From the IMG/VR virus record IMGVR_UViG_3300023184_000337, positions 1 through 33,834 of that record: a DNA stretch of 33,834 bases. The stretch is one strand, 5' to 3'. Below the pieces are notes generated by a model. The model did no database searches. It worked only from the letters and a program-made list of their open reading frames with translations, and had not been told where the DNA came from. Of the stretch, positions 1-33,834 are shown piece by piece. This DNA is from a virus. Taxonomy: Duplodnaviria > Caudoviricetes. Position numbers and translations under genes: made by a program. Positions within the stretch are counted from its first letter, which is position 1; each line of letters begins with the position of its first letter.

Positions 1-2
1 TC

Positions 3-584
3 TACGGTGCTGGTGCTAAGGCTATTGCCAAACAAGCAGGTTGCACTCTAGAAGAAGCCACAAAGTTTGTAGATGTGTTCTATGGTCGTTACAAGTCAGT
101 AGCTAAGTGGCATACAGATTTTGCAAAAATGATTGAAGCTGGAGCAACAAATGATGTAAATGAAGAAGGGTTCAGAGAAAAATTCAGAACCTATGTTCAT
201 CAGACTGAGACAGGCAGAAAGTATTGCTTCTCAGAGTATTACAACGAGAGTAGTTGGTCAACAAGGATGTACACATTCAGTCCTACAGAGTTGAAAAACT
301 ATCCAGTGCAAGGTTTAGCTACTGGAGATATTGTCCCAATGATGTTGGGCATTATTTTTAGACAGCTATTGGGTAGAGGTGATGTGAAGATGGTTAACAC
401 TGTTCACGATTCTCTAATGTTCGATGTCAAGTCTGATTCAGCAGACGCTTTTATTACGGAGATAACAACAATTCTGCAATGTACCCACATGTACTTTGAA
501 GAAACATTTAAGAAACCATTGGCTCTAAAGCTCAATGCAGGAGCATCAATTGGTAAAAATTGGTTTGATATGAAAGAACTTTGA
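3..584 (+). CDS. DNA polymerase family A, C-terminal part (5'-truncated by window)
   Basis: Frame is open from position 3: YGAGAKAIAKQ (end of motif B), KNYPVQG, NTVHDSLMFD (motif C), and a typical C-terminal IGKNW. Confidence 0.95.
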   Translation, partial: YGAGAKAIAKQAGCTLEEATKFVDVFYGRYKSVAKWHTDFAKMIEAGATNDVNEEGFREKFRTYVHQTETGRKYCFSEYYNESSWSTRMYTFSPTELKNYPVQGLATGDIVPMMLGIIFRQLLGRGDVKMVNTVHDSLMFDVKSDSADAFITEITTILQCTHMYFEETFKKPLALKLNAGASIGKNWFDMKEL

Positions 585-585
585 A

Positions 586-1110
586 ATGACAATGCAAACA
601 GGTATCGTAGAAGCAGTTTCTACAAAAGACGTAAGCACTAAGTTTGGTACAAAGCCAACCTTCTCAATGAAGGTCAATGGCACTTGGATTAAATGCGGCT
701 TTAAGAACCCCAACGTTGCAGTTGGTTATGAGGTTGAGTTTGATGGTGTAAGCGGTACTTACGGAGTGGAGACTAAAAGCGTCAACATCCTCCGCAAAGC
801 AGACGCAGCACCTACCCCGTCAGGGGCAACAACAGCAACCGCTGTAGCGGCTCCCAAAGCCGCCTACAGTGGCTACAAAGAGAAGGTATTCCCAATTCCT
901 GCTCTACATGGTGACAGGGCTATTGTTCGTCAGAACGCTTTAGCTCGTGCAACAGACCTCTACATTGCAGCTCGTGGTGGTAAACCCTTTGAGTTGGAAG
1001 CAAGTACCCTGGATCTTGTTATTAATCTTGCTCGTAAGTTTGAAGCTTACACAGCAGGTGATATTGACATGATGGAAGCTATGGAAGAAACACAAGCAAT
1101 ATCAGAGTAA
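586..1110 (+). CDS. Probable single-stranded DNA-binding protein
   Basis: Beta-rich OB-fold-like N-terminus, Ala/Pro/Thr linker and acidic C-terminal tail (DIDMMEAMEETQAISE); lies between polymerase and exonuclease. Confidence 0.55.
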   Translation: MTMQTGIVEAVSTKDVSTKFGTKPTFSMKVNGTWIKCGFKNPNVAVGYEVEFDGVSGTYGVETKSVNILRKADAAPTPSGATTATAVAAPKAAYSGYKEKVFPIPALHGDRAIVRQNALARATDLYIAARGGKPFELEASTLDLVINLARKFEAYTAGDIDMMEAMEETQAISE

Positions 1111-1116
1111 ACCTTT

Positions 1117-1146
1117 GTGGGAGCTGTAAAAAGCTCTCACTTTTTT
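1117..1146 (+). terminator. Intrinsic terminator
   Basis: GTGGGAGCT-gtaaaa-AGCTCTCAC stem followed by TTTTTT, directly after the stop of 586..1110. Confidence 0.8.
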
Positions 1147-1159
1147 GAGAAAGAAACAA

Positions 1160-1351
1160 ATGGAAAACAAACGTAAAGCAGGACGACCTAAAAATTCTGT
1201 AGCTGCAACAACAAAAACATTTAAAGCTGTGGGCCTAGAAAAAGAAGTTTACGAAAAGTTGGATGTTATTAGGAACAGGTACGCAGTTGAGCTAGGTTTT
1301 GTGATGTCCTTCTCACAAACAGTTGCATACCTTACCAGGGATGTTCCATGA
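1160..1351 (+). CDS. Small putative DNA-binding protein
   Basis: ATG at 1160; AT-hook-like KRKAGRPK followed by a ribbon-helix-helix-like pattern. Confidence 0.6.
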   Translation: MENKRKAGRPKNSVAATTKTFKAVGLEKEVYEKLDVIRNRYAVELGFVMSFSQTVAYLTRDVP

Positions 1352-1524
1352 ACAATGTATTAATTCCAAAAGATGTTTTACAAAAAGTTATTCAATACCT
1401 TTGGGTTGACGAACAAGATGATTATGAAGAATGTGTATTTAATGATTGGTCTAAAGAAGATTTAGAAGAACACATTTTTTGTCTTATAAAACAACTGCAA
1501 GATTGTATAAATGATCAAACATAA
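1348..1524 (+). CDS. Hypothetical acidic protein, 58 aa (not in ORF track)
   Basis: ATGA overlap with the upstream stop; MNNVLIPKDVLQKVIQYLWVDEQDDYEECV...; ends at the SD of the next gene. Confidence 0.75.
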   Translation: MNNVLIPKDVLQKVIQYLWVDEQDDYEECVFNDWSKEDLEEHIFCLIKQLQDCINDQT

Positions 1525-1533
1525 AGGAGTTGT

Positions 1534-2226
1534 ATGAGGGCTTTAATTGACGGGGACATTGTTGTTTACCGTGGAGCTGCGTCAGCAGAGAAAGAAGAAC
1601 AATGGGTAGCCCTAGCAAGGGCTGACCAGATGATTCAGGACATTCTTGCAGACACAGGTGCTACTTCTTACAACGTGTATCTCACTGGCAGCGGTAACTT
1701 CCGTAGGGAAATTGCTCCTAGCTACAAAGCCAATCGTCCTGATGAAAGACCTGCACATTGGCAAGCTGTACGTGAGTTCCTAGTAACACACCACAAAGCA
1801 CAAATATGTGATGGGTTTGAAGCAGACGATGAGATGGGTGTGCAGCAAGACAAAGAGACAATGACAACAGTAATTTGTTCCATAGACAAAGATCTGTTGC
1901 AGATCCCAGGTAGACACTACAACTTTGTAAAAAAGTTGCACAGTGTTGTAGACCGTGACCAAGGTCTAAAACACTTGTATTTACAGTGTCTCATAGGTGA
2001 CAGGAGCGACAACATTATTGGTGTAGCTGGCATTGGACCAGTAAAGGCAGAGCAAGCTTTAGCTGAGCTATTGCCTGAAGAGTGGTATGACAAATGCCGT
2101 GAACTCTATAACGATGATGAACGCTTCCATCTCAACATGAAGCTGTTGTACATCTGGCAGAAACCTAACGATATGTGGGAACCTCCCAACAAGGACAACA
2201 ATGATCAACAGATCCATACTGTCTAG
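1534..2226 (+). CDS. 5'-3' exonuclease / RNase H (T7 gp6 / FEN-like)
   Basis: LIDGD, NFR...YKANR, EADD, SIDKDL and GDRSDNIIGVAGIG (H3TH) motifs; SD AAGGAG. Confidence 0.95.
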   Translation: MRALIDGDIVVYRGAASAEKEEQWVALARADQMIQDILADTGATSYNVYLTGSGNFRREIAPSYKANRPDERPAHWQAVREFLVTHHKAQICDGFEADDEMGVQQDKETMTTVICSIDKDLLQIPGRHYNFVKKLHSVVDRDQGLKHLYLQCLIGDRSDNIIGVAGIGPVKAEQALAELLPEEWYDKCRELYNDDERFHLNMKLLYIWQKPNDMWEPPNKDNNDQQIHTV

Positions 2227-2341
2227 ACTCCCCCAACGCTTTGCACATTGGTTGTGTGCAGGTGAAGATCCATTTACCCTAAACAGTGAGCAGCTACTTT
2301 GGTTTGCTGCATTTGTAAAACAAGCAGAGGAAACAGAATGA
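2201..2341 (+). CDS. Hypothetical protein, 46 aa (not in ORF track)
   Basis: SD-like AAGGA then ATG 2201; MINRSILSRLPQRFAHWLCAGEDPF...; its TGA overlaps the next ATG. Confidence 0.55.
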   Translation: MINRSILSRLPQRFAHWLCAGEDPFTLNSEQLLWFAAFVKQAEETE

Positions 2342-2526
2342 AGAACCCAGACACTTTTATTGACAACGCAAAACAAGCATCAGAAATTATGTACAGAGAA
2401 GGCAAAGCAGAAGACCGCTTAGCTTTCAGGATAGGTATGTTAGAGGCATACATCAAAGGACTTTGTGACATCATCAACGAATACGAACAAGAGATAGATA
2501 AAGCAGCACAAAGGTTTATTGGTTGA
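2338..2526 (+). CDS. Hypothetical protein
   Basis: SD GAGGA and ATG 2338 (MKNPDTF...); stop overlaps the next start. Confidence 0.7.
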   Translation: MKNPDTFIDNAKQASEIMYREGKAEDRLAFRIGMLEAYIKGLCDIINEYEQEIDKAAQRFIG

Positions 2527-2927
2527 TGCCTAGACCTAAACGACACAACCCTGCGGGGTATCGCAGTGGCTTAGAGACTAGGTTTCAAGCTGCTTGCGAA
2601 GCAAAAGGATGGAAGCTTGGTTACGAACAGGACAAGATCAAGTACGTAATACCAGCAAGCAACCACACCTACACACCAGACTTCACTGTTACTAAGAACG
2701 TCTACATAGAAACCAAAGGTTTATGGACAGGAGCTGACAGAAAGAAGTCTGCACTTATTAAACAGCAGCATCCAGACATCACTATTCTTTACGTGTTGCA
2801 ACGCAACCAAGGCATAACCAAGAAGAGTAAGACCACTTACCTAGACTGGGCAGCTAAGAATGGATTAGATGCTTGTGTGTTTTCTAACACAGAATATTGG
2901 CAGGACTACATCATGAGGCATTTATGA
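2526..2927 (+). CDS. Endonuclease I / Holliday junction resolvase (T7 gp3-like)
   Basis: YRSGLE...YTPDF...IETKG...DRKK...QHPD motifs. Confidence 0.93.
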   Translation: MPRPKRHNPAGYRSGLETRFQAACEAKGWKLGYEQDKIKYVIPASNHTYTPDFTVTKNVYIETKGLWTGADRKKSALIKQQHPDITILYVLQRNQGITKKSKTTYLDWAAKNGLDACVFSNTEYWQDYIMRHL

Positions 2928-3112
2928 TTGAATTATCTTTATTGGAAGTTGTATTGTTGTTAGCTAACGGAGTTCTTCTGTACTTGTACTTCAAAGCTAA
3001 TGATGAAATTAGAACCCACAAGATGGCTGTGGCAGCAATGTTGTACGGCATACATTCAGGAAGATTAAAAATTACAGATCAAGGAAACTTTTTTAAAGTG
3101 GAATCAACATGA
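2924..3112 (+). CDS. Small membrane protein
   Basis: ATGA overlap; N-terminal hydrophobic helix LLEVVLLLANGVLLYLYF. Confidence 0.65.
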   Translation: MIELSLLEVVLLLANGVLLYLYFKANDEIRTHKMAVAAMLYGIHSGRLKITDQGNFFKVEST

Positions 3113-3351
3113 AAATATCCCAAGAAGCAAACGAACGCAATCTTAAACAGATTAACGCTATGCAAGAACGTTGGAAAGAAATATCAGCAGCACTAGCTAA
3201 ACCAGCACCTGCACCAACTAACCACAGCAACGGTACATACAAAACTGGAGACGGAGAAACAACTCAACCAGTACGCCCTGGTAGCCAAGACCATAAAAAG
3301 TGGCCCTCAAAAGGGTTGTTATCAGACGTTCCTAATAACAAGGAAATATAA
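3109..3351 (+). CDS. Hypothetical protein
   Basis: ATGA overlap; C-terminal RPGSQDHKKWPSKG resembles a motif I recall from small phage proteins. Confidence 0.7.
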   Translation: MKISQEANERNLKQINAMQERWKEISAALAKPAPAPTNHSNGTYKTGDGETTQPVRPGSQDHKKWPSKGLLSDVPNNKEI

Positions 3352-3516
3352 ATGCCAAGACCAAAGAGTGAGCTAACAGGTGATAGCAAACACATAGGTG
3401 CTCGGTTAACTAAGTCACATTTTGAAGAATGGAAACAACTTGGTGGAGCACAATGGTTACGTAAAACGCTTGCACAAAGCATCAAAGATAGAGTAAAAAC
3501 TAATACAAAAGATTAG
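3352..3516 (+). CDS. Small putative DNA-binding protein, 54 aa (not in ORF track)
   Basis: SD AAGGA; MPRPKSELTGDSKHIGARLTKSHFEEWKQLGGAQWLRKTL, ribbon-helix-helix-like with LGGxxWLR. Confidence 0.75.
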   Translation: MPRPKSELTGDSKHIGARLTKSHFEEWKQLGGAQWLRKTLAQSIKDRVKTNTKD

Positions 3517-3519
3517 ATT

Positions 3520-3547
3520 TTGATTTGTCATAGATTTGGGTTAGAGT
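3520..3547 (+). promoter_or_regulatory. Possible promoter for the acidic protein
   Basis: -10-like TAGAGT (3542-3547) with TTGATT 16 nt upstream and TTGTCAT ending 10 nt upstream. Confidence 0.35.
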
Positions 3548-3587
3548 TTGTTTGCGGGATGTTCCGCATCTAATTTTGGAGTACATC

Positions 3588-3866
3588 ATGTATAAAGTTG
3601 TTATTGACATTGGCGATTGGTCTTGGGACGAAGATCAAACTGTGACTATCGAAACAAGTGATTTTGATAAAGCTCAGATCATTCAAGAATTTATTGCGTT
3701 TCAACAAGACAATGGTTGGTCTGTTGATTACGAAGCAGTTGAATACGATGAAGAAGAAGTCGAAGAAGAAGAAATAGAAGACGAAGTAGAAGATGAATTA
3801 GCTGACTACGTTGTAGGCGACATCGTTGAAGATGACGATGGTCTTGTATGGGAATTGGTGGGCTGA
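3588..3866 (+). CDS. Highly acidic small protein, 92 aa
   Basis: SD GGAG, ATG 3588; by manual count 34 D/E versus 2 K and 0 R. Confidence 0.85.
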   Translation: MYKVVIDIGDWSWDEDQTVTIETSDFDKAQIIQEFIAFQQDNGWSVDYEAVEYDEEEVEEEEIEDEVEDELADYVVGDIVEDDDGLVWELVG

Positions 3867-3890
3867 TATACTACCCATGCAGTTGCCTGT

Positions 3891-3916
3891 AGGGAGTCTT
3901 CGGACTCCCTTTTTTT
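3891..3916 (+). terminator. Intrinsic terminator with cUUCGg tetraloop
   Basis: AGGGAGTC-TTCG-GACTCCCT followed by a T-run, at the convergence point of the two arms. Confidence 0.93.
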
Positions 3917-3949
3917 ATCCGCTATTCGCAAATAGCAAACAAGTCTAAA

Positions 3950-4903
3950 TTAGACATTGTGTATCTTGCCTCTAAACTCAATCTGACCATCTGCCCAAGT
4001 ATGAACCAATTCAGGCCACAATAAATTACCGTCATGGAATGTCAGAATAGCAAATCCTGATCGCCAGTTGGTTGGCGATAGTTCTAAGTAATTCTCAAAC
4101 TGTGGTCCTGTGGGTTCAGCTAAAGTGCCTGTGTCCACGCCAAACCTTGTACCACGATAATCATCAAAGGGGGTTACCTTGAGACTGTGTAGATGCCCAG
4201 TACAAATATTTACCCCGCTATTTACAGTATTGTTGTGGGTAGCGTGTACACCGCCTTTCCAGCGGTGTTTAACAATAGTATTCTCCGTAGGCCAACAAGC
4301 CCAACATGGATGCCAAGCAGGAAAATGATCTTTGAGGCTAAACCCTTTGACAAACTCATACTGAGGAGCGTTAGCAGCTAAACGATTCTCAAACCTAGCA
4401 TCGTGATTACCCAAGGTCCAGATTAACTGAGCATTGTGTCTAACGTTCTTAGTAACATCTTCTATCTCACCCATTGCTATCTCACAAGCTTTAAGTTCTT
4501 GGATTACAGATGGTGTGGAATCCCAACCAATTCTTGGATAGCGAGAAATACTAGCGCCATCAAAAATATCGCCATTGGCAATAATTGCATTGGGTCTAAA
4601 TTCTTTAATAGCCCATAAAAGTCCTTTAAATGCCGTAGTATGTATACCAGGCCAAAAATGAGCATCACTAAAAACAATAACAGTGCCATTTAATATTCCT
4701 AAATCTTTACGGGCTGCGCTAGGTTTTGTAGAAACATTTAGTTTAGGCGCACGAGCTTCTAACGATTGCCCATATTTAACTTCTAAACTGCGTCTGCGTT
4801 TGAGCACTGACCGCACATTCATATTGCCAGCTTTTGCTACCTCAGCAGCATAACCATTATTGTTTTTCCAAAGTTCAATAAACTCTTGGTCAGTTAACTT
4901 CAT
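3950..4903 (-). CDS. Calcineurin-like metallophosphoesterase with N-terminal HTH-like region
   Basis: SDAH, NGDIFD, GNHD, H and GHLH motifs in canonical order. Confidence 0.9.
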   Translation of the reverse strand: MKLTDQEFIELWKNNNGYAAEVAKAGNMNVRSVLKRRRSLEVKYGQSLEARAPKLNVSTKPSAARKDLGILNGTVIVFSDAHFWPGIHTTAFKGLLWAIKEFRPNAIIANGDIFDGASISRYPRIGWDSTPSVIQELKACEIAMGEIEDVTKNVRHNAQLIWTLGNHDARFENRLAANAPQYEFVKGFSLKDHFPAWHPCWACWPTENTIVKHRWKGGVHATHNNTVNSGVNICTGHLHSLKVTPFDDYRGTRFGVDTGTLAEPTGPQFENYLELSPTNWRSGFAILTFHDGNLLWPELVHTWADGQIEFRGKIHNV

Positions 4904-4955
4904 ATATGCGCCTTTAAAGTTTATGTATTAACACATATATGTGTGACAATTTAAT

Positions 4956-5384
4956 TTAAGAATACGCTCTAGTGCCTTGTTTATCAATGATTAATGCCAT
5001 TTTACGTGGTTTAGCATCTACATTGTTGGGAATAGAAACATGAGTCCAACGATCAAACTCACGTATCACTTGGTCATAAGACAAATCAGATTTCATAATG
5101 GCAGTAACTACTTCATCAGGAGTCATTTCAGGCACACGAATATCCGCAGCACAACCTTTTCTGTGTTGGCTTGTATCTTTAGAACCAACCGCAGCGTTGA
5201 CTTGTTCAGACCTAAAAGCTGAGTTCACTATGATTGTTTTATTACCTAAGAGTTTCTTTATTTCTTCCAAAAATAAAGCTAGACGTTTCAGATTTGCTAA
5301 CTCTTGTTCATTGGGAGTATTGTCAAACTCACGGTGATCTGTAAACGTCAATTCTTCAAGAGTAAAGTGAGGTGATAAGTTCAT
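4956..5384 (-). CDS. Endolysin, peptidase M15A family
   Basis: LSPHFTLEE, SAFRS..VNAAVG...SQH..G.AAD, WTHVS zinc-binding motifs. Confidence 0.92.
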   Translation of the reverse strand: MNLSPHFTLEELTFTDHREFDNTPNEQELANLKRLALFLEEIKKLLGNKTIIVNSAFRSEQVNAAVGSKDTSQHRKGCAADIRVPEMTPDEVVTAIMKSDLSYDQVIREFDRWTHVSIPNNVDAKPRKMALIIDKQGTRAYS

Positions 5385-5878
5385 GGTGTAGGACTTGATT
5401 GGTGGAGGAGTTCGTCTTTTTTCTGGCTACCAGCAGATGAACCAAAGTAAAAAGCAATAATGCCCGTCCATGCCGTACCAAGTGACCCAAGCATTAACAT
5501 CAGTGCATCAGATGTTTTAAAGTGCTCAGTCATTAAACCAACAAGAATGCCAAAAAATCCAATAGTGACAGCGATAGCCATTAAACCAGGTATAAACGAC
5601 TGCGTAGTAGCTTGCATTTGTCTAGCAGACTTGCGGTCATCAACAGCGATCTTTTCAAAGTCCAGACCCATTTCTTGTGCTCTAGCTGCCATAGCTAATT
5701 CAGCGGTCTTAATCTGAGCTATCTGGTCAGCAGTTAACTTACCTTCAGCAATGGTCTTAGTAACATCTTTGGGGTCAATGCCAATAGCTTTAGATACTGC
5801 TTCAACAGCAAGTCCAGCTAAAGGACCACCCAATGCTGTAGCAATAGTAGGTGCAACTTGTTTAAGCCAATCCATCAT
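5381..5878 (-). CDS. Holin-like membrane protein
   Basis: APTIATALGGPLAG N-terminus, DRKSAR, two C-terminal TM helices ending FYFGSS; adjacent to the endolysin. Confidence 0.75.
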   Translation of the reverse strand: MMDWLKQVAPTIATALGGPLAGLAVEAVSKAIGIDPKDVTKTIAEGKLTADQIAQIKTAELAMAARAQEMGLDFEKIAVDDRKSARQMQATTQSFIPGLMAIAVTIGFFGILVGLMTEHFKTSDALMLMLGSLGTAWTGIIAFYFGSSAGSQKKDELLHQSSPTP

Positions 5879-6033
5879 TTTTCCTTTGCTTCATTAATTA
5901 ACTTTTGAATCTGTTTTTGTTGATGCTGTGTCTCATGTTTTGTTTCAAGAATGTCTATGTACATCATCCCCATCAAAGGCAGTATGACAACAAAAACAAA
6001 ACACATCACAACTAATCCAATCAAAAACCCCAT
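5875..6033 (-). CDS. Small single-TM protein in the lysis region, 52 aa
   Basis: MGFLIGLVVMCFVFVVILPLMGMMY followed by a short coiled coil; overlaps both neighbours. Confidence 0.6.
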   Translation of the reverse strand: MGFLIGLVVMCFVFVVILPLMGMMYIDILETKHETQHQQKQIQKLINEAKEK

Positions 6034-6566
6034 CGAACTTTCCTGTCCAGAACTATTAGATACGCCATTAGATACAGGTACAGAATAACCACCGTAGTCG
6101 CTATTAGATACAGAGCCTTGTCTTGCAGTGCGCTTATCATCTGCTTTCGTTGCCATTGTTTAAGTCTTTCACGCTGCTGTTGCTCTGCTTCTTGTTGTAC
6201 TTGTTCTTCTTGAATTACCTTTCGCATTTCTATAAAATCTGTATATATTGCACCCAACTCAGGTGGGCTTTGATATATCAGCGTTTCTCTTAACTCAACC
6301 TCCATCTGCGCCATTCTTCTTTGCGCTAAAACCCTGTCTAACGCCTGTTGATTTAATGACGCAGTTTTAGGTTTCTTTTCTTCTTCTTTGACAACCTTGG
6401 TTAAGGTTTCTTGTGCAGTAAAGAATTTACCCAAGTGACCACTGATGTCTTGAATGACATCAACGACCTCAGCACCCGTGGCTTTGTATTCTTTATAAAG
6501 AGCACAACCTTGTTTGATGTATCCGACAGCCGTGCTTGCCATTGCAATAAGAGTGAGTGGATCAAT
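6021..6566 (-). CDS. Coiled-coil protein with C-terminal TM helix (probable ATT start)
   Basis: ORF track 6021..6542; in-frame extension ATT-GAT-CCA (M-D-P-L-T-L-I-A-M) lies 6 nt after SD AAGGAG. Confidence 0.75.
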   Translation of the reverse strand: MDPLTLIAMASTAVGYIKQGCALYKEYKATGAEVVDVIQDISGHLGKFFTAQETLTKVVKEEEKKPKTASLNQQALDRVLAQRRMAQMEVELRETLIYQSPPELGAIYTDFIEMRKVIQEEQVQQEAEQQQRERLKQWQRKQMISALQDKALYLIATTVVILYLYLMAYLIVLDRKVRWGF

Positions 6567-6569
6567 TTT

Positions 6570-6854
6570 TTACTCCTTGTAAAACCAGTCATTGTATTTA
6601 GAAATTATTAACGCATCAAACTCTTCTTGAGTCATGTTATTAGTAACTTCAACACTACTAACAATTTGTTTGACATCACGTTCTAGCAGCTCGGAAGCTT
6701 TGAATGTGTTAATAACATCTTTATTAGCTACACCATCACCAGGTACAACTTTGTGTCCATACCCAACAATAAGGTTGCCATTACCATCATGGTAAGGCTT
6801 TGCCCTAAACCCTTTAGAACGGATAACAGTAAGTGCTTGATGAGATATGTTCAT
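6570..6854 (-). CDS. Truncated, probably inactive GH24 lysozyme-like protein
   Basis: MNIS...GFRAKPYHD....IVGYGH...ASELLERD...TQEEFDAL....YN matches the N-terminal half of phage lysozymes; catalytic E and T appear substituted. Confidence 0.75.
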   Translation of the reverse strand: MNISHQALTVIRSKGFRAKPYHDGNGNLIVGYGHKVVPGDGVANKDVINTFKASELLERDVKQIVSSVEVTNNMTQEEFDALIISKYNDWFYKE

Positions 6855-7585
6855 AGTGGTGTTATAGAAATAGCAACAGAAGGAGATAACGGATGTGCTG
6901 GACTTGTTCCTGCTGCGTAAGTAATTAAAGAAGAGTTGCCCGAATCAGTTGTCCAATAAATCTCAAAATAATCATTGGCACTAAACGTAAGCAACTGGTT
7001 CCAACCAAAGACTAATGCTCCATGAGTAGAACCATGTTTACCTAGGATAGCAGATGTACCAGCAGAGTCTGTTACATCTGTACCATTAATCCTAAACCAA
7101 ACAGTTATGTTGTCAGCAGAAACATCAGGGTTATTTCCCTGAATACTAAACTGGACGTTGTAGTTACCAGCTTTACTAATAACAACACGAGATGTAGGAG
7201 TGCCTAAAGCAATACCAGTGCTGTAGTCAGTCGTATTAAATGTTATAGCTGTAGGAGTAGCCGCAGCAGCAGTCTGCGTTGTAGTGTCATGGAAACTACC
7301 ATAGTTTCTAGCAGACCAACTAGGAACACCAGCACTAGTCATCTGCAAGAACGATGTGACTGTAGGAGCAGGTAACCTAGTTAACAGATTGCTAGAAGGA
7401 CTGTAAAGAATGTCACCAACGTTGTAGTTAGTTATACCAGTGCCACCATAGATAGCCTGAATAGGCACATCTAAAGTAGAAGCAGTACCAAAAGCTCGGT
7501 TGCTAAGCTTCTGAAACCAATCTCTCCAAACAAAACTTTCTTCTATTTTGTCTTGGGGTATAGGAAAACTTACTTTAGTTGCCAT
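6851..7585 (-). CDS. Tail/needle or fibre-like virion protein
   Basis: PIP...WRDWF N-terminus, GGTG..Y..GDILY fibre motif, C1q/jelly-roll-like C-terminus (GNYNVQFSIQ, NDYFEIYW). Confidence 0.7.
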   Translation of the reverse strand: MATKVSFPIPQDKIEESFVWRDWFQKLSNRAFGTASTLDVPIQAIYGGTGITNYNVGDILYSPSSNLLTRLPAPTVTSFLQMTSAGVPSWSARNYGSFHDTTTQTAAAATPTAITFNTTDYSTGIALGTPTSRVVISKAGNYNVQFSIQGNNPDVSADNITVWFRINGTDVTDSAGTSAILGKHGSTHGALVFGWNQLLTFSANDYFEIYWTTDSGNSSLITYAAGTSPAHPLSPSVAISITPL

Positions 7586-8919
7586 TAACAATACTCCATA
7601 TCTTTGCAGTAGCCATTTTTCTGAATGTCAGGTAACAATTTCTCAAGCTTCTCACCTATGTCATCTCTTATCATGCAAGAGTTGATCATGGTTACTTTCT
7701 TTTTGAAGGTCTTGTAGCAAGCTTCACGAGCATCCTCAACAGTCTTACCAACACCTGAAACAGTCATTACATAGCTGCCGCAAGTAACTAAACAAGGCTC
7801 AGTGTTCTTACCATCCTTACCTGGTCCCATTCCCATTTTGACTTCAGACAAGTGAATGTTCTTAGTAGCATCTTCTATGGTCATATCAAAGATAGGGTAA
7901 CCAGTGTTCTCCTTCTTCTTGACATTGCTGTACGGGTAGTCAGGTTGAGACACAACAATACCCACAGCTATGTCCTTACGTACCTTCAATGTGTCTTTAC
8001 CATCAAGGCTATCTAACATCCATTGAACAGGGTCACCTAGGTGCAGAGCTTGTTGGATCTGAAACAAAGGCCAACCAGGTCTAGTAGTGAACTCTAGAGG
8101 CCACGGATTACCTTTGTCGTCAATGATGCAGTTGACATCAATGTAACCAGAGTAACCAATGCCATGCAAAAAGTCCTCAAGAGGTTTAAGAACTTTGTCA
8201 GCTAATAAAGACTCTTCTGTGTAGCGCATCACAGTACCTTGCTCACCAGTAGCAGGACCATAGTCACCAGACATCAGTTTCTTAAACTCCCAGTTCTCCA
8301 AATAGTATTTAGAGAAACCACCAAGACCAAACCAACCACCAACAGCCATCTCAGAACCAGCATGGAACTCCTGAAGAACAAACTCACCGTCATAGGCGTT
8401 CATCTTCTTCCACTTGTTCAACATAAACACCATATCACGCCAGTCTTTAGAACAGTAGCTAAGAGACTTCTCACCATCACCAACAGGTTTAGATACGTAA
8501 CGCTTCTCTTTGTTACTAAGAACAAGAGCAATAGCGTCTTCGTACTTCTTAAACTTCTGCATAGGAATAGTCTTGATGCCAGCTCTCTCAAAGATAGCTG
8601 ACCCGTACTCCCGATCCTGTTCCCAACGAGCACCCTCTACATTGCAACCGTAGATAGGATAGCCCTTGATGCGATATGGTTCTAGTTGTTTAATGTACCT
8701 GCTGTTATCAGTAACAAATATTAAGTCAGCCCAGTCCATACTGGGTTCCCAATTAGCAACCTTTTTGAAGCAATGCTCCATGCCATCACCGTTTTCACAG
8801 CGAGTGCCATCAAAGTTGTTACGCATATACACACGAACATCATGACCATGAGCACTAGACTTGATAGCCAAGTCCATAGCAAACCCACAGTCAAACTGAT
8901 CAATGATTAAGAGTTTCAT
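7585..8919 (-). CDS. ATP-grasp ligase, PurD (phosphoribosylamine-glycine ligase)-like but divergent
   Basis: Collinear with PurD: YVSKP, LQEF..G.E, KK..SGDYGPATGEQG, LEFTTRPGWP, DYPY, LVTCGSYVMTVSGVGKTVEDA...Y, RDDIG. Confidence 0.88.
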   Translation of the reverse strand: MKLLIIDQFDCGFAMDLAIKSSAHGHDVRVYMRNNFDGTRCENGDGMEHCFKKVANWEPSMDWADLIFVTDNSRYIKQLEPYRIKGYPIYGCNVEGARWEQDREYGSAIFERAGIKTIPMQKFKKYEDAIALVLSNKEKRYVSKPVGDGEKSLSYCSKDWRDMVFMLNKWKKMNAYDGEFVLQEFHAGSEMAVGGWFGLGGFSKYYLENWEFKKLMSGDYGPATGEQGTVMRYTEESLLADKVLKPLEDFLHGIGYSGYIDVNCIIDDKGNPWPLEFTTRPGWPLFQIQQALHLGDPVQWMLDSLDGKDTLKVRKDIAVGIVVSQPDYPYSNVKKKENTGYPIFDMTIEDATKNIHLSEVKMGMGPGKDGKNTEPCLVTCGSYVMTVSGVGKTVEDAREACYKTFKKKVTMINSCMIRDDIGEKLEKLLPDIQKNGYCKDMEYC

Positions 8920-11900
8920 TATTTTGCTTCTTTGTTAAGTTTTTCTCTTCTTTTATCTAAAGCTCTTTTTTCTTGGTCATGTTTTGGTGTCCACTCCATG
9001 CGCCCTTTTTTAATTTCTTTGTCCCGATACTTCCAAGCATTTTCTTTGGTAGCAAGCTCACGTTCTGCTCGTGCTAATTTATTTTGTTCAGCAGTTTTAC
9101 CGTAGACAGGGAAACCCATTGTTCCTAGTAACGCTCTCTTAGCACCTTCTCCTTCAGGTGCATCAGCACCAGCTTGTATCTGAAAAGGTAAAGTTGATTG
9201 AGCAACTGCTTTAAGTCTACCAGCACCACTCAAATCAACTAACTTAGGAGCAGTGGGGCTAGCGTACTCTAAACCACCAACACCAACAACAGCAGCTTTA
9301 GGTAAGAACCCCAACTTGTTAGACAAAGTTTTATCTGGGTCCATGATCCAGTGGTAAGGCTCCATAGCGTGTTTCATAGCTTGCATAGACGTACCATCAG
9401 GCCATTCAATACGAGTTGGATCTTTGTTGTCCCAAACATCTCTACCCGCAGTCATGTTATTAATAGCATTGATTAACGTGAAATAAACCAATGCTGTTTT
9501 GAACTGATACAACCTAGCATAGTCAGCCTTGGTTGTAGGAGCCATCATGCCTTTAATACCTTCTATAGGTTGCAACTTAGCAGGATTTAAAGATTTTGGT
9601 AAAGCAGAACTAAAGGCACGAATAGTAGAAATAGTCCAGTCAGGAGCAAACAACATAACCTGCAACGATCTACGTCCTTCTGGACTGTAAGCAGCCATAG
9701 CTATACGTTTAGCAAACTCATTGTTAGTATTTCTAGCAGCATCAAACCAGTTAAGACCACCAAAACTATCGTTAACAAACTTAGCAATTTCTTTACGAGA
9801 AGCAGACTCATCAAAAGGTTTGCCCTCTTTAGCAGCTTGTAAGCGAGCCTTTTCAAGGTACGCATCAGCCACCATAATTTTGCCACCAGTGTGCAAATAA
9901 TCCCAGGTGTACTTATCAAAAACACCTAGGGTATATTTTTCAACTGTAGACATAGTGCTTTCAAGAGCACGAGTTTTAGGTCCATATTTACCAATCATTG
10001 TGTCTGCAAATTTACCCACAGCACTTAACATACCTTTAGAAACATCTTCAGGTACTTCTAATTGCAAACCAGACTCTCGTATCCATGTGTCTACGCTATC
10101 ACCTAAACCACCTTTTTTATATTGTTCAACAGCTTTAGAAATAGCAGATAACTGAAGGTCTTTGCCACTAACAGCTTTAACACCCTTTTCAACTAAAGGA
10201 AGAGCAATAGCTTCTTTAAGAGGAGTCCACAAAGGAATCTTGGCACTAGACAAAACTTCCATCAAAGACTTAGCGTGAAAGAAAGAACCAATAACGTTAA
10301 TACGTTTAACAGCTTGAGAAATAGTTCCCAACGCTTGCATAGTTAAACCAGGACCAGAATCAAATACAAACTTTAAAGGAGCTACTAAATCAGGATGAAT
10401 AGCATAACCAGCTAAATCTGGATGATCTATTTGTTTCCAACTATAAGGCAAATCTTCTGGACCAGTAATAGGTTTAATTAAAGACTCACCATTAATGTTT
10501 CTAATCTGTTTAATGTTATCTATTAGATTTTTATTTTCAATAGCTTTTTCAACAGACAAAGCATAGTCTTTGTAGATCTCTGCAAGGTTGTTTGTCTTAA
10601 GTTTGAAACGGTAGTCTTTACCATTCTCAGCCAACCACTCATTAATTCCATTAATATGACTAACAAGATCTTCACGAGTTTTAAGTCTACGTTCTTGACC
10701 GTACTTAGTAGTTGTCTTAGTGCCATTACCAGATGCTTTCTCACCATAACCAAAAGCATCACGCATGAACTCTTCAAGCGCACCTTTAGGAGCTGCACCT
10801 TCTGACACAACATTACGAGCTACGTAGTTCTCATGCCAACCTTTAATGACACCATTCTCTAAAGCTCGTTTACCAAGCTCGTCCATTAAGGTACGAAACT
10901 TAGTTGCAACTTCTTTAGCTTTGCCTTCTAAAGTAACACCCCTATCAATATCAAAACTAAGCTGTTCTAAATTAACATCTTTACCAGCCAACTCTTTTAT
11001 GTCAGCAGTGTTGTTATGAACAATACGTTCGTTAGCTAGTTTGTTATTAAGGTTTGTTCCTACAAATTCTTCAACTTGTTTAACAGGTTCAGGCCAAGTC
11101 TTTTTAAACTCTTCCCAACCTTTAAAGAACTCAACAGCTTCTACTTCACCGTGCTTCTCATAGATGTCTGTAGCTATGCTTAAAAATTCTTTGTCATCTT
11201 TAACGTCACGAGGAGAAGTTTTAGTTGTGTCAACAACAGGCTCATCAGGTGAGCTAGGCTTCTTAGGAACACCAGCAGGTTGTTCTTCAGTAATCTTAAA
11301 ACGTTCATCACCTGCTTTACGAAGGTCACCACTATGCAAACCGTCTTCGGGGATTTCTAGTTTAGCCCTAGTCTTAGTTACTTCCCTATACTTAGGTTCT
11401 GTAGGACCAAACTCTTCTACAAGTTTTAATTTCTTTTCAAGATCTTTAATTTCTTTTCTAGTATTTGATGCAGTTTGCCACGCATCAGTTCGTTCTGCAT
11501 CAGAAAGTTTTTCTTTTAAAGACTGAAGTTCTTTATTAATGTCTTCTTTTGTTCTAGAAGGAACAGCGACTTCTTTGGCAGTGTATTCTTCTACAGGTAC
11601 TTGACCTGTATTAACAGCACGGTCAGCAGCTTCTTGACGAGTTAAAAACTGACCACGCTCATCTAAGAAACCTTGGTCATGGGTATCAACAGTCTCAGCT
11701 TTACGAGCTTCGTCATGCTTAGGACCCATGCGTTCTATTTCACCAGTCTCTTTGTTCCTAATAGCAGCTTCAACCAAAGGAGATGTAGAAGCTCTTTGAT
11801 CAGCTTCTTTTTTAACTTTGTCTTTAAAAGTTTCTATTTGTTCAGGAGTAGCAGCAGGAGGAGGTGGTGTAACTTCTTCTTTTTTAACTTCAGGTTTAGG

Positions 11901-12587
11901 TTTTGTAACAGGAGCAGTTTGTCCCAATACCTTTTCACCAAGCTTAGTAGGCTTAGTAAATGCACCAGTAGCAACATCAATAGCTATAGATTTAGGATCA
12001 AGTACAGGTTGGCCTTCAATAGCTCGTTGACCAGCACCAATACCAGTCATAACACCAGAACCTACAGCAGCTTCTTTGATACTTTGAGGTAATCCAGGAC
12101 GCATAAAGGGGCCTAGAGAACCACCAGTAACAGAACCAGCTAAAGAATAACCAGGATATTCTTGACGTTGTTTTTCTCTTGTACCAACAATGTCTGTACC
12201 AAACACTTTGTCAAACACGCTCTCAAGACTAGTGATGCCCATAGAACCAAGATAACCACCTGCAACACCCCCCACAATACCCGTAACAGGTTTAGCCCAA
12301 ACAGGTTGAGGAATAGCCATACCAGCTCTAGCACCAGCTAAAGCAGCAGGAGAAGCACCAACAGACTCTAAATAAGAAGAAGCAAAAGCTCCAGCACCAC
12401 TAACTTTTTCTTCTTGTTTCTTAGTGTAGTCAGCCATAGACTTCTCTAAGAAGCCTGGTTTAGTTTCTTTAGCAGCAGGTTTAGTTACAACTTCATCATC
12501 TTGTCCCCAAGAAGAAGTCTGTTTAGCAGCAGGTGCAACAGTCTTAGCTGGAGTAACAACCTCATCGTTTTGTCCCCAATCAGCCAT
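8919..12587 (-). CDS. Large internal virion / DNA ejection protein, 1222 aa
   Basis: Size, position as third gene of the ejection trio, Gly/Ala hydrophobic N-terminal segments and a helical C-terminal region. Confidence 0.75.
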   Translation of the reverse strand: MADWGQNDEVVTPAKTVAPAAKQTSSWGQDDEVVTKPAAKETKPGFLEKSMADYTKKQEEKVSGAGAFASSYLESVGASPAALAGARAGMAIPQPVWAKPVTGIVGGVAGGYLGSMGITSLESVFDKVFGTDIVGTREKQRQEYPGYSLAGSVTGGSLGPFMRPGLPQSIKEAAVGSGVMTGIGAGQRAIEGQPVLDPKSIAIDVATGAFTKPTKLGEKVLGQTAPVTKPKPEVKKEEVTPPPPAATPEQIETFKDKVKKEADQRASTSPLVEAAIRNKETGEIERMGPKHDEARKAETVDTHDQGFLDERGQFLTRQEAADRAVNTGQVPVEEYTAKEVAVPSRTKEDINKELQSLKEKLSDAERTDAWQTASNTRKEIKDLEKKLKLVEEFGPTEPKYREVTKTRAKLEIPEDGLHSGDLRKAGDERFKITEEQPAGVPKKPSSPDEPVVDTTKTSPRDVKDDKEFLSIATDIYEKHGEVEAVEFFKGWEEFKKTWPEPVKQVEEFVGTNLNNKLANERIVHNNTADIKELAGKDVNLEQLSFDIDRGVTLEGKAKEVATKFRTLMDELGKRALENGVIKGWHENYVARNVVSEGAAPKGALEEFMRDAFGYGEKASGNGTKTTTKYGQERRLKTREDLVSHINGINEWLAENGKDYRFKLKTNNLAEIYKDYALSVEKAIENKNLIDNIKQIRNINGESLIKPITGPEDLPYSWKQIDHPDLAGYAIHPDLVAPLKFVFDSGPGLTMQALGTISQAVKRINVIGSFFHAKSLMEVLSSAKIPLWTPLKEAIALPLVEKGVKAVSGKDLQLSAISKAVEQYKKGGLGDSVDTWIRESGLQLEVPEDVSKGMLSAVGKFADTMIGKYGPKTRALESTMSTVEKYTLGVFDKYTWDYLHTGGKIMVADAYLEKARLQAAKEGKPFDESASRKEIAKFVNDSFGGLNWFDAARNTNNEFAKRIAMAAYSPEGRRSLQVMLFAPDWTISTIRAFSSALPKSLNPAKLQPIEGIKGMMAPTTKADYARLYQFKTALVYFTLINAINNMTAGRDVWDNKDPTRIEWPDGTSMQAMKHAMEPYHWIMDPDKTLSNKLGFLPKAAVVGVGGLEYASPTAPKLVDLSGAGRLKAVAQSTLPFQIQAGADAPEGEGAKRALLGTMGFPVYGKTAEQNKLARAERELATKENAWKYRDKEIKKGRMEWTPKHDQEKRALDKRREKLNKEAK

Positions 12588-12592
12588 GATGT

Positions 12593-13891
12593 TTAACCCT
12601 TCTTACGTTTGACTACACCATCTTGTATGTAGTAGCTGTTAGGAGGCAGCTTGTCATACTCTTCTTTAGAAGTAGGTTTAGCAGGATTGTCCTGAGTGTA
12701 TTTGTTACTAGGAACACTAGGCTTACTAGTTTTAGGAGTAAGAGTTGTGTCTCGTTTAGTAGAGACTGCTGGCTTCTCTTCTTCAGGAGAACCACCAAAC
12801 AACTCCATTTCCTTTTTAAGGTTATCAATAATAGTTTGTTTACCAGGAAAGTTAGGAGCTGTAACAGCTAGGTTAAGTTCTTTTTGAAGCTGACTACGTT
12901 TAAATTCATCACGAGCATTAACAGCTCTGCTGTACTCAGCAGTCTCATCAGACTTAAAAAACATAGCTTTATCTAATTTAGCTTGAGCAGCATCTACTTT
13001 GGCATTTAAACCTTCAAGAGTCTTTTGGCCAGACCTCTCAATAGTTTCTTGTGCTTTGGTATAGATGTTCCAGTCACGCATCTCACGATCACCACCACCC
13101 ATACTCTTAGCAGCTATGCGAGCGTTAGCATTAATAACAGCAATACGTTCTCTAGAAGTATCAACAAGCTTTTGTTTTTCCAACTCAATCTCTTTGAGCT
13201 GTTTAGCCATCTGCCCTTTAGCATTGAGCATCAAGTTCTTAGTAGCCTCTTTCTTTTCTTTAGGAGACATCTTGTTCCAATTAGCTTCACCAACTTGAGC
13301 AATCAAAGCTTTCCTATTTTCTTCAGGAAGGTTGCTAAATGTTTCTTCAACTTTGCTATCAGGCATAGCTGACAACACACCATACACATCACCAATTAAT
13401 TGAGATTGTTGGTCTAATGTTTTTTGTCTGTTAGCTACTTTACGAGTCTCATACAACTCAGAAGAAGCTAAAGTCTTTGCTCCGTTCTCTACATCACCAG
13501 ATGCAAATTGAACAGACGCAGCTAACCTAAGACGTTCAGCGTCATCAGCTTTAGACCATTCAGGAGTCTCAATAAGTTTCTGTAATTTTTCTTTAGACTC
13601 TTTACCTGCTTTAAGATTAGTGTCAGTAATTAAATTAGAAAGACGTTTAGCTTCTATGTTTTGTTTTTCTTGTTCTTGTTTTAATGCAGCTTCTTGAGGA
13701 GCATATTGAGCTTTAAGACGATCCTGTTCAAGCTTGAGCTTAACTTCTTCAGGAGCAGCACGATCCTCTGCTAATCTACGTTGAGCAGCAGCTTGAGTTA
13801 AGTCTTGTATGTACGGAGCTTTAGCTACGTTCTCTTGTAACTGCTCAATAGCTTTGCTACCAGCAGCTATGTCAGACATCATGTATGGCAT
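12593..13891 (-). CDS. Internal virion / ejection protein (coiled coil)
   Basis: Q/E/K/A-rich helical 432 aa protein between the pilot-like and large ejection proteins. Confidence 0.7.
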   Translation of the reverse strand: MPYMMSDIAAGSKAIEQLQENVAKAPYIQDLTQAAAQRRLAEDRAAPEEVKLKLEQDRLKAQYAPQEAALKQEQEKQNIEAKRLSNLITDTNLKAGKESKEKLQKLIETPEWSKADDAERLRLAASVQFASGDVENGAKTLASSELYETRKVANRQKTLDQQSQLIGDVYGVLSAMPDSKVEETFSNLPEENRKALIAQVGEANWNKMSPKEKKEATKNLMLNAKGQMAKQLKEIELEKQKLVDTSRERIAVINANARIAAKSMGGGDREMRDWNIYTKAQETIERSGQKTLEGLNAKVDAAQAKLDKAMFFKSDETAEYSRAVNARDEFKRSQLQKELNLAVTAPNFPGKQTIIDNLKKEMELFGGSPEEEKPAVSTKRDTTLTPKTSKPSVPSNKYTQDNPAKPTSKEEYDKLPPNSYYIQDGVVKRKKG

Positions 13892-13906
13892 AACTTATTC
13901 CTTTAC

Positions 13907-14491
13907 TTAAAAGTTAACCATACCAAAAGGATCAAAGTTTTGTGGTCCACTCATGCCACCACTACCACCCCCATAGCTACTACCACTGGGGTTATATATT
14001 TGACCAATGCCTTGAACAATACCACCTAAACCTTGCATCTGAGCTTGTTGTTGTGCTTGTCCAGCAAGTATTCCAGCTTGTCCACCTATGGCAGGAGAGT
14101 AACCAGCACCAGAACCTGTAGCAAGTCTGTTCATATAGTCTTGCATAAAGCCATAGTAACCTTGTTGAGAAGTCTTATCTAAAGCTAATTGTTCGTTACC
14201 AGACCTAAGCATTCCAGATGCAGCAGATGTTCGTTTAGAAGCCTCTAGAGCAGGATCTAATACTCCTGTTTGAAACTGACTAAACCCAGGCATTTTAGTA
14301 ATGTCTGTTTGAACACCTGGTTGCAACATACCAGAATACATTTCTCCAAGTTTGGCTCTGTAAGGAGCAAAAGGATCTACAGCTTGTTGGGCAGTACCAC
14401 TTACTTGAGTACCACCGCCACCACCCCCGCCTCCAAATAAAGAGTTGAGTCCTCCAGCAATACCTACGATTGATCCAATAGTGGCTAACAT
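13907..14491 (-). CDS. DNA injection/pilot protein (P22 gp7-like)
   Basis: Gly-rich hydrophobic N-terminus, then PFAPY...PGFSQFQ...SAASGMLRSGN..L...SQ...Y..YMNRL pattern. Confidence 0.75.
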   Translation of the reverse strand: MLATIGSIVGIAGGLNSLFGGGGGGGGTQVSGTAQQAVDPFAPYRAKLGEMYSGMLQPGVQTDITKMPGFSQFQTGVLDPALEASKRTSAASGMLRSGNEQLALDKTSQQGYYGFMQDYMNRLATGSGAGYSPAIGGQAGILAGQAQQQAQMQGLGGIVQGIGQIYNPSGSSYGGGSGGMSGPQNFDPFGMVNF

Positions 14492-14492
14492 A

Positions 14493-14825
14493 TTAATTCT
14501 CCGATTCGTTGTAAGCTTTGACTAACTCTAGAGCTTCTTTAGCTTCCTTCTTAGATACTTCATCTTCAGCCCATAGGCATAACCAAATCACATCAGTTAT
14601 TGCTTCAACTCTATGAGTAGTATCTTTAGGAATAGTAACTAACTTATAACCAGTCATACGGGTGGTTATCCCGTTTATAGTAACGTCAGCCGTACCTGAG
14701 ACTAATACAGAACTGTGGGCATGTTTATGTTCGTGAGAGTTAATAAACATACCAGCGTCTATTTTTGTTTCCACAATAAAGACACTGCCACTCTCTTCAT
14801 CACCACCAAAAAACTGTAAGTCCAT
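14493..14825 (-). CDS. Cupin-fold protein
   Basis: SHEHKHAHSSVLVSG and IPKDTTHRVEAITD cupin motifs 1 and 2. Confidence 0.8.
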   Translation of the reverse strand: MDLQFFGGDEESGSVFIVETKIDAGMFINSHEHKHAHSSVLVSGTADVTINGITTRMTGYKLVTIPKDTTHRVEAITDVIWLCLWAEDEVSKKEAKEALELVKAYNESEN

Positions 14826-14834
14826 TTTAATCCT

Positions 14835-16304
14835 TTATCTGCGGTAACGTCCACCACCAACAGCTTGTTCTTGATCCATCTCACCAATCCTAAAATCTAC
14901 TTCAGCTCCATCAAGTCTTAATGGACAGTTACTAGTAACAAGGAACTCCCAAGCTCTACGTCTGTCAGCACCACTGAGATATATCTGTGACCTAGAAGCA
15001 TTCAAGTCTATAGACCTGTAACTAGACCAGGTAACGTAGTCATCTCCAGAGTGACGTATTTGCATTGTTCCTGCTGTCTTATCACCCACGATCTCTAACC
15101 TTCCATAAAACTTACGCTTAGTAGTCCCGTTGTCTATGATGTCCGTAACAGTACGGCAGTAGATAGGTTGGGTGTTATCTCGGTAGGTGTTGACATCAAA
15201 GTAATACAAAGTAGCTGTATCGTCATCTAGGGTATACGCTACCCCACCTAATGATGCAAAGAAAGCAGGACGAAAGTAAGACTCTTGGTAAGTACCAGGA
15301 TAGGGTTGGTCATTACTTTGGATAGAGAATTGAGTCCATGAGTACCACATCTTCTCGTTTAAGTCGTATACCAAAGTCTTTTGGGTGTTATGCAAAGTTA
15401 AAATATACAGAGTATGCCCATCTATGGTGTAGCAATAGGCAGATACTTGTCCTAAGTTATCAGCTTCTAAATGACGGTCTACAGACGATGTAGAGACACG
15501 AATGGGTGATACCCCATCCATAAGATAAACAGAACGGCTGTTGGTCTTTGTAGCCCCTATCCAGAGCACTGTGTTACTAGTAGCAACAATACTATCCCCA
15601 CTAGCACAACCAATCTCAGAGGTATAGGTAGAAGCTACAGCTAAAGGAGAACCAGTAGCGTTAGCAGCATCGTAATAAAACTGAGTGCTAACAGCACCAA
15701 AAGCTATTAAGTAGTTCAAGTGCTTAGCAATACCTACAAGGGTATCCGTAGTCTGCTCAAAGCTTATGTAGTTAAGAGCATCCCAAGTAGTTGGGTCACC
15801 AACGTTAGAGTTGTATATACGATTATTACTAGTGCCAATAAACAGATAGTTGTCTAAATACACAACACCAGATACATACGGTCCTGAAGGCAACGTAGTC
15901 ATGGACACAGATGAACCAGATTGGTCGTATAGGTATCCGTTAATTTTATTTTGAAAGAACAAGTAAGTGTCAAGGAACGTCTTAACAAAGTAACTCTGGC
16001 TAGTTGAAGCAGACGTAGTACCCAAAGTAGTCACAGCATAAGAAGAGCTAGGATCAACTTGGTAAATGGTGTTATTAATAACAGCAGTAAGCTTGTTGTT
16101 AAAAGCAACTAAACCTTGACTAGGTGTATATGCAGGTGGTGTAACAGGTGTAATCTGTACAGCAGCTACAAGACCTGGACGTTTAATAAACTCCCGCTTT
16201 TGATCCCTTGTCTCAAAGAAACAATTAGACGAATAAGAATCCTTAGCAAAACTACCCGTTCTGCTTTCAATAGGTTGAGTAAGCGGTATACGTTCTGTAG
16301 CCAT
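14835..16304 (-). CDS. Tail nozzle / DNA stabilisation protein (P22 gp10-like)
   Basis: KRPGL, YLDNY, IGCAS..SI, GHTLYIL...TLVYDL....W, SGDDYVTWS, RRRAWEF beta-propeller pattern. Confidence 0.85.
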   Translation of the reverse strand: MATERIPLTQPIESRTGSFAKDSYSSNCFFETRDQKREFIKRPGLVAAVQITPVTPPAYTPSQGLVAFNNKLTAVINNTIYQVDPSSSYAVTTLGTTSASTSQSYFVKTFLDTYLFFQNKINGYLYDQSGSSVSMTTLPSGPYVSGVVYLDNYLFIGTSNNRIYNSNVGDPTTWDALNYISFEQTTDTLVGIAKHLNYLIAFGAVSTQFYYDAANATGSPLAVASTYTSEIGCASGDSIVATSNTVLWIGATKTNSRSVYLMDGVSPIRVSTSSVDRHLEADNLGQVSAYCYTIDGHTLYILTLHNTQKTLVYDLNEKMWYSWTQFSIQSNDQPYPGTYQESYFRPAFFASLGGVAYTLDDDTATLYYFDVNTYRDNTQPIYCRTVTDIIDNGTTKRKFYGRLEIVGDKTAGTMQIRHSGDDYVTWSSYRSIDLNASRSQIYLSGADRRRAWEFLVTSNCPLRLDGAEVDFRIGEMDQEQAVGGGRYRR

Positions 16305-16306
16305 GC

Positions 16307-17071
16307 TTACCGTCCATAGGAGTTGTTAGACGTAGATCTAAAGTCTGGTTGGAAGAATGTACTAGATACCTCAACGTTCCAATCATCAAGTTGAGTTTTA
16401 TATGTTTGTGCTCTTGTAGCAATTTCTTGTCTAGCATTCATAGGAACACCATACTCTAAAGCTAATTGGTCAGCTAAGTTCCATACCAAACAATTCATCC
16501 ACTCGTTAGGGAAGTCTGGTATGTCAGTAGCTAACGTCATGTCATTTAAAGGCATTTGAGCAATTATGTGTAGCTCAAGGTTAGCTTCAGAGTAAGCATC
16601 AGGTGTTAGGTACACATACAAAATACCATTGATCTTTTTGCTATCGTAAAAGATTGTGTTAGCAGTACCAGTAGAAAATTTAGAACCCAATACGTTGTAC
16701 TCTTGTTTAGAGACAATCATTACAGGTGTATCTATGACTGGGTTACTAGTAACATTACGATAGAACCCTTGTATAACTTTAAGGGGTCTGTCTGTAATAG
16801 CTACAGTAGGTGCTAACGAGTCATACATTAAATCAGATCCATTACCACCCAATGTGTAATTAGTCTGACTAGCGTTTAAAGGAACAATCAGCTCTGATAC
16901 TTTCCATAACTTAAGACCATCAGTGTTAAGTTGTTTGACAAGCAAGTTGAGAGACATATTGGCATTAGCAATAGTCTCTGCATCAGGTGTACTACCAACC
17001 TCAAGCGTCCCTAACTTTCTTAAAGCTAAAGAAATGATTTGGTCACGATTGATGGAGTAGTTAGAAGACAT
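16307..17071 (-). CDS. Head-to-tail adaptor
   Basis: II..ALRKLG..., SLNLLV, DFPNEW...LVWNLA..LALEYG; directly upstream of the nozzle gene. Confidence 0.8.
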   Translation of the reverse strand: MSSNYSINRDQIISLALRKLGTLEVGSTPDAETIANANMSLNLLVKQLNTDGLKLWKVSELIVPLNASQTNYTLGGNGSDLMYDSLAPTVAITDRPLKVIQGFYRNVTSNPVIDTPVMIVSKQEYNVLGSKFSTGTANTIFYDSKKINGILYVYLTPDAYSEANLELHIIAQMPLNDMTLATDIPDFPNEWMNCLVWNLADQLALEYGVPMNARQEIATRAQTYKTQLDDWNVEVSSTFFQPDFRSTSNNSYGR

Positions 17072-17077
17072 GATTTT

Positions 17078-17287
17078 TTACTGTGCTGGTTGCTGTTGTT
17101 GAGCTGCTAAAGCTTGAGCCTCTGCTTCTTGTTGAGCAACAATAGCCGCAGCTTCAGCAGCTTGTTGGGCTGCCAACTCAGCAGCCTGTTGAGCTACTGC
17201 TGCATCATGGATTGCTTGTTCTTCAGCGGTGTACTCAACTTGAGTGACTTCACCTGTTTCTACATTTACTACGATTCTGTGTGTCAT
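17078..17287 (-). CDS. Small tail-fibre-associated protein
   Basis: RIVVNVETGEV....YTAEE followed by an A/Q-rich helix; follows the fibre genes. Confidence 0.65.
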   Translation of the reverse strand: MTHRIVVNVETGEVTQVEYTAEEQAIHDAAVAQQAAELAAQQAAEAAAIVAQQEAEAQALAAQQQQPAQ

Positions 17288-17292
17288 GATGT

Positions 17293-17826
17293 TTACTCGT
17301 AAAGGATGTTGATTGTTCCAGCGTCAAATGTATTTGTTCCGCCACCACTTATCCTAACTTGCGTTAATGTTCCAGCTAGCGATTTAACGCCAGCACTAAT
17401 ATGAACGTAGTTGTTATCACTACCGCCCAAAACACCTTGTTCAGCCCAAGTATTTGTGGATATATTTACTAGAGAAAGTGTAGCCAAACCATTAAGCACA
17501 CTAGATGCACTTGTTGCTGAACCAGCCAAAGTAAACCCAGAACTCATATTAGTTGCAGTTGGTGTAAGGGTAGTAGAGTACAAAACGGTTCCTGCGTAGC
17601 CACTAGTTTCTACGCCAGCTACTGGCCCAATTTGCATAAAAAGACCCGCACCACCATTTGTACTTACACCATTAAACATCACAGTAATACGCTTAACCCA
17701 TGATGGAATAGAAGTAAAGTCAATGCTTGTACCACTGGTAGATGCCACAGCAGTACCAGAGGTAATACCCAGTATTGCACCTGAGTTGATTGTTACGCTG
17801 TTTGAACCATCAATTGTTGTTGACAA
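17293..17826 (-). CDS. Short tail fibre/tip module (TTG start)
   Basis: SD AAGGAG; ASTSGTSIDFTSIPSWVKRITVMFNGVS...FDAGTINILYE. Confidence 0.75.
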   Translation of the reverse strand: MSTTIDGSNSVTINSGAILGITSGTAVASTSGTSIDFTSIPSWVKRITVMFNGVSTNGGAGLFMQIGPVAGVETSGYAGTVLYSTTLTPTATNMSSGFTLAGSATSASSVLNGLATLSLVNISTNTWAEQGVLGGSDNNYVHISAGVKSLAGTLTQVRISGGGTNTFDAGTINILYE

Positions 17827-17840
17827 AATATATTCTCCTT

Positions 17841-18341
17841 TTATCCGTGATTTGCAAATTCTTGATGCAACATATCTCTTGCCAACCCAATAAATTCCTT
17901 GGCATCATTTAAATCATCAAAGTACCCAAGATTTTTATTTATTTTATTTTTCCGAATACACGCATACCATTTATTATATTTTTTTGCCCAAGAAACGCCT
18001 TTAACACCAGACTTGTTTGCTTTTGTCAAACACTTGTTTGCGCAGTTTTGACTAGCTGTAGCGGCTCTAAGATTGTCAATGTGGTTATTTTTTTTATTAC
18101 CATCAATATGGTCAACAGTTTCTGGAAGATGTTTGTGAACCATATAAAACAAAATTCTGTGAACTTGCCAAGGTATGCCATGCAAAAAAACCTGTGAATA
18201 TGCGCCACTGTTTGAACCTGTAAGCTCACCAATTTTTACCCTACTATTTCTCTGTACTTTGTTGTAAAGACGACCATCTATGATTTCAAACACAGAATGC
18301 AAATAATCGTAATCAGGAAAAAAATTGCGGCTATTACTCAT
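17841..18341 (-). CDS. HNH homing endonuclease with AP2-like C-terminal domain
   Basis: VHR...VDHIDGNKKNNHIDNLRAAT..QN, then SGVKGVSW...KWYA.I......LGYF; ATGA overlap with the upstream gene. Confidence 0.92.
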   Translation of the reverse strand: MSNSRNFFPDYDYLHSVFEIIDGRLYNKVQRNSRVKIGELTGSNSGAYSQVFLHGIPWQVHRILFYMVHKHLPETVDHIDGNKKNNHIDNLRAATASQNCANKCLTKANKSGVKGVSWAKKYNKWYACIRKNKINKNLGYFDDLNDAKEFIGLARDMLHQEFANHG

Positions 18342-18964
18342 GCCCATGTCCCCACGTTAGTCGCTGCGCCAGATGCGGAAAGCGGATTGATTCGGATGTA
18401 GCTACCAGCTACTGTTGAGTAAGCCCCACCAGGTGCGGCTGATAGCGTGTATTGCGGAATGAATGTACCGCCAGCGTTGATTGATACTGTGCCTTTGACA
18501 ACACCCCACCAATTAACTGTTGCCGCTGTTGTTCCACCGTTTACTGTTAAATTAGAAGCACTTGTAGAATATCCATTACATAATGGTGCGGCAGAACCAA
18601 AACTTGTTTGTGCGGCAGCATAGATTCCTGTAAACTGCCATTGAATATTATTAAGTGTGGCAGTGCCACCAAAACCAAAACCAAAATTGTGCGATGTTGT
18701 TCCAGCAGTTTTATTTAGCACAACCAACATTTCAAACTCATACACAGTGCTTGTTGACAGCGTAACTCCAACACCAAATATGCTTTGTGCCGTAAGCACT
18801 TGAGTTCCAGCCAATGAAGAATTCAGCCTGTAATACTGTTGCGTTGGAACAATGCCTCGCTGTGTGCCGATAGGTGTAGCAGCATAGATGGGGCTTGAGT
18901 ATTCAATCTGCCCAACAGCGGCAGGGCTTGATAGCGTGTCAGAAGTTAAAACAAGTATTGACAT
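18338..18964 (-). CDS. Short tail fibre/tip module
   Basis: S/T/G/A-rich beta protein in the fibre cluster. Confidence 0.65.
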   Translation of the reverse strand: MSILVLTSDTLSSPAAVGQIEYSSPIYAATPIGTQRGIVPTQQYYRLNSSLAGTQVLTAQSIFGVGVTLSTSTVYEFEMLVVLNKTAGTTSHNFGFGFGGTATLNNIQWQFTGIYAAAQTSFGSAAPLCNGYSTSASNLTVNGGTTAATVNWWGVVKGTVSINAGGTFIPQYTLSAAPGGAYSTVAGSYIRINPLSASGAATNVGTWA

Positions 18965-18966
18965 GA

Positions 18967-19512
18967 TTAAGCTATCCTTGTTATTACGAATTGTTGTGCG
19001 GCAGGGTTAGCACCAGCAGTTGTACCGCCAGTGTGAGGCCTTATTACAGAACCCGCAGATGCATAAAGTGTCACAGCCACTGACCCCGAATAGTTATTTG
19101 AGGAGGGCGTTGCCACAGCCAGTGCGTCTGCCGCAGTTATGGAAACAATACTCGTAGTTAATTGTGTGGAGTTAAGCGACAACCCCAAATCACCTGCGGC
19201 ATTAAATTGGTCGGTGTAACTAATTCCATAAATTCCAGTTGTATTGATAGTAAATGATGCGCCAAGCGTTGCACTATCTGCATAAGTAATATCAGAGCCT
19301 TGATTGGTTACAGTATTTGTAAATCTACGAATCTTTGTATTTGTTGATCCATAGCCGTTTGCAGTGTTTAACCTAACCACACTTGGTGTTGTGGGGAGAA
19401 TACTCATTGTTCCAGTTACCGCTGGCATGGTAATCGTAGTAGTACCCGCAACAGCAGGGGCGGCAAGTGTTACCTGTCCGCTAGTGTCTCCTGATATAAC
19501 AACTGATGACAT
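18967..19512 (-). CDS. Short tail fibre module
   Basis: N-terminal SGDTSGQVTLAAPAVAGTTTITMPA..GT motif and jelly-roll-like C-terminus. Confidence 0.7.
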   Translation of the reverse strand: MSSVVISGDTSGQVTLAAPAVAGTTTITMPAVTGTMSILPTTPSVVRLNTANGYGSTNTKIRRFTNTVTNQGSDITYADSATLGASFTINTTGIYGISYTDQFNAAGDLGLSLNSTQLTTSIVSITAADALAVATPSSNNYSGSVAVTLYASAGSVIRPHTGGTTAGANPAAQQFVITRIA

Positions 19513-19521
19513 ATATTTCCT

Positions 19522-20169
19522 TTACAGAACAACCCAACGTGAACCCGTTGGAACAGTGACTGATTGACCAGATGCAATAGTAATAGGTCCTGTAGACATA
19601 GCGTTATTACCTGCTGTAATTGAGTAGCTAGTGTTTACAGTTTTACCGTTTTCATAGAACACAGCATCACTACCTGTACCAGTAGCACCACCACTAGATA
19701 CCCAAGCACTAGCTGTACCGTTATAGGCTTCTAGTTTGTTAGTACTGGTGTTAAAACCAATTAAACCAGCAGTAGGAGAAGCAGGTCTACCAGCAGTTGT
19801 CCAAGGACCTTGTACAGTACCTACAGAGAATGTTTGACGAAGAGAAAAGGTGTTTATCTCATCTAACTTGGGGAGGTCATTAAGAGAAGCTGATACTAAA
19901 CGCAGTTCAACTTTATCACCTGTACTCCAAGCAGAAGCAGTAGTACCATCTTGAGCACGAGTAATAGTAAACGTGTCTGTACTTCTAGCAGTAACTTTAA
20001 CAATTTCAATTGTTCCAACAGCATTAGCAAGAGTACAGTAGAAATAATCTCCAGCACCCAATGCTGGAAACAATGCACCTTGACCAGTAGCAACTGTCAA
20101 GCTAGTAACTGAACTGTTAATGCCAGACGCCAATGTTGACGTAGCATTGTTAGTAAACTTCATCACCAT
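19522..20169 (-). CDS. Tail fibre proximal/attachment protein
   Basis: FTNNA.STLA...EIVKVTAR..DTFTITRAQDGT.A N-domain; C-terminal GGATG...FYEN...NAMSTGPITI....TVP.GSRWVVL. Confidence 0.75.
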   Translation of the reverse strand: MVMKFTNNATSTLASGINSSVTSLTVATGQGALFPALGAGDYFYCTLANAVGTIEIVKVTARSTDTFTITRAQDGTTASAWSTGDKVELRLVSASLNDLPKLDEINTFSLRQTFSVGTVQGPWTTAGRPASPTAGLIGFNTSTNKLEAYNGTASAWVSSGGATGTGSDAVFYENGKTVNTSYSITAGNNAMSTGPITIASGQSVTVPTGSRWVVL

Positions 20170-20181
20170 AAAATATTCCCC

Positions 20182-20607
20182 TTAACCAACGGTTATTGTC
20201 CAAGTCAACAACAATCTATCTTGATCTTGTTTACCAATTGTAGTAAACACAATGTGAGACAACATTGTTCCACCAGAAATAGCATTATTAAAAATACCTG
20301 CTTCAGAAATAGATCCTGTAGCTACACCAGGAAGATAGTTCTTAACCAATGTAATTACGTTGTTAGCTATGGTTGCAGAATCAAAAGAAGTGCGGAGTGT
20401 TTCTGTTTGCAATGCTGTGTCTGCAAGTGCAGCAGCAGTAGTACCACTACCAATAGCTATAGCATTGAATGGAGTAGTGCTGCTACTAATAACAGCATTA
20501 GCTAAAAAATTCTTTCCAACTTGAACAATCAAGTTCTTTTTGCTAACAACAACAACGTCATTTAGCTTAAGCTCTACTTCTCCTACTAAACTAATTGTTT
20601 CGTTCAT
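20182..20607 (-). CDS. Virion structural protein (fibre-base-like)
   Basis: KNLIV..G, IAIGSGTTAA...DTALQTE, ISEAGIFN...GTM motifs. Confidence 0.65.
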   Translation of the reverse strand: MNETISLVGEVELKLNDVVVVSKKNLIVQVGKNFLANAVISSSTTPFNAIAIGSGTTAAALADTALQTETLRTSFDSATIANNVITLVKNYLPGVATGSISEAGIFNNAISGGTMLSHIVFTTIGKQDQDRLLLTWTITVG

Positions 20608-20939
20608 TTGTTAATACCCAAAGAATTTATAGCAGAACCATTTAACACAGAAGGAGAACTATGTATTTTAAGAACATAGGCTTCTGCTACGCTAATAGAC
20701 TCTGCTTCATTTAATTCGCCAAAGATAAAATGATCTGACTGTTCTGGTCTAGTAAACGGAGGAGCTTGTTTGTCAGCTACACCATGTACAAAGTCTTGGG
20801 GTTGTCTTGGTTCCCAATCCCCACTACAAACCATCAAACCATCCCACCTCATTTGTAGGTCGCTGTTCTTAAACTGACGACCACAAACGTCACAGATGAC
20901 GTTCCAACTTCCGTTATCCCATCTAGGTCTGTACGACAT
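20604..20939 (-). CDS. Conserved CxxC protein in the morphogenesis region
   Basis: ICDVCG...WDGLMVC..DWEPRQPQ. Confidence 0.7.
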   Translation of the reverse strand: MSYRPRWDNGSWNVICDVCGRQFKNSDLQMRWDGLMVCSGDWEPRQPQDFVHGVADKQAPPFTRPEQSDHFIFGELNEAESISVAEAYVLKIHSSPSVLNGSAINSLGINK

Positions 20940-21253
20940 TATTGCACTTCGGTTGTACTATACACTGGCAAGTCTCCCAGAGCAACTAGGGTACTTCCAA
21001 CACTAGTAGTCACAGTCACAACAAGGCGGTAGGTTACACCAGCTACACCACTCTGCACTTGTTGATAAACCTTATTACCCACAATAGTAGCTGAACCAGA
21101 CAGTACACCAGATGGACTAGCATCAACACCATCTATAACAAGTACAGAACAAGAAGCTGTAGACAATGTTTCCCCTGCCGCTAACGTCTGACTAAAGTCA
21201 AAAGACAACGGTTTTATTTCATCAACAAACTTATAGGAAAAATATTCAGCCAT
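20939..21253 (-). CDS. Small virion structural protein (Ig-like beta sandwich)
   Basis: K...E...SFDF...L..GETL...SG.AGVTYRL...VTTS.G pattern. Confidence 0.65.
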   Translation of the reverse strand: MAEYFSYKFVDEIKPLSFDFSQTLAAGETLSTASCSVLVIDGVDASPSGVLSGSATIVGNKVYQQVQSGVAGVTYRLVVTVTTSVGSTLVALGDLPVYSTTEVQ

Positions 21254-22391
21254 TTACATCATCCTGTTTTGTAACTACTATGTTGGTCTTCCTTGGTTTA
21301 ACTAGTATGTCTTTAAAACCAGCAAACACTTGAACAATAACTTTCTTGGTAGGGACAATTACGGTGTCCTCAATATTAGGCAGCACTCTATAGAAATGAC
21401 TGACGACACTAGTATAAACGGTTGTTACTAATAACACAAACCTAGAAGTAATGGTAGTCACAAAAGAGCTTGTGGTAGATATAGCAGTAAGGACTAATGA
21501 TCTGACTGTAGATATTGTTGCTGTAGAAGTTACAGAGGCTGCTATTGTTCTAATAAGAGCCAACAATTTAGATATAGTACTGGTCGTAGTTACAACAGCA
21601 GTCAAAGTCCTAGAATAAAAGAACCCATAAAGTAATAATACTGTACTACTTACAGATGCAATTATCTTTTTTCCTACAGCTTTAATAAGCAAAGCAAAGC
21701 TAATACAGACTACAGCAAGTGTTGTGATAACTTGTTTTAACAAAAACACAGAGCCAATAGATACAACACTAAAGGTTTTTGCTAATGCTTTTAGGATGGT
21801 ACTAGTAGAAGTACTAGTAGCCGTTATGTATTTGGTTATTGCTCTAGCAATACTTGTTGTAGACGTACTGGCTACAGAGACTAGTTTTAATGCAGATTTA
21901 ACAAGAGAAACAAAAGAAGAAGAAGATGCAAACAAAGTTAAATACCTAGCAACTGTTTTTGTAACTGTAGCTGTTGAAGTAACAGCAATAACTAAAAATT
22001 TAATATCTGACTTAACTATGCTAACAGCAGAGCTAGTGGTAGCAGTTATGTATTTGACTACTGCTCTAACAATATTAGCTGTAGACGTAGATGTTACAGA
22101 CTGTACTTTGCCTACAGTTAGTTTGTACGTAGCTGTAGAAGTAGAAGAAAAAGCAAAGCTTTTAATTATGCTTTTTAATAGTGTTGCAGTACTAGTAGCT
22201 GCAATGTTTATTGTTCTAGTAATGTAGGCAAGCTTAGTTGCAGTGCTAGTACTTGTAATAGTTCTAACAACACCAACAGCCCTAGCCAAAGTAAAAGTGC
22301 TACTGCTAGAAACTGTTAATGCTTGAGCATAAGAATTGCCACTAGTACCGTTAAGTACAGCGGCATTAACTGCAAAAGAATTAAGAGACAT
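21246..22391 (-). CDS. Ser/Thr/Val/Ala-rich repeat protein, probably fibrous
   Basis: About 18-aa degenerate repeats and almost no acidic residues; lies in the structural operon. Confidence 0.75.
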   Translation of the reverse strand: MSLNSFAVNAAVLNGTSGNSYAQALTVSSSSTFTLARAVGVVRTITSTSTATKLAYITRTINIAATSTATLLKSIIKSFAFSSTSTATYKLTVGKVQSVTSTSTANIVRAVVKYITATTSSAVSIVKSDIKFLVIAVTSTATVTKTVARYLTLFASSSSFVSLVKSALKLVSVASTSTTSIARAITKYITATSTSTSTILKALAKTFSVVSIGSVFLLKQVITTLAVVCISFALLIKAVGKKIIASVSSTVLLLYGFFYSRTLTAVVTTTSTISKLLALIRTIAASVTSTATISTVRSLVLTAISTTSSFVTTITSRFVLLVTTVYTSVVSHFYRVLPNIEDTVIVPTKKVIVQVFAGFKDILVKPRKTNIVVTKQDDVNG

Positions 22392-22411
22392 AGTATGTCC
22401 CTAACTCTGGT

Positions 22412-22777
22412 TTAACTAAACTGAGTCTTAAAGGTGAACTGAATTGAGTCACCAGAACTCAGGTTAATTGTTGAGAAATCGCCTTTTACAAACAAGTTGC
22501 CAGAAGTAGAAGCATCAAACAAACCAGCATTAGTAATAGCAAGAGTACCACCAGCAGTTTGAGTACCGACTACTTGGTATGTGTCGTTAGTTGTAGAAGT
22601 TGTTTGTTGTGTGCTAGTACCTGTTTGACGAGCACCAGTTTCTGTAAACAAAGTTGTATCAGCAGCAGCAGTTGTACCAGCACCAGTACCATAAGCAACG
22701 TACACGGGTTCTGTACCACTACCTTTAATACGGTTAGTTACGATAGCTCTACCAGTGTTAACTAAGAGAGTAGCCAT
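22412..22777 (-). CDS. Virion structural protein, paralog-like to 20182..20607
   Basis: YGTGAGT.AAADTTL..E and ITNAGLFDASTSGNL; SD GGAG. Confidence 0.7.
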   Translation of the reverse strand: MATLLVNTGRAIVTNRIKGSGTEPVYVAYGTGAGTTAAADTTLFTETGARQTGTSTQQTTSTTNDTYQVVGTQTAGGTLAITNAGLFDASTSGNLFVKGDFSTINLSSGDSIQFTFKTQFS

Positions 22778-22923
22778 TTTTTAATACTCCAAAAAATACG
22801 TTTTAAAGGGTTTTTGTGCCAATAACTAACAACACCAAGAGACTCAATAGTGCCATCAGCACGAATGATGACAGCACTAATTTGAGCTTCTTTGGCGTTA
22901 CTAGGAACAATCATTTGAGCCAT
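22762..22923 (-). CDS. Small hypothetical protein, 53 aa (not in ORF track)
   Basis: MAQMIVPSNAKEAQISAVIIRADGTIESLGVVSYWHKNPLKRIFWSIKKWLLS fills the gap exactly. Confidence 0.75.
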   Translation of the reverse strand: MAQMIVPSNAKEAQISAVIIRADGTIESLGVVSYWHKNPLKRIFWSIKKWLLS

Positions 22924-22925
22924 TG

Positions 22926-23162
22926 TTAAGCCTTGTCAGATTTGTTGTCTAGCTTGTCAAAGATCTTATTAATCATTTCTTTAAGCTCTCGAATGTCGTT
23001 CTTGTAATCGTCTTTAACAACATACGATTTAGGAAGTTCTTCTCTAAGCTTAGCCAAATCAACTTTAAGTTCTTTGACAGCAGCCCACAGTTCACGGGCA
23101 AACCAACCCGTGACTGAGGATACAAGTGTTAAACCAATATTTAAAAGGGTTTGGTAATCCAT
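22926..23162 (-). CDS. Single-TM plus coiled-coil protein (holin/antiholin-like)
   Basis: N-terminal TM (LLNIGLTLVSSVTGWFA), then LPKSYV.KDDY...IFDKLD.K.DK. Confidence 0.7.
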   Translation of the reverse strand: MDYQTLLNIGLTLVSSVTGWFARELWAAVKELKVDLAKLREELPKSYVVKDDYKNDIRELKEMINKIFDKLDNKSDKA

Positions 23163-23172
23163 TTAAATACCT

Positions 23173-23583
23173 TTACAGGTTAGTACCTTGTTTAACCAAC
23201 TCTAAGATAACTGAGAACACTTGCGTACCAGATGTCCAACCAGTAGTTTTAACAAGAATAGCACCAGTTTTACCAGCACCAGAGTTGTTAGTTAGTCCAC
23301 CAAAGTTCCAGAACATCAAACGACCACGACCAGCTAGAGGCATGATAATGACATCGGTTGTTGCATCCCACAACAGTTGTACTTCTAATTGGTCACTGAT
23401 TGAGTAATCAATGTGATCAATTCGCACTTGTGTAGGTGTAAACCCTATGCCACTTTGATTGATGTCAGACATTACAACAGCGTTTGTTAAAGCTAAGTCA
23501 GAGGTATCAAGTACCGCTGTTAACTTAACAATTGCGTTGCGCTGACCTTCTTCAAGGATTTGCGTTGTGAATGAGTTAGCCAT
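23173..23583 (-). CDS. Putative virion structural protein
   Basis: SD AGGAG; beta-rich; FGGL.NN.GAG.TG.I motif; follows the head genes. Confidence 0.7.
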   Translation of the reverse strand: MANSFTTQILEEGQRNAIVKLTAVLDTSDLALTNAVVMSDINQSGIGFTPTQVRIDHIDYSISDQLEVQLLWDATTDVIIMPLAGRGRLMFWNFGGLTNNSGAGKTGAILVKTTGWTSGTQVFSVILELVKQGTNL

Positions 23584-23596
23584 TTGACTCTCCTAA

Positions 23597-24370
23597 TTAA
23601 TAGGCACGAGTTTGGGCAGACATCATAAAGTCAACAATCATATCCGCAGTGGTAGGCGCAGTAGAAGCAGCTTTACAACCAAAACCTATACCCATGTTTG
23701 TAGCATTGGGGAAAGTACCAACCATTGTTCCAGTAGACACACCTACGTCAACAGAACAAACTTTAGCATCATTAACAAACACATCAATGTTGCCTTTGCC
23801 GTCATAGTACCAAGCCAATTTAATATAAGTATCATTAGCAAGAGTAGCAACAGTGGTAGTACCAGTTGAATAAGCAGTAGCAGCTAATGAAGAACTACTT
23901 TTACGAACAACAAAAGTAATGTTAGTAGAGCCAGCAGCTTTGTTAAAGTAAATGCCACTAGTAGGAGTTAAAGCAGCAATAGAGGTAGCTACACCAATTT
24001 GCAACTGATCATTAAGGGCTGTAGTTGCTTTAAATGCTGTGTAAAACCAAGCTTGTTGCGTAGGAGGAGCAGTAGAAACAATTGTGTTGGTAGCAATGTT
24101 AAAGTTAAATGGATTTGCTTGAATAGCACCAATATCACCAGTAACACTAGAAGCACCACCAACAGTAGAAATTAAACCACCATTACCAGCAACCAAACCA
24201 ATTGTTTGGTGGGTTGTAGTATTAGTTACAGTCCAATCATTAGCAACATATTGAAAAAAATCTTCAAAGTCTAAAGATAAGTCTGTTGGATCGGGAAGAG
24301 GGAATTGACCTAAAGAAGAACCAATTGCTTGTGTAGATACACCAGCGGGGAAACGGGTAGGGGAAGCCAT
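23597..24370 (-). CDS. Putative head decoration / head fibre protein
   Basis: MASPTRFPAGVS N-terminus, FEDF motif and lectin-like beta sandwich; downstream of the MCP. Confidence 0.6.
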   Translation of the reverse strand: MASPTRFPAGVSTQAIGSSLGQFPLPDPTDLSLDFEDFFQYVANDWTVTNTTTHQTIGLVAGNGGLISTVGGASSVTGDIGAIQANPFNFNIATNTIVSTAPPTQQAWFYTAFKATTALNDQLQIGVATSIAALTPTSGIYFNKAAGSTNITFVVRKSSSSLAATAYSTGTTTVATLANDTYIKLAWYYDGKGNIDVFVNDAKVCSVDVGVSTGTMVGTFPNATNMGIGFGCKAASTAPTTADMIVDFMMSAQTRAY

Positions 24371-24383
24371 AATTAAATCCTTT

Positions 24384-24420
24384 GACGTTGTTTAAAACAA
24401 CGCCCTATTGCTAGAGCGTC
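24384..24420 (-). promoter_or_regulatory. Structured leader with two overlapping hairpins
   Basis: GACGCTCTA-GCAA-TAGGGCGTT and GGCGTTGTT-TTA-AACAACGTC share GGCGTT; the second abuts SD AAAGGA. Confidence 0.55.
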
Positions 24421-24440
24421 ATTGGAGATTGCATTCTATA

Positions 24441-24575
24441 TTACATTTTCTTTTTGGGCATCATCTTTTTTGCAGCAGCCATTTTCTTAGCAGCCATCAT
24501 TTTCTTTTCTTCACCTTTAGCTTTAACTTTAGCATCAGGCTTCATGCCCATCTCTTTACGTTTTTCGTATCCCAT
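24441..24575 (-). CDS. Lys/Met/Ala-rich basic peptide, 44 aa (not in ORF track)
   Basis: SD AGGAG; MGYEKRKEMGMKPDAKVKAKGEEKKMMAAKKMAAAKKMMPKKKM. Confidence 0.75.
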   Translation of the reverse strand: MGYEKRKEMGMKPDAKVKAKGEEKKMMAAKKMAAAKKMMPKKKM

Positions 24576-24596
24576 TTGATTTACTCCTGTTTGTTT

Positions 24597-24630
24597 ACAA
24601 AAAGAACCCTCTCTTTTTAGGGAGAGGGCT
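24597..24630 (-). terminator. Intrinsic terminator after the major capsid gene
   Basis: AGCCCTCTC-loop-GAGAGGGTT then CTTTT(T) on the - strand. Confidence 0.75.
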
Positions 24631-24645
24631 TGTTACTAATAACAA

Positions 24646-25566
24646 TTAAGGACCATTAGATCCGTAGATAGCACGAGGATCAGACCATCCAAAGCTATAA
24701 CGCTCGTAGCCTTTGGCTTTAACGTTCATAGTGTCAAAGTCATTGTCTTGATCAAACGTGACAGCGTGACGCTCGTAATACTTCAAACCAGTACCACCAG
24801 GGATGGTGTTACGGATAAACCAAGCGTGTGGGATTGAGAAGTAGTGGTTCACTTTAAAACCACCAGGGATGTAATTGCCAGACTTGATGACGTTAATGTC
24901 ATTGTTGGCATTACCTGTTTGGTAGCTAGAGTGAAGGATACGTTGAGCGTTAAAGATCTCTTGACGAGCAATGTGCAAGCTGTTTGGTTGAATAGCAACT
25001 AACAAACCACGGTCGTTTTGAAAGCCCATGATTGCGATAACTGCGTCTTCCAAAGAAGCCTCAGACAAGTCAACATCAACTGCTGGCTTGTTAGAGTATG
25101 TACCACCTGATGTATTTGGGTGGGCGGTAGAGCACAAAGCTACACCATCACCACCTAAATATGTGCTATTAAAAGCACGGTTGTACACGTTAGCTGCAAT
25201 GTTCTCTTTTGTTTGACGGAAAGACATTGCCAAAGCAGCAGCACGTTTCTTAGACACTTGCTCATACAAGTTGTCGTCCATTTCTTCTTTAGTCACGATA
25301 TAACCCATTGCGTAAGCAACGTGTGTATAGCGAGTTGTGAAGCCTTGGATTTCAGAGTCGTAAGCAGTGCCTTGACCTTCAGACTTGATAGGAACCAGAC
25401 CGAAGCCAGACAATTGAACGTCTTCTTCGTAGTTCATAGTAGAAGTGTCTTTGTCAAACAAGTCTACGTACTCTTCTGGGTGCTCATTGTAAGTTTGACC
25501 CCACCAAGCTTTAATGCCAGGCCACAATGCTTTGGGATGTGATGCGGTAGTAATTACGCCAGCCAT
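24646..25566 (-). CDS. Major capsid protein
   Basis: 306 aa; L.PGI..W.G..Y.EH..EY..LFD..TS...YEED, K.EG....YD, ERYSFGWSDPRAIYGS; strong SD and downstream terminator. Confidence 0.92.
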   Translation of the reverse strand: MAGVITTASHPKALWPGIKAWWGQTYNEHPEEYVDLFDKDTSTMNYEEDVQLSGFGLVPIKSEGQGTAYDSEIQGFTTRYTHVAYAMGYIVTKEEMDDNLYEQVSKKRAAALAMSFRQTKENIAANVYNRAFNSTYLGGDGVALCSTAHPNTSGGTYSNKPAVDVDLSEASLEDAVIAIMGFQNDRGLLVAIQPNSLHIARQEIFNAQRILHSSYQTGNANNDINVIKSGNYIPGGFKVNHYFSIPHAWFIRNTIPGGTGLKYYERHAVTFDQDNDFDTMNVKAKGYERYSFGWSDPRAIYGSNGP

Positions 25567-25581
25567 GATTTATCTCCTTAA

Positions 25582-26247
25582 TTAGACTGCAAGGTAGTTC
25601 ACGACAGAGCCAGAAGCTGAGCCGATAGTACCGTATTCGTGATAGTTGAACTTGCACAAAACACGGACATAAGGACTAGCTGCGCTGGTCACTTGGTTGT
25701 CGCCTTTTTGTACAGCACCCAACAAACGGATTGGCAAAGTAGCCGTAACAGCAGGACCTGTAAGGACCATATCTGAAAACGGAGCACTGTTGCTCAATGA
25801 CGATTGGTTTGCAGCAGAGATAGTCACAGCAGCGTTCAATGACAACTGAGCTTGAGTAGCACCAGTGCTATCAAACTGAGCTTCAAACAACACAAAAGGA
25901 TCATCCACAACATACAAGTAGCGAACACTAGTACGAGTACCAGCAGCGATGTACGCTTTTTCCAAAGACAAAGAGTTACCAACCAAGCTAACGCCTGGAT
26001 CAGCAACACGAATGCCCACGATAATGCCCAAAGGCAAAGCTGATGTAGTAGTTGCGCCACCCCACTTTTGGACATAACGAACGCCGTTAGCGTCCGAACC
26101 AGAAGCAGACATTACGCAATCACCGATTGCATAGCTATTGGAAGTGTCAGAGGTAGGGATAGCGTAGAGGCGACCCTGCTCGTTCCACTTGCCACCTAGC
26201 AAGTTACCAACAGGACTAAACCCGTTGGCTTTATTTACGTTAGCCAT
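25582..26247 (-). CDS. Capsid cement/decoration protein
   Basis: MANVN...GFSPV...IGD.V...VVDDP.VLFEAQ; immediately upstream of the MCP. Confidence 0.7.
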   Translation of the reverse strand: MANVNKANGFSPVGNLLGGKWNEQGRLYAIPTSDTSNSYAIGDCVMSASGSDANGVRYVQKWGGATTTSALPLGIIVGIRVADPGVSLVGNSLSLEKAYIAAGTRTSVRYLYVVDDPFVLFEAQFDSTGATQAQLSLNAAVTISAANQSSLSNSAPFSDMVLTGPAVTATLPIRLLGAVQKGDNQVTSAASPYVRVLCKFNYHEYGTIGSASGSVVNYLAV

Positions 26248-26268
26248 TTAAGACTCCTTTAAAAACAT

Positions 26269-26784
26269 TTAAGAGGTAACTTTGATTCCGTCCCTAGGGC
26301 TATAGAACGATGGATTTTCTCCAGTGATCTTACCCTTACGAATAGAAGCGTCAATGCGATTGTTTTTAGCTTGAAGTTCAGCTTGATCTTCCTCGTACCA
26401 TTCTTGCCGAATCTTCATTAGATAACCGTATTGCTCAGTACCTTCGGCACGAGGGTTTACGAGAAATCTAATTCTTTCTCCAAGGTCACCATTACGGCTG
26501 ACTACATTCTCACTCACGCCTCCCACTTCATCAGGACGGACAAACTCGTAGCCACTATCCATAGCTGCTTGTATGCGTCCACCTACATCAGTAAGTACAT
26601 GTAGATGGTATCCAGGTATCTGTGATTGGACACTTATCTTTGCTTCCGTGCCGTTAAACACGTTACGTTTTTTTCGAGTTGTACCGTCTACCGCAGGAAC
26701 AGGTGCAGTCATTGCTGCTTCACGTTCTGCTGCTTTTTCAATTAGACGATCACGTTTTTCAAACTCATTTAGTGCTCTTGGCAT
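26269..26784 (-). CDS. Conserved head-module protein of unknown function
   Basis: PGYHLH...GRI.......GYEFV...YLMKI..EWYEEDQ; between scaffold and capsid genes; SD GGAG. Confidence 0.75.
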   Translation of the reverse strand: MPRALNEFEKRDRLIEKAAEREAAMTAPVPAVDGTTRKKRNVFNGTEAKISVQSQIPGYHLHVLTDVGGRIQAAMDSGYEFVRPDEVGGVSENVVSRNGDLGERIRFLVNPRAEGTEQYGYLMKIRQEWYEEDQAELQAKNNRIDASIRKGKITGENPSFYSPRDGIKVTS

Positions 26785-26813
26785 AGTGTACTCCCTTTAG
26801 TTTAAGTTAAAAA

Positions 26814-27647
26814 TCAATTCCAATCAAAATCAGCTACGTATTGTTCTCGTGTCATAAGCTTTTGCTTAACAAACCGATCACAAGCTGCTTTTGCTTCAGA
26901 AGGTAGGTTGTCATAGGTTTGGGCGTTACCGCTACTACGGCCTGTACGACCTGACCCAGATTCCACTCGACTTGTTGGACTTTGTTTTTTACCAAACTTG
27001 TTTGGGAATTCCTCTGCTAACACTTCATCAAGCTTTTCTAGAAATGCGTCACCTTTAAGCATAGGGAACTCAATACGAAGACTTTCACCAATACCGTTAG
27101 CTACAGCAGTCAAACGCTTGTCCTGACCAAACCATGTATTGCGATCTAACCATACTTGTAACCCTGGGTCAATAGTATTGTTTGATTCTGGTTCTGGAGC
27201 AGTAGGAGCTTTCTCTGCGTCTTTAACAGCTTGCTTAGCTTCTTTAAGTTCGTCCTTTGCCTCATCTAGAGCATCATCTAGGGCATTGACTTTCTGTCCG
27301 TCTCCATCGCTAATAGCTTGAGCACGGCTTTCTTTAATCTGTTGAATACGCTGTTCGTATTCTTGGGCTTTACGCTCGTAGGTTTCTCTTTGAAACTTCT
27401 TAAACTCTTCTGCTGCTTCCCGAAATTCTTTAAGCTGTTCCTTTGTAGCGTTTAGATCCTTCATCAGATTCTCATTATTCTTACGCAGAATAGGGAGAAT
27501 CTCTCGACCACGCTTTACAAATGTCTCAGCATCAACCCAGTCGGATTCGTTTCCTCGGTAGCGTTCTTTTGAAACCCAACCTTGAGACTCAGCCTCCCGA
27601 ACAACTTCTGGAGCAACTTCGTTACTAGTAACATTCTCTTCGCTCAT
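26814..27647 (-). CDS. Capsid scaffolding protein
   Basis: A..QGW..KE......WVDAETFV.RG, long coiled coil, W..RNTWFG.D, C-terminal helix. Confidence 0.8.
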   Translation of the reverse strand: MSEENVTSNEVAPEVVREAESQGWVSKERYRGNESDWVDAETFVKRGREILPILRKNNENLMKDLNATKEQLKEFREAAEEFKKFQRETYERKAQEYEQRIQQIKESRAQAISDGDGQKVNALDDALDEAKDELKEAKQAVKDAEKAPTAPEPESNNTIDPGLQVWLDRNTWFGQDKRLTAVANGIGESLRIEFPMLKGDAFLEKLDEVLAEEFPNKFGKKQSPTSRVESGSGRTGRSSGNAQTYDNLPSEAKAACDRFVKQKLMTREQYVADFDWN

Positions 27648-27677
27648 ATCTTACTCCTGTTTTTTAAGATGTGTCAA

Positions 27678-28025
27678 TTAAACTTTGGCTAGGTACGGAT
27701 CAACTAAGTCAACGTCAGCATCTAAAGTGCCTGTAACGTCCTTGTCGTTGATCATTCGGTATTCGCTTCCATCCTTACCAAGGTAAAGCAAACCAGCATA
27801 CTTAGCAAAAATAATCTTGTCCCCAACATTGCACCAAGGTGCAGGTTCATCGGCAAAACACTCGTTACCCATAGCAACGACTATTCCTGTGGTGTTAGCC
27901 ATCTGTTCACGTTCTTTGTATTTACCACTGGTAATAACAATACCGCTTTCAGACATCTCTTTGATCTCTTGGGGTTTAACCAAGATTCGCCAACCAACGG
28001 GGTTTATTCCTGACACGTTACTCAT
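27678..28025 (-). CDS. groES: Co-chaperonin GroES-like protein
   Basis: INPVGWRILVKP.....SESGIVI.......TTGIVVAMG.....VGDKIIFAKYAG......G.EYRMIND.DV. Confidence 0.92.
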   Translation of the reverse strand: MSNVSGINPVGWRILVKPQEIKEMSESGIVITSGKYKEREQMANTTGIVVAMGNECFADEPAPWCNVGDKIIFAKYAGLLYLGKDGSEYRMINDKDVTGTLDADVDLVDPYLAKV

Positions 28026-28251
28026 AGCTAGGTTCTTTCTTTTGGGTAGGTTCAAACAGATCTTCGTACTCAAGGTTAAGGATAATTGCGATTGCTCGGC
28101 ATCTACCTTTAACTTCGGACTCATCGTCAAACGAGCTGTTGACTAAACCTTCCTTCATTGCTTCTCTGTCGTTTGATAAAGACTTCATCAAACGTTTAGT
28201 AACTGGGTGATGTTTCCATTCATCAAAGTTACTAGGGCTTACTGGCTCCAT
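28018..28251 (-). CDS. Hypothetical protein
   Basis: SD AAGGAG; F.EWKHHPVT motif; between portal and GroES. Confidence 0.75.
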   Translation of the reverse strand: MEPVSPSNFDEWKHHPVTKRLMKSLSNDREAMKEGLVNSSFDDESEVKGRCRAIAIILNLEYEDLFEPTQKKEPSYE

Positions 28252-28264
28252 TCTTACTCCTTAG

Positions 28265-30352
28265 TTACATGGGTAGTTGCGGCATTCCTTGTTGAGGCAT
28301 TTGTGGTTGCCCTTGGGTTTGCTGCTCTGGTTGTCCTTGCATCATCTTGTCGTAAACAGTATTCATGGTTTGGATAGCACTCATGACACCTTCACGCCTT
28401 TCACGCTGCAAAGCAATTTGGGTATTAATCTCTTGGATACGCATCTTCTCGCCTTCAGTAGCAATACCAATCTTGATAGCTTCTGCTTCGGCTTCTAGCT
28501 TTTGTATGTGAGCTTGATTTAGCTCCGCTTCACTCATCAGTTTCAACAAAGCTATCTTCATCTCTAGTTGATCAGAAGCTTGCTTAGCTTGTTGTCTGAG
28601 TTGTTCAATCTGAACTTTAGGATTAATAGGAGGTGGTATTGCGTTAGGACCTTTAGGATCTGGCAATATCTTGTCAATGTTTGTAACCTTAATAGCTTTC
28701 AAGAAAGCGTGTTCAGCTTCATAACGGTTGTACAAACCAGGTGTTGCAGCCACTCGACCAGCAATAGCCATAGCTTGATTCAAACGTTGTGCATCAGATG
28801 TAATGCTTGGATCAGCAGTAGGCATAACATCTGTTACAGGACCTTCATAGTCAGTAGCCAACACTATACCAGTGCCTTGAGCATTAGATACGTATGGGGT
28901 GTTCTCTGTAACAAAGATTTGATTTAGACGATACAGCTTACGGAATTCTTGTTTCAAACTACGGTGAGTACGTTTAAAGATACCGTTAAATATCTTCATA
29001 CCTTGTTCAGCCATAGTGCGGGTAGTCTCAGCAGGAGTATTCTGACCAGGATTCTGACCAGATAAGATGTCTACAGATCCACCAATACGTTCACCATAGT
29101 TAATCAACAGATTCAACAGAGTAAACATAACCTGAGAAGGTTCACGAACTGGGAGAGGAACAATGCCTTTACGCAGATCATCACCTGTGGTGTCTACATG
29201 CTTCCACTCCATAGGATTAAAAGAGTAGTTGCCCCCACGTAATTTAATGCCTCTACTAAGAAATCCACCAGCAGTATTAGCCATAGTGCCAGCATCGACC
29301 AGTTGGTTAATAATGGTGTTAATAGATTCGTTAAGAGGTCCAAGTAAAACTCCAAAGCCTAAGTCATAGAAGCCACCATCAGGAGATGGGACAAAAGGAT
29401 ACTTAGTAAAGTACTGCTCAGCTTTAATACTAAGAATGACATCATCTTTGTTACGCTCAACATCTGACTTGGTATATCTAGCAACAATACGAGCAACTTT
29501 TTTGTTGTCTCTACGCACATACACAATGTACGGCTCAGCATAACCATCATCATCAAAGTCAATGTGACAATGTTGTTCTAACATTTCAATTGGAGTGCTA
29601 GAGTCGTTTGGCTCTGGGGGTTGCATACCCTGCGCTCTGTCTTGCAGGTTTTGTAATCCGTTACCCATAGCCAAAGATGACATCTGTTGTGGACGACCAT
29701 CAGATACATCTAACCACAATCCACGAGCAACACGCTCATAGATTTCATTCCTAGACATTTGGAGAACGTGAGTAACTCGACTAGCTGTCTCAAGACTTTT
29801 AGTCCAGTAGTTAACTACCAAGTCTTTAGCTAAGACGTTCTCAGAGATATTGTGTTTACGGATTGGATCGTAGTAGGTCTTCTTAAACGCACAACCAATA
29901 ATAGGTTGGGTAATAAGAACCTTGTCCATCTCTGATTCCCAATCCTCGTCTTCTTCAAGGAGTTGGTAACTCATGTGTTGTTCAACACGGGTAGAACGCA
30001 AAGCACGTAAACCGTCTTTGTCATCACCAACAACACGACACTTAACTGGCAAGTCGCTATCAATTAAGACGGGGTAACTGCGAGCATGATATTGCAATGC
30101 AGCAATAGTAATAAGGGGAAACTTAACGTTAGAAGCGTTAGCCCAAGGGAAGTTTTTAGTCTCAGCTACTTGTAAAGCAAGTTTTAAAGAAGCCTCAGTA
30201 CGCTTTTCCCAACTAGATCTAGACAACAAGTCGTTATCAAAGTCTCTAACAGCTTGAACCCCAATAGCAGTCAAGTCTTCTTTGCAAAGCTTGTCAGCAA
30301 TGTTAGCCTCATACATGAGGTCATTAATATCAAATTTATCTTTGAGGTTCAT
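28265..30352 (-). CDS. Portal protein
   Basis: About 695 aa; KNFPW.NASNV.FPL, G.AFKKTYYD, DGGFYDLGFG.LLGPLN, Q-rich C-terminal barrel; follows TerL. Confidence 0.93.
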   Translation of the reverse strand: MNLKDKFDINDLMYEANIADKLCKEDLTAIGVQAVRDFDNDLLSRSSWEKRTEASLKLALQVAETKNFPWANASNVKFPLITIAALQYHARSYPVLIDSDLPVKCRVVGDDKDGLRALRSTRVEQHMSYQLLEEDEDWESEMDKVLITQPIIGCAFKKTYYDPIRKHNISENVLAKDLVVNYWTKSLETASRVTHVLQMSRNEIYERVARGLWLDVSDGRPQQMSSLAMGNGLQNLQDRAQGMQPPEPNDSSTPIEMLEQHCHIDFDDDGYAEPYIVYVRRDNKKVARIVARYTKSDVERNKDDVILSIKAEQYFTKYPFVPSPDGGFYDLGFGVLLGPLNESINTIINQLVDAGTMANTAGGFLSRGIKLRGGNYSFNPMEWKHVDTTGDDLRKGIVPLPVREPSQVMFTLLNLLINYGERIGGSVDILSGQNPGQNTPAETTRTMAEQGMKIFNGIFKRTHRSLKQEFRKLYRLNQIFVTENTPYVSNAQGTGIVLATDYEGPVTDVMPTADPSITSDAQRLNQAMAIAGRVAATPGLYNRYEAEHAFLKAIKVTNIDKILPDPKGPNAIPPPINPKVQIEQLRQQAKQASDQLEMKIALLKLMSEAELNQAHIQKLEAEAEAIKIGIATEGEKMRIQEINTQIALQRERREGVMSAIQTMNTVYDKMMQGQPEQQTQGQPQMPQQGMPQLPM

Positions 30353-30354
30353 AT

Positions 30355-31869
30355 TTAGTATCCACAAACAGCAGAACGACCAGAATCTACCACATTACTG
30401 TCACGAATGAAAGCTTCGTACTCTTCTTCTTCCAACTCTTTTTCGGTTGGAGCTTCCCACATCCTATCAAGCATTAACCCCAAGTATGCCCAAGCGTCTA
30501 CTTGGTCGTCATGCTTATCTCTAGGAAACCTAAGAAGCTCATCCTCAAAGTTTTGATACCAATCAGCGTCCTTATCGAACTTACAAGCCCCACTTCTCAT
30601 ACGAGCTTGAATACTTCTAGCACGGGTCAGTTTGTCTCCACTAGGCTTGAGCAACACAGTGTTGATGAACTCTCCACGCTTAAGCATCTCTTCATTGAGA
30701 TAGGGGCCAATTGCTTTTTGGATTGTTCCTTGTTCGAGTCCAAAGAGTACGGGCTTATAAATCTTTTGAATCATCAGGATTGTATCTACAATTTCTAAAG
30801 CGTCCATACGATCTTTGATTACATGTTTGCAGTATAGCTTTCCTTCATCATCCATACCCCCCACTACAAAAGCAGAATAGTCAGCCCGTTGAGATTGAGA
30901 TACAGCCAAGTCGCAGGTAGCGTAATAGACCAGTTTCTTCTTCTGGTCTTCAGGTTTCATAGGAACAAAGTCAGTCTTCTTAAAGAAAGTGTCAGTAATA
31001 TCCAACGGAATATTAAGCATTTCTTGAGAGTAGACATCAGCCAAACCTTGGCGTACATAGTCTTCTTTAAGCATCCTAAACTCAGTAGCAGACTTCATTT
31101 CAGGCCAAAGCAAAGTCTTAAAGTCGTCCGTGTGAGCACGGTATTTAACAGATCTCCAAGGCAGAACATTTAAAGAAAACTCTCGTAGATCTTCACGTAT
31201 TAGTTGTTTTATTCCTTTATGAGAAGCCAACTGAGAAGCTGGCATTAAGTTCTCAAGTAGACTGTCTAAGTGTAGGATTGTGCCTACTATACGTATCTTT
31301 CCAGTTGAAGAGACGCAAGGGATAAGAGCACCATAGAACCAACGCTTAAACTTCTGGCGTCTGTCCTTGTTCATAACGATCTCATCGTTCTCCATGTCAT
31401 CCCCGATGATCAAGTCTGGACGAAGGTTAGCCCATTTCAATCCACGAAGCTTTTGTTCAGAGCCTTTAGCTTGGATACGGAAAGTCCAACCATCTTCCAT
31501 CTCAACAATCAGATCATCTTCAGTATCTTTAGGGAACTCCTTGATACCAAACAAAGAACGTAGATCATCGTTTTCTAATAGTTCTTTCTTAATATCTCCT
31601 AGGAACTGTACGGCTTGGGTAACAGTATCTGAAACAATAAGAACGTATCTGGACTCCCTAAAGAGGACAGATGCTAGGGTATAGGCATGGGTTACAGCAG
31701 TAGACTTAGCATGATAACGAGGAGCAGCTATAGCTACTTGTTTGCTGTTACTAGTAACAAGATCCCAGATTTCTTTATGAAACTGGGGAGTAGCAGCAGG
31801 TTTATCAAAGTTCTTTCTCAACACAGAGTTGACAAAGCCCTCCATAACATCCGCATTAAGCCGAGACAA
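30355..31869 (-). CDS. terL: Terminase large subunit
   Basis: Walker A APRYHAKST, Walker B PDLIIGDDME, VGTILH, nuclease CDLA...DYSA...HDDQVDA. Confidence 0.96.
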   Translation of the reverse strand: MSRLNADVMEGFVNSVLRKNFDKPAATPQFHKEIWDLVTSNSKQVAIAAPRYHAKSTAVTHAYTLASVLFRESRYVLIVSDTVTQAVQFLGDIKKELLENDDLRSLFGIKEFPKDTEDDLIVEMEDGWTFRIQAKGSEQKLRGLKWANLRPDLIIGDDMENDEIVMNKDRRQKFKRWFYGALIPCVSSTGKIRIVGTILHLDSLLENLMPASQLASHKGIKQLIREDLREFSLNVLPWRSVKYRAHTDDFKTLLWPEMKSATEFRMLKEDYVRQGLADVYSQEMLNIPLDITDTFFKKTDFVPMKPEDQKKKLVYYATCDLAVSQSQRADYSAFVVGGMDDEGKLYCKHVIKDRMDALEIVDTILMIQKIYKPVLFGLEQGTIQKAIGPYLNEEMLKRGEFINTVLLKPSGDKLTRARSIQARMRSGACKFDKDADWYQNFEDELLRFPRDKHDDQVDAWAYLGLMLDRMWEAPTEKELEEEEYEAFIRDSNVVDSGRSAVCGY

Positions 31870-32386
31870 TTCTAGCCTCTACATCAATGGGTACGGCATT
31901 ACTCATCTTGTTACTGGCAAACTTAGCAAACTCTTCAGACAACTTGAGGAGCCTATCGTCAATTGTCTTCTCAATCTCTTCTTTAATTGGATTCTCATTG
32001 AGCTTTTGTTGTTTGGTAAGCAGCTCTGTGGTGATCTTTAAAGCCACATGAGCCTTGACTGGAACACGAATAATCTCTCCAGTTCTTTGATCAAACTGGG
32101 CATCACCCAAGTCAAGTCTATCTTCAGTAGCTTTAAGAGCTTTGTTGATAACCCGTCTAAGATTAGAGTCCATCTGCTGGACATCTTCAGCTTGGAGTTG
32201 AAGAGCGTATTCCTTAAACCAATCTGTCTGTTTCCAAAGTTTAATGGTAGCTAAGGGTACACCCGTAACAATAGCTGTCTCAGCCATACTGCCCAACATA
32301 AGGTAAGTACTGACAGCTTGAAGCTTCTGGTTTTGTGTCCAGTGAGACTTTTTGTACCGCTTATCTTTAGAGACTCGTCTTTGCAT
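31856..32386 (-). CDS. terS: Terminase small subunit
   Basis: N-terminal HTH (AVSTYLMLGSMAETAIVTGVPLATIKLWK..DW) and helical core; overlaps the terL start. Confidence 0.8.
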   Translation of the reverse strand: MQRRVSKDKRYKKSHWTQNQKLQAVSTYLMLGSMAETAIVTGVPLATIKLWKQTDWFKEYALQLQAEDVQQMDSNLRRVINKALKATEDRLDLGDAQFDQRTGEIIRVPVKAHVALKITTELLTKQQKLNENPIKEEIEKTIDDRLLKLSEEFAKFASNKMSNAVPIDVEARIVSA

Positions 32387-32395
32387 AATTGTTTA

Positions 32396-32629
32396 TTATC
32401 TAAATTTTGCAGTTTTCTTTGCAATGCTTTTAGGTTGGGCTACAAACTGTTTACCTGCCGCTTTACCTTTACGTTTAGCTTTTGTTGTAGCTGCATACTC
32501 AGCAGCACTTAAAGATTTAATTGCCTTTTCGGGTAAGTATCGTTCTCCTGTTTTAGAAGAAGGTTTACCTGATTTAGTTTGCCATTTCTGATCACCCCAG
32601 TCTTTAAGAGATTGTTGGGGTTTTTTCAT
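32396..32629 (-). CDS. Small basic protein
   Basis: QQSLKDWGDQKWQTKSGK...GERYLP.KAI..LS..EYAATTKAKR. Confidence 0.8.
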   Translation of the reverse strand: MKKPQQSLKDWGDQKWQTKSGKPSSKTGERYLPEKAIKSLSAAEYAATTKAKRKGKAAGKQFVAQPKSIAKKTAKFR

Positions 32630-32805
32630 TTGTAGCCACCTCCTGCTGCTTTGTATTTCTTAGCTACAAGTTGTGCTTTACGAGCTGACCATTTACCAGC
32701 TCCTGTTCCTTGCGTTGCAGCAGCTTTTACTTGACTAACAATCTTTTTACGAAGACTTGGTTTTGTATAGTTACCAGCAGCATTTACAGTAGATTTGGTA
32801 GCCAT
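32626..32805 (-). CDS. Small basic protein, 59 aa, DUF5872-like (not in ORF track)
   Basis: MATKSTVNAAGNYTKPSLRKKIVSQVKAAATQGTGAGKWSARKAQLVAKKYKAAGGGYK; ATGA overlap with the next gene. Family name is from memory. Confidence 0.8.
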   Translation of the reverse strand: MATKSTVNAAGNYTKPSLRKKIVSQVKAAATQGTGAGKWSARKAQLVAKKYKAAGGGYK

Positions 32806-33060
32806 TTAACATTTCCACTTCTTAAGAGCTTTGTTAATCCTTGAATCAGGATCTTTAGCTTTAGCTGTACCAGTCAGCTTCTTCTTCATGCCACCCATAC
32901 GAGCACAGAAAGAATCTTTACGAGAACCACCTTCAGGTTGTGGTGGTTTAAGGTTATGTCCTTGAGCTTTAGCTGAAGCTCTACCTTTAGCGTTTAAACC
33001 ACCTGATTCAGACTTACCCTCTTTACGTTGCCAAGCTGGTGACTTTTTACCTGTAGCCAT
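32806..33060 (-). CDS. Small basic protein, DUF6321-like
   Basis: AWQRKEGK...GGLNAKGRAS...R.DSFCARM.G...SRINKAL.KW.C; SD GGAGG. Family name is from memory. Confidence 0.8.
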   Translation of the reverse strand: MATGKKSPAWQRKEGKSESGGLNAKGRASAKAQGHNLKPPQPEGGSRKDSFCARMGGMKKKLTGTAKAKDPDSRINKALKKWKC

Positions 33061-33083
33061 ATACCCTCCCTTGAATGGGTCGG

Positions 33084-33092
33084 ACTATAACA
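33084..33092 (-). promoter_or_regulatory. Extended -10 promoter for the late operon
   Basis: TGTTATAGT (TGn + TATAGT) about 24 nt upstream of the first late ATG; no good -35. Confidence 0.5.
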
Positions 33093-33148
33093 TCCTTTTG
33101 GATAACGCACATCGCAGTACTCGAAGAGTACGAGAACTCTTCTCCGTA

Positions 33149-33166
33149 TTGTCACGTATGTGACAA
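33149..33166. promoter_or_regulatory. Inverted repeat, operator-like
   Basis: TTGTCAC-gtat-GTGACAA. Confidence 0.5.
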
Positions 33167-33206
33167 CATAGGATATTTATTTTCTGTTTGAGTACCTTCA
33201 GTGGAC

Positions 33207-33234
33207 TTGACAAGATTTTTTAAAAGCTGAGAAT
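33207..33234 (+). promoter_or_regulatory. Possible sigma70 promoter, divergent from the late operon
   Basis: TTGACA-16 nt-GAGAAT. Confidence 0.35.
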
Positions 33235-33452
33235 AGAGGCTTCTTTCTTTTACTGTTTTCTTTCTTAGGTTCAGGTATATATACAGAGACATATATAAAC
33301 AATGTTCTGTGTGAGTCTATGTATAGACGAACATCCAACCAATATTTTAAGTAACCCCCCTTTGTTTAAAAGTATGCAGCAGCGTTATAAGCTGTGATAA
33401 ATCAAATTAAACATAAAACAATTTGCTCCCCCTCCCCCTATAACAATATAAG

Positions 33453-33470
33453 TAAGTAAGTACTAACTTA
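33453..33470. promoter_or_regulatory. Near-perfect 18-bp palindrome
   Basis: TAAGTAAGT/ACTAACTTA, one mismatch. Confidence 0.5.
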
Positions 33471-33505
33471 GCATTAGGATTAGTGGTCTATAGAGCAGCT
33501 ATATA

Positions 33506-33518
33506 CATCAACAACTTA
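33506..33518 (+). promoter_or_regulatory. IHF-like binding site
   Basis: CATCAACAACTTA versus consensus WATCAANNNNTTR, one mismatch, in AT-rich context. Confidence 0.4.
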
Positions 33519-33598
33519 GCTCCCCCTCTATATTCATTGTTTATATGCTGTTCTAACCGCTTTAGACCTACATAACAGCCATTGTTTGGTATCAGTTA

Positions 33599-33828
33599 TA
33601 CCTTCGGCATTGGTCTTATCATTCCGCTGGCCTACGCTCTTATCTTGTGATTGCTATCGTTTGTGGATTGCGCCCCCCGCTTCTCGTGCGGGGTGACCAT
33701 CGGTCGCTCTCTACGTTCGCTCCCTTGCACAAACCACGCCAGTCGCTGCGCTTCGCTTGCTTGGTGGCATGGCTGCGGGGCTTCGCCCTTTGTGCCTTGG
33801 TCATCCTTCGGACTGCGTCGCCTTCGGC
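33599..33828 (-). repeat. Cluster of short hairpins with C(GAA)G triloops in a GC-rich non-coding tract
   Basis: - strand: GCC-GAA-GGC, TCC-GAA-GGA, GGGC-GAA-GCCC, GC-GAA-GC, TGCC-GAA-GGTA. Confidence 0.7.
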
Positions 33829-33834
33829 TCCTCG

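Follow-up and report, generated by a model that had tools for sequence, protein, structure and literature searches.

A virus record of 33.8 kb (33,834 nucleotides, analysed over its full length and hereafter called the window; estimated completeness 74%) encodes a 444-aa protein that, judged from its sequence and modelled structure, is very probably an amide ligase working by ATP-grasp chemistry, and that fails every criterion of PurD membership tested. The ligase is a member of an extensive family that is sister to PurD and mostly viral, with some cellular members; it differs from PurD in its separate clade, its apparently late virion context, the absence of PurF and a family score of 73 against a cut-off of 288. 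Its gene is dispensable and optional. As to its role, we tentatively favour a late-made ligase that would travel as head cargo and act on a generic amine substrate in the next cell, a combination less certain than its separate parts; the full chain from there to a polyamine counter-defence ranks lower.

The ligase gene lies in a virion operon

On the minus strand the window carries terminase, portal, capsid, tail fibres, adaptor, Hc3, three large or Gly-rich genes, the ligase, a tail-type gene and lysis genes, in an order that we take to be P22-like. Because of that order, the three genes preceding the ligase are called ejection-type. The features of the region are:

14835..16304, minus: head-closure protein Hc3, marker of the P22-like tail hub (phrog_578, E 1e-47)
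14493..14825, minus: cupin, 110 aa, in a variable slot (Pfam and comparison with relatives)
13907..14491, minus: putative first ejection-type protein, Gly-rich, 194 aa, gp7 position
12593..13891, minus: putative second ejection-type protein, 432 aa, gp20 position
8919..12587, minus: putative third ejection-type protein, 1222 aa, P22 gp16 position (role from gene order)
8917..8921, minus: TAATG stop/start overlap from the 1222-aa large ejection-type gene to the ligase (sequence reads catta)
7585..8919, minus: PurD-fold ATP-grasp ligase, 444 aa, P0001 (ORF, Pfam, TIGR00877, phmmer, structure model, alignment)
7583..7587, minus: TAATG stop/start overlap from the ligase to the ATG of the downstream 244-aa tail-type gene (sequence reads catta)
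6851..7585, minus: tail-fibre-type protein, 244 aa, N-terminal module conserved and C-terminus variable (Pfam and relatives)

The ORF at 7585-8919 is a genuine minus-strand frame; read on the plus strand, these positions are crowded with stops. The first-pass annotation, made from the sequence of the window, had described a 444-aa ORF joined to both neighbours by TAATG overlaps, and this reading was correct; such overlaps are commonplace in phage operons. The names "ejection protein" and "tail protein" that it gave to the flanking genes stand as statements of position: none of the three ejection-type proteins has a match to a named family, the 1222-aa protein has no Pfam match and a single short match to an unnamed PHROG, and the 244-aa downstream protein has a weak match to BclA_C (E 0.0017). 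In relatives, the slot occupied here by the cupin holds cupin-SET, GNAT or Asp/Asn-hydroxylase-like genes. As the annotation had also stated, no other purine family was found when 32 proteins of the window, those of the plus-strand replication genes excepted, were compared with Pfam. A sigma-70 scan of the window for a promoter of the ligase's own gave matches at chance level (21 vs 20.6). One lake RNA run contained four short, low-depth contigs over 7450-8691, too little to show transcription or to rank genes.

The ligase resembles PurD in fold

In Pfam the ligase matched GARS_C and, weakly, GARS_A, with no match to GARS_N, and its TIGR00877 score of 73.4 bits fell below the cut-off of 288, which 14 of 14 control genomes passed. 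The similarity to PurD reported at first pass is nevertheless real: phmmer aligned ligase residues 80-429 to PDB 2yw2 with E 4e-12, far beyond chance similarity. A confident AlphaFold model of the ligase (pLDDT 90.8), in which the ATP-grasp fold with the C-terminal domain is present, matched Aquifex PurD with Z 32.8 and rmsd 3.5 over 396 aligned residues at 22% identity. The next-best structural match was PurK (Z 22.4), PurT scored Z 21.8 and PylC Z 21.5, and a fold search in BFVD returned distant ATP-grasp proteins only (best TM 0.43). PurD (EC 6.3.4.13; TIGR00877; PDB 2YW2, 1GSO, 2QK4) has a four-domain ATP-grasp fold that is collinear with the ligase.

A large, mostly viral sister family of PurD

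Searches returned 2467 relatives; at E<1e-30 there were 470 representatives. The atlas clusters closest to the ligase were 69-93% viral, and archaeal and bacterial clusters stood lower in the list. We aligned 130 family sequences with 29 PurDs, all from Pseudomonadota, leaving out 5 of 36 loci from which no ORF could be extracted. In two trees, with 130 and 107 family sequences, the family formed one clade with none of these 29 Pseudomonadota PurDs inside it, on stems to PurD of 1.95 and 2.33 substitutions per site (support 0.88 and 0.97). The ligase was thus not nested among ordinary PurDs in either tree, and the separate clade that the first-pass annotation proposed to look for exists, although it is not purely phage, since it includes cellular members.

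The family is under strong selection. Six pairs of close relatives were compared, and synonymous differences exceeded non-synonymous ones, as in 29 vs 4, 104 vs 15 and 111 vs 52. A pattern scan of 150 representatives marked 17 as carrying inteins, many with LAGLIDADG domains, and four more long two-part matches escaped the pattern; four insertion sites fall in the catalytic core, before T224, T229, C264 and residue 279. Inteins prefer conserved catalytic motifs. The phage collection contained no cultured phage with the ligase, its sole family member being the metagenomic record MW202796. A supposed ubiquitin partner in this record turned out to be a small zinc-finger protein without a ubiquitin match, and a ubiquitin-like partner was rejected. 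Among 50 ligase-bearing phage records, none had a PurF above cut-off and none had a member of the AdoMet/arginine decarboxylase family PF02675 (SpeD-type).

Catalytic residues are kept and substrate residues replaced

All four motif replacements described at first pass are present: IDQFDCGF, WEFKK, GPATGEQG and EFTTRPGWP align to GNGGREH, QDHKR, GPNTGGMG and EFNCRFGDPE of Salmonella PurD. With the roles of PurD substrate residues (Salmonella numbering) as given in passages of PMC2978367 and PMC8449271, the family has lost every phosphoribosylamine ligand of PurD, along with two residues that bind glycine. R11, E12, D293, E295 and R383 were invariant in the 29 PurDs and replaced across the family. 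E73, N288, Y271 and the GLAAGK loop are replaced as well. The GGRE[HA] loop occurs in 0/130 family sequences, and RxGDPE likewise in none of the 130, against 29/29 PurDs, the window ligase reading RPGWPL; the R[LF]GDPE motif is PS00184, as quoted in PMC3261824. The Arg of the C-domain GGRV motif of PurD is Y383 in the window ligase, and Tyr in 75% of the family.

The residues of catalysis tell the opposite story. K145, E194, K216, E286 and R290 of PurD are kept as K144 (99% of 130 family sequences), E190 (98%), K213 (98%), E276 (98%) and R280 (99%), and D214 is conservatively replaced by Glu211. R103, K144, E190, E276 and R280, which correspond to ATP, metal and acyl-phosphate residues, are 97-99% kept, and the family retains the ATP lysine, the metal glutamate, K216, R290 and the RxDIG motif of PurD. 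With ATP, metal and carboxylate residues all preserved, the carboxylate-activating machinery appears intact. The ATP-binding Lys noted at first pass is therefore there, in 99% of the 130, whereas the "QEF" element, also said to be kept, is not: this position is Glu in 29/29 PurDs and Gln in 94% of the family.

Several residues absent from PurD were gained in the family, namely E226 (93% of 130 sequences), D261 (92%), N263 (86%) and an aromatic residue, W/Y283, at 283 (92%); T278 (96%) was gained as well. N263 aligns to a Gly of PurD, and PurT has a metal-binding Glu at the matching position, according to material in PMC8449271 and PMC2978367. In a second, motif-drawn sample of 44 phage copies, E211, K213, E226, E276, T278 and R280 were kept in 44/44, D261 in 20/44 and N263 in 21/44. 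Read by alignment to PurD, the acceptor side of the pocket seems to have turned from basic to acidic and aromatic. With its catalytic residues kept and its substrate residues replaced, the ligase looks like an active enzyme with new substrates, as proposed at first pass, rather than a dead protein.

The ligase gene is dispensable

We selected relatives of the window phage by a zinc-finger motif of another gene, which gave at least 80 records, and searched for the ligase in the 20 whose length reached 40 kb. The ligase was present in 8 of these 20, which is 8 of 17 near-complete relatives, and absent from 9 of the 17; 3 of the 8 positive records had already been recovered earlier through the ligase itself. 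In one ligase-less relative, G1242, the ejection-type gene is joined straight to the tail-type gene, and its best matches among ligase-bearing phages are 85% identical for the adaptor, 80% for Hc3, 72% for the ejection-type protein and 83% for the tail-type protein. This clean absence shows that this virion can be built without the ligase. An obligate assembly factor is ruled out by it and by the absence from 9/17 near-complete relatives, and the idea of a fixed part of the virion module, implied at first pass, has to be abandoned.

The ligase accompanies portal, MuF and ejection genes

The large ejection-type family of the window was present in 71 of 95 close-relative loci, and a further subgroup of close relatives has a large gene of its own at the same place. 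A motif scan independent of closeness found 120 loci; the 80 with flanks that were analysed gave 79 ligase ORFs in 53 clusters. With "large ORF" called by size and place, 33 of the 53 representatives lay directly behind one and 11 more within three genes, 5 lay in T4-like small-gene regions and 4 elsewhere. The position after a large ejection protein, whose constancy the annotation proposed to test, is the usual one, the exceptions being T4-like, after-portal and portal-MuF settings.

The ligase is thus encoded beside portal, MuF or ejection genes or, as seen once, fused to them. The fusion, a single sequence (P0233), joins a portal, an HExxE segment, the ligase and MuF in one chain; in a 59%-identical relative (L286), portal and MuF stand without the ligase, and the sequence matches ART-PolyVal weakly (E 0.0012). 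MuF and portal fusions have been interpreted as packaged effectors in passages of PMC5512222 and PMC9503650. P0233 resembles such polyvalent portal/MuF effectors in placing its ligase in the portal-MuF chain, its relative carrying the weak ART match; most members of the ligase family differ from them in being stand-alone genes. A search for longer fused forms gave 2 proteins, neither a new cargo fusion. In another locus (L388) a ligase with a HAD-like tail (DxD by eye, no Pfam match) directly follows the portal gene. Next to 7 of the 79 sampled ligase ORFs there is a small HExxE protein whose fold weakly resembles that of zinc peptidases (TM 0.5-0.6), and the HExxE motif that precedes the ligase in P0233 is similar. 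An N-terminal extension that might act as a packaging signal is absent from the window ligase and from the T4-like copies. To our knowledge, P22-type cargo has no defined packaging signal.

We rejected the idea that the ligase activates a C-terminal Gly of an ejection protein, as the cassette proteins all lack a conserved terminal residue. No feature at the C-terminus of the large ejection protein tracks the presence of the ligase.

T4-like copies carry a late-promoter-like signal

Some ligases lie in T4-like hosts, recognised by gp33-like and gp59-like neighbours. They form one clade (support 1.0) nested among podovirus-type copies (enclosing nodes 0.71-0.91). TAAATA occurs at -37 to -41 in 8/8 distinct T4-like upstream regions, against 16/115 other ORFs of the same loci; this short core was picked after viewing the sequences, so that its P value is post hoc, and the exact TATAAATA was found upstream of 2/12 copies only. 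As the eight promoters come from one clade, they represent one acquisition, retained across 56-72% identity. Hairpins are predicted over or right next to the ribosome-binding site in four T4-like upstream regions; two regions show strong overlap of a hairpin with the promoter, and only 2/8 have strong hairpin z-scores. Passages of PMC3014915 describe a hairpin/late-promoter layout for T4 e, soc and 49, with e and soc kept silent until late transcription; the predicted arrangement in the four ligase regions is similar.

The ligase gained this late signal after entering an unrelated phage, outside the virion operon. The TAAATA found in 8/8 regions supports the first-pass view that the enzyme is made late, and late expression seems to us highly likely. 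The T4-like copies begin directly with the enzyme fold and have no N-terminal leader, which makes packaging by the T4 route less likely.

Cellular members and amine chemistry

Cellular members of the family occur in Halarchaeum, Chondrinema and in Sphingomonas and Roseomonas plasmid records, as well as in 14/400 other Acidobacteriota and 2/400 other Alphaproteobacteria genomes. In a sample of 401 Pseudomonadota genomes, searched with a phage-weighted profile, a phage-like contig alone reached family level. The signature of E211, K213, E226, T278, R280 and an aromatic residue at 283 was common to 11/11 aligned cellular members. In one Acidobacteriota lineage, an aminotransferase III, an MFS protein, the ligase and an AmpG-like MFS protein occur together in 5-6 of 14 loci, with a flavin amine oxidase upstream in two of them. 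This neighbourhood fits amine chemistry; it comes from a single lineage and names no polyamine. At three other cellular loci the neighbours include a methyltransferase and a haem-oxygenase-like gene, joined in one case by a SET gene, and the remaining loci have unrelated neighbours. No polyamine biosynthesis gene was found among the scanned neighbours of 16 cellular loci.

Polyamines matter to phages. As described in parts of PMC9992862, they inhibit the replication of most phages tested, with N4-like phages evading this effect, high polyamines block phage DNA replication, and polyamines from lysed cells warn their neighbours. Passages of PMC9992855 describe spermidine-inactivating enzymes encoded by viruses and note phage gss homologues.

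Possible roles of the ligase

In the reaction that we expect with considerable confidence, K213 and R280 would hold a carboxylate for phosphorylation by ATP, and the resulting acyl phosphate would be attacked by an amine to give an amide. Its pocket for the amine would be lined by E211, E226, often D261, W/Y283 and Y383, and this acidic and aromatic surface may perhaps take a polycationic amine such as a host polyamine. PylC and glutathionylspermidine synthetase would be alike in chemistry, joining a carboxylate to a lysine- or polyamine-type amine; both are far more distant than PurD in fold and sequence, and the analogy is one of chemistry only. As the gene is dispensable and has moved between unrelated head types, the substrate is probably generic, and not one ejection protein. 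That the ligase is head cargo packed with the ejection proteins is a serious possibility, and we rank it ahead of decoration of the virion in the producer cell and, after that, acylation of polyamines before lysis. By acylating polyamines after entry into a new cell, the enzyme would weaken the block that polyamines place on phage replication. The complete counter-defence, in which a PurD-derived ligase made late and either injected with the DNA or acting before lysis would acylate polyamines and end both inhibition and danger signalling, and which podoviruses, T4-like myoviruses and portal-MuF viruses would have adopted, seems to us improbable as a whole.

Two readings keep an active new enzyme and place its action in the producer cell. 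The ligase might add an amide-linked amino acid or polyamine to virion proteins, as an optional decoration or shield. Late expression would suit this, as would the protein-modifying folds (GNAT, SET, Asp/Asn-hydroxylase-like) in the cassette's variable slot, the adjoining HExxE protein as a possible eraser, and T4-like copies without a targeting leader. The ejection protein of a ligase-less relative is, however, 70% identical to that of a ligase-bearing one, with the same C-terminus, no cassette protein has a conserved terminal residue, and the active-site signature is the same in cells without virion proteins and in unrelated head types; we regard this reading as rather doubtful. Acylation of host polyamines just before lysis, altering DNA counter-ions or masking the danger signal, would jointly explain the late-only timing, the dispensability, the portability and the missing targeting leader, and it agrees with the warning by released polyamines (parts of PMC9992862) and with virus-encoded inactivation of spermidine (parts of PMC9992855). 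It would leave the fixed place behind ejection or portal genes and the portal-MuF fusion unexplained, its amine substrate is itself a prediction, and competing phages would presumably share the benefit; we consider it unlikely.

The remaining readings deny a new activity, and both are hardly credible. A true glycinamide ribonucleotide synthetase, that is, a purine auxiliary gene as the databases label it, would account for PurD being the closest fold and family, for the JGI and NCBI names (phosphoribosylamine--glycine ligase) and for the kept K216 and R290 and the conservative change of D214 to Glu; against it stand the missing phosphoribosylamine and glycine ligands, a stem of 1.95-2.3 substitutions per site with no PurD within the clade, the late timing, and the lack of a PurF partner to supply an amine with a half-life of 5 seconds. 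A protein devoid of catalysis, serving the ejection apparatus as a structural part or chaperone, would fit the position and the translational coupling of the gene, and is contradicted by near-invariant catalytic residues and by the gene's absence from 9/17 near-complete relatives. The first-pass conclusion that this is not a purine auxiliary gene is upheld by the TIGR00877 score (73 vs 288), the lost phosphoribosylamine residues and the clade free of PurD.

Known relatives and consequences for viral gene annotation

Thousands of viral proteins are named phosphoribosylamine--glycine ligase or have a GARS Pfam match, and virome papers count purD as a purine auxiliary gene (e.g., PMC12647753). 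For this ligase the database label "purine gene" is probably wrong, and the family cannot serve as evidence of viral purine synthesis. The enzyme is strongly selected; its late timing signal is specific, and its fold is small, soluble and easy to assay. Were it injected cargo acting on polyamines, it would represent a new kind of phage effector chemistry and give a direct handle on how phages handle polyamine-based defence.

We found no account of the phage ligase family in a search of the open-access literature. Packaged enzyme cargo and other phage ATP-grasp families are described in parts of PMC5512222, PMC9503650 and PMC7824862, none containing "PurD"; the main texts of PMC5512222 and PMC9503650 have neither "PurD" nor "glycinamide", and ligase, ATP-grasp and purD are all absent from the text of PMC13625781. 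An apparent purD match in PMC11041744 proved to be the word "Purdue". What is new here is the dispensability of the ligase, its uptake by T4-like phages with a late-promoter-like TAAATA, and the copy inside a portal-MuF protein.

What was already known concerns haloarchaea, two of whose PurD-like proteins were set aside on the same motifs, without a function (a passage of PMC3261824 that does not mention phages). These "extra" proteins, rrnAC0307 and Hlac_1553, were judged in 2011 not to be GARS. According to that passage, the Asp of R[LF]GDPE is missing from them and their P-loop is divergent; they likely belong to the ligase family. A Halarchaeum protein falls within this family in our trees.

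Paired termini and a variable slot among the ejection-type genes

Comparison of many loci revealed that the second (432 aa) and third (1222 aa) ejection-type proteins, so called from gene order, carry matched pairs of termini, formed by about 15 C-terminal amino acids of the second and about 15 N-terminal amino acids of the third. The paired termini swap jointly between phages, with at least six pair types across the many loci, and have the look of docking modules that are cognate to each other or of a domain split in two. The slot preceding the first ejection gene is variable, and in the window and five related loci it is occupied alternatively by a cupin, a cupin-SET fusion, a GNAT protein, an Asp/Asn-hydroxylase-like protein or an unnamed gene. 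The window features are:

12593-12640 (-), C-terminus of the second ejection-type protein
12545-12587 (-), N-terminus of the third ejection-type protein
14493-14825 (-), variable slot, here a cupin gene; equivalent slot in L056, L075, L114, L280 and L076
27678-28130, gene for a GroES-like (Cpn10) protein, with the portal on one side and scaffold-region genes on the other
4956-5384, candidate endolysin, peptidase M15
6570-6854, candidate endolysin, short 94-aa lysozyme-like protein

Ligase copies and their neighbours

A small protein with an HExxE motif, belonging to a viral family that has no name (L363:5024-5380; also L364, L368, L327, L121 and residues ~500-560 of P0233, a portal-ligase-MuF fusion), adjoins 7 of the 79 sampled ligases and weakly resembles the ImmA/IrrE and SprT zinc peptidases in structure.

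Inteins interrupt the ligase core at four sites (P0126, P0128, P0177, P0239, P0242 and P0278), two per ligase in P0242 and P0278. At L354:4504-6708 the ligase gene, with an N-terminal HAD-like segment, is split into two parts flanking an HNH-like ORF, possibly an intron or intein remnant.

L373:6714-11246 contains genes downstream of the ligase that start with MxxFxxFxxE-type leaders, reminiscent of T4 capsid-targeting sequences; unlike these genes, the L373 ligase lacks such a leader. L359:2-508, from a T4-like phage that also bears the ligase, by eye resembles a fragment of pmoC (methane monooxygenase subunit) and had no family match in PHROGs.

The GenBank record of the metagenomic phage MW202796.1 leaves the ligase gene (L095:20001-21332) unannotated and labels a zinc-finger gene (L095:11988-12233) ubiquitin. 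Many ligase copies (L213-L254) lie in 30-40 kb records bearing IMG genome-type identifiers, which are probably prophages in cultured bacteria.
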